A stretch of 64,000 nucleotides of DNA from IMGVR_UViG_3300028676_000003:248001-312000; one strand, 5' to 3'; counted from the stretch's first letter, positions 1-64,000 are shown. Numbers and translations: made by a program. The notes: a model not told the origin generated them from the sequence alone.

Positions 1-331
1 GCTTATCAGAGCAGAAAAGAGTCCAATGTCAGCCAAAGCCGTAATGAATGAAAATCAGGAACATATCAAGGTTAAGAAACACGGACCTAAAGATGTTATG
101 AATATGAAAATGTGTTTAATGTTGAAATTGAATCAACATCAAGAGCTTATCAAAGAACTAATAGATACTGGCGATGCAATGATAGTAGAAGATGTTACCA
201 AGAGAGGTAATATCGGTGGTAATCTATTTTGGGGTGCTATGCTAGTTGATGGAGAATGGGTAGGAGAAAATAAGTTAGGTCAACTATGGATGGACCTACG
301 AGAAGTTTATAAACAAAAAAATACCTTATGA
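1..331 (+). CDS. NADAR (YbiA-like) family protein, 5'-truncated by window edge
   Basis: Frame is open from base 2. KLNQH..L...LIDTGD..IVE...FWG....GENKLG.LWM.LR is the NADAR C-terminal signature. Confidence 0.85.
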   Translation, partial: LIRAEKSPMSAKAVMNENQEHIKVKKHGPKDVMNMKMCLMLKLNQHQELIKELIDTGDAMIVEDVTKRGNIGGNLFWGAMLVDGEWVGENKLGQLWMDLREVYKQKNTL

Positions 332-684
332 TGAATAACAAGGTCAGAAAATTAGACTTAAGTGTAAAGTTTTTACAAATGGGTCAAGCGTTACAGCAAG
401 AAGGTGAAGAAATTGAGGATGATGAAATAGCAATGTTAGGTACACTGCTTATTTTTGTAGGGTCCTTAGCATTAAATGATAAAGATTTGAATCAATTTGC
501 TGATATAGTAGAAATGTTTACCGCAAAAAAGACATTTGATAACTTAGCAAGAACACAACCTCAAATTATGGCACTCATTAACGGTGTAGCCGATGGTTAT
601 TCCTATGATGATTTAATAAATCGCCTTAAAAATAATAAAAAAAGAGAAGAAAACAACGAAGACGAAGAAAATATTGACGAATAA
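328..684 (+). CDS. hypothetical protein
   Basis: ORF overlaps the previous stop; codon usage fits its neighbours. Confidence 0.6.
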   Translation: MMNNKVRKLDLSVKFLQMGQALQQEGEEIEDDEIAMLGTLLIFVGSLALNDKDLNQFADIVEMFTAKKTFDNLARTQPQIMALINGVADGYSYDDLINRLKNNKKREENNEDEENIDE

Positions 685-736
685 TTTGCGTATTCCAATA
701 TAATGTTTTACCTTTGTCAAATAAAACAAAGAAATT

Positions 737-1861
737 ATGTTAGCAATACAAGAATATATCAAAAAACACGGAATAAATAAGGCAATTTCAGACTTTAATC
801 TAAAATCTAGAGAGTATGAAAACAAAATCTTATTGAAATACGACCAATTATCATCACCAACAATGATGGCAATGGCTGAAATGCAAGATTCTCGTGGTAT
901 TATCCTTGAAAAAGGAACTTGGAAGGTCTTATCACTTGCATTTAGAAAGTTCTTCAACTCAGAAGAAGGAAATGCACATAAAATTGATTGGAATACTGCC
1001 CGTGTACTAGAGAAACTAGATGGTACCCTTATACAATTGTATTGGGATGCACATAAAGGTAAGTGGTTTGCAGGTACTACAGGTACAGCAGAAGGTGAGG
1101 GTGAAGTGAATAATAAAAATGGTACTACATTTAATGACCTTTTTTTCCAAACAGTTGCTGAAAAATACAACTTGGATTTAAACAGACTTGATAAAAAATA
1201 CTGTTTTGTGTTCGAATTAACAACACCTTATAATATAGTAGTGAAGCCACACGGTGAATCATCTGCTACGTTATTAACTATTAGAAACCTTGAGACACTT
1301 GAAGAAGTTTGTTATGAAGAATTACTAAACCACGGTTCAGTATTAGGACTTCCAGTAGTTAAATCATTTGACCTTAATGCTAAGAACGTTGGAGCTTTGC
1401 TTCGTACATTCGAAAACATGCCATGGTCAGAAGAAGGTTATGTTGTTGTTGATGGAAACAATGATAGAATCAAGTGTAAAAACCCAGCTTATGTTGCGGT
1501 TCACCACTTAAAAGGTAAGTCAGCAGAACACAATATCATCACGATTGTTAAATCAAACGAGATTGAAGAATTTGGTTCTACTTTCCCTGAAAGAAAAGAA
1601 GAATTGTACAAGCTTAAGGCTAACTACGATATCCTTTTAGAAAAATTACTTGTAACTTGGGAAGAATTGAAATTACGTAAACCTAAGAATATCATGCCAG
1701 CCGAAAAGAAAAAATATGCGGCCGCTGTATTCGAAGTTTGCGAGAAACATGACTTAAAGCCATTTACAGGTTTATTCTTTGGACTAAACGATGGAAAGGT
1801 AGAAAGTGTTGAAAGCTTCCTTATGAACTACGACGATAAACTCTTATACAAGATGTTATGA
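737..1861 (+). CDS. RNA ligase, T4 Rnl1-like
   Basis: Motifs KFFN, EKLDGTLI (motif I), FELTTPYN.IV, EGYVV and RIKCKNPAY; preceded by a TACCTTTGT promoter at 709. Confidence 0.85.
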   Translation: MLAIQEYIKKHGINKAISDFNLKSREYENKILLKYDQLSSPTMMAMAEMQDSRGIILEKGTWKVLSLAFRKFFNSEEGNAHKIDWNTARVLEKLDGTLIQLYWDAHKGKWFAGTTGTAEGEGEVNNKNGTTFNDLFFQTVAEKYNLDLNRLDKKYCFVFELTTPYNIVVKPHGESSATLLTIRNLETLEEVCYEELLNHGSVLGLPVVKSFDLNAKNVGALLRTFENMPWSEEGYVVVDGNNDRIKCKNPAYVAVHHLKGKSAEHNIITIVKSNEIEEFGSTFPERKEELYKLKANYDILLEKLLVTWEELKLRKPKNIMPAEKKKYAAAVFEVCEKHDLKPFTGLFFGLNDGKVESVESFLMNYDDKLLYKML

Positions 1862-2033
1862 TTGAGCAAAAACACTTAGAAGCTGTGATTAAATCAATTA
1901 GAGAAAAACACTCTGATTTTGTGATAGTCACAGCTACTCAACCACCAAGACCTGAATCATCAATTCCACCTAGAAGACTAGGACGAGGTGATGAACTCGA
2001 CATAGTAATTATTGACTATATATCCTTAATAAA

Positions 2034-2285
2034 ATGAGAGAAAATATAACGGCAGAATGGGCCAAAGAAACAGCAACAAATATCTTAAATCAAAAGATTA
2101 AAACTCAAATCACAAAGTGTTTAGATTCAATTGAATCAGCAGTAAAAGAGAATAGGTTTAATTGTACTTATTACGGTGATTTAGACCAATTTGCAATCGC
2201 TGAAATTAAAAAACGTGGATTCGGTATTGACCAAGATGGAAATTGGAATCAACAAGACGGAACCTCATATACAATAACTTGGTAA
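2034..2285 (+). CDS. hypothetical protein
   Basis: ORF within an operon. Confidence 0.6.
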   Translation: MRENITAEWAKETATNILNQKIKTQITKCLDSIESAVKENRFNCTYYGDLDQFAIAEIKKRGFGIDQDGNWNQQDGTSYTITW

Positions 2286-2297
2286 AACAAAGAAATC

Positions 2298-2798
2298 ATG
2301 ACATATACAGAAAAAACATACCGTGAAGCAAGAATGGTAGGAGTAAAAGCCCATTCAAATCAATCATATGATGAAATATTTCCATATGAAAAACACTTAG
2401 ATGATGTTGTTGATGTTCTTAAAAGATTTGGTTTCTCAGGAAAATTTATCGTTGCAGGATATCTTCATGATTCAATTGAAGATGATGGTATCAGTTATAA
2501 CGATATCAACAAACACTTTGGTAGAGAAATTGCTGAAATGGTTTATTGTGTAAGTGATGAGTCAGGTCGTAATCGTGCTGAGAAAAAAGCTAAAACTCTT
2601 CCTAAAACTGCAAGCAACCCTGATGCTATTATCTTGAAGTTAGCTGATAGAATTGCCAATGTTGAACATGCTGGTAAAATTGGTATGTATTCTAAAGAAT
2701 ATGGAGAATTTAAAGAAGCTTTATTTGGTAGTTCAAAAGATGAAGCAAAAGCAATGTGGGAACATTTAGATAATTTATTACTAAAAGAGTTGGTTTAA
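2298..2798 (+). CDS. HD-domain small alarmone ((p)ppGpp) hydrolase, MESH1/SAH-like
   Basis: AH..Q....PY..H...V, LHD.IED, FG.EIA..V..VSD and ILKLADRIAN are typical of SpoT-type HD domains. Confidence 0.85.
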   Translation: MTYTEKTYREARMVGVKAHSNQSYDEIFPYEKHLDDVVDVLKRFGFSGKFIVAGYLHDSIEDDGISYNDINKHFGREIAEMVYCVSDESGRNRAEKKAKTLPKTASNPDAIILKLADRIANVEHAGKIGMYSKEYGEFKEALFGSSKDEAKAMWEHLDNLLLKELV

Positions 2799-3004
2799 TC
2801 AAATATTAGTTGTACATTTGTACTCTAATTTAAAAACAAGTATTATGGCAGGTGAAATAATCGGAGAAATATTAGTTGGTGCAATTGAACTAGCGGCAGA
2901 AATCGCAATAGATGAAAAGAAGCCAGGATGTGGATGCGCAATTATCATTGCCTTGCTATTAATACTAGGTTTTGGAATTTATTACTTTAACTAAAAACAA
3001 AAAT

Positions 3005-4429
3005 ATGAAAATTAAACAAATTCTTGATGAAATCGCTGGTTTCAGTGGTAAATTGGATAAAGCGAAAGCCTTAACCAAATATAAAGACAATCAATTATTA
3101 AAAGATGTGATTTATCTTGCGCATTCGCCTAGGATTAAATTCTTTATTAAACAAATACCTGAGTATCAGTTCATCGAAGCAACAACTTCACTTGAAGACG
3201 CTTTAAATGACTTAAAACAAATCTCCGACAGATTTTACACAGGTGCGGCCGCTACAGAATTCCTTTTAGGTTTACTATCTTATACGGACCCTGATGATGC
3301 TTACGTAATTGAACGTATCATTGATAAAAATCTTAAGATAGGAATGGACACAGGTATCAATAAGGTAATCCCTAAATTGATTGAAGAAACTCCTTATCAA
3401 GGTGCTACATCATTCTCAGAGAAGGGTGCATCTAAGTTATTAGATAGAAAATCTAGAACTGATAAAAATGGAGTTACAAGTCATGTGATTTCACAGATTA
3501 AAGCTGATGGTTCTTACCGTAATGCAATCATAATTGATGGAAAGGTAGAACTCTTATCAAGACAAGGAGAAGTTTCAACTCTTACAGGTGCCAAGTTCTT
3601 AGATGAACTAGCTCAAATGCCTGACTGTGTTCTAAATGGTGAACTTACTGTTGATGGAATAGAAAACCGTGCAATTGCAAACGGAGTTGTTTCTAGCATC
3701 ATGGATATCACTCAGAAAGCAGAAGAAAGAGGTGAAGTAGAAACAGCTAAGAAAATCAAAGCCTTTACTGAAAAACACGGTGATATGGCAGAAATGATTA
3801 ATAGGTTACGCTTCACGGTTTGGGATATGATTAGTGTAGATGAATACTTAAAAGCAAGTTCAGATTTTCCATATTTGAACCGTTTTACTGGTCTTCAAAC
3901 ACTTTTGATTGAAAAAGCTTTCACAAATATTGAATTGATTGAAACTCTTTTTATTGACTCTTATGAAGAAGCAATGAATCATTTCTTAGACGCTCAAAAA
4001 AGAGGTCTTGAAGGAACAATCATCAAATCAAGTACTGCTGGTTGGAAAGATGGGAAACCAACTTACCAAATCAAAATGAAACTTGAAATGGATATGGACT
4101 TAAGAATCATCGGATTCAACTATGGTACCAAAGGTACTAAGAATGAGCATGTTATTAGTGTTCTACAGTTGGAAAGTGAAGATGGGTTATTGAAGACTAA
4201 TCCTGGTGGAATGACTGAGGCTATGATGGCTGATATCACTGAAAGACAAGATGAACTAATGGGAACAATCGTTCAAATTAGATGTTGCGGGTTATCTCAA
4301 ACAGATAAAGGTTGGTCAACACAACACCCAAGTATTGTTGAACTAAGAACAGATAAAGACTCTTGTGACACACTTGAATCTTGTATCGCTATTGAGAATA
4401 TGGCAAAAACACTAAACGTAAAAAAATAA
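3005..4429 (+). CDS. ATP-dependent DNA ligase (T4 gp30-like)
   Basis: QIKADG (motif I), LNGEL, FTVWD, EGTIIK and IKMK, with a C-terminal OB fold ending HP....R.DK. ATG at 3005 chosen over the upstream TTG. Confidence 0.9.
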   Translation: MKIKQILDEIAGFSGKLDKAKALTKYKDNQLLKDVIYLAHSPRIKFFIKQIPEYQFIEATTSLEDALNDLKQISDRFYTGAAATEFLLGLLSYTDPDDAYVIERIIDKNLKIGMDTGINKVIPKLIEETPYQGATSFSEKGASKLLDRKSRTDKNGVTSHVISQIKADGSYRNAIIIDGKVELLSRQGEVSTLTGAKFLDELAQMPDCVLNGELTVDGIENRAIANGVVSSIMDITQKAEERGEVETAKKIKAFTEKHGDMAEMINRLRFTVWDMISVDEYLKASSDFPYLNRFTGLQTLLIEKAFTNIELIETLFIDSYEEAMNHFLDAQKRGLEGTIIKSSTAGWKDGKPTYQIKMKLEMDMDLRIIGFNYGTKGTKNEHVISVLQLESEDGLLKTNPGGMTEAMMADITERQDELMGTIVQIRCCGLSQTDKGWSTQHPSIVELRTDKDSCDTLESCIAIENMAKTLNVKK

Positions 4430-4611
4430 TGGAAACAATCGGTATCATCATAGGAGTAATAGTAGCTGTTATTCTTGTAGCAGGGTTAATTACCTATGCA
4501 GTAGTAGCTTATAGTATTTGGAAAGTTAAAAAAAGAGCTGAGAAGTTCATATCTGAAAAAGGTGTAGAGACTGCTGTTAAAATAACTCAAAAGTTATTAG
4601 ATAAAAAATAG
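4429..4611 (+). CDS. small membrane protein
   Basis: N-terminal hydrophobic helix and basic tail. Confidence 0.55.
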   Translation: METIGIIIGVIVAVILVAGLITYAVVAYSIWKVKKRAEKFISEKGVETAVKITQKLLDKK

Positions 4612-4661
4612 GATATTAGTTTTAATAATGATACCTTTGTATTCAAATATTAAAACAATAT

Positions 4662-4922
4662 ATGAAGAAATACTTTATCATTGCCTTATCAGCTTTTTGT
4701 TTGGAATTGGTTACTACAATGTACATCAATGGTGTTGCTGACAAAAACACTCTCCAAACACTCTTTTTCGCCTTTGTTAGTCCTTTTATGTCACTACCAT
4801 TTGTAATGTATGTAATTGAAGCTAAAGGCTTAAACGATAGAATAAAAATGGCATTCTGTTCGGGTACTGGTTACGCAATCGGAGTGTTAGTATGTATGAA
4901 TTTTTTAATGAAACACATTTAA
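4662..4922 (+). CDS. small multi-pass membrane protein
   Basis: Three hydrophobic segments; promoter at 4632. Confidence 0.6.
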   Translation: MKKYFIIALSAFCLELVTTMYINGVADKNTLQTLFFAFVSPFMSLPFVMYVIEAKGLNDRIKMAFCSGTGYAIGVLVCMNFLMKHI

Positions 4923-4924
4923 TT

Positions 4925-5173
4925 ATGAAAAAACTATTATTAATATTACTAGCTGTATTAGCTATATCTTGTAACCCTGATATTGAACAGGTAAAAAAGG
5001 TTAAGGTGGGAATATCTACCAATGAATTAAAGTATCTATTGGGTGAACCATTTGATATTGAGGTCCATAATGGATATGAAGAATGGTATTTTATGTACAG
5101 TGTAAATGGTCATAATGATGGTTTTAAGGTTACAGTAGAAAATTCAAAAGTCGCAGATTTTTATAGTTATTAA
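4925..5173 (+). CDS. lipoprotein, SmpA/BamE-like domain
   Basis: MKK + hydrophobic stretch + LAISC lipobox; VKVG.S..E...LLGEP.......EEW.Y pattern. Confidence 0.55.
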   Translation: MKKLLLILLAVLAISCNPDIEQVKKVKVGISTNELKYLLGEPFDIEVHNGYEEWYFMYSVNGHNDGFKVTVENSKVADFYSY

Positions 5174-5192
5174 TCAAAATTCAAAAACAAAT

Positions 5193-5747
5193 ATGAAAAA
5201 ATTAATTTTATTCGCTATCCTATTGGTTAGTTCGTTAACATTCGCTCAAAAGAAACATGCACCACACGGTGTTGCCGTAAAAACAAACACAGCTGAAGCA
5301 ACCGACTCAACTTCAACTGAAAAACCTAAATGGAAAAACTATATTGCCGTTGGAATATCAGTTTCAAGTGGAAACACTTATGATACTAATGAAAATAAGT
5401 ATACATTTAGTGAATCAGCTTATCCAAGTGTTGAATTTGGATTCTCAAAAGGAAATCTTGCCGCTGGTTTAGCAGTAGGACGTGGTTCTTTTAAAGGATT
5501 AGGTGCAAAAGAAGACCAATTAGGTAATTATTACGCTGAAATTAGAATTACACCATCATTTCCGTTAGGAATCATAGATGCGAATGTAGTTTTTGGTGCG
5601 GGTTCATACCTAGTATCATCAAAAGGAACCTTTATTGAGTATGGTTCAGGTATTTCTTATACCGTTGGTAACTATACATATGGTATCGGTTACTCAAATT
5701 GGGATGGGGTAGATTATATCTCTCCAAGCCTTAGTTACAGTTTCTAA
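5193..5747 (+). CDS. secreted/outer-membrane beta-barrel-like protein
   Basis: Bacteroidota-type signal peptide (FAQ), alternating beta strands and a C-terminal Phe (SYSF). Confidence 0.55.
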   Translation: MKKLILFAILLVSSLTFAQKKHAPHGVAVKTNTAEATDSTSTEKPKWKNYIAVGISVSSGNTYDTNENKYTFSESAYPSVEFGFSKGNLAAGLAVGRGSFKGLGAKEDQLGNYYAEIRITPSFPLGIIDANVVFGAGSYLVSSKGTFIEYGSGISYTVGNYTYGIGYSNWDGVDYISPSLSYSF

Positions 5748-5825
5748 GAAACAAAAATATAATAATAACTTTGGTTGGTAGAAATACCATCTGAATGGAG
5801 CAAAGCAAAAAAATTATAAGATTAA

Positions 5826-6872
5826 ATGAAGAAAATGATTAAATTTCCGTCTATCGAGCAGTTTCGTACAATTAACGCAACTATCCTTAGACAATTCAAT
5901 TTCGTCGGTTTAGACGAAACGGGAGAAGCTATCTACGATACAAACCTCCCAAAACCAAAGCTTTGGTTCAAAGGTAGTGTAAAATTACATGGTACAAATG
6001 CCGCTGTTTGTTACAATACCGCAGGTGGTTTATGGGCACAATCACGTGAAAGCATAATCACAGTTGAAAATGATAATGCAGGGTTCGCATTCTTTGTGGA
6101 AAGTAACAAAGACGCATTCAACCAATTATTCCGTAAAATTCAAGACGAAACAAGTGTTAGTTTTGAACATAATACGGTAAGTATCTATGGTGAGTGGTGC
6201 GGTGGAAACATCCAAAAAGGTGTTGCGATTACAAACTTGCCTAAGTCATTTTTCATCTTTGGTGTGAAAATCTCACCAATTCGTACAAAAGAGCAAGAAG
6301 AAGATAACAAAGAAGTATCATTTTGGGTAGAGTCAAACTATTTAGAGGTTCCTGAAAATAGAATCTACAATGTTGACAGTTTCCAAACATATGCTATTGA
6401 AATCGACTTCAATAACCCTCAATTAGTACAAGACAAATTAACTGAATTAACACTTGCTGTAGAAGCAGAGTGTCCGATTGGAAAAGCTTTCGGATTCTCA
6501 GGTGTTGGTGAAGGTATTGTTTGGAAAACGGAATTGGATGGAGAGGTCCATAGATTCAAAGTTAAGGGTGATAAACACTCTAGTTCTAAGAGCGAGAAGA
6601 TTGTTAGTATTGACGTTGAAAAATTGGAATCAATCCAAAAATTCATCGAATATGCTGTAACAGAAAGTCGCTTCAAACAAGGTCTTGAAAATGTATTCCC
6701 AAATGAAGAACCTATCGAAATCAAAAAGATGGGTGAACTTATCAAATGGGTAGTTAATGACGTTATCAAAGAAGAGACCGACACAATGGTAGCTAACAAT
6801 ATCGAACCAAAAGAGGTTAATAAATACATCTCTACAAGGGTACGTGAAATGTTCATGGCACTAAGTGTTTAA
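5826..6872 (+). CDS. RNA ligase, Rnl2 family
   Basis: Motifs KFPSIEQF, VKLHGTNA, IYGEWCG, GEGIVW and FKVKG. Confidence 0.85.
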   Translation: MKKMIKFPSIEQFRTINATILRQFNFVGLDETGEAIYDTNLPKPKLWFKGSVKLHGTNAAVCYNTAGGLWAQSRESIITVENDNAGFAFFVESNKDAFNQLFRKIQDETSVSFEHNTVSIYGEWCGGNIQKGVAITNLPKSFFIFGVKISPIRTKEQEEDNKEVSFWVESNYLEVPENRIYNVDSFQTYAIEIDFNNPQLVQDKLTELTLAVEAECPIGKAFGFSGVGEGIVWKTELDGEVHRFKVKGDKHSSSKSEKIVSIDVEKLESIQKFIEYAVTESRFKQGLENVFPNEEPIEIKKMGELIKWVVNDVIKEETDTMVANNIEPKEVNKYISTRVREMFMALSV

Positions 6873-6939
6873 TCCAAAGATAGAGGGGTAAAACCCTTTA
6901 TTTTTGCTAAAAAAGTAGTATCTTTAATAAAAGAAAATT

Positions 6940-8292
6940 ATGAATTCAAAATTATTTATTGCCGACAAAATTAAGGTCGGATTTAACCCAAGACCTGATA
7001 CTTATACTGGTTTACTAGGGTATGTTATAGGGTTTGATGGTAAGAAATGGCGTAAAGAACCTTCGTGGGAAGGTTGGCGATATAAATATGTAACTGACGA
7101 AGATTATGAATCTCAGAAGTTGGATGAATATAATAGAGCTACAGCCAATGCTACTCAAAGCTATAACCACATTTTAGCGCAAAAGGCGATTGACTATAAG
7201 GGTTGTTCACAATGGAGCATTGACCAATACAAGAAAGATGCCGCATTAACTCTAGAACAATACATTCTTCAACGTATTGGTACTTATGATGAGTATGAAA
7301 AGAGCTTTAAGAATATTTCATCAAATAGAAAAAATTCTATGGATGAAAACATCAAACCAAAAGAATTTGAAAACGTTCCAACAGAAGGTTTCGTTCTTAA
7401 CAAAAAGGTTGGTGGTTATTCTAATGGTTGGGACCACAGGTCAACTTATTGTAGAGTTTATGACCCTCGTGGGTTCGAATTCGAGATAAATGTACCAAAT
7501 CTTCTTTATATCCTTGAGCAATGTAACTCTATGAAAGGTAAAGGACTTGAAGGTGAATTTGTTTACGCTTGGGATGGGAAAGACTTGGTATTATTACCAA
7601 CTTCTAGTCAAGAGTACGTTTCATCAGCTAAGTTTACCAAGTTACAATCAGGTAAGGTATCTTCAAAAGAATTGGTTGCTGGTAATACTTACAAGACAAA
7701 ATCAATGGATGATTATATCTATTTAGGTAGATTTAACCACTTCAACAACAAAAGACACTATTGGAGAGACAAGTCTAAGGATTGTAAAAAATCTCACGTA
7801 TTTGTAAGCGTTGATAACCCTAAGAATTTCTATGCGGTTACTTCTTTGACTAATTTTGTTCAAATTGTAAGTGATGTTCCAATTTCAAATTATGCTGAGT
7901 TATATGATAACTTCATTGCATCTGATGAATACTACGATATTGAAACTCGTTTTGAAACAGAAATGGAAATTGAAACAAACCCTGATAAAGCAGGTCATTT
8001 CGGTGATTTCTATGTTAAGATTAGCGATAATCAATACAAGATGTACGAAGGTGGAGCGAATGTTGATTGGGTAGGTGGTTCAACTTACTATACAAGAGAC
8101 AGAAAACGAACAATTACTGGGTATTACACTCAATATAAGGGTATATTAACCTTTAAAGGTAATGGTGAATTTACTATTAAAAAAGTAAGTGAAGACATGA
8201 AAAATAAATTGACTCTTGGTGATGTAAAAGCACTAAATCCACTTTATTTAGAGGTTAAAACAAATAACGGAAATCAAAAAATAAATTTTTAA
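6940..8292 (+). CDS. hypothetical phage protein
   Basis: 450-aa ORF with no motif I recognise. Confidence 0.7.
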   Translation: MNSKLFIADKIKVGFNPRPDTYTGLLGYVIGFDGKKWRKEPSWEGWRYKYVTDEDYESQKLDEYNRATANATQSYNHILAQKAIDYKGCSQWSIDQYKKDAALTLEQYILQRIGTYDEYEKSFKNISSNRKNSMDENIKPKEFENVPTEGFVLNKKVGGYSNGWDHRSTYCRVYDPRGFEFEINVPNLLYILEQCNSMKGKGLEGEFVYAWDGKDLVLLPTSSQEYVSSAKFTKLQSGKVSSKELVAGNTYKTKSMDDYIYLGRFNHFNNKRHYWRDKSKDCKKSHVFVSVDNPKNFYAVTSLTNFVQIVSDVPISNYAELYDNFIASDEYYDIETRFETEMEIETNPDKAGHFGDFYVKISDNQYKMYEGGANVDWVGGSTYYTRDRKRTITGYYTQYKGILTFKGNGEFTIKKVSEDMKNKLTLGDVKALNPLYLEVKTNNGNQKINF

Positions 8293-8293
8293 G

Positions 8294-8734
8294 ATGGCTA
8301 TAGAAAAAGATAAAATTATCCAAGGATTATACAATTTAATCGAAGATAAAAAGAAAGAAATCGCAAAAGCTGAAAAGCCAAGTTGGGAAACCAATTGCGT
8401 TTTCAAATATAATAAAGAATCTCAAACAGGTACAAATCTACAAGTTTGTTCAAGTGTTGAGGAATTGGTTCACATGTTAGGTTTCTTAATCGAGAAACAG
8501 ACGGCATTTGATGCGGCTCAAAAGATTCTTGGAACTAGCGTTAAGTTTAAATGGTTAGGATTTTCATTCAAAGATTGGCAATCAGACATTCAAACTAGAG
8601 TTGCTAAGCTTGAAATTACAGCTAAGAAAAGAGAAATAGAAGTTCTTGAAGGAAAACTTAATGGTCTTGATTTAAGTAAAGAAGTAAGAGAATTAATGGA
8701 ATTAGAGAATATCAAAAAACTTCTTGGACAATAA
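8294..8734 (+). CDS. hypothetical protein (coiled-coil)
   Basis: Translationally coupled to the previous ORF. Confidence 0.65.
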   Translation: MAIEKDKIIQGLYNLIEDKKKEIAKAEKPSWETNCVFKYNKESQTGTNLQVCSSVEELVHMLGFLIEKQTAFDAAQKILGTSVKFKWLGFSFKDWQSDIQTRVAKLEITAKKREIEVLEGKLNGLDLSKEVRELMELENIKKLLGQ

Positions 8735-8943
8735 TGGCTAGTATTAAAAACGAAGTCTACAGACTAAAGAAACATGCTGTAATAGCAAAAGATGTTGAAA
8801 TGCCAGCAGGTCAAGTAGTTGAAATAGTAATGGATGTTGTTTACGTTAACGGGTATATGGTTGCGCCACCTGCGCAACCATTATTCTATAAATGGATAGT
8901 CGATAATCCAAGTCTATTCGACATTATTACAAAAAAGTATTAA
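8734..8943 (+). CDS. hypothetical protein
   Basis: TAATG overlap with the previous stop. Confidence 0.6.
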   Translation: MASIKNEVYRLKKHAVIAKDVEMPAGQVVEIVMDVVYVNGYMVAPPAQPLFYKWIVDNPSLFDIITKKY

Positions 8944-8997
8944 AAAAATTTGTGTAGGTAAAAAGATTATATTACCTTTGTAAAAAATAACGATAAT

Positions 8998-10284
8998 ATG
9001 ATAACAAACGAGAATGGTTTAAGATATGCTAAATTGATGCACGTTTCAGTTGATAACGGTCATACAGATAATAGCAATAAAGTTTATATCATGGAAGAAC
9101 TTTCCAATGGTACAATCAAATGTGAATACGGTAGAGTCGGTAATTCGATGGCCGTAGATATCAAACCCGCAAGCAAATGGGATGCAACCTATAAGCAGAA
9201 AACAAGCAAAACGAAGGGTTACACTGATGTAACTGAGTTTATGGCTGAACCTGTTGTAGATGCCGCTAAACCTTCAGGTAACAACCTGATTGATGATATT
9301 CCTGATGCTCTTGTTAAAGAACTTATTAAACGTTTAAGCGACTTCGCAAACAAATCGATTCAACAAAACTATAAGGTAACTCAAGATGCAGTATCTGAGG
9401 CCCAAGTAGTTGCGGCTCAAGCTTTATTAACTAGAATTACAACAACAGTTGCAGTTGGAGTTAGTAAAAATGACTTGAATGAAATGCTTATGCAATTATA
9501 TACGATAATCCCTCGTAACATGAGAAATGTTAAGGATTATTTGTTAGATGAAATCAAAACTGCCGATGATGTAAATCAAGCATTAGAGTTCTTGAATAAA
9601 GAACAAGCTACTCTTGATACAATGGCTGGTCAAGTTGATTTAATAAAGAAACAGAAGCCTGTAGTTGATACTGAAACCAAAGAAGTGAAACCATCAACAT
9701 ATACTATTCTTGACCAAATGGGTATTACAGCTGAGGTTGTAAATGATGCTCCAACTATCAAGATGGTAAGAGATATGCTTGAAGGACATGGTAGAAAACT
9801 TCACAGAGTCTACGCAATTACCAATAAGAAATCACAACCGCTTTACGATACCAAATTGGATTCAAGCAAAAACAAATTGGTTGAACACTTGTTCCACGGT
9901 TCAAGAAATGCCAATTGGTTTAACATTCTTCAAACTGGTCTTATGATTAGACCTTCGGGAGCTGGTTATAATGGTTCTATGTTTGATGATGGTATCTACT
10001 TCGCTAACGATGCAGATAAATCAATGGGTTACACCGATGGTGGTCGTTGGGCAGGTGGTGGAAACGCAAGTTACACTTACTTAGGTGTATTTAGCGTTCA
10101 CTTAGGAAACCAATTACACGTTCATAGACATGATTCTTCATGTTACAAAATTGGAACCAAGTGTAGAAACGAGGGTTATGATTCGGTTTATGCTCACAAA
10201 GGAGCTTCACTTAGAAAAGATGAGTTAATTATTTATAATTCTGCTCAGTGTACTGTTAAATATTTAGTAGAACTTAAAAATTAA
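8998..10284 (+). CDS. PARP-family ADP-ribosyltransferase (WGR + regulatory + catalytic domains)
   Basis: N-terminal NKVY...EYGRVG...KGY (WGR), LYTIIP (regulatory), then LFHGSR..N...IL..GL, GSMFDDGIYFA....KS.GY and DELIIY (H-Y-E triad). Confidence 0.9.
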   Translation: MITNENGLRYAKLMHVSVDNGHTDNSNKVYIMEELSNGTIKCEYGRVGNSMAVDIKPASKWDATYKQKTSKTKGYTDVTEFMAEPVVDAAKPSGNNLIDDIPDALVKELIKRLSDFANKSIQQNYKVTQDAVSEAQVVAAQALLTRITTTVAVGVSKNDLNEMLMQLYTIIPRNMRNVKDYLLDEIKTADDVNQALEFLNKEQATLDTMAGQVDLIKKQKPVVDTETKEVKPSTYTILDQMGITAEVVNDAPTIKMVRDMLEGHGRKLHRVYAITNKKSQPLYDTKLDSSKNKLVEHLFHGSRNANWFNILQTGLMIRPSGAGYNGSMFDDGIYFANDADKSMGYTDGGRWAGGGNASYTYLGVFSVHLGNQLHVHRHDSSCYKIGTKCRNEGYDSVYAHKGASLRKDELIIYNSAQCTVKYLVELKN

Positions 10285-10287
10285 GAA

Positions 10288-11340
10288 ATGGGTTATTTAA
10301 GAAATAAATTCATCCAAGTAGGTGATACATTCAAGGCTGAACAAGAAACATTTCATTTTCATAGAGGCATGACTTATACTGTAAGTCATGTTTTCAATGA
10401 TAATGGTAACTTCCGTTTTTTCATTACAGATAAACATGGATTAGATATTGAATATCGTGAATACTACTTTGCACCAACTGCTAAAACAGCTACTGCATCG
10501 CATGAACGTCAAAAGAAAGCTAGACTTGATTTCTTTTGGGATAATTGTCAAACATCTTTTGTTTTGAATAAATCCTATCATTATAACTTCGAAACAACTG
10601 AGTTTTTCGACTTCGAAAACAGAGCAGTATTTGGTGGTCAAGGAATGGAAGGTGTAAAAGCAAGAATTTCAAGATACAAAAAACAAATGGTTGATGAAAG
10701 ATGGAGACACCATAAAGTTGAAGGTACAGAAGCAAACTTTTATAATAAAGAAGATTTTTATAAATATTTCAAAAATATTGATGTTGTTGATGATTTGAGA
10801 ATAAATGGATTATATTCTGACCCGCAATCGGCTATAGATATGAATTATTTTATGCTTAGTGTTCCACATTTCGATGAAACGTTACTTACTAGACCCCAAA
10901 CTCTTGAAATGACAGAAATCAATCAATATGTTCATAGAACACCTATGGAACTTGATGGTTTTATTGACCTTGTTGCTGATGTTATCTTCGATGAAGAAGT
11001 ACTTTCTGATGAAAATAAGCTGATAGTAAGCAACGTAATGGAAGCTTTCGAGCTTTTACCTAAATCTTATGGGCCAACAGCGGCCTCTAAGTTGCTTATG
11101 GGTAAAGAGAAGAAAGAAAACAAGACTGTTAAGCATTTATCAGGAACTTGTACAACTCTTAAACAACCGCAAATATTCACATTATGTGATATGGTTGAGT
11201 CTTACTTATACGTTAATGGTATCTTTGTAACAAAAGATGAATACAGCAACGGTGTAGAGTGGAGAGGTGACTATGAGTTCATTGGTTCTAAGATGGTTAA
11301 CTTTGAAAAATTAACAATTCTTAAAAGCATGTTAAGATGA
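10288..11340 (+). CDS. hypothetical protein
   Basis: 350-aa ORF. Confidence 0.65.
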   Translation: MGYLRNKFIQVGDTFKAEQETFHFHRGMTYTVSHVFNDNGNFRFFITDKHGLDIEYREYYFAPTAKTATASHERQKKARLDFFWDNCQTSFVLNKSYHYNFETTEFFDFENRAVFGGQGMEGVKARISRYKKQMVDERWRHHKVEGTEANFYNKEDFYKYFKNIDVVDDLRINGLYSDPQSAIDMNYFMLSVPHFDETLLTRPQTLEMTEINQYVHRTPMELDGFIDLVADVIFDEEVLSDENKLIVSNVMEAFELLPKSYGPTAASKLLMGKEKKENKTVKHLSGTCTTLKQPQIFTLCDMVESYLYVNGIFVTKDEYSNGVEWRGDYEFIGSKMVNFEKLTILKSMLR

Positions 11341-11525
11341 AATTCGAATTAAACGAAAAAGAGGTTCAAAATCTTGAAGAACTTAAGTCAGCTGTAAAAT
11401 TAATACATGATGATACTGGAACTATTACTTACTCATTTGTAGAAGGTGCGATAGGAACAACAGTTAAGGTTACCTTCGAAAAACATAATATAACCAAGGA
11501 TATAACTGATTATAACTCTTGGTAA
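11337..11525 (+). CDS. small hypothetical phage protein
   Basis: ATGA overlap; TYSF...IG..V.V......DITDY.SW pattern. Confidence 0.6.
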   Translation: MKFELNEKEVQNLEELKSAVKLIHDDTGTITYSFVEGAIGTTVKVTFEKHNITKDITDYNSW

Positions 11526-11540
11526 ACAAAGAAAATAAAA

Positions 11541-12260
11541 ATGAAAAAAACAGGATATGATTGGTGTGTAGATGCCAATCTTCGAATACTTGATTTAATC
11601 AATTGGGACACAGAAATGGCTGATTGTGATGAATCATACTTTACAGAACTTATCGATGTACAAGAATTTTATCGTCGTTTAGCTCTTTGCAGAGTTAAGG
11701 CTAATTCTATGCCTCGTAAGACAGATTTATTCTTGGAATATAGAATGTATGGGTTTACACCTTATCAGTTACTTGGGATTCAAAAAGGAATTCAATTTGG
11801 TCACGCAGTTGTTGATTATGGACGTATGGTTGAGAAATCAGGTGATAAGAAAGCCAAGGCAATCTATGATAAATTTGCTGATTCAGACAAAACATTTATC
11901 GTTTTGGACGGTGGTTCAACAAATACCAATCCTGAAAGACTTGGAACCCTAAATCAATTGATGAATGAAGCCTTAGAGAATGATGTTCTATTACAAGCAT
12001 TTTATGAGCCTGATTTAGGAGACCAATTAACTGGTTTTGTATTCTTGGTTGATGAAAGAGCATACGATAAAAAGAAATATCCAAGCTTTGTAGGGACTCC
12101 ATTTCCATGGCCTTTGAATAAGAAGCCATCGGAGAAAGAATACTCTAAATGGGAAGCTGAAAACGCTAAAAACTATGCTTCTTGGGAAGAAAAGATTGGT
12201 GGTCCAAAGAACGCCTTTTTAAGAACATTTCTAGAAGGAAAAAGACTAGCTATGGGTTAA
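11541..12260 (+). CDS. peptidyl-tRNA hydrolase type 2 (PTH2)-like protein
   Basis: GIQ.GHA ... KT.IVL.G ... F.EPDLGDQLT matches the PTH2-like pattern. Confidence 0.55.
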   Translation: MKKTGYDWCVDANLRILDLINWDTEMADCDESYFTELIDVQEFYRRLALCRVKANSMPRKTDLFLEYRMYGFTPYQLLGIQKGIQFGHAVVDYGRMVEKSGDKKAKAIYDKFADSDKTFIVLDGGSTNTNPERLGTLNQLMNEALENDVLLQAFYEPDLGDQLTGFVFLVDERAYDKKKYPSFVGTPFPWPLNKKPSEKEYSKWEAENAKNYASWEEKIGGPKNAFLRTFLEGKRLAMG

Positions 12261-12297
12261 AATATTGACTTTTATATCATTTTTCGTATATTTGTGT

Positions 12298-12927
12298 ATG
12301 GAAAATGATATAAATTTTAATTTAATAGTGTTTTATCTTGATAGATATTATGACATTATAAACAACACAATCTATAACAAATTATTTGATAAAGATGAAT
12401 GGGGTTATGAAACGATAGAAGAACTTACACAAGTTCTTAGTATCGATGAAGCCTTAGTTAAAGAAGTTGTTGAATCTTGGGTTTTATCGAAGGGTTTACC
12501 TTTAGATAAATGGGAAAGTGCATATGAACCTAAGATGCTTAAAACTATATTCAACCCTCAAAGAAGACTTGAATTAGAAAGAATTATCGGTAAAAGTGCT
12601 GAGGCTCAGGTAACAGCTATGTTAGCTCAAGCGATAGCTGATGAAATCGATAGTGAAATTCTTAGAATGCTTAAAAAAAAAGTGAAGACAGCGGAATTAT
12701 TATCGGAATTGCTTAAGTGTTTAGGTTATACATTTGGACCAGTATACTATGACCCGATTACCTACGCACAAAACAGGAAGATACTAACATCCACAGAATA
12801 TAGAATGATTCATGAACAACAAAATAACCCTTACTGGCAAGATTGGTTTCGAGCCCGAAGACAAGACGAAGAAACACAAAAATCAAGCCTCTTGGAAGAG
12901 AATGGCGATGATTTACTTAGATGGTGA
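12298..12927 (+). CDS. hypothetical protein containing a T4-gp23 major-capsid-like segment
   Basis: KMLKT.F.P....EL....G.SAEA....ML...IA.EID.EILR resembles the conserved gp23 segment; the rest is unrelated and far too short for a capsid protein. Confidence 0.5.
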   Translation: MENDINFNLIVFYLDRYYDIINNTIYNKLFDKDEWGYETIEELTQVLSIDEALVKEVVESWVLSKGLPLDKWESAYEPKMLKTIFNPQRRLELERIIGKSAEAQVTAMLAQAIADEIDSEILRMLKKKVKTAELLSELLKCLGYTFGPVYYDPITYAQNRKILTSTEYRMIHEQQNNPYWQDWFRARRQDEETQKSSLLEENGDDLLRW

Positions 12928-13333
12928 TATTACAGACTACTATGCTTGGTTTATTAAACAAAGATACGGTATTACTCTAAATAAACCGCTACGTGGTGCT
13001 CATATTTCATTCATTAACGACAGCATAAGAGACTTAACTCTTAATGGTAAAAGAACCCAAGAAGAAGCTGATTGTATTTGGAATAAGGTTAAAAAGAAGT
13101 ATCACGGTAAAAAAATTGAAGTCGTTTTGGACTTAGACCCTAAGACAGACGACAGAACGTGGTGGTTAAACATACCACACGAAGACAGAGCAGATATTCA
13201 AGCAATTAGAGATGAACTTGGCTTAGGTAGACCATTTTTCGGACTACACATGAGCGTAGGTTACGCTAATGAAAGAAATATCGAACAAAGTATGTACATA
13301 CACGAATTAATCAAAAAAGGTTTTATAAAATGA
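12812..13333 (+). CDS. 2H phosphoesterase-like protein
   Basis: Two HxS motifs (GAHISF, GLHMSV) about 80 aa apart. Confidence 0.6.
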   Translation: MNNKITLTGKIGFEPEDKTKKHKNQASWKRMAMIYLDGDITDYYAWFIKQRYGITLNKPLRGAHISFINDSIRDLTLNGKRTQEEADCIWNKVKKKYHGKKIEVVLDLDPKTDDRTWWLNIPHEDRADIQAIRDELGLGRPFFGLHMSVGYANERNIEQSMYIHELIKKGFIK

Positions 13334-14595
13334 AAAAGAAAGTAGTAATTATCGGTGGTGGAACATTTTCACATGTAAGAACTCACTTGGCGTTGGCAAC
13401 TCCTGCTTGGGGTACAACAGCAAGAGCTCTTTATGAGAAATGTCAAGCAAAATTTACGCATATGGATGTTGAGCTTATCCTTACAAAGATGGCTGATTAC
13501 AAATCCGATATCGTAACAAACGAGGATGTTTCTGAATTAATAGATAAACTAATTCAAGACAATACAGTAAAAGCAATCTTCTTCAATGTCGCAATGTGTG
13601 ATTTTGACGGACAAATCGGATTAACTCAATCAGGTAAGTACGAACCAAGGCTTGAATCACGTGAAAAACCAGGTCACGGTTACAAAATTTGGCTACATCC
13701 AGCAGACAAGGTTATCAATAAGATTAGAAAACATCGTAAAGACATTTTCCTTGTTGGTTTCAAAACAACATCAAACGGAACACAAGACGAGCAATTCAAC
13801 AAGGGTCTTAACCTAATGAAGAAAAGTTCAGCAAATCTTGTTCTTGCAAATGACGTTGTAACACGTAAAAACTTTATCATTACTCCCGAAGAAGGTGTTT
13901 ACGGTAAAGATATGACTCGTGATGAGTGTCTTGAGGAGTTGGTTGATATTGCTTATCACAGAACACATTTAAGCTTCACAAACTCTACTGTTATTGCTGG
14001 GAATCCAGTGCCATGGTCTGACGAAAGAGTTCCATCAACACTTAGAAGTGTAGTTGATTGGTGCATCGAAAAGAATGCTTATAAAGAGTTCAATGGAGCA
14101 ACAACAGGTCACTTTGCGGCCAAGTTAGGGGATAACAAATTCCTTACATCTATTCGTAAGACCAACTTCAATGACATTGGAAGCAATGGAATGGTACTGG
14201 TTGAAACAGATGGTGATGATTCAGTTATTGCTTATGGTGTTAAGCCAAGTGTTGGTGGACAATCACAAAGAATTATCTTTGATAAATTCAAAGAAACTGA
14301 TTGTATCGTGCATTTCCACTGTCCATTAAAAGAAAACCATTTAGATAACATTCCAGTCGTTTCTCAAAGAGAATATGAGTGCGGTAGCCACGAGTGTGGT
14401 GAGAATACTGCTAGAGGACTTGGAGTCTTTGGTAATCTTTTATGTGTAATGCTTGATAATCACGGTCCAAATATCGTGTTTAACAATAGCATTGACCCTC
14501 AAGAGGTTATTACCTTTATTGAGAATAACTTCGATTTATCAAGTTCAACATCAGGATTTCAAAAGGTAACTCTAGGAATCCCTCAATTGGTGTAA
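13330..14595 (+). CDS. fusion of a CoaB/phosphopantothenate-cysteine-ligase-like domain and a class II aldolase/adducin-like domain
   Basis: N-term V.I.GGGT, VAMCDF, KVI..IRK....FLVGFK.T, ANLVLAND. C-term GHFA......FLTS, KPS, IVHFH, LDNHG. Confidence 0.75.
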   Translation: MKKKVVIIGGGTFSHVRTHLALATPAWGTTARALYEKCQAKFTHMDVELILTKMADYKSDIVTNEDVSELIDKLIQDNTVKAIFFNVAMCDFDGQIGLTQSGKYEPRLESREKPGHGYKIWLHPADKVINKIRKHRKDIFLVGFKTTSNGTQDEQFNKGLNLMKKSSANLVLANDVVTRKNFIITPEEGVYGKDMTRDECLEELVDIAYHRTHLSFTNSTVIAGNPVPWSDERVPSTLRSVVDWCIEKNAYKEFNGATTGHFAAKLGDNKFLTSIRKTNFNDIGSNGMVLVETDGDDSVIAYGVKPSVGGQSQRIIFDKFKETDCIVHFHCPLKENHLDNIPVVSQREYECGSHECGENTARGLGVFGNLLCVMLDNHGPNIVFNNSIDPQEVITFIENNFDLSSSTSGFQKVTLGIPQLV

Positions 14596-14596
14596 G

Positions 14597-15139
14597 ATGA
14601 TAGATTACAAACTACTAGATGATTCAATCCTTTATTATGAAGCTCACGGCTTTAAAAGGATTGAATCGCCTTGGTTAGTGACTGATGCAGTTGATTCAAT
14701 CACAAGACCACCTAATGTTGAGCCATATGTCGTTGGAGCTAAGAAGAAAAACCTTATAGCTTCAGGAGAACAAGCCTTTTTGTATCTTTATCTTAAAGAA
14801 TACTTACCAATGGGTAAGTTTCAAACAACAACACCTTGTTTCAGAAACGATTCATTCGATTTTACACATACAAAATACTTCATGAAAAATGAACTTATTC
14901 AAACTGATATTACTACAAAAAGTCAGTTGGATGAAGTAGTTGAAATAGCACTTGGGTTCTTCGAGAAACACTTTGATAACTTAAGGATAGAATATACTGG
15001 CGATGGTTACGATATCATGAAAGATAACTACGAGCTTGGAAGCTACGGAATCAGAGAGTGTGAATTCCTTAAATGGATATACGCTACTGGCTGTGCAGAA
15101 CCAAGAACGTCAAAATTAATAAAATTATACAATGGATAA
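14597..15139 (+). CDS. stand-alone class II aminoacyl-tRNA-synthetase-like catalytic domain
   Basis: Motif 1 GFKRIESPW, motif 2 TPCFRND....H..YFMKNEL, ELGSYG and motif 3 ATGCAEPR. No anticodon-binding domain. Confidence 0.75.
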   Translation: MIDYKLLDDSILYYEAHGFKRIESPWLVTDAVDSITRPPNVEPYVVGAKKKNLIASGEQAFLYLYLKEYLPMGKFQTTTPCFRNDSFDFTHTKYFMKNELIQTDITTKSQLDEVVEIALGFFEKHFDNLRIEYTGDGYDIMKDNYELGSYGIRECEFLKWIYATGCAEPRTSKLIKLYNG

Positions 15140-15698
15140 AGCACAATTGCTTGATATCGATTTCCTTAAGGCTAATCATACAAGAATCTATTACTTTGGA
15201 CTTGGATTTATTCAAGTTGTACTAAATCAATACGAACGAGTTCATTTCTATTCGGATGAACTAGCTAAAATTGCTGTAGACGAAGGTTTTCATAACCATC
15301 GATACAATTTCACATCAATAATCCTTAAAGGTGAATTCTTGCAAGGTAGATACCAATTAATTCCAGGAGATTCTCACATTCTTTCTAACGTTAACTGTAG
15401 TAAAGACAAGGAGTTAACCTATGGTAGTGAAATTCCTGTAGGTTTAAAAAGAATTGAACGTTCAGAACGTGACGTAGCTGAAGTCTACTATGAAGGTGAT
15501 ATCTATGACATTATGTATAATGAGTTTCATAAGGTAGCTTCAAGTGGAAATACCATTACTTATTTAAAGCGAAGTGACTATATCATGGAGTTTGCACAAG
15601 TTATTCGTCAAAAAGATAAAGAATTGGTTTGTCCATTTTCAATTAGTTTCACAGAAGATGAGTTATGGGCCAAGATTGAAGAAATAATCAAAAATTAA
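15132..15698 (+). CDS. cupin-fold protein
   Basis: HNHRYNFTS.IL.G ... FHKV cupin metal motifs. Confidence 0.65.
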   Translation: MDKAQLLDIDFLKANHTRIYYFGLGFIQVVLNQYERVHFYSDELAKIAVDEGFHNHRYNFTSIILKGEFLQGRYQLIPGDSHILSNVNCSKDKELTYGSEIPVGLKRIERSERDVAEVYYEGDIYDIMYNEFHKVASSGNTITYLKRSDYIMEFAQVIRQKDKELVCPFSISFTEDELWAKIEEIIKN

Positions 15699-15699
15699 G

Positions 15700-15942
15700 A
15701 TGGGATATCACACAAGAGACATAGAAAAGGGTGTTTTAGGACAATTTTCTAAGATTAAAGAAGAATTTCAAGAAGCTGAAGATGCTTTCATTCAAAATGA
15801 TGATATTCTTATGATTGTTGAATTGGCTGATATGGTTGGAGCAATTGAAGAATATGTGAAAAAATGGAACTTGGATTTACTAAGCTTGAAACAGTTCTCA
15901 GACAAGACAAAATCGGCTTTTAGAGACGGAACAAGAAAATAA
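15700..15942 (+). CDS. MazG-like nucleotide pyrophosphohydrolase
   Basis: KI.EE..E..DA........ELAD..GAI. Confidence 0.7.
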   Translation: MGYHTRDIEKGVLGQFSKIKEEFQEAEDAFIQNDDILMIVELADMVGAIEEYVKKWNLDLLSLKQFSDKTKSAFRDGTRK

Positions 15943-16009
15943 TGTTAAAAATATTTGGTAGTTTGGATTATTATGTATACCTTTGCTCTGTAATCTAAAA
16001 ACAAATAAA

Positions 16010-16459
16010 ATGAAAAAATTAATATTAGTATTATTCTTATTACCAATGTTGTCATTTGCTCAAAATCAAGTTGACGCTTTGGTTGGTTATAAAGCAGTGG
16101 AAGTAAACTTTTCAGTTAGAACGGAAACTCTTAATTACGGAATCGGTGTATCAGCAGTTGATGCTCAATTAGCAGAAAAACGTGCAAATGACAACGATAT
16201 GTTCTATAATCACCGATTTACTCAGTCTTATGTTCCAGCGGTCTTCGGATTACTTGGTGGACAATTTGATGAGTTTCAAATGGTTGGAAAAATTGGAACC
16301 GCTTATGTTAAACAAAATATAAACGACAAAAAAGATGATAAACATTTCTTTTTTGCTGTTGGGGTTGAATTTGGTTATGATATCAACGATACTATCGGTA
16401 TAAAGGCAAGTTTCGACAACGTAAACAGTTTCATGGGTGGTTTAATTGTTAAAATATAA
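16010..16459 (+). CDS. secreted/outer-membrane protein
   Basis: Signal peptide ending FAQ; beta-rich; promoter at 15978. Confidence 0.55.
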   Translation: MKKLILVLFLLPMLSFAQNQVDALVGYKAVEVNFSVRTETLNYGIGVSAVDAQLAEKRANDNDMFYNHRFTQSYVPAVFGLLGGQFDEFQMVGKIGTAYVKQNINDKKDDKHFFFAVGVEFGYDINDTIGIKASFDNVNSFMGGLIVKI

Positions 16460-16461
16460 AC

Positions 16462-16782
16462 ATGAGTAAACTAAAAGTAATTGGAGCTATTACTCCAAAA
16501 GAGATTCTAGATAACCTAGATAAAATCATTCCACAAGTAGTATTTGATGCGGTTAATCAAATATTAGCGGAACAATATCGTGGAAGTCAGATTAGCATCA
16601 AACAAAAGGAAATAATCACAAGGATTCAACGCTTAGATAAAAAACTAACCGATAAGGTAATCTATGATAACAAATACATGGATTTTGAAAAGGTATATCG
16701 AGAAAGCGGTTGGGTTGTTGGATATGATAAACCTGGGTATAATGAGTCGTATGATGCTTATTTTACCTTTAAAGCAAAATAA
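16462..16782 (+). CDS. hypothetical phage protein
   Basis: ORF ending GW.V.YDKPGYNESY.AYF.F. Confidence 0.65.
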   Translation: MSKLKVIGAITPKEILDNLDKIIPQVVFDAVNQILAEQYRGSQISIKQKEIITRIQRLDKKLTDKVIYDNKYMDFEKVYRESGWVVGYDKPGYNESYDAYFTFKAK

Positions 16783-16784
16783 AA

Positions 16785-17135
16785 ATGAGTAAAATCACCA
16801 AACTAGAAGGAAAAGCGATATTAGCTAATACAACACCAGTTGAGAATTTTTCTGATGTTTTAGCCTTTATTTGTAAAGACACACAGCGAAGTATAAGACT
16901 AACATCTTATATGAGAGATGGTTTAACTGAGTTATTCGGAAAGCACAATCAACGCTTTAAAGGAAACCACTATTATTATGTTTGGGTTTTAGAATTCAAT
17001 GGTAATGTTTTTCATCTTTATACACATAAAGATAGAGGAACAGATATTGAAATTATTCATGAACATGAAAATAAAACTGAGATTTGTCTTTCATTTCTAA
17101 CTGAGTTGGATAAATTATTAAAAGAAAATGAGTAA
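16785..17135 (+). CDS. hypothetical protein
   Basis: ORF within an operon. Confidence 0.6.
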   Translation: MSKITKLEGKAILANTTPVENFSDVLAFICKDTQRSIRLTSYMRDGLTELFGKHNQRFKGNHYYYVWVLEFNGNVFHLYTHKDRGTDIEIIHEHENKTEICLSFLTELDKLLKENE

Positions 17136-17484
17136 ACAAACATACGATAATAAAGCAATTAGAGATTATATCAGAGATAATAGACATTATACTGATGAAA
17201 TGGTAGCAGATAAATTTGGAGTTTCTACTGGAGTTGTAAGTGCAAATAAAGCTCATATTACTATGGGTACAGATACCGATAATCCACAAAAAAGAGCAGA
17301 ACCTAAATTTGCAAAAACCTATCTTAAACAGTTAATTCTTATAAAAACTAGTGCTTATCATTTAATTATTGATGAGAATGGTGGTTATATGAGACTAGAT
17401 TTAAAGAATCGTAAACTTTCAAAATTAACTGATGAACAAGCTAAAGCTATTATGCTAAATAGACTACATGAAACATATAATTAA
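17128..17484 (+). CDS. hypothetical protein, possible N-terminal HTH
   Basis: TDEMVADKFGVSTGVV resembles an HTH. Confidence 0.5.
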   Translation: MSKQTYDNKAIRDYIRDNRHYTDEMVADKFGVSTGVVSANKAHITMGTDTDNPQKRAEPKFAKTYLKQLILIKTSAYHLIIDENGGYMRLDLKNRKLSKLTDEQAKAIMLNRLHETYN

Positions 17485-18412
17485 AGACATATTGTTTGGA
17501 CTTGCTGTTGGAGACGCTTTAGGTGTTCCAGTTGAGTTTCTATCAAGAGAAGAAATTGCAAGTAATCCAGTAACTGACATGCGTGAGTTCGGAACACACC
17601 ACCAACCCAAGGGAACTTGGTCTGATGATGCTTCACTAGCGTTTTGCTTGGCTGAATCACTTACCAAGGGTTATGATATCCAAGACATTGCGAATAACTT
17701 CGTTAAATGGAAGTATGCAAACCTATGGACTGCAAGAGATGTTGTATTTGATATCGGAATTGCTACAAGTGCCGCAATTGACAGAGTTTATCGAAAAACA
17801 AATCCTATTGAATGCGGTGGTGCTGATATTTCATCAAATGGTAATGGTTCTTTAATGAGAATCCTACCACTTTTGCCTGAATTAAAAAATCTAAGTATTG
17901 AAGATTCATTCAAAAAGGTAAGTGATGTTTCGTCTATTACACATAGACACCCAATTTCACTTATTTCATGTTTTTATTACATGGAATATGCTAATTTTTT
18001 AGCAACAGGAAATGATAGATTTGAATCATATCATTTGTTACGAAGACACTTCAGAACAATGGCCGAAGGAATGGGATTTGATGAAGAAACGATAAATAAA
18101 TTGAGCCGTTTGACTGATGAAAATATATTTGACATTCCAATGGACAAGATTCATAGTAGTGGATATGTGATTCATAGTCTTGAAGCAAGCATTTATAATA
18201 TTTTAACAACAAATTCTTATTCAGAAGCTGTTTTACAAGCCGTGAATATGGGTCAAGATACAGATACAACGGCCGCTATTACTGGTGGACTTGCTGGAAT
18301 GATATATGGATTTGATTCAATCCCAAAAGAATGGATAAATGAATTGGCTAGAAAAGAGGATATCTTGGACTTGGCCGATAGATACGAAAAAAAATTAAAA
18401 GAAAATGAGTAA
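17468..18412 (+). CDS. ADP-ribosylglycohydrolase (DraG/ARH family)
   Basis: GLAVGDALGVPVEF, GTWSDD, GNGSLMRI.P, SSITH and N.G.DTDTTAAITGGLAG. Confidence 0.95.
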   Translation: MKHIIKDILFGLAVGDALGVPVEFLSREEIASNPVTDMREFGTHHQPKGTWSDDASLAFCLAESLTKGYDIQDIANNFVKWKYANLWTARDVVFDIGIATSAAIDRVYRKTNPIECGGADISSNGNGSLMRILPLLPELKNLSIEDSFKKVSDVSSITHRHPISLISCFYYMEYANFLATGNDRFESYHLLRRHFRTMAEGMGFDEETINKLSRLTDENIFDIPMDKIHSSGYVIHSLEASIYNILTTNSYSEAVLQAVNMGQDTDTTAAITGGLAGMIYGFDSIPKEWINELARKEDILDLADRYEKKLKENE

Positions 18413-19637
18413 ACAAATCACACACGAATTCCTAGTAGAGAATGGACTGATATTATTCGAAACCATTATTGGTTCACAAGCATACGGTACTCAAACACCT
18501 GCAAGTGATATTGATAAGAAATTCGTGTATATCCTTCCTGAAGACTACATCTTAGGAACTGGTTATGTTGAACAAATCAACGTAAACAAAGATTACACAG
18601 GATGGGAGATTAGGCGTTTCTTATAACTTATGGGTTCAAACAATCCAACAGTACTAGAGCTTTTAAATAGCCCTGCTGACTGTATTATCTCAAAGCATCC
18701 TCTTTTTGACCTTATTCTTGAAAATAAAGACAAGTTTATCACCAAAATCTGTAAAGATTCGTTTGGTGGTTATGCAAGACAACAAATCAAGAAAGCAAAG
18801 GGCCTAAACAAGAAACAAAATTGGGAACACGATAAGGTAGTGAGAAAAGACCTATTAGATTTCTGTTATGTTATTGAAGGAGATAAATCAATTCCTTGGA
18901 GAAAATGGAACAACGGAAAATATGATGAAAAATTCATTGGTGCCGTAAATCTTCCAAACGCAAGAGACGTTTATGCTTTACACTACGATACAGTTGGTGA
19001 ATTGACTCATTCTGAGATTCATCCTGTTAAAGACAGAGAATACAGAAAAATTATTCTTAAAGAAGCTGGTAAACCAATGGGATTAGGATATAAAGGACTT
19101 ATCAACACTGGACAAGAAGACTCAGAAGGTAAGATTAACTATGGTATTTCAAACCAATTACGTCTATCTAGTATTCCAAAAGATGAAAAGGTTATTTGTA
19201 ACATAGTTTACAACAAAGATGGTTATTCAGAACACTGTAAAGATTTCAAAGAGTATGAAGAATGGTTGGAAAATCGTAATGAAGCTCGTTATGTTGAAAC
19301 ACAAGAACACGGTCAAAGAATTGATGGTAAGAATATGATGCATTGTATGCGACTTATCAAAATGTCTCAAGAAATCGGAGAAGGTAAAGGTATCATCGTT
19401 AGAAGACCTGATGCTCAAGAACTTCTTAAAATTAGACGTGGTGAGGTTGATTTAGAAACACTTATTGCGCTTGCCGATGAAGAGATTGAAAAGATGGATA
19501 AAATCTTTGATAATTCAAACCTTCCATCAAGCGTTGACAAGAAACTTGTTAACCAACTATTAATAAAAATCCGTAAAGGGTTCTATAAAAAAGAAAAAAA
19601 ATCATGGATATCTACTCTGCTCCAAAAGATACGATAA
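18405..19637 (+). pseudogene. DNA-pol-beta-superfamily nucleotidyltransferase (RlaP/YcgL-like) interrupted by an in-frame TAA at 18624-18626
   Basis: GSQAYG..TP.SD.D lies in the first ORF and continues in the same frame as WEIRRFL*LMGSNNP.VLELL; C-term DGKNMMHC.RL. Confidence 0.75.
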
Positions 19638-20158
19638 GAACAAATTCAGGGTTATTCATCAACGTGTTTGAGACTGACCCTGATACTATCATAATCGAAG
19701 ATGTTGCTCACGCACTAGCACACATGCCAAGATTTGGTGCTCACTTGGATGAATTTTATTCAGTTGCGCAACATAGCGTATATTGCTTTAATCTTGCAAT
19801 AATGCATGGACTTGAATACGGCCTAGCCGCTCTTCTTCACGATGCAAGTGAAGCATATATTCTAGATATGCCAACACCAATCAAGAGACACTTACCTGAT
19901 TATCAGGCGGTGGAACACAAGTTGATGATGGCTATTGCAAAGAAATTTGGTTTCGAGTTTCCATTGAATCCTGTTATTAAAGAAGTTGATAAAGAAGCAT
20001 TGGATTATGAGTATAAGAATATGGTAAACGAAGATACTAAGGGTCTTGACCCTAATTTCGTTATCATGACACCAAAAGAGGCTAAAGCTGAATTCCTAGC
20101 AATGTTTCAATTGATTCAAAAATATCTTGCAAAACAAGAGGTACACGAGGTTGATTAA
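19604..20158 (+). CDS. HD-domain 5'-deoxynucleotidase (YfbR-like)
   Basis: I.DVAHALA..PRF.AH...FYSVAQHS ... LLHDASEAY..D.PTP.K. Confidence 0.85.
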   Translation: MDIYSAPKDTIRTNSGLFINVFETDPDTIIIEDVAHALAHMPRFGAHLDEFYSVAQHSVYCFNLAIMHGLEYGLAALLHDASEAYILDMPTPIKRHLPDYQAVEHKLMMAIAKKFGFEFPLNPVIKEVDKEALDYEYKNMVNEDTKGLDPNFVIMTPKEAKAEFLAMFQLIQKYLAKQEVHEVD

Positions 20159-20481
20159 TCAACAAAAGGATTATGTTTTTGTAGAAATTTGATGTTATCA
20201 TCAGCAATTTCACAATCACCAATAAAAGCAAATACTTCTTCATCTGATAACTTACGCCATTCGTTTTTGGCTTCAGTTTTAGATGAAAAGTGCTTACGGT
20301 GCATCCAACGTTCTACTTTAAGGTAGTTGTTAGATTCGTAGAATTTAAGTAAGACGATTTTATCAGGATTACCTGTTTGAAGCTGTTTTACCCTCTTTTT
20401 CGGGTCGTTCTTGGTAATTCCAATTTTGTGTTTTTCGACACCATCTGTGTCGGTGCATAATAGTAAGTAGACATATCCCAT
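20155..20481 (-). CDS. GIY-YIG nuclease family protein (T5orf172/Mug113-like)
   Basis: GYVYL.......KIGIT.....R..QLQTGNP ... E...H ... EW. Confidence 0.8.
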   Translation of the reverse strand: MGYVYLLLCTDTDGVEKHKIGITKNDPKKRVKQLQTGNPDKIVLLKFYESNNYLKVERWMHRKHFSSKTEAKNEWRKLSDEEVFAFIGDCEIADDNIKFLQKHNPFVD

Positions 20482-20558
20482 AATACAAAGATACGAAGAA
20501 ATACCTGGTAGGTCAAGTAGTATCGAATAAAAAATTTAAAAAATAATTACAAAAAAGC

Positions 20559-20590
20559 TTGACTTATAAGAAAAAAGTTAGTACCTTTGT
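20559..20590 (+). promoter_or_regulatory. Bacteroidota sigma70-type promoter (TTG-N20-TACCTTTG) driving tRNA array 1
   Basis: TTG at 20559 and TACCTTTGT at 20582. The same 23-nt offset recurs at 29464/29487, 49350/49373 and 50543/50566, and about 25 TAcctTTGt copies precede genes across the window. Confidence 0.8.
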
Positions 20591-20642
20591 ATAACATTTA
20601 GAAATAAGTGTATATTTATAAACAAACAATAAACTAAAAATT

Positions 20643-20717
20643 ATGAAAACTTTAGCAAGCTTATTAGTCATTTTATTATGTTCACTAGTCGTGAACAGGG
20701 TGGGTTATGCCTGTTAA
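20643..20717 (+). CDS. leader peptide 1 (MKTLASLLVILLCSLVVNRVGYAC), Leu/Val/Cys-rich attenuator
   Basis: 24-aa ORF between promoter and terminator; 12 of 24 residues are L, V or C. Confidence 0.8.
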   Translation: MKTLASLLVILLCSLVVNRVGYAC

Positions 20718-20744
20718 GTAGAGTTATTTTTACTTAAACAATAT

Positions 20745-20781
20745 AATCCCATCTATTAAAATTAGATGGGATTTTTTTTTT
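20745..20781 (+). terminator. intrinsic terminator/attenuator of array 1
   Basis: AATCCCATCTA-loop-TAGATGGGATT plus T-run. Leader segment GGGTGGGTTAT (20698-20708) can pair with the 5' arm. Confidence 0.85.
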
Positions 20782-20789
20782 ACATATAT

Positions 20790-20872
20790 GCCGTGGTACC
20801 AAAGTGGTTGAATGGGGTGGTCTGCAAAACCATTAGCGAAAGCTCTCGTCGGTTCGAATCCGACCCACGGTT
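20790..20872 (+). tRNA. tRNA-Cys(GCA) with a long variable arm
   Basis: Cloverleaf, loop CTGCAAA, variable hairpin AGCGAAAGCT, T-loop TTCGAAT. Confidence 0.85.
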
Positions 20873-20886
20873 CAAAAAAGAGTATT

Positions 20887-21261
20887 ATGAATGAAATAGA
20901 AATCAAAAAAGACTTATATAAGTCTAAAGCAATGGCTAAATTTAGTCATTACAAAGCTGGTGAATTGTTTTACAATGTTGAACTGATAGACGGAATATAT
21001 CAATTCCCAATCTCAACAGTAGAAGATAAAGAAACTGAAGTGCTTTACGAAGTTAAGGTTGTTTCAAATAACATAGATGGTGAAAAGGCTTCTAAACAAG
21101 CAGAGCCTATCAAGATTATTGTTAATGAGAAACAATTATCAGAAGACTTAGGAGAAACTGAATTTGCTAATGAAATTAAGGGTTCTGAGTTGATTAGATG
21201 GATATTCAAAGCTATCAAGGCTGAAAAGATAAGAAAAATTGGTACCAAGCCAGTTCGTTAA
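20887..21261 (+). CDS. hypothetical protein
   Basis: Start reassigned to ATG 20887 because the track start lies inside tRNA-Cys. Confidence 0.6.
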   Translation: MNEIEIKKDLYKSKAMAKFSHYKAGELFYNVELIDGIYQFPISTVEDKETEVLYEVKVVSNNIDGEKASKQAEPIKIIVNEKQLSEDLGETEFANEIKGSELIRWIFKAIKAEKIRKIGTKPVR

Positions 21262-21315
21262 AACGGAGAAATAATTGGGTATCAAGGATAAAATAGGTAA
21301 CTCAGGTTACCATTT

Positions 21316-21387
21316 GGGAGTGTAGCTCAGAGGAAGAGCGGTTGTGTTACATACAACAGGTCGGGATTTCAAAATTCCCCGTTCCCA
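21316..21387 (+). tRNA. tRNA-Val(TAC)
   Basis: Stem GTTGT/ACAAC, loop GTTACAT. Confidence 0.85.
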
Positions 21388-21565
21388 CAAAAATAACGTA
21401 AACTAAAAAATACTGAATATGGATTTTAATTGTGTATATTGCAAAAAGTCTCACGGGGTTATGACAATAGTTGACGGAAATATGGTTCATCTATCCTGCT
21501 TGAAAGATTATATTGCTGAAAATGAGTATGATAGTGAAGTAGAAGAAATTCTTGAAGAATAAATC

Positions 21566-21639
21566 GTCGAGGTGGTGAAATTGGTAAACACGGTAAGTTC
21601 AAACCTTACATGCTGAGGGTTCGAGTCCCTTCTTCGATA
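21566..21639 (+). tRNA. tRNA-Leu(CAA), short variable loop
   Basis: GTAAG-TTCAAAC-CTTAC, Leu-type D arm, variable region only ATGCT. Confidence 0.85.
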
Positions 21640-21748
21640 CTGTTCTTGCACAAAGTGTAAGGGACTTGGGTGGGTGACTAGAGTCAATATGTTCACTGCA
21701 ATCGCAATCCCTAAAGTTGCGCTCCCCATCTACGGGATGGGGTATTTT

Positions 21749-21822
21749 GGCCCTGTAGCCCAATTGGTAGAGGCATCAGATTTAAATCCTGTATAGTGTG
21801 GGTTCGAATCCCATCGGGGCTA
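21749..21822 (+). tRNA. tRNA-Leu(TAA), short variable loop, weak anticodon stem
   Basis: TCAGA-TTTAAAT-CCTGT, canonical T arm. Confidence 0.7.
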
Positions 21823-21879
21823 CTACATCTCCCTAGGGAGAAGGTGCTGGTTGATGAGCTGACCTTATAGCTCATATTT

Positions 21880-21959
21880 GTCGGGGTGATGAAATTGGTA
21901 GACATGAGGTCCTTAAACGGCCTTGCTTAAGCATACGGGTTCGAGTCCCGTTCCCGATA
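21880..21959 (+). tRNA. tRNA-Leu(TAA)
   Basis: AGGTC-CTTAAAC-GGCCT, variable arm TGCTTAAGCA. Confidence 0.9.
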
Positions 21960-21974
21960 CTAAAAAGAAATAAA

Positions 21975-22190
21975 ATGGGAAAAATATTAGAAATAACAGA
22001 AAAGGTACCACAGGTTGCAAAGCTTCCTGATGGAGTTTACAACGGAACTTGGGGTGGTTATGTAATTGAACTTGTTTATCAAGGTAAAACATTTCAACTT
22101 AAAACAGAAGAAGGTGTCAGAGGTATGGGATTCAAGGTAGTTGTATTTGTAAAGGACGGAGTAGCAACCTATGAAGAAATAAATAACTAA
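21975..22190 (+). CDS. hypothetical protein
   Basis: ORF between tRNAs. Confidence 0.6.
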   Translation: MGKILEITEKVPQVAKLPDGVYNGTWGGYVIELVYQGKTFQLKTEEGVRGMGFKVVVFVKDGVATYEEINN

Positions 22191-22196
22191 AATAAT

Positions 22197-22270
22197 GCAC
22201 GTGTAGCCCAATTGGAAGAGGCGATGGTCTTAGAAGCCATACAGTGTGGGTTCGAATCCCATCATGTGTA
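22197..22270 (+). tRNA. tRNA-Leu(TAG), short variable loop
   Basis: ATGGT-CTTAGAA-GCCAT. Confidence 0.85.
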
Positions 22271-22539
22271 CAAAAACAAAGAAAATGGGAATATTAAAAA
22301 TTCATAATGCAGGATTAACAGGGTATTATTTGGAGCAAACTCTTGGTGGTAAACCTCTTATAGATTCAGGACTTATAATTAGTCAAGAAGACGATGATTC
22401 AGATGAACCATCAACAATTGAGCTTCATTATACTGATGAAAAGGACCTAGAAGCTAAGGTATCAATAATTATTGAAATGTTAACTGATAAATAATAGGAA
22501 ATGTCATTTATTTGTTATACCTTTGTAAAAAATTAAGCT

Positions 22540-22950
22540 ATGGATAATGTAATACTACTAGATTTAGACGGAGTTCTGATAACAACGAAGCCTTGGGAAT
22601 CAGATGTAATTATTGAAGACGGATTTGCCCAATTCAACGAAAAATCAGTTGCAAAGCTAAACGAATACTTGGAATCAACAGGCTACGATATAGTATTAAC
22701 TTCATCAAGACGTTATACGACTGAAATAGACCAAATGAACGAGTTTTTCAAGGCAAGAGGTATCAAAGGACAGATAATTCAATATCTTCCGTTATATGAC
22801 CTAGATTTGCGTTATTCAAGATATGATGAGGTAATGAGATTCATTATGAAGCATAGGCCTGAGAATTATTTGGTAATTGATGATGATAAGTCTCTTGCGA
22901 AGTTAGGTAACAACAAATGGATTAAAACTGACCCAATGATTGGTTTATGA
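22540..22950 (+). CDS. HAD-family phosphatase (HAD_SAK-like)
   Basis: LLDLDGVL, IVLTSSRR, R..E, YLVIDDD, TDP..GL. Confidence 0.8.
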   Translation: MDNVILLDLDGVLITTKPWESDVIIEDGFAQFNEKSVAKLNEYLESTGYDIVLTSSRRYTTEIDQMNEFFKARGIKGQIIQYLPLYDLDLRYSRYDEVMRFIMKHRPENYLVIDDDKSLAKLGNNKWIKTDPMIGL

Positions 22951-23183
22951 TAAGATATTTTTGCGATAACAAAAGACATATTGTATGTTTACCTTATTCC
23001 GTTGAAAATCTTCATAAGATGGCTGAGGACTTGGGTTTAAACAGAAGATGGTTTCATAAAGGGAAAAATAACAATTCTCATTATGATATGCCGATAAAAG
23101 AAATAGCAGTTATTACTGCAAAGTGTGAATTAGTAACCAGTGAAGAAATAGTTGATATTATACGTGGAAGATTTACAAAATAA
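22947..23183 (+). CDS. DUF4031-like protein
   Basis: LH.MA..LGL.RRWFH.......HYD.P. Confidence 0.6.
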   Translation: MIRYFCDNKRHIVCLPYSVENLHKMAEDLGLNRRWFHKGKNNNSHYDMPIKEIAVITAKCELVTSEEIVDIIRGRFTK

Positions 23184-23348
23184 GTTAGAAATACTAAATA
23201 GCAATTATTGGGAACATTTCAAGTTTGCTAAGGACTTGGCAGGGTTTTTAGCCCATGACCATCCTAGAAGACGAAGAATAGAAGAGAAGTTAAACGAAAT
23301 GGTTGATGAAATTCAAGAATTGAATCGACTATTACAAAATAAAAACAA

Positions 23349-23424
23349 GGGAGTATAGCTCAGTTGGTTCAGCAGCGTCTCGTTTACACCGAGAAGGTCG
23401 GGGGTTCGAATCCCTCTACTCCTA
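23349..23424 (+). tRNA. tRNA-Val(TAC)
   Basis: TCTCG-TTTACAC-CGAGA. Confidence 0.9.
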
Positions 23425-23428
23425 CTAA

Positions 23429-23507
23429 AAGATAGTTTCAGCAAGCAAACGGTTAAAAATTTGTCTCATAAACAAACTGAGTGGTTCAATCCCACAAAAC
23501 TATCTTG
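23429..23507 (+). ncRNA. CAGCAA-stem element (skipping-rope-like) enclosing a Met(CAT) anticodon arm and a T arm
   Basis: AAGATAGTT.CAGCAA ... TTTGT-CTCATAA-ACAAA, GTGG-TTCAATC-CCAC ... AACTATCTT-G. Confidence 0.6.
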
Positions 23508-23512
23508 AATTT

Positions 23513-23595
23513 GGCCGAGTGGTGGAATTGGTAGACACGCTAGTTTAAGAAGCTAGTGCTGTAATGGCATGCGGGTTCGAGTCCCGCCTTGGTCA
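23513..23595 (+). tRNA. tRNA-Leu(AAG), A34
   Basis: CTAGT-TTAAGAA-GCTAG, Leu D arm, long variable arm. Confidence 0.85.
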
Positions 23596-23617
23596 CAAAC
23601 GTTTTAAATAAATTATT

Positions 23618-24886
23618 ATGGAAAATACAGAATATGTCTGTGTAATGTTCCCTTATCCTTCAGGAGATGGATTACATGTTGGGCATGTCTATAACTACGC
23701 AATCGTCGATAGTTATTGCCGATGGAAACGTTACAATAAAATTCCAGTCTTTCAACCATTTGGATATGATTCATTTGGATTGCCAGCGGAAAACTACGCA
23801 AAAAAGGTCGGTAGAGACCCAAAAGAAGTCACTTACGAAAATATCGCAAAGTTCCGTAAACAAATGGAACGAATGAACACTCAATATGAAGAATTATTAG
23901 TTACATCTGATGAATCTTACTATGTATGGAGTCAAAGATTATTTACTGAATTACATAGCAGAGGGTTAGCCTACCAAAAGATGGGTCCTGTAAATCATTG
24001 TTCAAGCTGTGAAACAGTCTTGGCTAATGAACAAGTTAAGGACGACCATTGTGAAAGATGTGGTACAAGAGTAGAAATCAAAGATTTAAACCAATGGTAT
24101 TTCAAAATTACTGACTATAAGCAACGATTAATTGATAACTTGGATAAGATTGATTATCCTGAGAAAACAAAGAAACAGCAATTGCATTGGTTAGAGAACT
24201 TAAATGATTGGTGTGTTTCAAGACAGCGAAAATGGGGAACTCCAATACCGTTGATTGATTCAGAAGACACCTTAGATACATTCGTTGATAGTTCATTCTA
24301 TTTTTTAAGATACTTGGACCCAAATAACTTAGAAGAATTGGTTGATATCAATAAAGCTAAGCAAGTTGACTTATATGTTGGTGGAAACGAACATGCTTGT
24401 ATGCACTTGATTTATGCTAGGTTTATCACGATGTTCTTACATGATTGTGGTTATATCCCTTTTGATGAGCCTTTTAAGAAGGTAATTCACCAAGGAATGA
24501 TTACTCATAATGGAGAAAAAATGTCCAAGTCAAAAGGCAACGTAATAAATCCTGATGATTATGACCCTGATGAATTGAGGTTATATTCAATGTTTATCGG
24601 CCATTATTTTGACGGTGGAGATTGGGATGATTCAAAGATTAGCGGAATTAGACGTTTTATTGGAAGATTTGGTAAATGGACAAATGAATCTACTCAAGAA
24701 GGTGAAACTATTGACTTAACAGCATTTAAAGAGACTATTAATGGTTATGTAATATCGTTTAAGTTCAATAAGGTTGTTAGTACATTCATGGAGTTTTACA
24801 ACAAGAATAAGAACAAAACATTAAGTGTATCAACAGCTAACGATTTGATTGAAATCTTACGTGTGTTTGCACCGAGTTTTAAATAA
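23618..24886 (+). CDS. leuS: minimal leucyl-tRNA synthetase (no CP1 editing domain, truncated C-terminus)
   Basis: MFPYPSG.GLHVGH, GYDSFGLPAEN, Zn knuckle, DWCVSRQR.WGTPIP, DTFVDSS.YFLRY, GG.EHA.MHL.YARF and KMSKS; only 422 aa. Confidence 0.9.
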   Translation: MENTEYVCVMFPYPSGDGLHVGHVYNYAIVDSYCRWKRYNKIPVFQPFGYDSFGLPAENYAKKVGRDPKEVTYENIAKFRKQMERMNTQYEELLVTSDESYYVWSQRLFTELHSRGLAYQKMGPVNHCSSCETVLANEQVKDDHCERCGTRVEIKDLNQWYFKITDYKQRLIDNLDKIDYPEKTKKQQLHWLENLNDWCVSRQRKWGTPIPLIDSEDTLDTFVDSSFYFLRYLDPNNLEELVDINKAKQVDLYVGGNEHACMHLIYARFITMFLHDCGYIPFDEPFKKVIHQGMITHNGEKMSKSKGNVINPDDYDPDELRLYSMFIGHYFDGGDWDDSKISGIRRFIGRFGKWTNESTQEGETIDLTAFKETINGYVISFKFNKVVSTFMEFYNKNKNKTLSVSTANDLIEILRVFAPSFK

Positions 24887-24892
24887 AATAAT

Positions 24893-25747
24893 ATGAAAAA
24901 AGTATTGGTTACTGGCGCAAATAGTCAGTTAGCATCTGAAATCAAGGAACTAGAGCTTAATTATCCTAGACTTGAATTCATCTTTGCTGATAAGACAGAA
25001 TTTCCGCTGGACAAGAAAGAAGACATAATTACTAACTTTAAGAAGATAAAGCCCGATGTTGTAATCAATTGTGCGGCTTATACCGCAGTTGATAAGGCAG
25101 AAGACGATACAATGACAGCAGACGCTGTAAATCGTTTAGGTGTAGGTATTCTTGCCAAGTTATGTCATGAATCTGACACACAACTAATCCACATTTCAAC
25201 AGACTACGTATTTGATGGTGAATCTCCGATTCCTTATAAAGAAGACGATATTCCAAATCCAAAAAATGCTTATGGTCTTACGAAACTAGCGGGTGAAATG
25301 GTTTGTCAAGAGAATTGTCCTAATAGTGTCGTAATCAGAACATCTTGGTTGTATTCCATCTTTGGAAACAATTTCGTGAAGACAATGCTTAGACTAATGA
25401 GTGAAAGAGATACCTTCGGTGTTGTAAATGACCAAATTGGTTCTCCAACATATGCTGGCGACTTGGCTCAAGCTATCATGGATATCATAGAGTTTAAGAC
25501 TTGGATTGGTGGAATATATCACTATTCAAATGAAGGTAATATTTCATGGTTTGAATTTGCACTAGCAATCAAAGAAATAGCTGAAGAGACTTGTAATATC
25601 AAGCCAATTGATTCATCAAGTTATCCAACACCAGCAAAGCGACCCAATTATTCGTTACTAGATAATACCAAGATACAAGAAGTCTATGGAATACAAACCA
25701 TTGATTATCTGATAAGTCTGAGAAGGATGATGGAAAAACTAGGTTAA
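24893..25747 (+). CDS. rfbD: dTDP-4-dehydrorhamnose reductase
   Basis: LVTGA..QL, NCAAYTAVDKAE, HISTDYVFDG, YG.TKL.GE, DQIGSPTY, PAKRP.YS.L. Confidence 0.95.
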   Translation: MKKVLVTGANSQLASEIKELELNYPRLEFIFADKTEFPLDKKEDIITNFKKIKPDVVINCAAYTAVDKAEDDTMTADAVNRLGVGILAKLCHESDTQLIHISTDYVFDGESPIPYKEDDIPNPKNAYGLTKLAGEMVCQENCPNSVVIRTSWLYSIFGNNFVKTMLRLMSERDTFGVVNDQIGSPTYAGDLAQAIMDIIEFKTWIGGIYHYSNEGNISWFEFALAIKEIAEETCNIKPIDSSSYPTPAKRPNYSLLDNTKIQEVYGIQTIDYLISLRRMMEKLG

Positions 25748-25785
25748 GTAGCTTCATTTTTATATGTTATTGGATATTTATTAGT

Positions 25786-26130
25786 ATGGAAACAAAATCA
25801 CTAATAAAAAAACTACTACATGAAAATCTTTTAAAAGAGGAATTCAATTATGAAATAGAACACCTAGATAGCTACAATGGACAAGATAATTACGAATTGG
25901 GGTTATATCAAGACGGTGAAATCATTGGACTTGTTCAATATACAATTTATAACGATATCTTAAAGGTTAGCGATATTCTTGTTAGACCTGAATATCGTAG
26001 GCAAGGAATGGGTTCAAGAATGATGCAATACATTAAAACCAAGCATCCAACAGCTAAATATGAACCATCAATGATGACTGATTTAGGAGCCCAATTTAAA
26101 CATAAGGAAATACAAGATTTAAATAAATAA
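25786..26130 (+). CDS. GNAT-family acetyltransferase
   Basis: I.VRPEYRRQGMGS motif A. Confidence 0.75.
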   Translation: METKSLIKKLLHENLLKEEFNYEIEHLDSYNGQDNYELGLYQDGEIIGLVQYTIYNDILKVSDILVRPEYRRQGMGSRMMQYIKTKHPTAKYEPSMMTDLGAQFKHKEIQDLNK

Positions 26131-26195
26131 AAAAAATAAGCTAATGATTAGGTTCGTTAGCTTTTTTTATTTACCTTTGTTAAAAATTAAACGAT

Positions 26196-26753
26196 ATGGA
26201 AACAACATTTAAGATTTCAAAAGCAGGTAAGTATATCGATATCAAGTATATCGTAGGAATTCAATTACCAATGTCAGTATATGACAATGTACTTGTTAGC
26301 TCAGCTAAAGAAGGACGAAAGTTGATTCAACTAATTCGTGATTTTGAGAAAGGTGTTAAGGAAGAGCTTGTTAAACAAGGTATTGACTTGGATTACCGAA
26401 TGATTATGATTAGACATTTACAAGTAATTGATTCTATTGCCAGTGGCCTAGATATCAGAAGCAAAATGTCGGTTGCAGAATTATCAGATAGATTTGTATT
26501 CGGATATAAAAGAATGTACGATACAATGATTGATGAAGTTGAAGAAACTCTCAAATATTTCAATGAAGTTAAAGCTGAGAGTTCTTATGTGAAGGATTGG
26601 AGACGCTTTGATAAGTACAATGAATATATTAGAGATTACTCATTGAATTATCCAAAGATTAGTTCAGATGATTTTGGAAAGGACCCATTAAAAAATATGC
26701 AAGCACTAGCAAATGAAATGCTTGAAACATTAATTAAAGACAGAAAAAAATGA
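26196..26753 (+). CDS. hypothetical protein
   Basis: ORF after promoter at 26172. Confidence 0.6.
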   Translation: METTFKISKAGKYIDIKYIVGIQLPMSVYDNVLVSSAKEGRKLIQLIRDFEKGVKEELVKQGIDLDYRMIMIRHLQVIDSIASGLDIRSKMSVAELSDRFVFGYKRMYDTMIDEVEETLKYFNEVKAESSYVKDWRRFDKYNEYIRDYSLNYPKISSDDFGKDPLKNMQALANEMLETLIKDRKK

Positions 26754-27433
26754 AAAATATAGTTTTTGTTGCTGATATTGCAGATGATATCGACGACTTA
26801 ATAGCAATCGAATACTTAGCCGTAAATGGTTATTTAAAATGCTTGGTATTAGACGGTAAAAGCAACGATGAATCAAGAGAAAAATATCTATCAGATTTAG
26901 GTGTTACCGTAACAAGTGAAATTCCAACAGATACAAAGATTATCTTCTGTGGTGGAGCACTAACTAAGATTGCTGATTTTGTTAAAACTAATGAAATCGA
27001 CTTATTGGTTGCAAACGGTGGATTTGCTGGTAGTAATGTAGTAGCAGAACCACTTGAGAAGTTTAGAGGAAAGAATAAAATCAGAACCTACAACTTCAAT
27101 ATGGATATTCTAGCAACACTTGAAGTAATCAACTCACCAAATATTAATGAAACGATACTAGTTTCAAAAAATGTGTGTCACAGCGCAGAAAATGTAATTG
27201 GTAAGATACACACTGATGAATTTTTAAAGAATCACGAATTGAGTGATACCAAGCGTTTACACGATTTATTGATGGTTAAAGAAGGTGTTAATTACTTGAA
27301 TAACAACGAAATGATTTGTGAATACTTAAATGTAAACCCAATCATTGAGCCGAGATATCCTGACAATATGTCTTTATGGGGTTCAGAGCCGAATCCAACA
27401 TCAAAAATAAAAATAAGTATAAAATACAAATAA
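26750..27433 (+). CDS. nucleoside-hydrolase-like (IUNH) protein
   Basis: ADI..DIDD..A, GG.LT, GG, .NFN.D, LHD. Confidence 0.6.
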   Translation: MKNIVFVADIADDIDDLIAIEYLAVNGYLKCLVLDGKSNDESREKYLSDLGVTVTSEIPTDTKIIFCGGALTKIADFVKTNEIDLLVANGGFAGSNVVAEPLEKFRGKNKIRTYNFNMDILATLEVINSPNINETILVSKNVCHSAENVIGKIHTDEFLKNHELSDTKRLHDLLMVKEGVNYLNNNEMICEYLNVNPIIEPRYPDNMSLWGSEPNPTSKIKISIKYK

Positions 27434-27434
27434 A

Positions 27435-27965
27435 ATGAAAACACTAGTAATACATCCGAAAGACGCATCCACAGATTTCTTGAAAAAGATATATGATGGA
27501 AGAGGTTGGACTGAAGTTAACTCTAGAATACCTAAGCGTGACATGAAAACTCTTATAAAAGAGCACGACAGGGTTATCATACTTGGACATGGTACTGAAA
27601 AGGGGTTATTTGACCCTGAAACGTACCTGCCACTTATAGATAGCAACTACGTTTATTTACTTAGAGAGAAACAAGTCATAGCCATATGGTGTAACGCTGA
27701 CGTTTTCTTCTTGAAATATGGTCTTAAAGGACTATACACTGGAATGATAATATCTGAGTATGGTGAAGCACTGCTTGAATGTGTTACAACAACTTACCAA
27801 GAAATAGACGAATCTAACTTATTGTTTGGAAGAGCTATGCAAGAGGGAATAACACAAGATGGTTTTGATTTAGAGAAGATACTTGAGGTTTATACTAGTG
27901 ATGGTCTAAACAGACCAATGGATTTCAACAAAACCAAGATATACAAGACAAGTATCGATGAATAA
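27435..27965 (+). CDS. hypothetical protein (caspase/CHAT-like HG...C dyad possible)
   Basis: ILGHGT ... AIWCNAD. Confidence 0.5.
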   Translation: MKTLVIHPKDASTDFLKKIYDGRGWTEVNSRIPKRDMKTLIKEHDRVIILGHGTEKGLFDPETYLPLIDSNYVYLLREKQVIAIWCNADVFFLKYGLKGLYTGMIISEYGEALLECVTTTYQEIDESNLLFGRAMQEGITQDGFDLEKILEVYTSDGLNRPMDFNKTKIYKTSIDE

Positions 27966-28302
27966 GGTTGTTAACCTTAAAAAGGAGTCTTATGATGTGT
28001 TTATTGGTCGAGGTAGCAAGTGGGGTAATCCTTTTACACATATAAAGGATAAAAAGACCCTTGCAGATTTTGTTGTTGAAACACGAGAAGAAGCAATCGA
28101 GAGTTATAGAGAGTATCTAGCAGGAAATCAAGAACTGTTAGATTCTTTAGATGAATTGGAAGGAAAAACTCTAGGATGTTATTGTAAGCCTGAATCATGT
28201 CATGGCGATATCATCTTAGAGTTCCTAACAAAGAGAAAAATGGTTAAATTTTTAAAAAATAAAGATGAAAACAAGGGAAGGCAGAATAATAACGCTTTAT
28301 AA
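27958..28302 (+). CDS. DUF4326 family protein
   Basis: YDVFIGR.SKWGNPF ... L.GK.LGCYCKP..CHGD. Confidence 0.85.
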   Translation: MNKVVNLKKESYDVFIGRGSKWGNPFTHIKDKKTLADFVVETREEAIESYREYLAGNQELLDSLDELEGKTLGCYCKPESCHGDIILEFLTKRKMVKFLKNKDENKGRQNNNAL

Positions 28303-28900
28303 TGCGAATAATAACGATACTTCATGGACCCACAAGTTTATGATTGTTGATGTTAGAACATATAAACACTTGGCAACACCATTTACTATACCTGATGATT
28401 TTGAAAAGAATTTCAATAGTCTTCATGTACTTGTTGAAGTTGATAATAACGACTTACCTATTCTAGATGAAAATGGCAAGTGTAAGCTACATAAAAAGAC
28501 AATGAATATCAGAGAGTACTTAAGCTTTTTTGGTCCTTCTAAAGAGATTAAACAGCGTATGAGTAACGGTCAGATAAAGATAAACAATAAGGTTGTTAAA
28601 AGCTTTGATGTTGAGTGTGCATTTGACTATGATGCTGAAGATGTTGCAATAGTTGAATTGGCTGATTTCCTTATGGATTGTGGACTTGATTTAAAACAAT
28701 TAAATCTTTTGAAGTCCTACGCAGGATTGAATATCATGGATTTCTTCGGAACGCCTACAATTCAAGAAGGTCCAACAAATATCCATAAGTTCAAGTTCTT
28801 AGAAAAATATATCCTGATTTCAGTATCAAAGAGAGAACACTATGTTGTTTTAAATGATGAATATCCAAGCAGGGTTCCTTATCAATTATTATGGGCCTGA
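28265..28900 (+). CDS. hypothetical protein with an S4-like segment
   Basis: S.EIKQ....GQIKIN.K.V resembles an S4 RNA-binding motif. Confidence 0.5.
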   Translation: MKTREGRIITLYNANNNDTSWTHKFMIVDVRTYKHLATPFTIPDDFEKNFNSLHVLVEVDNNDLPILDENGKCKLHKKTMNIREYLSFFGPSKEIKQRMSNGQIKINNKVVKSFDVECAFDYDAEDVAIVELADFLMDCGLDLKQLNLLKSYAGLNIMDFFGTPTIQEGPTNIHKFKFLEKYILISVSKREHYVVLNDEYPSRVPYQLLWA

Positions 28901-28949
28901 TACTTGTATCTAAATGAATAAAATAGTATCTTTGTTAAAAGACAAAAAT

Positions 28950-29435
28950 ATGACAAAAAAGAAAACACTTTATTTAGACATGGATGGTGTAATAGCCAAC
29001 TTTGATAAGATGATTCACGATTTACACCCTGAATTACTTGAAATTACGGATTACGACGAAAGGTCAGATATGATTGACAAGGTAGCGATGGAAAACCCAA
29101 ATTTATTTTGTGAATTGGAACCAATCGAAGGAGCAATCGAAGCTGTAAACAAATTATTCGAAATATTCGATGTTTATTTCTTATCTACTCCAATGTACGA
29201 AATCCCTGAGAGTTATATGGGTAAAAGAATTTGGCTTGAAAAGCACTTCGGTGAAAAAGCTAAAAAGAGACTAACGCTAACACATAGAAAGGACCTTTCA
29301 ATAGGTGAGTTCTTGGTTGATGATAGAATCAAAAATGGAGCTGGTGAGTTTACAGGTAAACATATTCACTTTGCAACACCTGAATTCCCAAATTGGGAAA
29401 CAACACTTAAATACTTAGAAGACAATGTTTTATAA
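28950..29435 (+). CDS. 5'(3')-deoxyribonucleotidase (NT5C, HAD)
   Basis: LYLDMDGVIANF, K..WL..HF, LVDDR..N...F.G..IHF. Confidence 0.85.
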   Translation: MTKKKTLYLDMDGVIANFDKMIHDLHPELLEITDYDERSDMIDKVAMENPNLFCELEPIEGAIEAVNKLFEIFDVYFLSTPMYEIPESYMGKRIWLEKHFGEKAKKRLTLTHRKDLSIGEFLVDDRIKNGAGEFTGKHIHFATPEFPNWETTLKYLEDNVL

Positions 29436-29463
29436 AATAATTTAAAAATAATCATTAAAAAAC

Positions 29464-29495
29464 TTGACTTATGTACTAACTTTTAGTACCTTTGT
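29464..29495 (+). promoter_or_regulatory. promoter upstream of leader 2
   Basis: TTGACT ... TACCTTTGT, followed by ATATTTAT at 29498. Confidence 0.8.
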
Positions 29496-29530
29496 ATATA
29501 TTTATTAAACAAACGAATAAACACAATATT

Positions 29531-29614
29531 ATGAGAACACTTACAAACATATTTGATTTTGCATTTACAGCAGCCGAAGAGGATTACTCTTGGGAAGGTC
29601 AACTAGTGTCGTAA
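29531..29614 (+). CDS. leader peptide 2 (MRTLTNIFDFAFTAAEEDYSWEGQLVS), Phe/Asp/Ala/Glu-rich attenuator
   Basis: 27-aa ORF; codons 8-18 (FDFAFTAAEED) are 10/11 F, D, A or E. Confidence 0.8.
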   Translation: MRTLTNIFDFAFTAAEEDYSWEGQLVS

Positions 29615-29640
29615 GTTAAGTAATATTAACAATACAATCA

Positions 29641-29674
29641 AGAGTCTGACCATAAAACGTCAGACTTTTTTTTT
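29641..29674 (+). terminator. intrinsic terminator/attenuator of array 2
   Basis: AGTCTGAC-loop-GTCAGACT plus T-run. Leader segment GGTCAACT (29597-29604) can pair with the 5' arm. Confidence 0.8.
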
Positions 29675-29749
29675 GGAAAAAATGTTCTTTAAAATTTTGA
29701 AATTAAGAAAATAAGTATTACCTTTGTATCATCAAAAAATATAAGGATT

Positions 29750-30205
29750 ATGAAAAAGTTTTTACAATATTTAACGCTTAGGGATTTTAATGATGAATTT
29801 TTATTTCCATCACCAATTGGACATATTGTTTTTGTGATATTATTTGTAATATTCGTAGGAACATGTAGTCATAAAAGACAAAATGAAGAACCAAAGGTAA
29901 ACCATATCATAATGGAAGATGCTGTACAAGTTGGTGATTCAATCGAAGCTCCATGGGCTGAGAAAACAGATTCAACGGAAGTCGAGTTTAGTGTTCCAAA
30001 AGGAACATATTGGTCAAGCGAAGAAACAAAGTTACCAAGAGGTATTGTTAAAGTAACTGACCACGCTCATGGTAGTAATGGTAAAAGTGATAACAAAAGT
30101 GATAATTATGTTACTATAAAGGGAACCGATGGTCAGTTAACTATTGTTAGAGATGTTGAGATTGATTTATATTTGAATCTTCAAGTTGGAGATACAATTA
30201 AATAA
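29750..30205 (+). CDS. membrane-anchored hypothetical protein
   Basis: One hydrophobic helix; own promoter at about 29719. Confidence 0.6.
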   Translation: MKKFLQYLTLRDFNDEFLFPSPIGHIVFVILFVIFVGTCSHKRQNEEPKVNHIIMEDAVQVGDSIEAPWAEKTDSTEVEFSVPKGTYWSSEETKLPRGIVKVTDHAHGSNGKSDNKSDNYVTIKGTDGQLTIVRDVEIDLYLNLQVGDTIK

Positions 30206-30277
30206 AAAAAATATCAAAAAACATTAGGTTATTAAATTTAAAAGTTATACCTTTGTACTATCAAAATAACGAAAGAT

Positions 30278-30562
30278 ATGATAAGAATACTAGTAGAATT
30301 TGAGTTTATTCCTGAGCATACAGAAGAAGCTAAAAAGCTTATAAAAGAGTTAGCAATCAAATCAGCTCAAGAAAAAGGATGTGTGATGTATCATGCACTT
30401 GAAAGTCTTAATGATGAAAATTCAGTGATACTTTATGAAAGTTTCGCAGATAAAGAAGCACAAGACTTCCATAAAACGACAAGTCATTACAAGGAAATCT
30501 TGCAAGAGAAATTACCAAGCTTGATTAAAGAACGTAAGGTTCGTTTCTTGGAAATATTATAA
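30278..30562 (+). CDS. antibiotic biosynthesis monooxygenase (ABM/YgiN-like) protein
   Basis: S..E.GC..Y ... LYE.F.D.EA...H..T.HY. Confidence 0.85.
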   Translation: MIRILVEFEFIPEHTEEAKKLIKELAIKSAQEKGCVMYHALESLNDENSVILYESFADKEAQDFHKTTSHYKEILQEKLPSLIKERKVRFLEIL

Positions 30563-30567
30563 TAATT

Positions 30568-30640
30568 GGTACCTTAGCTCAGTTGGTAGAGCACCGCACT
30601 GAAGATGCGGGTGTCGCTGGTTCGAATCCAGCAGGTACCA
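30568..30640 (+). tRNA. tRNA-Phe(GAA)
   Basis: CCGCA-CTGAAGA-TGCGG. Confidence 0.9.
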
Positions 30641-30700
30641 CAAATGTGACTGAGTTTTTCTATGGCTCACAAAGGGATGCATCCCTACATAGAAGCAATT

Positions 30701-30773
30701 GGTACTGTAGCTCAATTGGTAGAGCACTCGTCTGAAGAGCGGGGTGTTGTGGGTTCGAGTCCCACTGGTACCA
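30701..30773 (+). tRNA. tRNA-Phe(GAA)
   Basis: CTCGT-CTGAAGA-GCGGG. Confidence 0.9.
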
Positions 30774-30836
30774 CAAACTCATTAATGCCGTTGATGGTGT
30801 GCTCAAGAGTATAAAAACCGCAGTAACCATCATTTT

Positions 30837-30909
30837 GGTCTATTCGTCTAGTCGGTCAGGACGTGCCCCTTTCACGGGTAAAACACGGGTTCGAATCCCG
30901 TATAGACTA
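30837..30909 (+). tRNA. tRNA-Glu(TTC)
   Basis: TGCCC-CTTTCAC-GGGTA. Confidence 0.9.
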
Positions 30910-30911
30910 CT

Positions 30912-31059
30912 GGGAATGTACGTTCAGCGGTCCGATTGGCTCTTAGGAGATGGTTTAAAACAATTGGGAAGTGTGTCAAGAAATTGATTGGGTAAAAACA
31001 CTATCAGAACGACTCCCGTGAAGGGGAGAAAGTCGCAGGTTCGAATCCTGTCGTTCCTA
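30912..31059 (+). ncRNA. tRNA-like RNA with an ~80-nt D-loop and a 6-nt anticodon loop
   Basis: GGGAATG/CGTTCCT acceptor, CGTTC/GAACG D stem, CTCCC-GTGAAG-GGGAG, T arm TTCGAAT. Confidence 0.6.
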
Positions 31060-31129
31060 CTATGAAGTACCTACGGCAATAGGTATAACAGAGCCAACGA
31101 ATTTGAATTGCCGTTTGAAGGTGTTGGTA

Positions 31130-31200
31130 GAAGCGTTCGTCTAGTGGACCAGGACACAGCCAATGGGGCTGAAACACAGGTTCGAGTCCTGTACGCTTTG
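31130..31200 (+). ncRNA. Glu-type tRNA body with a 5-nt anticodon loop
   Basis: GAAGCGT/ACGCTTT, D arm GTCTAGTGGACCAGGAC, CAGCC-AATGG-GGCTG. Confidence 0.65.
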
Positions 31201-31290
31201 CAATTAAGAGCACGTGGAAGTACGATAGCCCCCACAGTATAGAAAAAAACTAAGGTATCGTTGACTTCATGGTGGAAAGAAACCATATTT

Positions 31291-31362
31291 GGTCCTATCG
31301 TCTAGGGGTCAGGACACTAGGTTTTCAGCCTATAAACGAGGGTTCGATTCCCTCTAGGACTA
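31291..31362 (+). tRNA. tRNA-Glu(TTC)
   Basis: CTAGG-TTTTCAG-CCTAT. Confidence 0.85.
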
Positions 31363-31364
31363 CA

Positions 31365-31420
31365 AGAGACTGTTACTAATTTATAGGACTCCGAGTGAGG
31401 GGAAGCGTAGAATTAGAATT
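31365..31420 (+). repeat. inter-tRNA motif, copy 1 (AGACTGTT..TAATTYATAG...GCGTAGAATTA)
   Basis: Further copies at 52482-52545 and 52826-52881. Confidence 0.75.
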
Positions 31421-31423
31421 TTT

Positions 31424-31496
31424 GGAGCAGAGGTGTTGATGGTAACATACTCCCCTGTCACGGGATAGATTGAGGGTTCGACTCCCTTGTGCTCCG
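31424..31496 (+). tRNA. tRNA-Asp(GTC)
   Basis: CTCCC-CTGTCAC-GGGAT. Confidence 0.85.
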
Positions 31497-31652
31497 CAAG
31501 TCTATTAGGGTCGGCTGGAGACAAAGAGACTAAAATCATAAGGGTTCTAGTAGGGGTTGTGAACCGTATAATGACACATGACGTTGGGAAGTATAGCCAA
31601 AATGACACTCGGAAAGACGAAGGTTTGATGTTGAACCATATCAACATAATTC

Positions 31653-31725
31653 GGATGTGAGGTCAAATGGTTAAGATATCACCCTGTCACGGTGTTTGGA
31701 GCGGGTTCGAATCCCGTCACATCCG
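31653..31725 (+). tRNA. tRNA-Asp(GTC)
   Basis: Loop CTGTCAC, acceptor GGATGTG/CACATCC. Confidence 0.85.
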
Positions 31726-31731
31726 CAAATT

Positions 31732-31862
31732 GGAAATGTTACCCCAAAGCATGAGATTAATCAGAATGCGAGTCTATCAATGATAACGAAACCTTGATAG
31801 ATTTAGGAATAAGGGTACCTCTAATGGGATTTCGTTTGCAGGTTCGAGTCCTGCCATTTCCG
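31732..31862 (+). ncRNA. tRNA-like RNA with an expanded interior
   Basis: Perfect acceptor GGAAATG/CATTTCC and T arm GCAGG-TTCGAGT-CCTGC, with about 100 nt between and no clean anticodon arm. Confidence 0.55.
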
Positions 31863-31944
31863 CAATAATGTAACAAAAAAAATTGAGTTATGAAAACAAT
31901 GCGTAAATTCAGTCTCTTCTAAGGTCAAATCCTTACAAGAGAAA

Positions 31945-32646
31945 ATGAGTAAAAACACAAAAAAAGAAAGTTATAAGCCTTTTATTAAGCTTATTAACGA
32001 AAGAGCTAAAATTTGGAAGCTTATCGATGATTTAGGTTACATCGAGTTAGAAGAACCTATTCATCACGGTTACGATTCGTTTTTCGTATTAAGAGACGAT
32101 ATTTCAAGAAGAAAAGATGCTCCTTTATTAGAAGATTTGTTAAAGAATTATACTAGTGTTGCATGGTGTAGAAATAAAGACTTCATTGTCAAAAGAAGAG
32201 GTAAGAAAGAAAAAATTGAACCTAGTCTTGTTCACGTAAGTGTAGCGGCATATTTGTTATTTTCACCAAAGAAACAAGAGTTCTTTACCAAGCACTTCAT
32301 TAGAGGTTGGCATAGTGTTCGAGAAGTATATTGTCTTAATTTACCAAGACACTATTACGTAATCAAAAAGAAAAAAAGTTACATTACACATAGAAAGGTA
32401 ATGGATGCTCAATTGCAAAGTGACTTGGACTTGGTTTATGACCAAATCAACGAAATCACAGAAGTTTCAAACCCTTATAACAATCCTTGTGGTTGGGATG
32501 TAAGATTTTGGAACAAGGCTTCAAGAAGAAAAGATAATGTTATAACTAGCAATATCAAAAACCACTTCGATGGAGAACTTGATAGTGATTTATTAGAATA
32601 TGGTCTTTCTGAGAAAGCAAGACATGGAGCAAATTGGTATCGATAA
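31945..32646 (+). CDS. basic hypothetical protein
   Basis: 233-aa K/R-rich ORF. Confidence 0.65.
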   Translation: MSKNTKKESYKPFIKLINERAKIWKLIDDLGYIELEEPIHHGYDSFFVLRDDISRRKDAPLLEDLLKNYTSVAWCRNKDFIVKRRGKKEKIEPSLVHVSVAAYLLFSPKKQEFFTKHFIRGWHSVREVYCLNLPRHYYVIKKKKSYITHRKVMDAQLQSDLDLVYDQINEITEVSNPYNNPCGWDVRFWNKASRRKDNVITSNIKNHFDGELDSDLLEYGLSEKARHGANWYR

Positions 32647-32863
32647 AATACAGAAATGGTTAACGATGTGACCTCTATTTATAAGTCATGTTGTTGCCAT
32701 ATGTAACAAAATTTAGATAATAACTCGGAGACGAGCATGCGAAAGGTACCCACAGAGGGTCTAAGTCCGATTGATACGATACATAAGAACAGTTTCATAG
32801 GTTCCCAGCTGAATAAGGTAAGAGGGTATAAAATCATATCGTTCAAAATCTAAATTTTTTAAT

Positions 32864-32935
32864 GGCCCGTTCGTCTAGGGGTTAGGACGACTGGTTTTCG
32901 ACCAGTAAACAGGGGTTCGATTCCCCTACGGGCTG
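32864..32935 (+). tRNA. tRNA-Glu(TTC)
   Basis: ACTGG-TTTTCGA-CCAGT. Confidence 0.9.
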
Positions 32936-33034
32936 CAATAATTGGTTGACGAAAATACTCTTGCTGGAACAAGGGTAGAAGTAGTTGGATATTATATATT
33001 TGAAGCAAGGATTCCAGTCTGAGCGGAGAGTATC

Positions 33035-33105
33035 TTGGTACTAGTTTAATTGGAAAAAACGGGTGCGCTGAGCATTTAATATGGGTTCGAGTCCCATGTA
33101 TCGAA
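33035..33105 (+). ncRNA. tRNA-like RNA with a 5-nt anticodon loop
   Basis: TTGGTAC/GTATCGA, D stem GTTT/AAAC, GGTGC-GCTGA-GCATT, T arm ATGGG-TTCGAGT-CCCAT. Confidence 0.6.
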
Positions 33106-33334
33106 CTAATTTCAACTGAAGATAAATGTAAGTATCGTGCTTAATAACCACGGAAACCTTGGTGAGGGGTCCATAGTCATCACTTATATCATTGCTAAGA
33201 ATGAGTATTTATTGTAAGATATTTAAAACATCATTTATTCGGCCAATGTGGTTGATTTATAAGTGATTAAATAGGGTGTAGAGACGTTTGATGCTCTACT
33301 AGGTATTCCACTTAGAAATGGATTGAAATTTTAA

Positions 33335-33408
33335 GGGGTCTTAGCTCAGCTGGCTAGAGCATCTGCCTTGCACGTAGAAGGTCGTGGGTTCGACTCCCAC
33401 AGGCTCCA
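33335..33408 (+). tRNA. tRNA-Ala(TGC)
   Basis: TCTGC-CTTGCAC-GTAGA, G3:U70. Confidence 0.9.
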
Positions 33409-33533
33409 CAAAGTTAACAAATACAAAAGTTCCCGAACGGTAGTAGGGCTTAGGTGAAGCGGAGTTCGAAACTCCAAATGAATCTGTTCGACTCAGGCTC
33501 GTGCTTGGTGTGCAAGAAACTAAGTTTGTTAAT

Positions 33534-33618
33534 GGGAGTGTAGCTCAGTTGGTAGAGCAGGATGTATAGGAATGCATACTTTAAATCTGTGTCAATGGTT
33601 CGATTCCATTCACTCTTA
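33534..33618 (+). ncRNA. tRNA-like RNA with an enlarged anticodon arm
   Basis: Canonical D arm (AGCTCAGTTGGTAGAGC) and T arm; about 20 nt in the anticodon-loop position. Confidence 0.6.
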
Positions 33619-33627
33619 CAAAATATT

Positions 33628-33700
33628 GGGGAAGTAGCTCAACTGGCTGAGCGTTACCTTTGCAAGGTAAAGGATGCGGGTTCGAATCCCGTCTTCTCCA
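33628..33700 (+). tRNA. tRNA-Ala(TGC)
   Basis: TTACC-TTTGCAA-GGTAA, G3:U70. Confidence 0.9.
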
Positions 33701-34104
33701 CTAAAAGTTTTAAAGATGGCAAAAACCGTTATAGATAAAGCGAAAGAGCTTATCGAAGAAGTAGGAAAAGAAAAAGCAATTGAGTATTTTCAGAAAAGAA
33801 TCAGTGATATCGGAGAACCTAAATCATTTGAGGATATTTGTATGATAACGGGTAACAAAACGGCCATAGCCTATATTAATGGCGAAATTAAATCAAAAAA
33901 GAAATAAAATGTTAGGAGTAGTAATTGAAGTTGTTGAAGGACCATTGAAACATACTAATGGTTATTCTGTTAAGGTTAAGGCAATGAATCCTGATGGAAA
34001 GGTATTTGATTACCAATTCATTAAGAATCATAAAGCTGATGCAGAGATTATAATTCCTGGTTGGAGTTGGGAAATGAAGTTTAAACGTAAAAATTGGATA
34101 TAAG

Positions 34105-34902
34105 ATGAGAACAAGAGTAGCACCGTCACCAACTGGAATTTTCCATTTGGGAACACTTAGAACAGCATTATTAAACTATTTACTGGCTAAGGCAAACGGT
34201 GGTGATTTCATTCTCCGTATTGATGATACCGATGTAGTTAGAAATGATGATAAATACATAGATTATATCTATGACCAAATGAAACACTTTGGCCTTAATC
34301 ATGACCTAACGTTTAAACAGTCAGATAGACTAGCACGATATGCAGAAGTTGCCAATAAGATTGGTTTTGCTTCACCTGATGGAATAAAGTTGAATATGGG
34401 TGACTATGATATGGTTATTCTTAGAACAAATGGATATCCAACATATAACTTTGCAAGTATTCTTGATGATTATGACTACGATATCACTGATTTTGTCAGA
34501 GGTGTAGACCACATCAACAATCTAGATAAACAAAAACATATTTGGGACTTGATTGCAAGTGTTTATGGTGATAAGCCTTTTCCAAATGTAATTCATGCTG
34601 GATTGTTATTTGATGGGAAGAGTAAGTTATCGAAAAGAAGCGGAAACGGAACGACAGCTGACTATGTTGACTTTGATAAGGATGCATTATTAAATTGGTT
34701 GTTTAAGATGGGTTGGTCTCATAAGGACCCGAATTTCGATAGAGATTTTCCTTTTTTACTGATGATTCAAATGATTGCTTTCTTTAATGATGGTAATATC
34801 ACGAAATCTAACTGTAAGATTGATAGACCAAAGCTTGATTTTTTGAATAAAAAACATAAAAACTTTAAGAAATTCAAAGAAAGTTTTGGTGAATTCAAAT
34901 AA
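34105..34902 (+). CDS. glutamyl-tRNA-synthetase-family catalytic domain only (GluRS/GluQ-like)
   Basis: RTRVAPSPTG.FHLGTLR, LRIDDTD, PTYNFA..DD..ITD.VRG.DH, KLSKR. 265 aa with no anticodon-binding domain. Confidence 0.85.
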   Translation: MRTRVAPSPTGIFHLGTLRTALLNYLLAKANGGDFILRIDDTDVVRNDDKYIDYIYDQMKHFGLNHDLTFKQSDRLARYAEVANKIGFASPDGIKLNMGDYDMVILRTNGYPTYNFASILDDYDYDITDFVRGVDHINNLDKQKHIWDLIASVYGDKPFPNVIHAGLLFDGKSKLSKRSGNGTTADYVDFDKDALLNWLFKMGWSHKDPNFDRDFPFLLMIQMIAFFNDGNITKSNCKIDRPKLDFLNKKHKNFKKFKESFGEFK

Positions 34903-34941
34903 AAGTTATACCTTTGTCCTCTAATCTTAAAACATAAGAAA

Positions 34942-35472
34942 ATGGCAAAAGTTGAAATAAATGCAGTTTTTTACGATTCTCCTGAAGGAGCATATGTATA
35001 TTGTGTCTTAGACCCAAGTATTGATGGTGAAGAATATGTTAAAAATTTAAATGAAAGAGCCGCTGAATATAATAAAGATGTTGAAAAATATCAAGAATTG
35101 ATTCAAGAGCTAAAAACCAAACATAAATGGTTTGCTTCATTTAAAGAAGTTACTGGTGCGGATATGTTAAATGCTCGTGAACCAAAATTTCCAGCCAATA
35201 TGCCAAAAGGTGTAAAGAATGCTGAAGAAGCATATCCTGAAATTGCCCTTGAAAGACAAAGAAGACGTGAAATAAATGCTGTAAATATTGAAATTAACAA
35301 TAAATACGGTAATGAAGTTAGGGAAAAAGTTGAACTAGAATCGAAAGATTTAAAGGATGAAATTAAATCAAAATGGGGTGAATTTACTGGCTTTGATAGT
35401 CATTTTCATTCATTTGAAAAGATTTACTATAAATTCTTTTTATCACCATGTGATTATATAACAAAAGACTAA
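34942..35472 (+). CDS. hypothetical protein
   Basis: ORF after promoter at 34909. Confidence 0.6.
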   Translation: MAKVEINAVFYDSPEGAYVYCVLDPSIDGEEYVKNLNERAAEYNKDVEKYQELIQELKTKHKWFASFKEVTGADMLNAREPKFPANMPKGVKNAEEAYPEIALERQRRREINAVNIEINNKYGNEVREKVELESKDLKDEIKSKWGEFTGFDSHFHSFEKIYYKFFLSPCDYITKD

Positions 35473-35976
35473 TGAGATGTAGTATTCGTAGGTTAATCGG
35501 ACTTAATTTCATGTCAGAATCAATTGACATGAAAAATAAGAAGAAGTTACAAAGACAATTTAAGATTCTTTTTGAGCATACAGGGTTATTAGACCCAAAT
35601 ACAAAGCTTACAAAAGAAGAAGATAAAGCAACTGGAGCAATCCTAAAGATACTCATTCAAATGGGTCATACTAATTGGTATGCAAAGTTTGATGTGTTGG
35701 TATTGTATGAGACTCTTGTACAATTTCTAAAAGACATTTGGACAGACAAAAAAATAATAAATAAGGATGGTGTAGAAGAAGACTTGAACGATAAAGCTGT
35801 TTTAGCTTTTATTAGCATCCATTTTAAAGGAATAAAAAGACAATGAAAAATTTACAATTAGGGGGTGACGGCTTGGGAGCCATCTAACCAAACAACAACG
35901 TATTGATTTACGAAAACAAGAAATCGGAAGTAAGCATGACAGAAAGCTTACCAAATACTCAGACAGTTTTAACGAA

Positions 35977-36357
35977 ATGTTTACCTTTTTCCTACAATCA
36001 TATAGGAAAGGACTCTTGACCTTTTGTGGGTCCATTGTCAAGGTAGAATTCGATATCAACTCAACAGAAGCTAAGAACACCTTTAGGAAATTCGACAACG
36101 GAGACTATAAGATGAAAGATATTGTTTCAAAGCATCCTAATATGGTCAAGGCTGTAATCATAGGTAAAAAAGCTTGGGGACTTTGGGTAGGCCAATGGAC
36201 TGATGGTATAGTTGAAGGAACCTTCACACCGATGGAAATACTTCAAGAATTTGAGGATAAGGGTATTGTGATACCTAAGCCTTTATTGAATGAATTTAAC
36301 AAGATGATTGTAAAAAAATTCAAAAAAAAGTACCCCGAAAGTTTTGTTATTAAATAA
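35977..36357 (+). CDS. hypothetical protein (frame open from about 35869; true start uncertain)
   Basis: A protein-like open frame extends upstream of the ATG. Confidence 0.5.
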   Translation: MFTFFLQSYRKGLLTFCGSIVKVEFDINSTEAKNTFRKFDNGDYKMKDIVSKHPNMVKAVIIGKKAWGLWVGQWTDGIVEGTFTPMEILQEFEDKGIVIPKPLLNEFNKMIVKKFKKKYPESFVIK

Positions 36358-36847
36358 ATTAGTTGTACCTTTGTAATGTAATAAAAATTAAACTATGAGA
36401 AATTTAAAAAAGCGATTTTTTCAATATTTGGCCGATTATATAATCGAGAGGTTACGATTCGAGTTGAATAGTCAATTCTATAATGAGAAGGTTTTTTACT
36501 TCTATTTAGAAATGGGAATATGTTTAGATTTTTATTGTACGGAGTATTTTAACGTAGAATTAGACTAAAAAAAAAATAAGTTTTAGTTGCAAGTTAAAAA
36601 AACGTTTCGTACCTTTGTTAAAGAAAAAGAAATTAGGTTAGGTTAGGTTAATAAATTTTGGTTTTTGGTTTTGAATTGCGTTTGTCACAAGTAAATGTTA
36701 ATTGATTTCGGTAAGATTAGCATTCGTCATGCTTGTGACGTTTTTAGATTGAATTAGGTTAAACTCGTTAGTTCTATTAGGGCCTGTCGTCATGGCAGAT
36801 AATCATAGGGAATTACGTCAGAACGTCCTACAGACGTAACTAACACT

Positions 36848-36919
36848 GGAGATGTAGCTCAGTTGGTAGAGCGGCCCCTCAAACGGGGTGTGTCGCAGGT
36901 TCGAACCCTGCCGTCTCCA
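36848..36919 (+). ncRNA. tRNA with a 6-nt anticodon loop
   Basis: Canonical body, GCCCC-TCAAAC-GGGGT. Confidence 0.7.
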
Positions 36920-37077
36920 CTTCTTCGATGAAAGGTGGTGCCTTCCTTTAAATCTCGGCATAGATTTTTGTTAGTTCAGCCTAGGTTCCAAGACCAAAAA
37001 ATGAATTGGTGTTTATTACTTTAAACCAAGTTAAAGAAAAGTATTCGGGTAACAACTTGGAAATTGTTACTCATCAG

Positions 37078-37150
37078 GGTGGGATAGCTCAGTTGGTAGA
37101 GCACTAGCCTGAAGAGCTAGGTGTCGTTGGTTCGAATCCAACTCTCACCA
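37078..37150 (+). tRNA. tRNA-Phe(GAA)
   Basis: CTAGC-CTGAAGA-GCTAG. Confidence 0.9.
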
Positions 37151-37463
37151 CATGGTTAAAATATATCAGGACCTAGGAAGCCTTATATGTGGATACCTTG
37201 AGTGGTTCACTACTCCCAATGTGAAGTTGGTGTCGTACTTTAACCGACACGGGTTTATGTCTTTTTAACCCTGTCTTCCAAGAGAAAAACAAAAGATTGG
37301 TTACATGACATGACCAAGAAGCGTTCAAAAAATGTCATCGAGTAGTAACTTGGAATTACTACTCAATTTTCGGGAATGACGTTAGGGCTAACAGGTTGCA
37401 AGACTGAATACTAGTAGTTGAGGAGTTCGACTCTCCTCTTCCCGTCAAAAATTAAAATTAAGT

Positions 37464-37637
37464 ATGGCAACGATTGCAAAAAAGTCTAGACAAGCTAGAG
37501 CGTTAAATGTTCTTGAACAACAACTGAAAAATGGTGTAAAAACCCAAAAGAAAACAACAAACACAAAGATTCCTTTGACTGACGCTGATGTTAAGCGTAT
37601 CAACAAAGAAATCGAAGTTCTAAAAACACGAGTGTAA
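37464..37637 (+). CDS. small basic protein (57 aa)
   Basis: MATIAKKSRQARALNVLEQQLK...; below the ORF track cut-off. Confidence 0.55.
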   Translation: MATIAKKSRQARALNVLEQQLKNGVKTQKKTTNTKIPLTDADVKRINKEIEVLKTRV

Positions 37638-37643
37638 TAACAC

Positions 37644-37688
37644 GTTGCTTTGTCAGCCCACGTATAGGTTCAAGTCCTGTAAGCAACA
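37644..37688 (+). ncRNA. tRNA minihelix (acceptor stem + T arm only)
   Basis: GTTGCTT/AAGCAAC-A with ATAGG-TTCAAGT-CCTGT, joined by 13 nt. Confidence 0.55.
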
Positions 37689-37893
37689 CTAGGAAGATGG
37701 ATATTTCATCCTTCTAATACACTGGGTATTAGAGCATTAAAAAGTTCGTTAATTTATTGGGAATCAAGAAGTTACAAACAAAAATAAATGAAAATAATTC
37801 GTTTATTCACTTGACTTTTGATGTTAATTATAGTATCTTTGTATTATAAATTAGTATAATATAATAACATAAATAAACACACAAAAAGAAAGA

Positions 37894-38529
37894 ATGGCAG
37901 TAACAAAACCAACAGCGAAAAAAGGAAGCGTAGCTACAGAGCAAATCGTAGGGCAAGCGGCTCAACAAATCACTAAAGCAGTAGCAGAATTAGCAGGAGC
38001 TACAAAAACTATCGAAACACTTGTTTCTCAATCTGAGGAATTAACACTTTTGGTAGCTAACAAAGAAGAACAAATTAAAGATTTAGATGTTCAATTCGCA
38101 GAAAAAGAGCGTCAATTAAACGTTAACTTGGATTTAAGTTTCAAAGCTAACGCTGAGAAAATGGTAAGCGAAAATTTATCTGCAAATGGTAAAGTAGCTA
38201 TCTCTTCTACAGAATTGAAAGAATTACGTTCTGAGTTAGAAACTGTAAAATCAGGTACAGAAGCATTAGTGAAAAAAGAGACTGCAATCATTGCGTCTAC
38301 GTTGAAATCTCAACACGAGAATGAAATCAAATTGATTCACTCTGAAAACAAAGCTATTGCCGCTGAAAACGCTGCTAAGTTAGGTTCGTTAACAAAACAA
38401 AACGAGTTCTTAGAAGAGCAAGTAACTAAATTGTACTTACAATTAGACGCTGAAAGAGCGGCTGGTACAGAAAGAGCAAAAGCTGGTTCAATCGGGAACA
38501 TCACTGTTGGAGAAACAGGTCGTAAGTAA
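37894..38529 (+). CDS. coiled-coil hypothetical protein
   Basis: A/E/K/L-rich helical protein; promoter at 37833. Confidence 0.7.
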   Translation: MAVTKPTAKKGSVATEQIVGQAAQQITKAVAELAGATKTIETLVSQSEELTLLVANKEEQIKDLDVQFAEKERQLNVNLDLSFKANAEKMVSENLSANGKVAISSTELKELRSELETVKSGTEALVKKETAIIASTLKSQHENEIKLIHSENKAIAAENAAKLGSLTKQNEFLEEQVTKLYLQLDAERAAGTERAKAGSIGNITVGETGRK

Positions 38530-38589
38530 TCGTTGACAAAAAGAAAGGTCGTCTAAATCGTAATTGGTTTAGACACCACAAGGTATAAA

Positions 38590-38722
38590 AAAATTCGTTC
38601 AGCATAAAAAGCAATTCCAAACTTCGGGTCGTAGGTTCGAGTCCTACCCTCTCCACTAGGGTTATAATCGGAGAGGTAGCTCGGTCGGATTAGAGCAGAA
38701 GTCAGCAAAAAAAGCAATTTTG
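38590..38722 (+). ncRNA. circularly permuted tRNA (3' half precedes 5' half) flanked by 18-nt direct repeats
   Basis: 3' half ACTTC-GGGTC-GTAGG-TTCGAGT-CCTAC-CCTCTCC-A (38621-38655), 14-nt linker, 5' half GGAGAGG-TA-GCTC...GAGC-A-GAAGT (38670-38702). Confidence 0.75.
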
Positions 38723-38731
38723 ATACCCCAT

Positions 38732-38850
38732 ATAGTAGTCGTCTAGTGGACAAAGACACCGCCCCTGTATTCGTGTATGAGGTTCGACTCCTCTTTAGCA
38801 GTGGTGGTATGACGTAGGTGGAAACATTGGTTCAAATCCAATCTGCTGTA
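38732..38850 (+). ncRNA. Glu/Asp-type tRNA body with an ~50-nt insertion in the anticodon loop
   Basis: ATAGTAG/CTGCTGT, D arm GTCTAGTGGACAAAGAC; the CCGCC/GGTGG stem encloses a second T-arm (GAGG-TTCGACT-CCTC). Confidence 0.6.
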
Positions 38851-38884
38851 CAAAAGGTTCCTCTTGCCTTACAAGAGAATAAAA

Positions 38885-39013
38885 AAGATTATTTCAGCAA
38901 TCAAACAAAAAAAATCTATTTGAAAGAGAGCGGAGGGGTTCGACTCCCCATTTGTCTATAAGAGGTATGACAATTTGTTGTAACGGTAGCACTAATAAAA
39001 AAAATTAATCTTG
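38885..39013 (+). ncRNA. CAGCAA-stem element enclosing a permuted Gln(TTG)-like tRNA
   Basis: AAGATTA...CAGCAA, anticodon arm, GGGG-TTCGACT-CCCC, TTGTC-linker-GACAA, D arm TTGTAACGGTAGCA, closing TAATCTT-G. Confidence 0.6.
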
Positions 39014-39023
39014 ATTCTCACAT

Positions 39024-39094
39024 ACTTCTGTCGTCTAAGTGTTAGGATGCCCTCGTTGTAGAGGGTGATAGTGGTTCAAATCCATTCGGAAGTG
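39024..39094 (+). ncRNA. Glu-type tRNA body with a 6-nt anticodon loop
   Basis: ACTTCTG/CGGAAGT, CCCTC-GTTGTA-GAGGG. Confidence 0.65.
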
Positions 39095-39240
39095 CAAATA
39101 CTGACCTCCACTTCAGTAATTATTTCGTTTTTTAGAGGTGGCTCCCTTTCCACAATTGTGGATATAACCAAAAATTGCTGTGGCAGACCACGGGCATCTG
39201 ATAGGTCAACTATCTATACAGGGGGCGAAACTAAATGTTT

Positions 39241-39292
39241 TAAAATAACTCATCATTTATTTGGTGGGTTATTTTTTTTTACGTACCTTTGT
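39241..39292 (+). terminator. terminator-promoter cassette closing array 2 (duplicated at 55357-55409)
   Basis: AATAACTCATCA-TTTATT-TGGTGGGTTATT, T-run, then TACCTTTGT. Confidence 0.75.
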
Positions 39293-39410
39293 TATATAGA
39301 AATAAGGACTTAAAAAAGTTTTAAAAATATTTTACAAAAAGCTTGTTTATATGAAAATAAAGTAATACCTTTGTTCTCGATATAAATGTTAATTTTAAAA
39401 CAATCTAATT

Positions 39411-40187
39411 ATGGCGTTTAAAAATTTATTTATCAAAAGCGATGAGAGTCCTGATGATAAACCAGTAGAAAAACAAATAGTGAAAAAACAAACAGAACAA
39501 CCAATCAAGTTCCCGACAGCATCAAGGAATGAAGAAGTAGAAACACCTTCATTTGCAAGACCTGCCGCAGGATTTGGATTCGGAGATGCACCTGCAACAC
39601 CTAGTGCGCCAGTAACTCCAAGCTTTGCCCCATCATTTTCAACTCAACCAACAAGTTCAGGTGAAGTGACGCAAGAGCAAGTTGAAAATGCTTATAAGAT
39701 ATACGAAAAAGGTTTCGAATCACTTAACCAACCAGGTTATGACTTCTTCGAATACTTCAAAGCAGTAAGTGCTGGTGGTGTGAATAACCCGCCAATTTAT
39801 GAGATGGCTCTTGCCATGGCTCATAGTACTGACCCAAGCGTTACCAAAGAGAAATTACTTTCTCAGTCAGAATTCTATATCACAGAAATCAACAAGGTTT
39901 TTGAAGATTTTTCTGCCAAGGGTAATGGTAAAAAACAAGAAATTATCAATCAGAAGTCTTATGAAAACCAAGCATTGGTAAATGAGGTAAGTAACATTAG
40001 AGAACAAATTGATGCTCTTACAGTTACCCTTAAAGACAGAGAGTCTAAGCTTAATCGTATTGATGCAACATATGCTGATAAGATTAACGACATTGATGGT
40101 AAGATAAATGCCAACGTTCTTGCAAAAGACAAAATTATCGGAGCAATTCAAACCGTTAAAAACGGAATATCAATTAATATTAAATAA
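39411..40187 (+). CDS. hypothetical protein (Pro-rich linker, coiled-coil C-terminus), first gene of the ABC/OmpA operon
   Basis: PGYDFFEY motif and coiled-coil. Confidence 0.7.
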   Translation: MAFKNLFIKSDESPDDKPVEKQIVKKQTEQPIKFPTASRNEEVETPSFARPAAGFGFGDAPATPSAPVTPSFAPSFSTQPTSSGEVTQEQVENAYKIYEKGFESLNQPGYDFFEYFKAVSAGGVNNPPIYEMALAMAHSTDPSVTKEKLLSQSEFYITEINKVFEDFSAKGNGKKQEIINQKSYENQALVNEVSNIREQIDALTVTLKDRESKLNRIDATYADKINDIDGKINANVLAKDKIIGAIQTVKNGISINIK

Positions 40188-40194
40188 CTAAAAA

Positions 40195-41310
40195 ATGAGT
40201 ACAACACCGACATTTAATGCGAAGTTTATGGACTTGCCTATCGTAAAATCTTTAGGACAAGAACAATTAGTTACCAAAGTGGATAACTTTAGAAAAGGAG
40301 AAAAAGGATTATATAATGTGTTAAGAATTGGTACATATGGTGCCATTGGTTATGGGATTTGGACATACGTTCTGCCAATAGCTTTCGTAGCATTAGGACA
40401 GCTTATAGCATTAGCTATTACAGCGGCTCTTGCATTATTCTTATTCTTTGCGGCCCCTGCAATCTTCTCTTGGATTAGAATTGCGGCTAGAGCACTACAC
40501 AAAAGTGCTATCAAATACGACCCTTTCAAGCAATTGGAAATCGAAAAACAGAAGTTGATTGCGAATCAAACAACATTTCGTGTTGCTAAGCAAAACATCA
40601 AATCACTTCAATCTGATATGGGTAGTTCTGCTGAAAGAATGAAAAAAGAAGCTGAAACAGCTAATGAAAACATTTTCAGACTTGAAGGTAAAGCTGAATC
40701 TCTTAGAACAAAAATGAAAGAGATGGTTGAAAGATTGGGTGTTGATGCAAAACAAGAAGATGAGTATGTAGGATATGCCTCTCAACTTAATAAGGTTCTT
40801 GGTGATGCACAACGTGTTATCAATAAAGAAAAACAATCTAAAGACTTTATGGATAAATACCAAGCTCGTGAGCAAGTAATGAGAAAAATGTCACAAAAGT
40901 TGGTAATGGTTGAAAGTGTAATGGAAAACAAAATTGCCGATTTTGATGCAACAGTTGAGTTCTTGAAAAATGACTACGAATTCGCACAAAAATCAAATGC
41001 CGCTACATATGCCGCTAAGAGTGCAATTGGATTTAGTGGTGGTTGGGAACGTGACTATGCATTAGAAGTAATTGCTGAGTCTATCTCTAACGATACTGCT
41101 ATGACAGCGGGTAACTTAAGAGACATTGAAAGTCTTACATCTAACTACGATTTAAATTCTGACGATTTGTTCCTTAAATTGGACCAAGCGGCTGATAGAT
41201 TGAGAGTTGATGATGGACTAGGAGACTTCAACAAGTACAAAAATCCTGATTACGTAATGACTGAGAAAGATAAAAGAAACTCAGGTGGATTTGACGATAT
41301 GTTCAACTAA
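40195..41310 (+). CDS. membrane-anchored coiled-coil protein (PspA-like architecture)
   Basis: Two TM helices followed by a long coiled-coil. Confidence 0.65.
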   Translation: MSTTPTFNAKFMDLPIVKSLGQEQLVTKVDNFRKGEKGLYNVLRIGTYGAIGYGIWTYVLPIAFVALGQLIALAITAALALFLFFAAPAIFSWIRIAARALHKSAIKYDPFKQLEIEKQKLIANQTTFRVAKQNIKSLQSDMGSSAERMKKEAETANENIFRLEGKAESLRTKMKEMVERLGVDAKQEDEYVGYASQLNKVLGDAQRVINKEKQSKDFMDKYQAREQVMRKMSQKLVMVESVMENKIADFDATVEFLKNDYEFAQKSNAATYAAKSAIGFSGGWERDYALEVIAESISNDTAMTAGNLRDIESLTSNYDLNSDDLFLKLDQAADRLRVDDGLGDFNKYKNPDYVMTEKDKRNSGGFDDMFN

Positions 41311-41575
41311 GAACATCGAAAATATAAAAACTGTTCGATTAGCAGTTCGTGACTTATCATCCGAATGTGAAGTGGTGGACAATATAAAGTGGACGGCCGA
41401 GCCAAATTGAGTAAGTAGGAAGTTGCTGTGTTTTAGAGGGATAAGCTAAGTTTTTAACAGACAACGAAAAAAATTATTAAAAACTTTACAAAAAGTTTGG
41501 TAGTGTCAAAAATAATACATACCTTTGTAGAGTTAAAATTAATAAGTAAAACAATAACGTAAAAATTAAAACAAC

Positions 41576-43390
41576 ATGGAAAAAAAATCATTTTGGTCAA
41601 GTTTGACTAATTTAGCTAAGGGTGGAATTATCGTCGTAGCTACAGCATTAATCGTAGGAGTGGTTGCATTTGTATCACCTGGGTTGAGAGTTGCAGTGTC
41701 ACAGACACTAGAGTTTAAAGCAATCAATAGCGACAACTTAAACAACGTAACAGCAGGTGCAAAATTACCTTTACCTTCGGAATCAGTATCTTCAAAATTT
41801 GCTGACAAAGGTTTAATCAGAATTGCAGAATATGCATGGAATGGTAACTCAGCGATGATTGCCGCAAATGGTGGACCTCGTACCACAGAAGGAAGTCTTA
41901 TGGAAGCTTCGGGTGTAAACCTTGAAATTGTAAGACAAGATATGGTTGGTGGACTTAGAGATATGCAGTTAAAGTTCATTGAAGAATTGGACAAAGGTGC
42001 TACATATCCACAATCAGATAAATCAGCAGTAGCTGTTAGTATCATGGGTGACGGTGTACCGTTCTATATCACGACAACACAAAAAGCGATTGACGACAAA
42101 TTCGGTAAAGATAAGTATCACGTACAAGTAATTGGTGCATACGGTTTATCTTACGGTGAAGATAAGTTAATCGGGCCTAAAAAATGGAGAGATAACCCAC
42201 AAACTATGAAAGGTGCTCTTGTATCAAGTGTAATTGGTGATGGGGATTGGGTTGTAGCTTGTAACTTTGCTTTCGCAAACAAAATCAAGGTAAATCCTGA
42301 CCCAACAACTTACGATGCTGAAGCGTTAAACTTCGTTCCTTCACAAGATGATGATTATATCAACTCTGTTAAAGAATTAATCAAATCACAAAAAAGTGGG
42401 TTTAAGATTCCTTTAGACGTGGTTAAAGATGGTAAACGTACTGGTGAGAAAATCAACAAAGCTATTGATGGTGCTACTACTTGGACTCCTGGGGATAAGT
42501 TAGCATTTGACAACTTAGACGGTTTCACTGACGTTGCTTCAACAAAAGATTTCGTTAACCAAATGGCTACGACTCTTGTAATTGTTAAAGAATGGGCTAT
42601 CGCTCACGAAAAAGAAGTTGTAGGTTTGTTAAAATCAACTTATGTTGCCGCTAATCAAATCAAACAATACGACGAATGGGCTGTTAAAGCTTCTGAAGCT
42701 GTAGCTAAAACTTATGACTTAGAAACTCCAAAATATTGGTATGACTTATTTAAAGGTCAAAAAGGTTCTAAAGGTGGTGTTGATTTCAATGTAGGTGGTA
42801 CAAGAGTATTCAACTATGCTGATGCTGTTCAATACTACGGTATTACTGACGGAAAAAACAGATACGAAGCAGTTTATAACCAAGTATCTAGCTATTTAAC
42901 TGACTTGAACCCAATGGGATTCAATGAAAGTAATAAAGATGGTGTTGTAAAATACGAAGATGCAGTTAACTTGTACTTCTTGAAAAGCATTACAAATATC
43001 GATGCAGGTAAGATTGAGAAAATCTCTTATACAGCTGAGAAAACTAATGTATTGGCAAGTGGACAATGGAATATCAATTTCCAAACTGGTAGCTCAAATA
43101 TCGCAGGTTCTGACAAGGATTTAGAGACAATCTATAACTTACTTGTTCAATCTGAAGAGTCTAAATTGAAAATCGTAGGATTTACTGATAATGTTGGTAA
43201 CTCTGAAAGCAACGTAGCCTTGTCTAAAGGTCGTGCTAACTCAGTAGTTCAATACTTAACAAATAGAGGTATCGATTCTGAAAGATTCCAATTGGTTGAC
43301 GGTAAAGGTGATGCAAATCCAGTAGCTGACAACTCAACTGCACAAGGAAAAGCCAAAAATAGACGTGTGGAAATCACTCTATTAAACTAA
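41576..43390 (+). CDS. ABC substrate-binding (SsuA/THI5-like) protein fused to an OmpA peptidoglycan-binding domain
   Basis: N-terminal TM. C-terminal INFQTGS ... VGFTDNVG...N..LS..RA.SV..YL...GI ... KNRRVEI. Confidence 0.85.
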   Translation: MEKKSFWSSLTNLAKGGIIVVATALIVGVVAFVSPGLRVAVSQTLEFKAINSDNLNNVTAGAKLPLPSESVSSKFADKGLIRIAEYAWNGNSAMIAANGGPRTTEGSLMEASGVNLEIVRQDMVGGLRDMQLKFIEELDKGATYPQSDKSAVAVSIMGDGVPFYITTTQKAIDDKFGKDKYHVQVIGAYGLSYGEDKLIGPKKWRDNPQTMKGALVSSVIGDGDWVVACNFAFANKIKVNPDPTTYDAEALNFVPSQDDDYINSVKELIKSQKSGFKIPLDVVKDGKRTGEKINKAIDGATTWTPGDKLAFDNLDGFTDVASTKDFVNQMATTLVIVKEWAIAHEKEVVGLLKSTYVAANQIKQYDEWAVKASEAVAKTYDLETPKYWYDLFKGQKGSKGGVDFNVGGTRVFNYADAVQYYGITDGKNRYEAVYNQVSSYLTDLNPMGFNESNKDGVVKYEDAVNLYFLKSITNIDAGKIEKISYTAEKTNVLASGQWNINFQTGSSNIAGSDKDLETIYNLLVQSEESKLKIVGFTDNVGNSESNVALSKGRANSVVQYLTNRGIDSERFQLVDGKGDANPVADNSTAQGKAKNRRVEITLLN

Positions 43391-43430
43391 TACGTTCTCT
43401 TCTTCAGAACGTCTCAATTTTTAAAGTTAA

Positions 43431-43458
43431 AAACCCTAGAGAAATCTAGGGTTTTTTT
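43431..43458 (+). terminator. intrinsic terminator
   Basis: AAACCCTAGA-GAAA-TCTAGGGTTT plus T-run. Confidence 0.8.
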
Positions 43459-43538
43459 ATTAAAAATACTTGCATATATGAAATAAGTTTCATACCTTTG
43501 TAAGGTAATAAGAATAACACAAAATTAAATACAATAAA

Positions 43539-43901
43539 ATGGAAGTAGTCGGAAAGATTAAAGAAGTAAATGCAGAACAACAAGTTAGTGCCGCATTTAA
43601 AAAAAGAGAATTAGTTGTTACAACTGATGAGCAATATCCTCAACACATTTTGATTGAGTTCAATCAAGATAAATGCGATTTGTTAAGCTCATACAAAAAA
43701 GGTGAAGCTGTTAAGGTTTCTATCAACTTAAGAGGAAGAGAATGGGTTAACCCACAAGGTGAAACTCGTTATTTCAACTCAATCCAAGGATGGAGAATTG
43801 AAAGAGTAGGTTCTGAAACACCTGCAACGCCTCAAGCAACTCCTGCTCAAGCATTTGAACCAGCTGTTAGCGGTGATGAGCCTGATGATTTGCCTTTCTA
43901 A
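43539..43901 (+). CDS. DUF3127 family (Bacteroidota SSB-like OB-fold) protein
   Basis: F.KRELVVTT.EQYPQ.I.IEF.QDK, INLRGREW, YFNSIQGWRIE, acidic DDLPF tail. Confidence 0.9.
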   Translation: MEVVGKIKEVNAEQQVSAAFKKRELVVTTDEQYPQHILIEFNQDKCDLLSSYKKGEAVKVSINLRGREWVNPQGETRYFNSIQGWRIERVGSETPATPQATPAQAFEPAVSGDEPDDLPF

Positions 43902-43982
43902 TCATCGAAACAATGGATAATCATCGGTAACTCGATTGGTTATCCACAAGAATACAAAGTAAAAACCATTAAAAATTAAAAA

Positions 43983-44756
43983 ATGAAAAAATTCTTTAAA
44001 CCTTTCGAAGGTATTAGCGATACAAACCGAAGCTCAATAATTGGTGGTTGGTTAGTATGTTTACTCTTATTTTGGGTTGCTTGCGCAAGCATTGGTACAA
44101 CTCACTTATTTCCAACACCTTCACAAGTAGGTAATGGATTTGTTAGCCTTTGGAAAGATGGACTTATTGTTCATATTGGAAGCTCTATTTGGTTATGTGC
44201 CAAGGCAGTTTTCTTTTCAGTAGCAATTGCATTAGCTTTTGCATATTCTTCAACAATTTCAGCTTTTAAGCCAATTGCTTTATTCGTATCTAAGCTTAGA
44301 TTCTTACCTTTAACAGGTATCGCTTTCTACTTATCATTACTATTTAATGATGCTAGAAACTTACAAGTTGCTGTATTGGTTGTTTTCATGACAACATTCT
44401 TAACAACAAGTCTTATGCAGATGATTAAGGATATCGCACCTGAAGAGTTTGACCACGCAAGAACGCTTGGTTGTTCAAGATGGGAAATGCTTTGGGAAGT
44501 TGTAATAAAGGGTCGTATTGACTATGTTTTTGAGTTGGTTAGACAAAACTTAGCTATCGTATGGATGATGCTTGTAACAGTTGAATCTATCCTTGTAGCG
44601 GCTGGTGGTCTTGGTTTCCTTATCAAGAATAACGATAAATTGGGTGATGCAGGTAAGGTTATTGCATTACAAATCATAATCGTTCTTGTAGGATTACTTT
44701 TAGACTTCGTTATCACTAAGATACGTAAAACAGTCTTCCGTTACTCAAACTACTAA
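43983..44756 (+). CDS. ABC transporter permease (SsuC/TauC-like)
   Basis: FPTP, about 6 TM helices, EAA loop (DHARTLGCS), GGLG. Confidence 0.85.
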   Translation: MKKFFKPFEGISDTNRSSIIGGWLVCLLLFWVACASIGTTHLFPTPSQVGNGFVSLWKDGLIVHIGSSIWLCAKAVFFSVAIALAFAYSSTISAFKPIALFVSKLRFLPLTGIAFYLSLLFNDARNLQVAVLVVFMTTFLTTSLMQMIKDIAPEEFDHARTLGCSRWEMLWEVVIKGRIDYVFELVRQNLAIVWMMLVTVESILVAAGGLGFLIKNNDKLGDAGKVIALQIIIVLVGLLLDFVITKIRKTVFRYSNY

Positions 44757-44850
44757 TGAGTTATTTTATCTCATTCATTTCAGGTATGTTCGGGTATATT
44801 ATCGGAGCTTATTTGATGGATATTTTTTTAAAACGTAAAAACAAAAACAA

Positions 44851-45675
44851 ATGAAACAATATAGTCAAGAAGAAGTAATTCTTAACCTTTCAGACGTAAG
44901 TCTTGGATATGGTGGAAAACCAATCCTTAAACACGTTAATCTTACTGAGTTTAACGTCACTAGAGAAGGTCATGATTCAACAGGACAAATCATTGCATTT
45001 ATCGGTCGTTCAGGTAGAGGTAAATCAACACTTTTTAAAGGTCTTACTGGTCTATTACAACCAATTGAAGGACAAATCCTTATTACAAACGCAAACACAG
45101 AAGACAAAGATGATGCAAAGATTCTTTCTGAAGGTGATGTTGGATTTGTAGACCAAAAATACACGCTTTTTAGACACAAAACCATCACGGAAATCTGTCA
45201 ATATGCATTAAGAAAATCTAACGCTCCAAAGGCAGAAAAAGATGCTCTAATCACCGATTACTTAACTCAATGGGGTCTATTAGAACACAAGAACAAATAC
45301 TCTTGTGAGTTATCAGGTGGACAGAGACAAAGAACTGCTATCATTGAGCAAATGCTTACATCTAAGCACTTTATGATTCTTGATGAACCATTCTCAGGAC
45401 TTGACGTTGGAAACATCGAAAAGGTAAAAGAGAATTTCCAAAGAATTAGTGATGCAGATGAATTGAATACAATTATTTTCTCTACTCACGATATCCGTTT
45501 AGCAGTTGAATTAGCTGACAGTATCTACATCATTGGTTTCCCTGAAGGTGAAACCGAGTTTAGTACAGTTGTTGGTCACTATGACTTGAAAAAAATGGGT
45601 CTTGCTTGGGAAGAATACGGAAGCGGTCATGTCGCTCTTGAAAGAGATATCAAAGAACTATTATTGAAATCATAA
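44851..45675 (+). CDS. ABC transporter ATPase (SsuB/TauB-like)
   Basis: GRSGRGKST, LSGGQRQR, ILDEPFSGLD, STHD. Confidence 0.95.
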   Translation: MKQYSQEEVILNLSDVSLGYGGKPILKHVNLTEFNVTREGHDSTGQIIAFIGRSGRGKSTLFKGLTGLLQPIEGQILITNANTEDKDDAKILSEGDVGFVDQKYTLFRHKTITEICQYALRKSNAPKAEKDALITDYLTQWGLLEHKNKYSCELSGGQRQRTAIIEQMLTSKHFMILDEPFSGLDVGNIEKVKENFQRISDADELNTIIFSTHDIRLAVELADSIYIIGFPEGETEFSTVVGHYDLKKMGLAWEEYGSGHVALERDIKELLLKS

Positions 45676-46055
45676 TGGCTGAACAAGTAAATTTTTGGAA
45701 ATCAGAGGATGGAAGTCTTCATAAGACTGAAGCCGAAGCAGTAGAAGCAGATATCGCACATTTAGGTGGTGATGGTGAATTCTATAATTTGATAGTTGAA
45801 AAGCTTGAGAAGTGTAATGAATCAATTAGTTTCAGACATGATGCGATTCCACCAAGAATTGCGTATCGTTTGATGTATTCAGGCTATATTGGTCAATTAT
45901 ATACATGGCACAGCAACGCTGATTCAGCTGACCAATATCAAATCATATTCTATAAGAAAGGTGTAAAACCAACAACTCAATTGAATATGGTGATTCAACA
46001 TGAAAAAACTGAAAAGTATAAACACTTTAAAGAGTTATATGCTAATAGTCAGTGA
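45675..46055 (+). CDS. hypothetical protein
   Basis: Translationally coupled ORF. Confidence 0.55.
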   Translation: MAEQVNFWKSEDGSLHKTEAEAVEADIAHLGGDGEFYNLIVEKLEKCNESISFRHDAIPPRIAYRLMYSGYIGQLYTWHSNADSADQYQIIFYKKGVKPTTQLNMVIQHEKTEKYKHFKELYANSQ

Positions 46056-46404
46056 TAGAGCCATTTGGTTCTTTGAGTTGATACTTGGTAAAGGAATAAG
46101 GGGCCTAGCATTTTGGCCCTTTATCTTTGTACCATCGACAACAGTCGTTGATGAGGTTCTGCTAAATCACGAACGTATTCATTTAAAGCAACAACTCGAA
46201 ATGCTGATTATACCGTTTTATATATGGTATTTGATTGCATTAAGGCGAAAGGGTTATATGGGTATTAGCTTTGAAAAAGAAGCATACGCCAATGAGAGAG
46301 ACTTAGGTTATTTAACCAAAAGAAAGAATTATTCATTTTTAAAATATCAAAATGAAAATAGAAATAAACAAAATAAAAACAGTACCAAAGGGTTTAGGTT
46401 TTAA
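46039..46404 (+). CDS. HExxH-motif protein
   Basis: LNHERIHLKQQ ... ISFEKEAY. Confidence 0.65.
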   Translation: MLIVSDRAIWFFELILGKGIRGLAFWPFIFVPSTTVVDEVLLNHERIHLKQQLEMLIIPFYIWYLIALRRKGYMGISFEKEAYANERDLGYLTKRKNYSFLKYQNENRNKQNKNSTKGFRF

Positions 46405-47527
46405 TTTCTGCGTTTACGGTGAACCATCTGAAGAAATTCAAAAATGGTGTAAGTATTGGGATTTTAAAACAGAACCATCAGGTCCATATACCAATATTAT
46501 CCTTACAGATGATGTTGACATTAAAAATATCTTTGTTGGTCCTAAGAAATACCATTATATTGATGGTTTTAGCCCAAATCTTAACAAGAACCTACATGTA
46601 GGTCACTTATCAAATCTTGTATTAGCAAATGCGTTCCAACACTTGGGTCTTGGAGATGAATTTATCTCGATATTTGGTGATACGCTAAATGGTGAGGTTA
46701 CCAAAGATGAGGCTTATTACAATTTCCTTAAAATGACCAAGTTTTTTGGTTATAAGGTTGATAAAGAGTATTTTGCTTCTGAAATGAAGCTTGATGAAAA
46801 GCTTTTAAAAGACGGCCAAGGTGACTATGAAGGTTCAAAGGTATTTGACTTAGAAGATGAACAAATCGTAGGTATTAAATCCAGCGGAGCAACAACATAC
46901 TTCTATCAAGACGTAGCACTAGCTAATGAATTGAGTGCTTCTACCTTGTATCTAACTGGCTTGGAGCAAGAAAATCATTTTAATTCGCTTAAGAAGTTAT
47001 TTCCAAATAACAATCATATCGGTCTTGGACTTGTTTATCTTGATGGTAAAAAGATGTCTAGCAGTGAAGGAAATATCATTTATATGAATGAGTTCATTCA
47101 TGGACTTATGGAAAAGTTTAATCATGATGCTGGTGTTGTAGCTAATATTATTATTGGACAAATCCTTAAATCTGAGCCAAAGTCAAAGAAAACAATTGAT
47201 TCTAGTCTTATAGATAATCCAAGATTATCATTAGGATTATACTTGAGCTACACGTTAGCACATGTTAAGAGTTGTGGTGTCACAACCAAGCAGATTTATA
47301 AGTATCAATCTAAAAAGTTACAATTTGCTGAATTAAGAGCTAAAACAAACTTATCACCAAATGTCTTATTTGATGAATTGGTGAGCCATTGTAAACATAT
47401 CAACGCTTTATATGAGACTCATTATATCAAGGGGAATGAAGAGAACATTGAGTTGTTTTCTAATTTGATTTCTGACTTGGAGTTGGGTATGTTGAGAGTG
47501 GGTATGTATTCAGTAGAAAAAGTTTAA
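46352..47527 (+). CDS. argS: arginyl-tRNA synthetase (compact)
   Basis: FSPNLNK.LHVGH, KS.G.TTY..QD, EQ..HF, KMSSSEG, YL.Y..A; C-term LGM...G. Confidence 0.85.
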   Translation: MKIEINKIKTVPKGLGFNFCVYGEPSEEIQKWCKYWDFKTEPSGPYTNIILTDDVDIKNIFVGPKKYHYIDGFSPNLNKNLHVGHLSNLVLANAFQHLGLGDEFISIFGDTLNGEVTKDEAYYNFLKMTKFFGYKVDKEYFASEMKLDEKLLKDGQGDYEGSKVFDLEDEQIVGIKSSGATTYFYQDVALANELSASTLYLTGLEQENHFNSLKKLFPNNNHIGLGLVYLDGKKMSSSEGNIIYMNEFIHGLMEKFNHDAGVVANIIIGQILKSEPKSKKTIDSSLIDNPRLSLGLYLSYTLAHVKSCGVTTKQIYKYQSKKLQFAELRAKTNLSPNVLFDELVSHCKHINALYETHYIKGNEENIELFSNLISDLELGMLRVGMYSVEKV

Positions 47528-47685
47528 AAATATTTCAAAAAAGGCTTGTTTTTTAATTAAAAATGATGTACCTTTGCTCTAACGAAACACATTTATTCTT
47601 TTAGTTGATATTTATAGTAAAATAAAATTACAGTTTTAAAGAAAATACAAGATTGTAGTTATACTTAAATACCAAAACATGGATA

Positions 47686-48141
47686 GTGAAGAAAAGAGTG
47701 ACACGAAAAATGATGGCGACTATCAGTCTAATGATAGCGACCTTCCTAAACCCTTTTGGGTTCGACATATTGGTTTACAAACTGACAGAGTTGACAAACG
47801 ATTATTGGACTACAATGTATGTTCTATATTCATTGGCCTTTCTATCATTTTGCTTAGCTTATCCATTTTTTAGATATGGAAAAAGGCTAATTGGAAATTT
47901 ACTTATTACACTAGCGTTATTCCTTAACCCGCTGGGCTACGATATTATCGTTTATGGAATTACACTGTTAACTAAGAGCTATTGGATAACAATGAGTATT
48001 ATGTATGCTTTGGCTGTCATTTTCTTTGGATTATTTGTTCACTTGAGTGATATGGATTTGAAAAAGAAACTAAGAGTCAACACAAAGATAATAATTCGAA
48101 ACATTAAAAACAAACTTAAAAGCTATGAACAAGTTCAATAA
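47686..48141 (+). CDS. membrane protein with an internal duplication
   Basis: The unit FLNP.G.DI.VY..T.LT..YW.TM...Y.LA occurs twice. Confidence 0.65.
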   Translation: MKKRVTRKMMATISLMIATFLNPFGFDILVYKLTELTNDYWTTMYVLYSLAFLSFCLAYPFFRYGKRLIGNLLITLALFLNPLGYDIIVYGITLLTKSYWITMSIMYALAVIFFGLFVHLSDMDLKKKLRVNTKIIIRNIKNKLKSYEQVQ

Positions 48142-48544
48142 TTTTTTTAACAAGTTTTTCGGAAAAAAAACCGAACAACCTAAAAAACCGATTAATCAAC
48201 TACCACAACCTGATGATGCATTTATCGAAAGCATTATGGGTTCATTAAAGCTAATGAAGGAGCTGAGTGAAAACAACGGAGACCCAAGTGTTTCTTTAGG
48301 ACCACCTGACAGAATTGACTATTCTGAAAGAGATGGATTGTATTTCAGAGACCTTGTATGGATTCAAAATGGTGGTAAAGGAGAAATCCACAGCCAAGAA
48401 ATGTCAGATGTTCCATTTGACAGAGAAGAATTAAAGGTAAAAGAAAATAAGCCTGAAACTCTTGAAGACCGTTTAGCTGACGCATTGAAAAATGAAGATT
48501 ACGAGGCGGCCGCTAGTCTAAGAGACGAAATGAATAAAAAGTAA
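48125..48544 (+). CDS. UVR-domain protein
   Basis: C-terminal L..AL.NEDYE.AA.LRDE. Confidence 0.7.
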   Translation: MNKFNNFFNKFFGKKTEQPKKPINQLPQPDDAFIESIMGSLKLMKELSENNGDPSVSLGPPDRIDYSERDGLYFRDLVWIQNGGKGEIHSQEMSDVPFDREELKVKENKPETLEDRLADALKNEDYEAAASLRDEMNKK

Positions 48545-48627
48545 AAAAAAAAGTTAAAATAAATTTGGTAGTTTAAAATAATATTTGTACCTTTGTAATG
48601 TAAAAATATTAACAAATAAATTAAACT

Positions 48628-49035
48628 ATGAAAAAATTTTTATTAATTGGATTATTCTTAATCTTTAGTTTACCTTCGTTTTCACAGGCATTAGCAAATG
48701 GCTATTACTACAAATCGGATATCAAAGTATATTCAAGTGGTACATCAAACACTTATACATATCACTTCTATGTGAATGCAAGTGGTGAGATTAGACAAAT
48801 TGATTTTGCTAAAAACCAATACATGTCATTCAAGACATATGGTACTGTATCTAACGCTCAATCAAGTGCTTATACTTGGGCCAATGATGGTGGTATTTGG
48901 TCAGAAACACAAACATTTGTGTTTACCAAAGACAAATCAACTGGTGACCTTAGTGTCTTCTTGATGAGAGTAGTACAAAATGAGGGTCAAGACCCTTGGC
49001 AAAGCTACGGTGTTGGAGTTGTTGAAAAACTCTGA
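48628..49035 (+). CDS. secreted hypothetical protein
   Basis: Signal peptide ending FSQ. Confidence 0.6.
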   Translation: MKKFLLIGLFLIFSLPSFSQALANGYYYKSDIKVYSSGTSNTYTYHFYVNASGEIRQIDFAKNQYMSFKTYGTVSNAQSSAYTWANDGGIWSETQTFVFTKDKSTGDLSVFLMRVVQNEGQDPWQSYGVGVVEKL

Positions 49036-49098
49036 GGGAGCTTAGTATTAAGAAAAATATAGTTGGTTATCAATTCTTACTTAGTAGAATTGAAACAA

Positions 49099-49315
49099 GG
49101 GGAATCGTTGTAAGGTAAGCATGTACTGTGGAGAACGGTATGCAATCAAGACGAGTATCAATAATAGGTGAGGATGGTGTACAACAGAGCCATTAACGAT
49201 TGATACTGGTGGAGATAGTTCAGAAGATACCTAAGAAATCACTGGTTAGCGCAATCAGAATGAACTAAGGGATGATATGGGTGAAAGCTTGGGGGTTCGA
49301 GTCCTTCATTCCCTA
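49099..49315 (+). ncRNA. ~215-nt RNA with a tRNA-like acceptor and T arm
   Basis: GGGGAAT/ATTCCCT-A and GGGGG-TTCGAGT-CCTTC, with a multi-hairpin interior. Confidence 0.55.
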
Positions 49316-49387
49316 CTAGAAAAAAAATAAAAAATAATTGGTAAAACACTTGACTTGTAAAGAAAATTGTCGTACCTTTGTAGTATA

Positions 49388-50195
49388 TTAATAAGATGTT
49401 GGTTCGCCCATGCTTTTTAACATAAGGCCGCTTATGGTCTTCAGGATAAACATAGTGATATGTAGAAAGCGATTTAGCGGAAGCAAGATTGCGTTGGGAA
49501 TTTATTACCAATCCGAGTAAGCGATGATAAACGCAGTGTTTATGTAAAGGCAACAAGAGACAAAATCTGTTGGAGTTGGAAGTAAACATTATAGCCCAAA
49601 TTTTGATTCATGGGTTATTGAGTACGAAAGTATAATAGAGGTTTATCAGGATTTGGTGAATAACTGTAAAAGGGGAATAAGCTGGGTCCAGTATTTAGAT
49701 TATGGTGTAGCTGAAAGGTGATATTAATCGAAGGTACCATGTTCGAGAGAGCATATCGGGGTGTCGTTAGCTGGGCTACTCAAAAGGTAGTACGTTAGCA
49801 AATCTGAGGACACATCCTGAACTGAAATGAATCGATGCAATTTATTTAGGTTTTTAACCTGAAATATCTTTTAAGAAAAGGAAATTTTATAAAAAGCAAA
49901 AGTTCCTCAGAACATGATTTGAAAAATGAGTTATACTGTTGTAAAATACAGTTGTTGCTAGGCCGCAAGCCAAAGTGACAAAATAAAGTAAGTAGTTCTA
50001 AGCTAATAGCCCGCAAGCTATGCAGACTCGCAAGGTCAGTCGGATGAAAATGGAGTTTATATAGAATCATGTAGTGATTGCAGAATCGTATATCTGTCTC
50101 ATTGTTGACTATTCCTGTAGCAATATAGGTGTGTGTAACAAACCGAAAGGTTTCAAAACGTCAACAGTATAGCTGAACACTCAGGCGACTACAAA
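49388..50195 (+). ncRNA. large structured ncRNA, GOLLD-like
   Basis: About 800 nt with no plausible + ORF and its own promoter (49350-49381). Many GNRA-capped hairpins (GCAA, GAAA) and a CTCAAAAGG element, next to tRNAs. Family assignment is from memory only. Confidence 0.55.
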
Positions 50196-50253
50196 ATTTT
50201 GGGGATAACCTTTAATCGGTTCATAAGGCGTAAAACCTTATATCCCCACACAT

Positions 50254-50326
50254 TCCGTGTTAGAGCAGTCAGGTAGCTCGCTCCCGTGTGAGGGAGAGGT
50301 CAGGGGTTCGAATCCTTTACACGGTA
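50254..50326 (+). ncRNA. initiator-like tRNA body with a 6-nt anticodon loop
   Basis: 1:72 mismatch, D stem GAGC/GCTC, CTCCC-GTGTGA-GGGAG. Confidence 0.65.
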
Positions 50327-50542
50327 CTAATTTTTACTAGACATATTAATTAAATTCGGGAGCAATACATATAGTATTGAATAGGTGGAAACCCTTATGC
50401 TCCCACTAGGCTTCGTAATTAGGAAATATGGATGCGGTTAAAAGAAACGACCAAAGATAAGGTTTCACGGCAAAAGGCTCTATTCGTTAACCAGCGAGCT
50501 TTTACTTATCTTTGGAAATTTCAAAAAAAAATGACAAAAGGC

Positions 50543-50574
50543 TTGCTTTTTACAAAAATAGTTAGTACCTTTGT
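50543..50574 (+). promoter_or_regulatory. promoter upstream of leader 3
   Basis: TTG ... TACCTTTGT; ATATTTAT at 50625. Confidence 0.8.
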
Positions 50575-50665
50575 ATAAGAAATAAAAAAATAAACAGAAA
50601 AACAAAACTTTTGCTAAAAGCAATATATTTATAATAAACGTAGAAATACACAACAAACAGAAATT

Positions 50666-50773
50666 ATGACAACAAGTACCACATATCAAACGCAAAAACA
50701 ACAACCTAAAGGCGGGAAGCCTTATGGCTTGGCTGGGTGTGTCAACAACTTGTTTGACTTAGTTACAATATAA
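50666..50773 (+). CDS. leader peptide 3 (MTTSTTYQTQKQQPKGGKPYGLAGCVNNLFDLVTI), Thr/Tyr/Gln/Lys/Pro/Gly-rich attenuator
   Basis: 35-aa ORF; codons 2-21 are 19/20 T, Y, Q, K, P or G. Confidence 0.85.
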   Translation: MTTSTTYQTQKQQPKGGKPYGLAGCVNNLFDLVTI

Positions 50774-50797
50774 TTAGTAGTAATACTGATTTTGTAG

Positions 50798-50832
50798 ACC
50801 CAGCTTAATGTAAAAATTAGGCTGGGTTTTTT
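50798..50832 (+). terminator. intrinsic terminator/attenuator of array 3
   Basis: ACCCAGCTTAAT-loop-ATTAGGCTGGGT plus T-run. The leader carries an identical GGCTGGGT at 50731-50738. Confidence 0.85.
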
Positions 50833-50837
50833 CATTT

Positions 50838-50910
50838 CGGGGGATAGCTTATATGGTAAAGCACTGACCGTTGGGGTCAGGAGAATGAGGTTCGAGTACT
50901 CATCTACCGA
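50838..50910 (+). tRNA. Pro-type tRNA body with an atypical anticodon loop (CGTTGGG)
   Basis: C1:G72, A73; CTGAC-CGTTGGG-GTCAG lacks U33. Confidence 0.6.
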
Positions 50911-51024
50911 CAAACACAAAACGGGTTAACCTCTGCGAACAGAAAGTACGAGGATGGAACAATTGGAAAGATATCGCTAGTTGCAAAGGGTTCGATTCCC
51001 TATAACCTGACAAAAGAATTAATC

Positions 51025-51315
51025 ATGAGTAAAGGAAATTGTGAATTATGTGAACGAGAGAAGGAATTGACCTTTCATCACCTAATACCTCAAATCAACC
51101 ACTCGAAGAATGCCTTTCAAAGGTTATTCAGTAAAGAGGATATGAAAACAAGAGGTCTTATGTTATGTAGAGAGTGTCATTCAATGATTCATCGAACGCT
51201 AGACAACAAAACACTCGGATTAGAGTACAATACAAAAGAATTATTACTCGGACATGAAGGAATCTTCAAGTTTGTAGAATGGGTTAAAAAACAAAACAAA
51301 AAAGTAAAAAAATAG
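51025..51315 (+). CDS. HNH-family protein
   Basis: CELC, TFHHLIP, LCRECHSMIH. Confidence 0.75.
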   Translation: MSKGNCELCEREKELTFHHLIPQINHSKNAFQRLFSKEDMKTRGLMLCRECHSMIHRTLDNKTLGLEYNTKELLLGHEGIFKFVEWVKKQNKKVKK

Positions 51316-51387
51316 AACAAATGAAAAATATTAAACGTATAAAGAATAAACAGTAACCACCTTCAAATCATGAGGGTGATATGATAT

Positions 51388-51458
51388 GCCCTCTAAGCTT
51401 TAAGGTGAAGCACGATACTTTTAATATCGGGAAAATGGTCCAATACCATTAGGGGGTA
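51388..51458 (+). tRNA. tRNA-Lys(TTT)
   Basis: CGATA-CTTTTAA-TATCG; divergent T loop. Confidence 0.75.
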
Positions 51459-51477
51459 CAAGTTTTAATAAACGAAT

Positions 51478-51550
51478 GCCCTCGAAACATTGCTGGCGAT
51501 GTACTCCGCTTTTAACGGAGGAATAATTGGTTCGATTCCAATCGGGGGTA
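51478..51550 (+). tRNA. tRNA-Lys(TTT)
   Basis: CTCCG-CTTTTAA-CGGAG. Confidence 0.85.
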
Positions 51551-51569
51551 CAAGACGAAAGTCGAATAC

Positions 51570-51644
51570 TCTCCTATGGCTGACTGGGTAAAGCACCATA
51601 CTTTTAATATGGCATCAATGTCGGTTCGAACCCGACTGGGAGAA
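51570..51644 (+). tRNA. tRNA-Lys(TTT)
   Basis: CCATA-CTTTTAA-TATGG. Confidence 0.85.
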
Positions 51645-51706
51645 CAAATTAAGTTTTTAACCTTTACTTTTGTTTAAAAGCGCATATTATTGTAATAAAA
51701 TTTATT

Positions 51707-52147
51707 ATGAAAATATGTGGAACATGTAAAGTACCGAAATCCGAAGAAGATTTCAACAAGAATAAAAGCAAACCAGATGGTTTAAATAGCATTTGTAGAG
51801 AATGTAGTAACAAACGGTCTAAACGATATTATACTGAGAATAAAGAACATCATATTGGTGTTATTAAAGATAGGAAGGTTAAAACATTAATCGATACTAG
51901 AACAAAAATTTTTGAGTATTTTAAAGAAAACCCGTGTATTGATTGTGGTGAAACAGACCCAATAGTACTAGAATTTGACCATCGAGACGATGTTATCAAA
52001 GAGAGAAATATTGCTGATTTAGTCGGAAATAGTTGTTCTTGGACGATGATTAAGAAAGAGATTGACAAGTGTGATGTAAGGTGTGCAAATTGCCACAGAA
52101 GAAGAACAGCAATCCAACAAGGTTGGTATAAAGGAGTTATATTATGA
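51707..52147 (+). CDS. HNH homing-endonuclease-like protein
   Basis: N-term CxxC Zn finger, CIDCG....LEFDH, KC...CANCHR. Confidence 0.8.
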   Translation: MKICGTCKVPKSEEDFNKNKSKPDGLNSICRECSNKRSKRYYTENKEHHIGVIKDRKVKTLIDTRTKIFEYFKENPCIDCGETDPIVLEFDHRDDVIKERNIADLVGNSCSWTMIKKEIDKCDVRCANCHRRRTAIQQGWYKGVIL

Positions 52148-52400
52148 CAGAACAAGAAAAGCACATAGCAGATAGTATGACATTATTTGCCGCTAACATA
52201 GCAGATTTTGAAGTAGGTGATTTAGTAAAAGAGGCGAATGGTATCGTGTCCAAGATAACGAACAAAACCATCAACTCTATTGAAGTGGAAATTGACAAGC
52301 TACCACTTAAAAAAAATGCGTCAAAAGAAAATATCGGGATTAAAGCAAGACAATGGTTTACCATGGAAAATTTTAATCGTAGATTTAAAAAGTAATTATT

Positions 52401-52476
52401 CGGGTGGTATAGGAGCCAGGTTTATCTAGTCGCACTTGGACTGCGAATCACGTGGGTTCGAATCCCACTCACCCGA
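52401..52476 (+). tRNA. tRNA-Pro(TGG)
   Basis: TCGCA-CTTGGAC-TGCGA. Confidence 0.85.
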
Positions 52477-52481
52477 CGAGA

Positions 52482-52545
52482 AGAGACTGTTATTAATTCA
52501 TAGAACACCATACTTAGTAAGTACTGGAAGCGTAGAATTAAAAAT
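52482..52545 (+). repeat. inter-tRNA motif, copy 2
   Basis: AGAGACTGTTATTAATTCATAG...GAAGCGTAGAATTAA. Confidence 0.75.
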
Positions 52546-52547
52546 TA

Positions 52548-52623
52548 CGAGATGTGGACTAATTGGCTAAGTCGCTTGCTTTGGGAGCAAGACATCGTGC
52601 AGGTTCGAGTCCTGTCATCTCGA
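52548..52623 (+). tRNA. tRNA-Pro(TGG)
   Basis: CTTGC-TTTGGGA-GCAAG. Confidence 0.9.
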
Positions 52624-52745
52624 CATACTGGGTTTTGATACCGATTTACCGTTAGGAAACGGAGCGTGAAGGGGTTCGTCAAACAAACTCTGCTCCCGAA
52701 ACAGAATTGAAGTGGGGTATGACGGATGCAGAGAGAGGCATATAT

Positions 52746-52817
52746 GCGGGAGTAGCTCAATGGTAGAGTTCCTGATTTCCAATCAGGTTGTTGCGAGTTC
52801 GAGCCTCGTCTTCCGCT
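52746..52817 (+). tRNA. tRNA-Gly(TCC)
   Basis: CCTGA-TTTCCAA-TCAGG. Confidence 0.9.
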
Positions 52818-52825
52818 CGAAGATA

Positions 52826-52881
52826 AGACTGTTGCTAATTCATAGGGTACCAAGGTAAAAACTGCGTAGAATTAGAAAATT
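52826..52881 (+). repeat. inter-tRNA motif, copy 3
   Basis: AAGACTGTTGCTAATTCATAG...TGCGTAGAATTAG. Confidence 0.75.
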
Positions 52882-52955
52882 GCGACCATCGCCTAGTTGG
52901 TATGGCATCTGACTTCCAATCAGAAATAGGGCGGGTTCGAGACCCGCTGGTCGCT
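52882..52955 (+). tRNA. tRNA-Gly(TCC)
   Basis: TCTGA-CTTCCAA-TCAGA. Confidence 0.9.
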
Positions 52956-52963
52956 CAAAATAT

Positions 52964-53038
52964 TGGCCTATGGTGTAATTGGCAACACTACTGTTTTTGG
53001 TGCAGTCATTCAAGGTTCGAGTCCTTGTGGGCCAACCA
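52964..53038 (+). tRNA. tRNA-Gln(TTG)
   Basis: ACTGT-TTTTGGT-GCAGT, encoded CCA. Confidence 0.9.
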
Positions 53039-53042
53039 ATAT

Positions 53043-53113
53043 TGGGGATTGATGTAATGGTAGCATACTTGGTTTTGAGCCAAACTGTATAAGTTCGACC
53101 CTTATATCCCTAA
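53043..53113 (+). tRNA. tRNA-Gln(TTG)
   Basis: CTTGG-TTTTGAG-CCAAA. Confidence 0.8.
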
Positions 53114-53116
53114 CTA

Positions 53117-53188
53117 TGTCAAGTAGTTTAATTGAGAAAACTCCCTGCGTTGGGCGGGGCGATTTGGGTTTGAATCCCGATTTGACAG
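53117..53188 (+). tRNA. Gln-like tRNA with an atypical anticodon loop (CGTTGGG)
   Basis: TGTCAAG/TTTGACA-G; CCCTG-CGTTGGG-CGGGG. Confidence 0.55.
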
Positions 53189-53197
53189 CAAAGATAA

Positions 53198-53257
53198 AAA
53201 ATGATTTCAGCAAATATTATCATCAAACTTTTAATTTGAAACAGATATATCATTTTG
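53198..53257 (+). ncRNA. CAGCAA-stem element enclosing a Lys(TTT) anticodon arm
   Basis: AAAATGAT..CAGCAA ... TCAAA-CTTTTAA-TTTGA ... ATCATTTT-G. Confidence 0.6.
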
Positions 53258-53265
53258 TTCTTTTT

Positions 53266-53344
53266 GGGTCTATGGCAGAGCGGTCGATTGCGACAGACTG
53301 TAAATCTGTTATTCCACACCGTGGTTCGAATCCACGTGGGCCCA
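53266..53344 (+). tRNA. tRNA-Tyr(GTA)
   Basis: ACAGA-CTGTAAA-TCTGT. Confidence 0.9.
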
Positions 53345-53404
53345 CTGGCGAGTATGTTGTTTTATGATTTTCAGGAAAAGGCGTTAGAGAAAAAAATCAA
53401 ATTT

Positions 53405-53486
53405 GGGGTATCGCCAAAGTAGGAGAGTTGGGACGGTCTGTAACACCGTTGCGAAAGCTGAGTAGGTTCGATTCCTACATGCCTCA
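53405..53486 (+). tRNA. tRNA-Tyr(GTA)
   Basis: ACGGT-CTGTAAC-ACCGT with a variable arm. Confidence 0.85.
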
Positions 53487-53549
53487 CTGAGCAGTTGTGG
53501 TCTGCTTGCAATTAAATTCCACCGTTTGATTCACGTAACGAATCACTAT

Positions 53550-53622
53550 GCTTCCGTAGCTCAATTGGTGGAGCATCTCATTTGTAACGAGAAGGTCGCA
53601 GGTTCGAAGCCTGTCGGGAGCT
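53550..53622 (+). tRNA. tRNA-Thr(TGT)
   Basis: TCTCA-TTTGTAA-CGAGA. Confidence 0.85.
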
Positions 53623-53773
53623 CAATAAGCAGGATATCGTAAGAAACGTCCACATAGGTTAATTACCTGTTGAAGAAAGGATAAAGACAGGGGCTCCTTT
53701 TAAGTCCTGCTGACGTTATTAAAAATCGTTGCACGTAGCGAACCAACCTAGTTATACGATTCTAGGTAAAATT

Positions 53774-53846
53774 GCCGATGTAGCTCAGTAGGTAGAGTAC
53801 CTGTTTTGTAAACAGATTGTCGCAGGTTCGATTCCTGTCATCGGCT
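53774..53846 (+). tRNA. tRNA-Thr(TGT)
   Basis: CCTGT-TTTGTAA-ACAGA. Confidence 0.9.
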
Positions 53847-54451
53847 CAAACATAAAAAAAAATTGATATGAAAGGACTTAAATTTATTCCACTAGTAGAA
53901 GTAAGTGAGGAAACCAAGGCTAAATTGGACCTTATGATGAAGAAAAGAGATGAGCGAATTCAATCAATGATTGATGATTATCGAAATGGTAGATTTGCAG
54001 AAGAAATGAAAAACCTGCCAAAAAATTAGGTTATTAAAAAGTTTATTTGTACCTTTGTAAGGTAATAATTAAACCGAACAAAATGACAAGAGAAGATTTT
54101 AGAATTGTACAAAAGTATTATGCAACTAGTAGCCTAGTTATGATTTTTTATGGTAGTGTTATCATTGAAAGTGTTGAAATCTATAAGAATTATTCAACGT
54201 TTGAAGATGAAGCAGACAAAGCGGCTAGACTAGCTGAGATGGGTAAAGAAGGTGGTAAAAAAGCTAAGCCAAAACCAATCAAGATGAAGTCTAAAAAAGA
54301 CGACCGTACCAAAGATGAAATTAGTGCTGAATGTGAGAGCAAAATCAAAAAATACATTGCGGCTAATAGCCAAAAATAAAAAACCGCTGGCGAAAGCCGA
54401 AGTGGCGTAATGATATCAGTCACGAGATGGTAAGCGGTGCCATCTCAAAAT

Positions 54452-54524
54452 GCGAGTGTAGCTCAGTTGGCAGAGCACCTGATTACCAATTAGGTTGTCG
54501 TGGGTTCGAATCCCATCACTCGCT
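54452..54524 (+). tRNA. tRNA-Gly(ACC), A34
   Basis: GCG-start, U73 Gly body; CCTGA-TTACCAA-TTAGG. Confidence 0.85.
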
Positions 54525-54562
54525 CTCTTGACTTTTTGGTACCATCTAGTATATTTATATAC

Positions 54563-55219
54563 ATGGGAAGAAAAGTAAAAAATATACATTACATTTATAA
54601 AATAACGTGTAATGTGACAGGAAGGTATTATGTAGGAATGCGTAGTACTTGTAAAGAAGATGATAATTACATGGGTTCAGGAAAAGTTCTCAGATATTCA
54701 ATACGAAAGTATGGTGTTGAAAACCATACAAAAGAAATTCTGAGTTATCATGAAACACGTGAGTTATTAGTTGAAGCTGAGATATTAGCTATTACTGCTG
54801 ATATGATTACAGATAAGAACTGTATGAATATTAGATTAGGTGGTTCAGGTGGTTTCACAAGTGAAGAAGCGAAAAAAGGTAGACTAGCGACAGATAAGAT
54901 TTTATTTGAAAAATTTGGTGATGATTTTAGAATAATAATAAACCAAAATTATCATAATAATATGTCTGAAACTGAAAAAATTGCTTTTAGTAATAAAGTA
55001 AAAGTTGGTCAACAAAGTAATGGCTATAATAATATAACTTTCAAGAATAAAAGGCATTCAGATAAAACAAAACAATTAATGTCTAAACCAAAAAATATTG
55101 GTGAAACAAATTCACAATTCGGAACTTGTTGGATAACTAAGGAAGGCATTAATAAGAAGATTAAGAAAGAAGACCTTGATACATTTATCACTGATGGATG
55201 GGTTCAAGGAAGAAAATAA
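54563..55219 (+). CDS. GIY-YIG homing endonuclease (Seg-like, NUMOD3-type tail)
   Basis: YIYKIT..VTGRYYVG, YMGSG, E, N.R.GG.GG, KRHSDKTK.LMS, WV.GR. Confidence 0.85.
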   Translation: MGRKVKNIHYIYKITCNVTGRYYVGMRSTCKEDDNYMGSGKVLRYSIRKYGVENHTKEILSYHETRELLVEAEILAITADMITDKNCMNIRLGGSGGFTSEEAKKGRLATDKILFEKFGDDFRIIINQNYHNNMSETEKIAFSNKVKVGQQSNGYNNITFKNKRHSDKTKQLMSKPKNIGETNSQFGTCWITKEGINKKIKKEDLDTFITDGWVQGRK

Positions 55220-55224
55220 CATAA

Positions 55225-55345
55225 GGGGGTATTAAAATATTGGCAAACGGCATTCTGCAATTTAAAAAAGAATGATTACTGCAAAATTCAAAAAAACAAT
55301 CTGTAACATTGAAATTAATACGTGGTTCGATTCCCGTTGCCCCCA
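55225..55345 (+). ncRNA. Tyr(GTA)-like tRNA interrupted between the D and anticodon arms by a CTGCAA-stem element with its arms in reversed order
   Basis: GGGGGTA/TGCCCCC-A acceptor; insert CATTCTG...AGAATG.TTACTGCAA; CAAT-CTGTAAC-ATTG; T loop TTCGATT. Confidence 0.6.
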
Positions 55346-55356
55346 CAAAACTTTTT

Positions 55357-55409
55357 TAAAAATAACTCATCATTTATTTGGTGGGTTATTTTTTTTTGCA
55401 TACCTTTGT
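55357..55409 (+). terminator. terminator-promoter cassette closing array 3
   Basis: Near-identical to 39241-39292. Confidence 0.75.
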
Positions 55410-56161
55410 AATCTAAATATAAGACAATTATCCCTAGTTTAAAATATACAGCATTTCAAATTCTATCATATGTTAAAAGTAATACATTTGATACCAAAGA
55501 ACGTTTATCTCAACACATTGAGTATTCACTAGAATCTATCAATGAACATACTAAGAGACCACAAAAAAAAGATTTTCTCTTAAACCAAGCGAGAGAAAGT
55601 GGTAGGACCCATTTTAAATTAATAGGTAAGGTCAACGATGGTGGTCTTCAATTGATGGAGTGGTGTGACGAAGCTTTCAACTTTGACGGTATGTGTTCGG
55701 ATATTGAAATTATCAAAACACATAAAGATGGTGAATATATGAAGAGAACATATACTATTGATGAATTACCTGAAGTAATAGATAGAGCCTTGAGTTGGTT
55801 CAATTCAATGAGAGCAAGAGAAGATTTTTGGGATGAATATTTACACATTTTAGCTATATGATAGAACCTACAAAATTAAATAAAGGAATATTTACGTTTT
55901 TCGTAAAGAATGGCTTAGACCATTCAGAAATGCATAGAATCTTAAAGTTTTATGCCAAGGAACATCTTGATAGAACCCTACCTACTAGAAGACACCTTAA
56001 ATGGTATGCTAGTGTTAGCGAAAAAGCTGGTGCGGACTTCGAGAATTTCAAAAAATGTTTTAATAAACACAAGCGAAGAAACAGAAGAAGAGCACAAACT
56101 TACGATGAGTGGTTTGTTGAATCTAGCCTTGATGGAACTTTCGCTTATAACGGCTCAGCAG

Positions 56162-56764
56162 ATGATTTGTAGTGTAGAAGAAGAATTATTCAACGAAATA
56201 AAGGATAAGCGTAACGGCAAGGAATCCAATTACTTAGAGAATCTATTACAAGAGATTTACGAAGCCGATTGCTACGACTTAAAGAAAGTTGAGAAGAAGT
56301 ATCATTGTAGTATCGATAGAAGCATTGATAAAGTACATCAACTTCAATCAAACTTTTATTACACGATTACTTCACCATGGATTAATGCTGAATTGAACCT
56401 AGAAGTTGAAAGTGGAATTAATAACGGAACTCAAATGAATTCTTATTCATTTGAAGGTGATGTAAGACCTGAAACCAAAACTGTTGAAGTCTTGAAGGAT
56501 GTTATTTTGAATGTTGAGAAATATAAAACATTCGAAGCTGAACGACAAGGTTTTACACTAGAAAAAGGTCAGCGGTTATTGAATGAACATAAAGCTAATA
56601 TTTTGAAGCTTCATAGTAACCAAAGCTACGACAATTATGTTACTGGCGGTGGAACAAATGTTACTGATAAACACTACGCTAACGAAGTTGAAAAACTAAG
56701 GAACTTAGGTCTTTATTGGGAATATGTCTATGAAGAAATCGAAATTCCAATTTATTACAAATAA
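56162..56764 (+). CDS. hypothetical protein
   Basis: Likely start is ATG 56162; the upstream part of the track ORF overlaps 55858-56172. Confidence 0.55.
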   Translation: MICSVEEELFNEIKDKRNGKESNYLENLLQEIYEADCYDLKKVEKKYHCSIDRSIDKVHQLQSNFYYTITSPWINAELNLEVESGINNGTQMNSYSFEGDVRPETKTVEVLKDVILNVEKYKTFEAERQGFTLEKGQRLLNEHKANILKLHSNQSYDNYVTGGGTNVTDKHYANEVEKLRNLGLYWEYVYEEIEIPIYYK

Positions 56765-57139
56765 GATGAAAGAAGAACATAAAGTTAAATTGGTAGATAT
56801 GCTTGGTGAGGAAAAAGCCAATCTAATCTTCAAGCAAGTAGAAGACCAAGCAAAGTTAAATGAAATTCACGAAAAGGCTAAAAAAGATGAAGAAGCAAGA
56901 ATGGTTAATGCCATGATTGATAAGGGTTATCTTATAAGTGGTGAATACTATTCGGGCCACAGGTTCCGTGGGAAGCACGTAGCAATGTGGGATGGTCAAG
57001 ATAATTGTTTTAGAACAATCAATTTCAAAATGGGAAGTTTTTTTGTTGAAAAGTTACCTTATTTTGGAGACGTTGCAGATACAAATCAAGATGGTTTTAT
57101 ACCATTTGATAGGATTGAAAAAAGAAAAATCTAGAAATT

Positions 57140-57514
57140 ATGAAATATACGTGGTTAGTTAAAAGAGTTAAAGCTGTTCAAGCCGTTAGAGATTATCTAG
57201 GTGTTGGTTATATTGAAGCAGTTTCAAAATACAATGAAATAATTGAGTTTTTAGATGGAACCAAAAATTTGGAGAACGAGCATAATCTACATAATTCATC
57301 ATTGGGTAGTATTGCTTTTGGTTTACGATATCGAGGAATCATTTCGTTTGAAACACAAGATGATGTCGAGGATAAAAAAGAACAAGAAAGACAGACGATT
57401 ATTTCTCATGAAAACAAAAAAGCTAAAGAATGGTTTGATAAACAAACTGAGTTTGACCAAGAAATGATTAATCGTTTAATTAGAATGAATCAAGTAGGCC
57501 CAGCAATGGGGTAA
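57140..57514 (+). CDS. paralog 1 of a tandem family with a ribosomal L7/L12-CTD-like motif
   Basis: AVQAVRDYLGVGYIEA; C-term A.EWF......QEMI..L. Confidence 0.55.
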   Translation: MKYTWLVKRVKAVQAVRDYLGVGYIEAVSKYNEIIEFLDGTKNLENEHNLHNSSLGSIAFGLRYRGIISFETQDDVEDKKEQERQTIISHENKKAKEWFDKQTEFDQEMINRLIRMNQVGPAMG

Positions 57515-57531
57515 AAAGAAAAATAATTAGT

Positions 57532-57915
57532 ATGGGACCAAAAGTAGATTTAAGAGATTTTAAATGGGTTTTAGAAAGAACAAAAGCAATTGTTGCTATT
57601 GGTAAAGAAGAAGGCATGGGTCTTACGGTTGCCAAAAACACCTATGAGAAGATAAATGCGATTGTTGCTGATGGAATTTATTCAGTAGATTCTAACACAC
57701 CTTTTGAGGACAGAAATTATATTTGTTTTTTGGAAAGACTAAAATATAGGGGTGTTTTGTCATATACTGAATGGGACTATCATAGGGAAGAACAAGCAGA
57801 ACGTTATCGACTTGAAGAAGAAACACATGCCAAGGCTGTTAAGTGGATGAAATCACTAAGCAAAGAGGAACAAGAAATGGTACAAACACTAATGAATGGA
57901 ATGATTCTTAGATAA
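57532..57915 (+). CDS. paralog 2 of the tandem family
   Basis: AIVAIGKEEGMGLTVAK; C-term A.KWM.SL..EEQEMVQTL. Confidence 0.55.
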   Translation: MGPKVDLRDFKWVLERTKAIVAIGKEEGMGLTVAKNTYEKINAIVADGIYSVDSNTPFEDRNYICFLERLKYRGVLSYTEWDYHREEQAERYRLEEETHAKAVKWMKSLSKEEQEMVQTLMNGMILR

Positions 57916-57926
57916 AAACAAAAATT

Positions 57927-58310
57927 ATGGTAGCAATATTAATAACATACAATAAATGGCTTACAGAGTCTAAGTTATTTGTAGTAAAAGAAGTGAAGAT
58001 GTTCGCAGGAATTGGACTTAAAGAGGCCAAGGATTTTGTGGACGAAATTGATAATAACATCCGTTTGGGTAAAACTATTTCTATTGGAAAAGGGAGTGAA
58101 ACACACGAAATACTAAAATTCTTAAAAGAGAAAGACTTACTTTCATTTGTGGAAGCTCATAAGACTGGGCTAAAGAAAGAAAATCATCGTGTGGTTGCTA
58201 AGCGTAGCAAGGAATATGATATAGCTAGGTCTTGGTTCGATTCTTTGCACCCAAAGAAACAAGCTATGATTCAAACGCTAATAAACGAAGAAAATGGCAT
58301 TTCAGGATAA
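57927..58310 (+). CDS. paralog 3, ribosomal L7/L12-CTD-like
   Basis: KL.VVKEVK.FAGIGLKEAKDFVD. Confidence 0.65.
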   Translation: MVAILITYNKWLTESKLFVVKEVKMFAGIGLKEAKDFVDEIDNNIRLGKTISIGKGSETHEILKFLKEKDLLSFVEAHKTGLKKENHRVVAKRSKEYDIARSWFDSLHPKKQAMIQTLINEENGISG

Positions 58311-58992
58311 ATACGGAAGAACCCTACATTTTGATTTTAGTCCTGGAACTACATCGGATGATAGAATAAATACAGAATGGAGAGAGCAGGTACAGAAGTT
58401 TCCTAAGCTGATTCATACTGAGAAACTAGACGGAGAAAACTCTTGTCTATCTCAATATGGTGTCTTTGCTAGGTCACATGCGGCACCTACACTACATCCA
58501 TGGGCTAACCACTTGAAAGAGAAGCAATCAGTAATTCAACATGACCTAAAAAGCATGGATTTTGAAATATTTGGTGAAAACCTATATGCTTTACACTCAA
58601 TCATTTACCCTGAACTTACAGCACATTTCTATGTGTTTGGAATTAGGGTCCTTGATAAGTGGCTTTCATGGGAAGAAACCAAGCAATGGGCTGGATTCTT
58701 TGATTTTCAAGTGGTTCCCGAATTGGGAATTCAAGATACAACTGAACCTGAACTAATAAAATCAAGGGTACTAGAATTAGGTAGTCAGCCAAGCGTATTT
58801 GGTTCACAACAAAATAATACTGACCCGCTTATTGATTGTACACGTGAAGGTATTGTAAGTAGGAATATAGACGAATACACAGTTGAAGGTTTCAAAGAGA
58901 ATATCTTCAAATATGTGAGAAAAGACCACGTTCAAACGGACGTTCATTGGAGTAAAACAATAACAAGAGCAAGACTAATACACGAATACTAA
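58294..58992 (+). CDS. RNA ligase family protein
   Basis: KY.RT.H..FSPG..SDD, TEKLDGEN, GENLYA.HSI.Y, REGIV, FKYVR..HVQTD.HW. Confidence 0.85.
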   Translation: MAFQDKYGRTLHFDFSPGTTSDDRINTEWREQVQKFPKLIHTEKLDGENSCLSQYGVFARSHAAPTLHPWANHLKEKQSVIQHDLKSMDFEIFGENLYALHSIIYPELTAHFYVFGIRVLDKWLSWEETKQWAGFFDFQVVPELGIQDTTEPELIKSRVLELGSQPSVFGSQQNNTDPLIDCTREGIVSRNIDEYTVEGFKENIFKYVRKDHVQTDVHWSKTITRARLIHEY

Positions 58993-59403
58993 TGTTAGAA
59001 ATATTTTTAACCATTTATATGGTATTGATTTGTGGAATACTTTTAAATATCTTAGCTGGAACAGCATTTGATAGTTATTATGATAGAAGCAAAAAAGGTT
59101 TTTTATTAGGATGTTCATTGCTAATAATAAGTTGGTTTATACATGGATTATTAATTCTATGGGGACATGGGAATTAGAAATCTAATTGGAGCGATTGCCT
59201 CAGCCCATCAACGAAATAAGACCAAACCAAGAGGTAAAGAGGAAAAAGAGGTTTTAGAGCCTGACCATACTGGTTTTGTCCCTTATACAAAAGGATGGAA
59301 AGAGAAGCACTTAGAATGGGCCAATGCTGGCTTATGTGGTGAGTGTGGTGAACCATCGGGTGATGAATTAGGTATTTGTAATGAATGCCGTTGGAGTTAA
59401 ATC

Positions 59404-59730
59404 ATGGGAAAGAAAGAAATTCGTAGAGACTTCAGAAATGACGTTTTTACAAGAGATAAAAATACCTGTAAAGTATGTGGTGAAGTCCGAGAGTTAAGTC
59501 TTTTGGATGCTCACCACATTACTGATAGAGGGGAGATGCCTAATGGTGGTTACGTCAAAGAAAATGGTATTACCGTTTGTAAGGAAGACTGCCATTTGAA
59601 GGTTGAATGGTTCCATATCACTGAAGGTAAAGAATGGGAAGAAGGACTTCACCCTGACGACTTGTATAAGATGATTGGTTCATCTAAGGAGTTGGCTATT
59701 CAAAAAAGTGAGAGATTGCTTGCGAGATAA
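59404..59730 (+). CDS. HNH endonuclease
   Basis: VF.RD..TCKVCG, LDAHHI, NGITVC..DCH. Confidence 0.8.
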   Translation: MGKKEIRRDFRNDVFTRDKNTCKVCGEVRELSLLDAHHITDRGEMPNGGYVKENGITVCKEDCHLKVEWFHITEGKEWEEGLHPDDLYKMIGSSKELAIQKSERLLAR

Positions 59731-59754
59731 CTTAATAATTTGTACCTTTGTAAT

Positions 59755-60471
59755 ATGGAATTTAAAAAGAAAGAAATAATCGGAATGATTCACTTGGCTG
59801 GCCCTGATGTGGTTGAAAAAGCTATGGAAGAAATCAAAATATATGAGGAAGAAGGTCTTTCAGGTATCATCATTGAAAATTATCACGGTAATACCAGTGA
59901 AGTTTTGAAGGTATTATCTCGATTAGAGCATCAACCAACTAGTCTTAGTGTAGGTATTAATATTCTACCTAATGAGTTCGAATTTGCTTTTAAGCTTTGT
60001 GATGATTATGAGTTTATTGATTTCATTCAATTAGACTATATCGCTGGTGCTTATGCTATTGGAGACAAGGTAATTAAGCTTGATGCAGATAAATTTATTG
60101 AGTTATCGATGAACCACAGCAAGGTTGAGGTTTACGGTGGCGTTTGGCCTAAATATTATAAACCATTGAAAGATAGTGTTCTTAGCGTTGATTTATTTGA
60201 TGCTGTTTTCCTTGGAAGTGCCGTTGTTGTAACTGGTGAAGGTACTGGTTATGAAACACCTCTTGATAAGGTGAAAGAATTTGCTACCCTAATTGATGGT
60301 AAGGCTCCGCTAATTGTTGGAGCAGGACTTACAGCTGAAAATGTTAAAGAGCAACTTGAATTTGCTCAAGGTGGTATTGTTGGTAGTGCTTTTAAACCTA
60401 ACGGTCGAACTCAGCAAATGGTTGATAGAGACTTGGTTAAAGCTTTTATGGACGAAGTAAAAAAACTATGA
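59755..60471 (+). CDS. BtpA/SgcQ-family TIM-barrel protein
   Basis: IGMIHL, IIENY, VGINIL.N, AVVVTG.GTG, IVG.G.T.EN, IVGSAFK. Confidence 0.85.
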   Translation: MEFKKKEIIGMIHLAGPDVVEKAMEEIKIYEEEGLSGIIIENYHGNTSEVLKVLSRLEHQPTSLSVGINILPNEFEFAFKLCDDYEFIDFIQLDYIAGAYAIGDKVIKLDADKFIELSMNHSKVEVYGGVWPKYYKPLKDSVLSVDLFDAVFLGSAVVVTGEGTGYETPLDKVKEFATLIDGKAPLIVGAGLTAENVKEQLEFAQGGIVGSAFKPNGRTQQMVDRDLVKAFMDEVKKL

Positions 60472-60472
60472 T

Positions 60473-60973
60473 ATGGAATGTAAAACTATTAAGTTCGTTA
60501 AAAAAAATGGTGAAGCAGTAATAGTAAATAAAGTAAAATATCCTAATTTTTTTGAAGCTGAAGCTCAAGCAAATGGAATAAATACACAATCTAAGGTATT
60601 CACTAAAAGAATGGCTTATCATTGTAGTATTTGTGGTCATTATCACGTTGGAACTTCGATTGAAGCACTAAAGAAACCGAAACCCAAAGATAAAAAAATA
60701 AAGCTTATTGGTGGTATCAAGATGCCGAAGGTAGTTGGTAGTATTGATTTACGATTGTTTAATAATCCACAACCAAGAGTCAAAAAAGTGATGAATAGCG
60801 TTTATGTTAATCGAAAAATTTATCATTATATGATAAAGATTAAGATTGTTGAAGTAATCTGCCCTGATGGAAAGAAAAAAAGACCTAAAATTGATAAAAT
60901 TCTTGGACAACAAAAAAAGCTTAACCAAAAAAAGATAATTGAATACATCTCTAAAGAGATAGCAAAAAAATAG
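60473..60973 (+). CDS. Zn-ribbon hypothetical protein
   Basis: AYHCSICGHYHVG; paralog of 62099-62374. Confidence 0.6.
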   Translation: MECKTIKFVKKNGEAVIVNKVKYPNFFEAEAQANGINTQSKVFTKRMAYHCSICGHYHVGTSIEALKKPKPKDKKIKLIGGIKMPKVVGSIDLRLFNNPQPRVKKVMNSVYVNRKIYHYMIKIKIVEVICPDGKKKRPKIDKILGQQKKLNQKKIIEYISKEIAKK

Positions 60974-60978
60974 AAATC

Positions 60979-62091
60979 ATGTGGAAGTTTAAGTATTACG
61001 ATATAGAGAAGGGTCCTGATTGGACAGCAATTGAAAGGAATTGCGAGTGGTTTCGTGATATGAAAGACGTTCCACAAGACAAGATATGGCATGCCGAAGG
61101 TGATGTTCAAATCCATACAAAAATGGTTTGTGAAGCACTTATCCAATTGTCTGAATTTCAAGAACTTAGTGAAGAAAAGAAACACATTATGTTTACAGGT
61201 GCGCTTATGCACGACATAGAGAAACGTTCTACAACTACAACTGAGTTCAAGAATGACAGAGAGTGTATTATTGCTCCTAAGCATGCTGAAAGAGGTGAGA
61301 AAACAGCAAGAGAAATTCTTTATATGGATTTTGATTGTCCTTATCATTCTAGAGAACAAATCTGTAAGATTGTTAAGTGGCACGGGAAGCCTCTACACGA
61401 TGCATCTAATAAGACACTTGCTAGACTAGCAACACAAGTTCAATTACCATTTCTAGCAATGATTGCAAAGGCCGATATTCTTGGCCGTATTTGTACTGAT
61501 GCTGAAGAACACTTGGAAAGAATTGAATTTTTCCAAATGCAAGCAGAAGACATTGGTTGTTGGGGTCGTACAATGTACTTTCAAAATCAATTGATTGAAT
61601 ATGAAGCTTTAAAAACGGGTAATTTATATTCACATCGTTTTGATGATACGAAGTTTGAGGTAATGATGATGTCCGCAATCCCAGGTTCAGGCAAAGACCA
61701 CTACGTTAAGAATAACCTTCAAGGGTGGCCTGTAATCAGTCTTGACGATATTAGAGCTGAGCTTAAGGTTAAGCCTTTAGATAAAAAGGGTAACGGACAA
61801 GTGATTCAACTAGCTAAAAAGAGAGCTAAGGAACTAATGGCTAAGCATACAAATTTTGTATGGAATGCCACAAATATAACTCAACAAATGAGAGGTCAGT
61901 TGATTGAGTTATTTGAAGAATATGGTGGAAAGGTAACAATTGTTTATATTGAGGTCCCTTATAAGACTCTTATCAAGCAAAATAACGATAGAGAAGCGAT
62001 AGTTCCTCAAAGTGTTATTGAAAAGATGATTAGAAAATGGGAACCACCTATTCGTGAAGAAGCATATAGAATATTAACTTTTACAAATTAA
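60979..62091 (+). CDS. HD phosphohydrolase + P-loop (AAA_33) kinase fusion, RNA end-healing type
   Basis: PQD..WHAEGDV..HT, LMHDIEK, AD..GR; then IPGSGKD, ISLDDIR, VWNATN.....R. Confidence 0.85.
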   Translation: MWKFKYYDIEKGPDWTAIERNCEWFRDMKDVPQDKIWHAEGDVQIHTKMVCEALIQLSEFQELSEEKKHIMFTGALMHDIEKRSTTTTEFKNDRECIIAPKHAERGEKTAREILYMDFDCPYHSREQICKIVKWHGKPLHDASNKTLARLATQVQLPFLAMIAKADILGRICTDAEEHLERIEFFQMQAEDIGCWGRTMYFQNQLIEYEALKTGNLYSHRFDDTKFEVMMMSAIPGSGKDHYVKNNLQGWPVISLDDIRAELKVKPLDKKGNGQVIQLAKKRAKELMAKHTNFVWNATNITQQMRGQLIELFEEYGGKVTIVYIEVPYKTLIKQNNDREAIVPQSVIEKMIRKWEPPIREEAYRILTFTN

Positions 62092-62098
62092 ATATGAT

Positions 62099-62374
62099 AT
62101 GGAATGCACAACCAAACACATCAACCCTGTTAGTGGGTTAGAAGAAGATAAACCTAAGAAACCGTTCAACACAAATGAACAAGCAATTTCACATGCTAAG
62201 TATGTAAATGGACTACCTGACAGAACCTACAAGGTTGTTGCCTATAAGTGCCCTGTTTGCTTCAAGTTTCATGTTGGACGTAATGGTAAACCACTCACCA
62301 AGAAGTATGTGGATAAAATAACAAAACCAAAGACATTCCAAGGGTTTAAAATTATTGGAAAAATTGAATTATGA
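62099..62374 (+). CDS. Zn-ribbon hypothetical protein
   Basis: AYKCPVCFKFHVG. Confidence 0.6.
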   Translation: MECTTKHINPVSGLEEDKPKKPFNTNEQAISHAKYVNGLPDRTYKVVAYKCPVCFKFHVGRNGKPLTKKYVDKITKPKTFQGFKIIGKIEL

Positions 62375-62796
62375 TTGAAAAATTTAGAATTATATTTGTA
62401 ACAGTTCTGTTAGTAGGACTATTTGCATATTCTATAAATGCTATACATTTCTTTATAAAGAATGACACATTTATTCATTATCAAGATTGTGGTAAGGTAG
62501 TAGGAAGTTCAAGTGAAGACAGACCAGTAAAACATGGAAGTGAAACTGAGTTTTATTTATTGATGCAATACGAAAAACAAGGCTTCAAAACTCAAGATGT
62601 TGGCGTTACAACCTATTACCAATACAAGGATGCTATCGGTAAGAAGCTATGTTTTGAACAATCAGAACCAAATCCAGCGATATCAACGATATCCGACCAC
62701 ATTAAACATTTCCTAGGAGTTTTCTTTATAGTTGTTTACGTTATAGTTTTTTTGGTTATATTTATAGGATGGTGCGCAGGCGACCTGAAAATATAA
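62371..62796 (+). CDS. membrane protein
   Basis: TM helices at both ends. Confidence 0.6.
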   Translation: MIEKFRIIFVTVLLVGLFAYSINAIHFFIKNDTFIHYQDCGKVVGSSSEDRPVKHGSETEFYLLMQYEKQGFKTQDVGVTTYYQYKDAIGKKLCFEQSEPNPAISTISDHIKHFLGVFFIVVYVIVFLVIFIGWCAGDLKI

Positions 62797-62821
62797 TAAC
62801 GAAAAGATTTATAACATATGA

Positions 62822-63394
62822 ATGAATATTAAACAAAGACTTAGAGAGGTTTTATTAGAAGCCGAAAAAAAGGACCACAAACGAGAGTATGGTTGCCTTA
62901 TGGTTTTCTTAGATGTTGACAAGAAAGCTTGGAAAGAATTACAAGATATGATTGACAAGGACGACTTGTATACAGAAAAAGACGATGATGGTTATGGTCT
63001 AGAAGATAAACCACACGTTACAGTACTTTACGGACTTCATGGAGAGATTGAAGATAAGGAATTAGAGGTTGAAATCAATAAGATTACAGAACCTAAGATT
63101 TCTTTTAAGAATATTTCAACATTTGAGGCCGATAAGTATGATGTATTGAAATTTGATGTATCGAGTAGCGACTTGGTTAAACTTAACAAGAAATTCAAGG
63201 AATTTCCACATACTAGTACGTTCCCTAATTATCATCCTCATTGTACAATTGCTTATCTGAAAAAGGGTGTTGCTGAAAAGTACATCAAAAAGGCTAAGGA
63301 TTTGGTTAAGATGGATATGGAACCTGAAAAGGTTGTTTATTCTAAGGTTGATGGAACTGAGAAGAATTATAAAATAAATAAAAAAGAGGCTTAA
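62822..63394 (+). CDS. 2H phosphoesterase, T4 gp57B/Acb1-like
   Basis: PHVTVLYG and YHPHCTIAY (two HxT motifs), with YDVLK between them. Confidence 0.75.
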   Translation: MNIKQRLREVLLEAEKKDHKREYGCLMVFLDVDKKAWKELQDMIDKDDLYTEKDDDGYGLEDKPHVTVLYGLHGEIEDKELEVEINKITEPKISFKNISTFEADKYDVLKFDVSSSDLVKLNKKFKEFPHTSTFPNYHPHCTIAYLKKGVAEKYIKKAKDLVKMDMEPEKVVYSKVDGTEKNYKINKKEA

Positions 63395-63406
63395 CACCTC
63401 TTTTTT

Positions 63407-63553
63407 TTATTTACCTTGACCTTTGTTTTTCTTAAGATAGTTCTTAGAACCTTTAAGTTTTGAGGCTTTTGATTTTGAGTGAACGCCTGGACGTTTCTTT
63501 CTTGTTTTGTGTACTTTTACACTTGTTGTAGTCCCTTTTGCTTTTGTTGCCAT
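63407..63553 (-). CDS. small very basic protein (48 aa)
   Basis: MATKAKG...KNKGQGK; TATTTATA motif upstream on the minus strand. Confidence 0.6.
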   Translation of the reverse strand: MATKAKGTTTSVKVHKTRKKRPGVHSKSKASKLKGSKNYLKKNKGQGK

Positions 63554-63625
63554 AGTATGTGTTTTTCTTATAAATACTTGCATACTTGGAAAAAAAATAG
63601 TACTTTTGTAAAAATAATTTAAAAT

Positions 63626-63946
63626 ATGAAAAATACAATTTACATTGACATTGACACAGACAGAGAACAAGTAATCCTTTTAGGAAAAGGAGCTGATTCT
63701 CCACCACCAACATCACCTGAAGAAGCCAAAGAAATGGTATTAAATGATGTTGAATGTATGACAGAAGCGTTGATATCACTGATGCATTTAGCACATGAAA
63801 ATAAGTTTGGAGACAAAGAAGTTTTATTTGATGGTGTGATGAAAAAATTCTTCGATTATCGTAAAACATTCAATGTTGAAGTAGACATTGACCAACCAAC
63901 AGAGCCTTCTGAAACAGAAGATAATACGAACGAAACTAATGAATAA
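63626..63946 (+). CDS. hypothetical protein
   Basis: ORF after the TTG...TACTTTTGT promoter. Confidence 0.6.
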   Translation: MKNTIYIDIDTDREQVILLGKGADSPPPTSPEEAKEMVLNDVECMTEALISLMHLAHENKFGDKEVLFDGVMKKFFDYRKTFNVEVDIDQPTEPSETEDNTNETNE

Positions 63947-64000
63947 TGGACGAATCAAGAAAGAAAGTGATTGCAACCATAAATTCATGCACGCAATTAC

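What the first reader, a model, noticed from the sequence alone, without database searches (positions are those of the whole stretch)
55225..55345. Normal-order tRNA-Tyr carrying the same stem element with swapped arms
The tRNA runs normally, but between the D region and the anticodon arm it has CATTCT-G first and AGAATG..TACTGCAA second, i.e. the two arms of the element in reverse order. This is what opening the 38885-type RNA at the acceptor end would give. Inference: both are permutations of one tRNA-plus-helix architecture, so the element may be a processing or ligation signal, or a protein-binding module.
Basis: partly seen in the sequence, partly recalled or inferred. Interest (0 to 1): 0.75.

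Follow-up and report, generated by a model that had tools for sequence, protein, structure and literature searches.

The report
Conserved chimeric tRNA-like phage RNA
The flagged stretch is a real, conserved gene for an odd tRNA-shaped RNA of huge soil and freshwater phages, in which the core of a tyrosine-type tRNA is replaced by a rearranged copy of a small "stem plus UUWCWGCAAA box" RNA module that also stands alone in the same tRNA gene arrays; its function is unknown.

Summary
Window 55225-55345 has a 7-bp acceptor stem, a T arm, a GTA anticodon arm and, in place of a D stem, the hairpin CATTCT/AGAATG followed by ATTACTGCAAA. ARAGORN and Rfam do not call it a tRNA. It is not a decayed gene. 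I found 12 copies in 6 lineages of related huge phages. All four helices are kept, with 10 compensatory pairs (96.6% of cells paired against 37-52% for slid controls).

The insert is a circular permutation of a free-standing module of about 60 nt. That module starts with AAG, has a covarying 7-8 bp closing stem, then the box UUWCWGCAAA, a variable interior and a CUG(U) end. It occurs at window 53196-53258, at genome 225235-225299, in short form at window 38886-38916, and four times in tandem in another phage.

Several features argue against an ordinary elongator tRNA-Tyr: there is no D stem, and some lineages have a T-stem bulge, G55, C33 or a GUG anticodon. The splicing and mini-tmRNA readings were tested and not supported.

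My best reading is a tRNA-array-processed tRNA mimic that displays an anticodon arm and a protein-binding box. The function is inferred, not shown. The free modules resemble dictyostelid Class I RNAs, but score below the Rfam threshold.

The parts
55225..55231 (+). acceptor stem, 5' strand (GGGGGTA)
   Evidence: Pairs with 55338-55344. Five of the 7 pairs covary across 12 homologues.
55232..55250 (+). U8-U9 plus a D-loop-like stretch with conserved GG (TTAAAATATTGGCAAACGG); no D stem
   Evidence: Conserved as TT-RAAATR..GG in all lineages. No supported partner strand was found.
55251..55256 (+). hairpin H, 5' arm CATTCT (followed by a conserved G); corresponds to the 3' strand plus CUG end of the free-standing module
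   Evidence: 100% paired with 55269-55274 in 12 of 12 copies. One compensatory pair (CATTTT/AAAATG in L007 and L017).
55257..55268 (+). hairpin loop, variable in length (4-12 nt) and sequence; holds the non-conserved first CTGCAA
   Evidence: Alignments A2 and A3.
55269..55274 (+). hairpin H, 3' arm AGAATG (preceded by AA, giving the module's AAG start)
55275..55285 (+). box ATTACTGCAAA (family consensus GAWTWCWGCAAA), predicted single-stranded
   Evidence: Kept in 12 of 12 family A copies and in all free-standing modules.
55286..55296 (+). A/C-rich linker, variable in length (about 8-20 nt between the box and the anticodon stem in the family)
55297..55311 (+). anticodon-type stem-loop CAAT-CTGTAAC-ATTG; GTA at 55303-55305
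   Evidence: 4-bp stem with one compensatory pair (T-A to A-T). The loop is YYGTRAN; it reads GTG in L007 and L017, and L018 has C33.
55312..55319 (+). short variable region (class I length)
55320..55337 (+). T arm ACG(T)GG-TTCGATT-CCCGT with a 1-nt bulge (T at 55323)
   Evidence: Three of the 5 pairs covary. The bulge is kept in 5 of the 11 distinct copies and absent in the others.
55338..55345 (+). acceptor stem 3' strand TGCCCCC plus discriminator A; no CCA is encoded
55358..55393 (+). intrinsic terminator ending the tRNA array
54560..55219 (+). GIY-YIG homing-endonuclease ORF inserted between tRNA-Gly(ACC) (54452-54525) and the feature
   Evidence: ORF and weak SegE_GIY-YIG hit. In relative L003 the feature follows tRNA-Gly after 7 nt with no ORF between them.
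53196..53258 (+). free-standing module (family B): closing stem AAAATGAT/ATCATTTT, box TTCAGCAAA, stem-loop TCAAA-CTTTTAA-TTTGA (a UUU anticodon arm look-alike), then a GT end; lies between tRNA-Gln and tRNA-Tyr
   Evidence: R2 scores 84.8 bits. Nine copies, 8-bp stem with 5 compensatory pairs and U-G wobbles, 98.2% paired.
   Evidence: Sequence. Weak R2 match over 38884-38978 (20.7 bits, E 0.21).
23427..23508 (+). tRNA(CAU)-like gene in which the box (TTTCAGCAAG) directly follows the acceptor 5' strand
   Evidence: R2 scores 25.2 bits, E 0.02.

Best explanation
Window 55225-55345 is a functional gene for a tRNA-derived non-coding RNA of 110-122 nt, here called family A. It is neither an ordinary tRNA-Tyr nor a pseudogene. 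SHOWN: it keeps a tRNA shell made of a 7-bp acceptor stem, a T arm, a 7-nt anticodon-type loop with G34-U35-R36-A37, and discriminator A. Its D stem is replaced by a circularly permuted copy of a module of about 60 nt that also stands alone in the same tRNA arrays. That module consists of an AAG start, a closing stem, the box UUWCWGCAAA, a variable interior and a CUG(U) end. INFERRED: the RNA is transcribed with the tRNA array. It usually lies 2-7 nt after a tRNA, and here it is the last gene before a terminator. Its ends are probably cut by the tRNA-processing enzymes, because the acceptor/T-arm minihelix is intact. The mature RNA probably acts as a tRNA mimic rather than a decoder. It would present a Tyr-type (GUR) anticodon arm together with the single-stranded box, which I take to be a protein-binding handle, to a factor that recognises tRNA anticodon loops. 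The most likely setting is the conflict over tRNA-cleaving host defences, next to the phage's RNA ligase, kinase and 2H-phosphoesterase repair genes. Confidence that this is a selected, structured, chimeric tRNA-like RNA is about 0.9. Confidence in the mimic/decoy mechanism is about 0.3.
For: Conservation and covariation: 12 copies in 6 lineages. The acceptor stem, hairpin, anticodon stem and T stem are each 100% paired, with 10 compensatory pairs; the flanks diverge. Array membership: spacers of 2-7 nt after tRNA-Gly or tRNA-Thr in L003, L004, L008, L011, L012, L018, L020 and L025, and a terminator directly downstream here. Not a canonical elongator tRNA: tRNA finders do not call it. It has no D stem. 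Five of the 11 distinct copies have a T-stem bulge. L008, L007 and L017 have G55, L018 has C33, and L007 and L017 have GUG with discriminator A unchanged. Canonical long-arm tRNA-Tyr genes lie upstream in the same arrays wherever that part of the contig is held. Module identity: R2, built from free-standing copies, hits the inner part of family A (E 0.005 to 2e-4). The alignment runs from AAAGAATGAT and the box through the stem-loop. The free-standing modules have a strongly covarying closing stem. Their interiors vary: a UUU anticodon arm look-alike, none, or other hairpins, and there are four in tandem in L041. This pattern suggests a constant handle with variable tRNA-like cargo. Repair genes lie 3-8 kb downstream and are syntenic in relatives: RNA ligase at 58294-58992, HD-kinase at 60979-62091, and a 2H/Acb1-like gene at 62822-63394. 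Phage tRNAs are already known to counter tRNA-targeting defences (PMC11555353, PMC11464382, PMC10264068; abstracts).
Against: There are no expression, processing or binding data. The only RNA-labelled run held nothing of the feature, and the DNA runs showed the same phage without variants. The family is missing from some syntenic relatives (L006, L009, L044), so it is dispensable. No partner protein was identified: the phage has no RRM, TROVE or TGT protein. A decoy would need high abundance, which is unknown. The GUR loop could equally be read as a kept UAA/UGA triplet. The host is not known; a Bacteroidota host is only inferred from TAnnTTTG-type promoter motifs.
Confidence: 0.45

Rival explanations
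1. It is a working, if unorthodox, tRNA-Tyr: charged by the host TyrRS and used in translation, for example as a spare that escapes a host nuclease recognising the normal D arm or long variable arm of tRNA-Tyr.
For: The acceptor stem, T loop, G18-G19-like GG, U33, A37 and discriminator A73 are all present, and GUA is kept in 10 of 12 copies. The RNA sits in tRNA arrays like a tRNA gene. Phage tRNA-Tyr and tRNA-Lys variants that evade defence nucleases are known (PMC11555353, PMC11464382).
Against: There is no D stem, and about 45 extra nt sit in the tRNA core. Five copies have a bulge in the T stem, where EF-Tu binds (established knowledge). Three copies have G55 in place of the universal U55. 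L007 and L017 carry a GUG anticodon with no His identity change. The short variable region is unlike bacterial tRNA-Tyr. Two normal tRNA-Tyr genes lie 2 kb upstream.
Confidence: 0.2
2. It is a precursor whose insert is removed, or whose parts are rejoined, by the phage RNA ligase and kinase. This is the reader's processing/ligation-signal reading: a spliced or permuted pre-tRNA.
For: RNA ligase, polynucleotide kinase and a 2H phosphoesterase are encoded 3-8 kb downstream. The module occurs in both circular orders. In the L012 lineage, 82 of 1035 in-silico excisions give an ARAGORN-callable tRNA-Tyr.
Against: None of 1035 single excisions rescues a cloverleaf in this phage's copy, and none does in L004, L011 or L007. 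The phage has no tRNA-splicing endonuclease and no RtcB. I saw no bulge-helix-bulge motif by eye. The box and linker are conserved like a functional part, not like an intron.
Confidence: 0.1
3. It works in cis. The tRNA-like fold and the modules would be punctuation or stability elements of the tRNA operon transcript: entry sites for RNase P or Z, or 3'-end protection before the terminator. There would be no trans function.
For: It is the last element before a terminator here, as is the module at genome 225235-225299. T4's tRNA cluster transcript likewise ends after the species I RNA gene (PMC2330249).
Against: In L008 and L007 it lies in mid-array. A pure punctuation signal would not need a conserved GUR loop, the box or the hairpin.
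Confidence: 0.12
4. It is a miniature tmRNA working with the phage's SmpB. The conserved GCA after the box would be the resume codon, and the UAA/UGA in the loop would be the stop.
For: The phage encodes SmpB. Like a tmRNA, the feature has no D stem. GCA-AAC resembles the start of many tags, and the loop change A36 to G keeps a stop triplet (UAA to UGA). In L011, L012 and L007/L017 the GCA is in frame with that stop.
Against: A canonical 375-nt tmRNA is present at genome 223383-223757 (RF00023, 66 bits). No copy has a G3-U70 pair. The frame from GCA to the loop stop is broken in 7 of 12 copies, including this one, and differs between near-identical relatives (L012 against L020 and L025).
Confidence: 0.03
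5. It is a decaying tRNA pseudogene or a chance tRNA-like sequence.
For: It is not called by ARAGORN or Rfam, and its single-sequence fold is only 1.8 sd better than shuffles.
Against: Ten compensatory pairs across 6 lineages. The 121 nt are conserved while the flanks diverge.
Confidence: 0.02

Closest known systems
Phage T4 species I and II stable RNAs of the tRNA gene cluster
   Same: Small non-tRNA RNAs encoded inside a phage tRNA cluster, made from the same precursor as the tRNAs. The transcript terminates after the species I RNA gene, and a GIY-YIG homing endonuclease gene (segB) sits in the cluster (PMC2330249). Here the feature is the last gene before the terminator and a GIY-YIG ORF sits next to it.
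   Different: No sequence comparison was possible with these tools. The T4 RNAs are not known to contain a permuted module or an anticodon-arm look-alike. Their function is also unknown.
Dictyostelid Class I RNAs (Rfam RF01414)
   Same: The free-standing phage modules share every architectural feature listed for Class I RNAs in PMC7919456: about 60 nt, an AAG start, a short stem joining the 5' and 3' ends with compensatory changes, a conserved motif right after the 5' stem strand (Rfam consensus CCUUACAGCAAU; phage UUACAGCAAAU or UUUCAGCAAAU), a variable interior and a CUG(U) end. The RF01414 model's best hit in each of three phage genomes falls on such a module (33.4, 28.0 and 24.7 bits; E 2.6e-5 to 1.6e-3 per genome).
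   Different: All scores are below the gathering score of 41.5. The copy inside the finding is permuted, so its stem does not join the RNA's ends. Class I RNAs are eukaryotic, have their own upstream promoter element and are reported as unique to Dictyostelia. AT-rich composition may inflate the scores. Common descent is not shown.
Circularly permuted tRNA genes (Cyanidioschyzon merolae type; review PMC3978253)
   Same: A tRNA-related gene in which homologous segments occur in a rotated order relative to sister copies.
   Different: Here the tRNA shell is colinear, with the acceptor 5' strand first and the 3' strand last. Only the inner module is rotated. There is no bulge-helix-bulge junction and no splicing endonuclease.
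Phage counter-defence tRNAs (T5 tRNA-Tyr against retron Eco7; T5 tRNA-Lys against PARIS)
   Same: Phage-encoded tRNA-shaped RNAs with Tyr (GUA) or Lys (UUU) anticodon loops whose value lies in conflicts with tRNA-cleaving defences (PMC11555353, PMC11464382). Family A carries a GUA loop and family B a UUU loop.
   Different: Those are canonical, chargeable tRNAs with point changes. These RNAs lack D stems, and family B also lacks a T arm, so they can hardly decode.
YrlA-type bacterial Y RNAs
   Same: tRNA-like modules joined to a helix in an unusual order. One YrlA-like RNA lies in this window at about 38583-38728 (Rfam 29.3 bits against a gathering score of 69).
   Different: The finding gives no YrlA hit, is not closed at the acceptor end, and the phage has no Ro/Rsr (TROVE) protein.

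Membership tests
canonical elongator tRNA (Rfam RF00005; bacterial tRNA-Tyr) | 7-bp acceptor stem with an unpaired discriminator | tested here: met
   100% paired in 12 copies, 5 covarying pairs, A73 in all.
canonical elongator tRNA (Rfam RF00005; bacterial tRNA-Tyr) | D stem of 3-4 bp closing a D loop | tested here: not met
   RNAalifold predicts none. The GCA/UGC helix is 70.6% paired. The RAAAU/AUUWC pairing is irregular and shows no covariation.
canonical elongator tRNA (Rfam RF00005; bacterial tRNA-Tyr) | regular 5-bp T stem and a T loop with U54-U55-C56 | tested here: inconclusive
   The stem covaries, but 5 copies including this one have a 1-nt bulge, and 3 copies have G55.
canonical elongator tRNA (Rfam RF00005; bacterial tRNA-Tyr) | recognised by tRNA models | tested here: not met
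   No ARAGORN call at default settings. No RF00005 hit even at E up to 10.
canonical elongator tRNA (Rfam RF00005; bacterial tRNA-Tyr) | long (class II) variable arm of bacterial tRNA-Tyr, and an anticodon fixed within the family | tested here: not met
   The variable region is 5-8 nt. The two canonical tRNA-Tyr genes of the array are 80 and 83 nt, consistent with long variable arms. L007 and L017 have GUG.
intron-containing or circularly permuted tRNA gene | excision or rejoining yields a cloverleaf; bulge-helix-bulge junction; splicing endonuclease and ligase available | tested here: not met
   0 of 1035 excisions are callable in this copy. No PF01974 or PF01139 protein in the phage. The shell is colinear.
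tmRNA | G3-U70 pair, a tag reading frame with a fixed resume codon and stop, and an SmpB partner | tested here: not met
   G3-C70 or A3-U70 in all copies. The frame is inconsistent in 7 of 12. SmpB is present, but so is a canonical tmRNA.
Dictyostelid Class I RNA (RF01414) | score at or above the gathering score (41.5 bits) | tested here: not met
   The best phage module scores 33.4 bits. There is no hit on the finding itself.
Dictyostelid Class I RNA (RF01414) | AAG start, stem joining the 5' and 3' ends, motif next to the 5' strand, CUG(U) end | tested here: inconclusive
   All four features are present in the free-standing modules. In the finding the same parts are present but rotated, so the stem is an internal hairpin.
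YrlA / Y RNA | match to the family model and a Ro (TROVE) partner | tested here: not met
   No YrlA hit in 55100-55450. No TROVE protein in the genome.
   No such family appears among hits at E up to 10 (55100-55450) or up to 5 (53150-53300; L041 modules). I did not verify that the family is in release 15.
T4 species I/II-type tRNA-cluster RNAs | non-tRNA stable RNA co-transcribed with a phage tRNA cluster | not testable with these tools
   The position fits (PMC2330249). No transcript data were available.

The most novel reading that the evidence does not exclude
Huge phages carry a previously undescribed family of small 'handle plus cargo' RNAs. The handle is an AAG start, a closing stem, the UUWCWGCAAA box and a CUG(U) end. 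The cargoes are tRNA parts: a Lys-type anticodon arm, possibly a T arm, a whole tRNA, or none. The finding would be a natural tRNA scaffold carrying a circularly permuted handle. The handle would be the same RNA-protein recognition device as in dictyostelid Class I RNAs, whether by descent or transfer between soil phages or bacteria and amoebae, or by convergence on one RNA-binding fold. It would be used by the phage to feed tRNA look-alikes to host factors.
Probability: 0.2. Interest if true: 0.85.

Novelty: new variant of a known kind. Interest (0 to 1): 0.7.

Why it matters
Phage tRNA clusters have held unexplained non-tRNA RNAs since T4's species I and II. This is a second, comparatively well-defined example, with two related families, covariation support and a clear modular logic. 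It shows that tRNA finders miss conserved tRNA-derived genes in huge phages. It provides a natural case of an RNA module that works in two circular orders, which constrains how the module is recognised: by the helix plus the adjacent single strand, not by free ends. If the anticodon-arm cargoes are decoys, it would add a new layer to the tRNA-centred arms race between phages and bacterial defences. If the likeness to Class I RNAs reflects a shared protein-binding device, an RNA class thought unique to social amoebae would gain a testable relative.

Tried and rejected
(1) Natural variation and RNA evidence from public runs. The other peat and soil runs hold the identical phage at low depth. They show no variants in the feature, no junction reads at the feature, and no RNA coverage of it.
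(2) INPHARED phages and IMG/VR exact patterns from this copy returned only the same phage.
(3) Paralogue search within the genome by blastn found no close paralogue of the whole feature.
(4) k-mer enrichment in tRNA spacers: CWGCAA is not enriched as a k-mer, and naive hairpin-plus-CWGCAA scans are swamped by chance hits.
(5) Mini-tmRNA idea: rejected.
(6) Phage TyrRS partner: the class Ib synthetase found is a TrpRS.
(7) Phage TGT, Ro/TROVE, RRM, EndA and RtcB: none present.
(8) Extra helices sought by pairwise column covariation: nothing beyond the four helices; the apparent extra pairs track lineage.
(9) Prokaryotic genome scan for the module: 56 pattern matches, none a credible module. The single R2 hit, L101, lies in coding sequence.
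(10) Rfam at permissive thresholds gave no informative family for the finding itself.
(11) Literature searches found no description of this family.
(12) I did not run complex prediction. No specific partner protein was nominated by the evidence, so a score would have had little meaning.

Full report
WHAT IS THERE. The window is part of a single 368,549-bp, 33.6% GC virus record from peat metagenomes. ARAGORN finds 62 tRNAs in the genome, 40 of them in the window. A 7-bp acceptor stem is formed by GGGGGTA and TGCCCCC, followed by discriminator A. The T arm has a perfect TTCGATT loop, but its stem needs a bulged T. The anticodon arm is CAAT-CTGTAAC-ATTG, with GTA as the anticodon. About 64 nt lie between position 8 and the anticodon stem, where a tRNA has 19. 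This stretch holds the hairpin CATTCT/AGAATG, followed by ATTACTGCAAA and an A-rich linker.

Neither ARAGORN at default settings nor the Rfam tRNA model (even at E up to 10) calls it. With relaxed settings ARAGORN offers a different, poor reading: tRNA-Leu(TAA) with a 41-nt intron. The single-sequence fold is only 1.8 sd better than shuffles. On one sequence alone the feature could therefore pass for a decayed tRNA.

COMPARISON SETTLES THAT IT IS REAL. The HD-kinase gene 5.7 kb downstream has many homologues. Contigs encoding the closest ones are syntenic and carry the feature. A covariance model (R1) and a degenerate DNA pattern drawn from the first alignments then recovered 12 copies, 11 besides this phage's own record, in six lineages from peat, soil, freshwater and other metagenomes.

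- All four helices are 100% paired.
- Ten pairs show changes on both sides: five in the acceptor stem, three in the T stem, one in the hairpin (CATTCT/AGAATG to CATTTT/AAAATG) and one in the anticodon stem.
- Overall 96.6% of cells pair, against 37-52% when partners are slid.
- No shuffle of 500 reaches the observed covariation.
- Flanking DNA diverges freely.
- The hairpin loop varies from 4 to 12 nt. The CTGCAA inside it is peculiar to this phage.
- The box after the hairpin, GAWTWCWGCAAA, is kept in every copy.

IT IS NOT AN ORDINARY tRNA-Tyr. No D stem is supported. The GCA/UGC helix from the single fold is 70.6% paired, and a possible RAAAU/AUUWC pairing is irregular and does not covary. 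The T-stem bulge is kept in five copies and absent in the rest. Three copies have G at position 55, one has C33, and L007 and L017 have GUG instead of GUA while keeping discriminator A. The variable region is short, unlike bacterial tRNA-Tyr. Canonical long-arm tRNA-Tyr genes lie upstream in the same arrays wherever that part is held. What is constant in the loop is G34-U35-R36-A37.

THE INSERT IS A ROTATED COPY OF A FREE-STANDING MODULE. The box with part of the hairpin's 3' arm (AATGATTTCAGCAAA) recurs in the spacer between tRNA-Gln and tRNA-Tyr at window 53196-53258 and at the orthologous place in eight other contigs. There the order is AAAG, 5' strand (AGAATGAT-like), box, linker, a stem-loop TCAAA-CTTTTAA-TTTGA that looks like a tRNA-Lys(UUU) anticodon arm, a short connector, the 3' strand (ATCATTCT-like) and G(T). 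The 8-bp closing stem has five compensatory pairs and U-G wobbles, with 98.2% of cells paired (model R2).

R2 was built only from these copies. It also hits several other places:
- the inner part of the finding (55267-55331, E 0.005; the L011 copy E 2e-4);
- a further copy at genome 225235-225299, after tRNA-Met and before a terminator, with no stem-loop inside;
- a tRNA(CAU)-like gene at window 23427-23508, where the box directly follows the acceptor 5' strand;
- weakly, window 38884-38978.

In another phage (L041) four modules stand in tandem behind a sigma-70-like promoter, each with a different interior.

In the free modules the helix closes the element. In the finding its 3' strand with the trailing G comes first and its AAG-5' strand comes second, joined by a short loop. 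This is what a junction between two tandem modules would look like. The best comparison partner, however, is 53196-53258 rather than 38885.

CONTEXT. The RNA behaves as an array member. It starts 2-7 nt after a tRNA (mostly tRNA-Gly) in eight contigs. Here a GIY-YIG homing-endonuclease ORF has been inserted between tRNA-Gly(ACC) and the feature, judged against L003. A terminator follows at 55358-55393. Downstream, syntenic in relatives, lie an RNA ligase, BtpA, an HD-polynucleotide kinase and a 2H/Acb1-like phosphoesterase. Some syntenic relatives lack the feature (L006, L009, L044).

RIVALS TESTED.
- Splicing or ligation. None of 1035 single excisions between position 8 and the anticodon stem gives an ARAGORN-callable tRNA for this copy, and none does for L004, L011 or L007. 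Only the L012 lineage does, in 82 of 1035. The phage has no splicing endonuclease and no RtcB.
- Mini-tmRNA. The phage has SmpB, and the loop triplet U35-R36-A37 is always UAA or UGA. But a canonical tmRNA is present at genome 223383-223757, no copy has G3-U70, and the frame from the conserved GCA to the loop stop is broken in 7 of 12 copies.
- Y RNA. A YrlA-like, acceptor-closed tRNA-like RNA does exist at about 38583-38728. The finding gives no such hit, and the phage has no Ro protein.
- Skipping-rope. There is no Rfam hit.
- Pseudogene. Excluded by covariation.

AN UNEXPECTED RESEMBLANCE. At permissive thresholds, the Rfam model for dictyostelid Class I RNAs puts its best hit in each of three phage genomes exactly on a free-standing module. 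The scores are 33.4 bits at genome 225238-225298 (E 2.6e-5 for the genome), 28.0 bits on the first L041 module and 24.7 bits in the record of L044. All are below the gathering score of 41.5.

Class I RNAs are described as 42-65 nt. They have an AAG start and a short stem joining the ends, with compensatory changes. A conserved 11-nt motif lies next to the 5' strand, the remainder is variable, and the end is CUGU. They are bound by an RRM protein and are reported as unique to Dictyostelia (PMC7919456). The phage modules show each of these architectural features. I file this as a resemblance, not membership. AT-rich composition may help the score, and descent is unproven.

HOW IT MOST LIKELY WORKS. 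Shown: a selected, structured, chimeric tRNA-like RNA with an intact acceptor/T-arm minihelix, a conserved GUR loop, a conserved helix and a conserved single-stranded box. Inferred: it is cut out of the array transcript by the tRNA-processing enzymes and accumulates as a tRNA mimic that does not decode. The helix-plus-box handle is shared with modules whose cargoes are tRNA parts, which suggests one common binding factor. The anticodon-arm cargoes (Tyr-type here, Lys-type in the free module) suggest targets that read anticodon loops. The neighbouring RNA repair genes suggest the setting is host tRNA-cleaving defence, where phage tRNA-Tyr and tRNA-Lys are already known players (abstracts; the details of those systems are from my own knowledge). 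I put about 0.9 on the structural statement and about 0.3 on this mechanism. A working but unorthodox tRNA-Tyr (0.2), a cis-acting punctuation element (0.12) and a spliced or ligated precursor (0.1) remain open.

NOVELTY. No Rfam family covers it. No paper found in four of the five literature searches describes it; the fifth was for Class I RNAs. A scan of one genome per prokaryotic species found no credible module. It is best ranked as a new variant (a new family) within a known kind, the tRNA-derived non-coding RNAs of phage tRNA clusters. The rotated module and the Class I likeness are the surprising elements.

Noticed in passing
window 38583-38728: YrlA-like, acceptor-closed (permuted) tRNA-like RNA. 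The order is T arm, CCTCTCC/GGAGAGG hairpin, D arm, with an ACTTC/GAAGT 'anticodon' stem and an outer stem GGTAT..AAAATT/AATTTT..ATACC. It is flanked by near-repeats CAGCA(T/A)AAAAAGCAATT. Rfam YrlA scores 29.3 bits (gathering score 69). The phage has no Ro/TROVE protein.
   Followed up: partly
window 38732-38850: 119-nt Rfam tRNA hit (36.7 bits) with a 51-nt insertion in the anticodon region that itself contains a T-arm-like GAGGTTCGACTCCTC. ARAGORN does not call it.
   Followed up: no
window 30912-31059, 31732-31862, 50922-51010 and others: Many T-arm motifs with matching 7-bp acceptor strands lie outside called tRNAs. These are long (89-148 nt) tRNA-like candidates that the tRNA finders miss.
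   Followed up: no
genome 223383-223757 and 356939-357364 (outside the window): The phage encodes a canonical tmRNA (RF00023, 66 bits; missed by ARAGORN) and its own SmpB (182.7 bits).
   Followed up: yes
genome 228804-228879 (outside the window): tRNA with anticodon CTA (called tRNA-Pyl by ARAGORN). This is a possible amber suppressor, which hints at stop-codon recoding.
   Followed up: no
L004:3062-3612: In one relative the tRNA-Gly(ACC) gene is split near the anticodon region by an insertion of about 475 bp carrying a PDDEXK_5 ORF (3156-3572). This may be an intron or an endonuclease insertion in a tRNA gene.
   Followed up: partly
window 54560-55219: A GIY-YIG homing-endonuclease ORF is inserted between tRNA-Gly(ACC) and the feature; it is absent at this place in L003. 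Similar ORFs end directly upstream of the family B module in L012.
   Followed up: partly
L041:2072-2430: Four stem-plus-box modules stand in tandem, with different interiors, behind a TTGACA..TATAAT promoter in an unrelated AT-rich viral contig (IMGVR_UViG_3300042330_000854). A tRNA follows.
   Followed up: partly
window about 31363-31423 and 52477-52547: A second repeated spacer element lies upstream of tRNA-Asp and tRNA-Pro (AGAGACTGTTA..., then GGAAGCGTAGAATTA). CGTAGAA is the most enriched 7-mer in tRNA spacers.
   Followed up: no
window 55404-55411 and elsewhere (for example 36580-36625): Recurrent TTGCAA..N..TACCTTTG motifs fit the Bacteroidota TAnnTTTG promoter type. This is the only hint to the host.
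   Followed up: no
window 8998-10284, 23618-24886, 46352-47527, 57927-58310: A protein with a PARP catalytic domain, a truncated LeuRS-like protein (422 aa), a weak ArgRS-like protein and a ribosomal L7/L12-like protein. A TrpRS lies at genome 359761-360735.
   Followed up: partly
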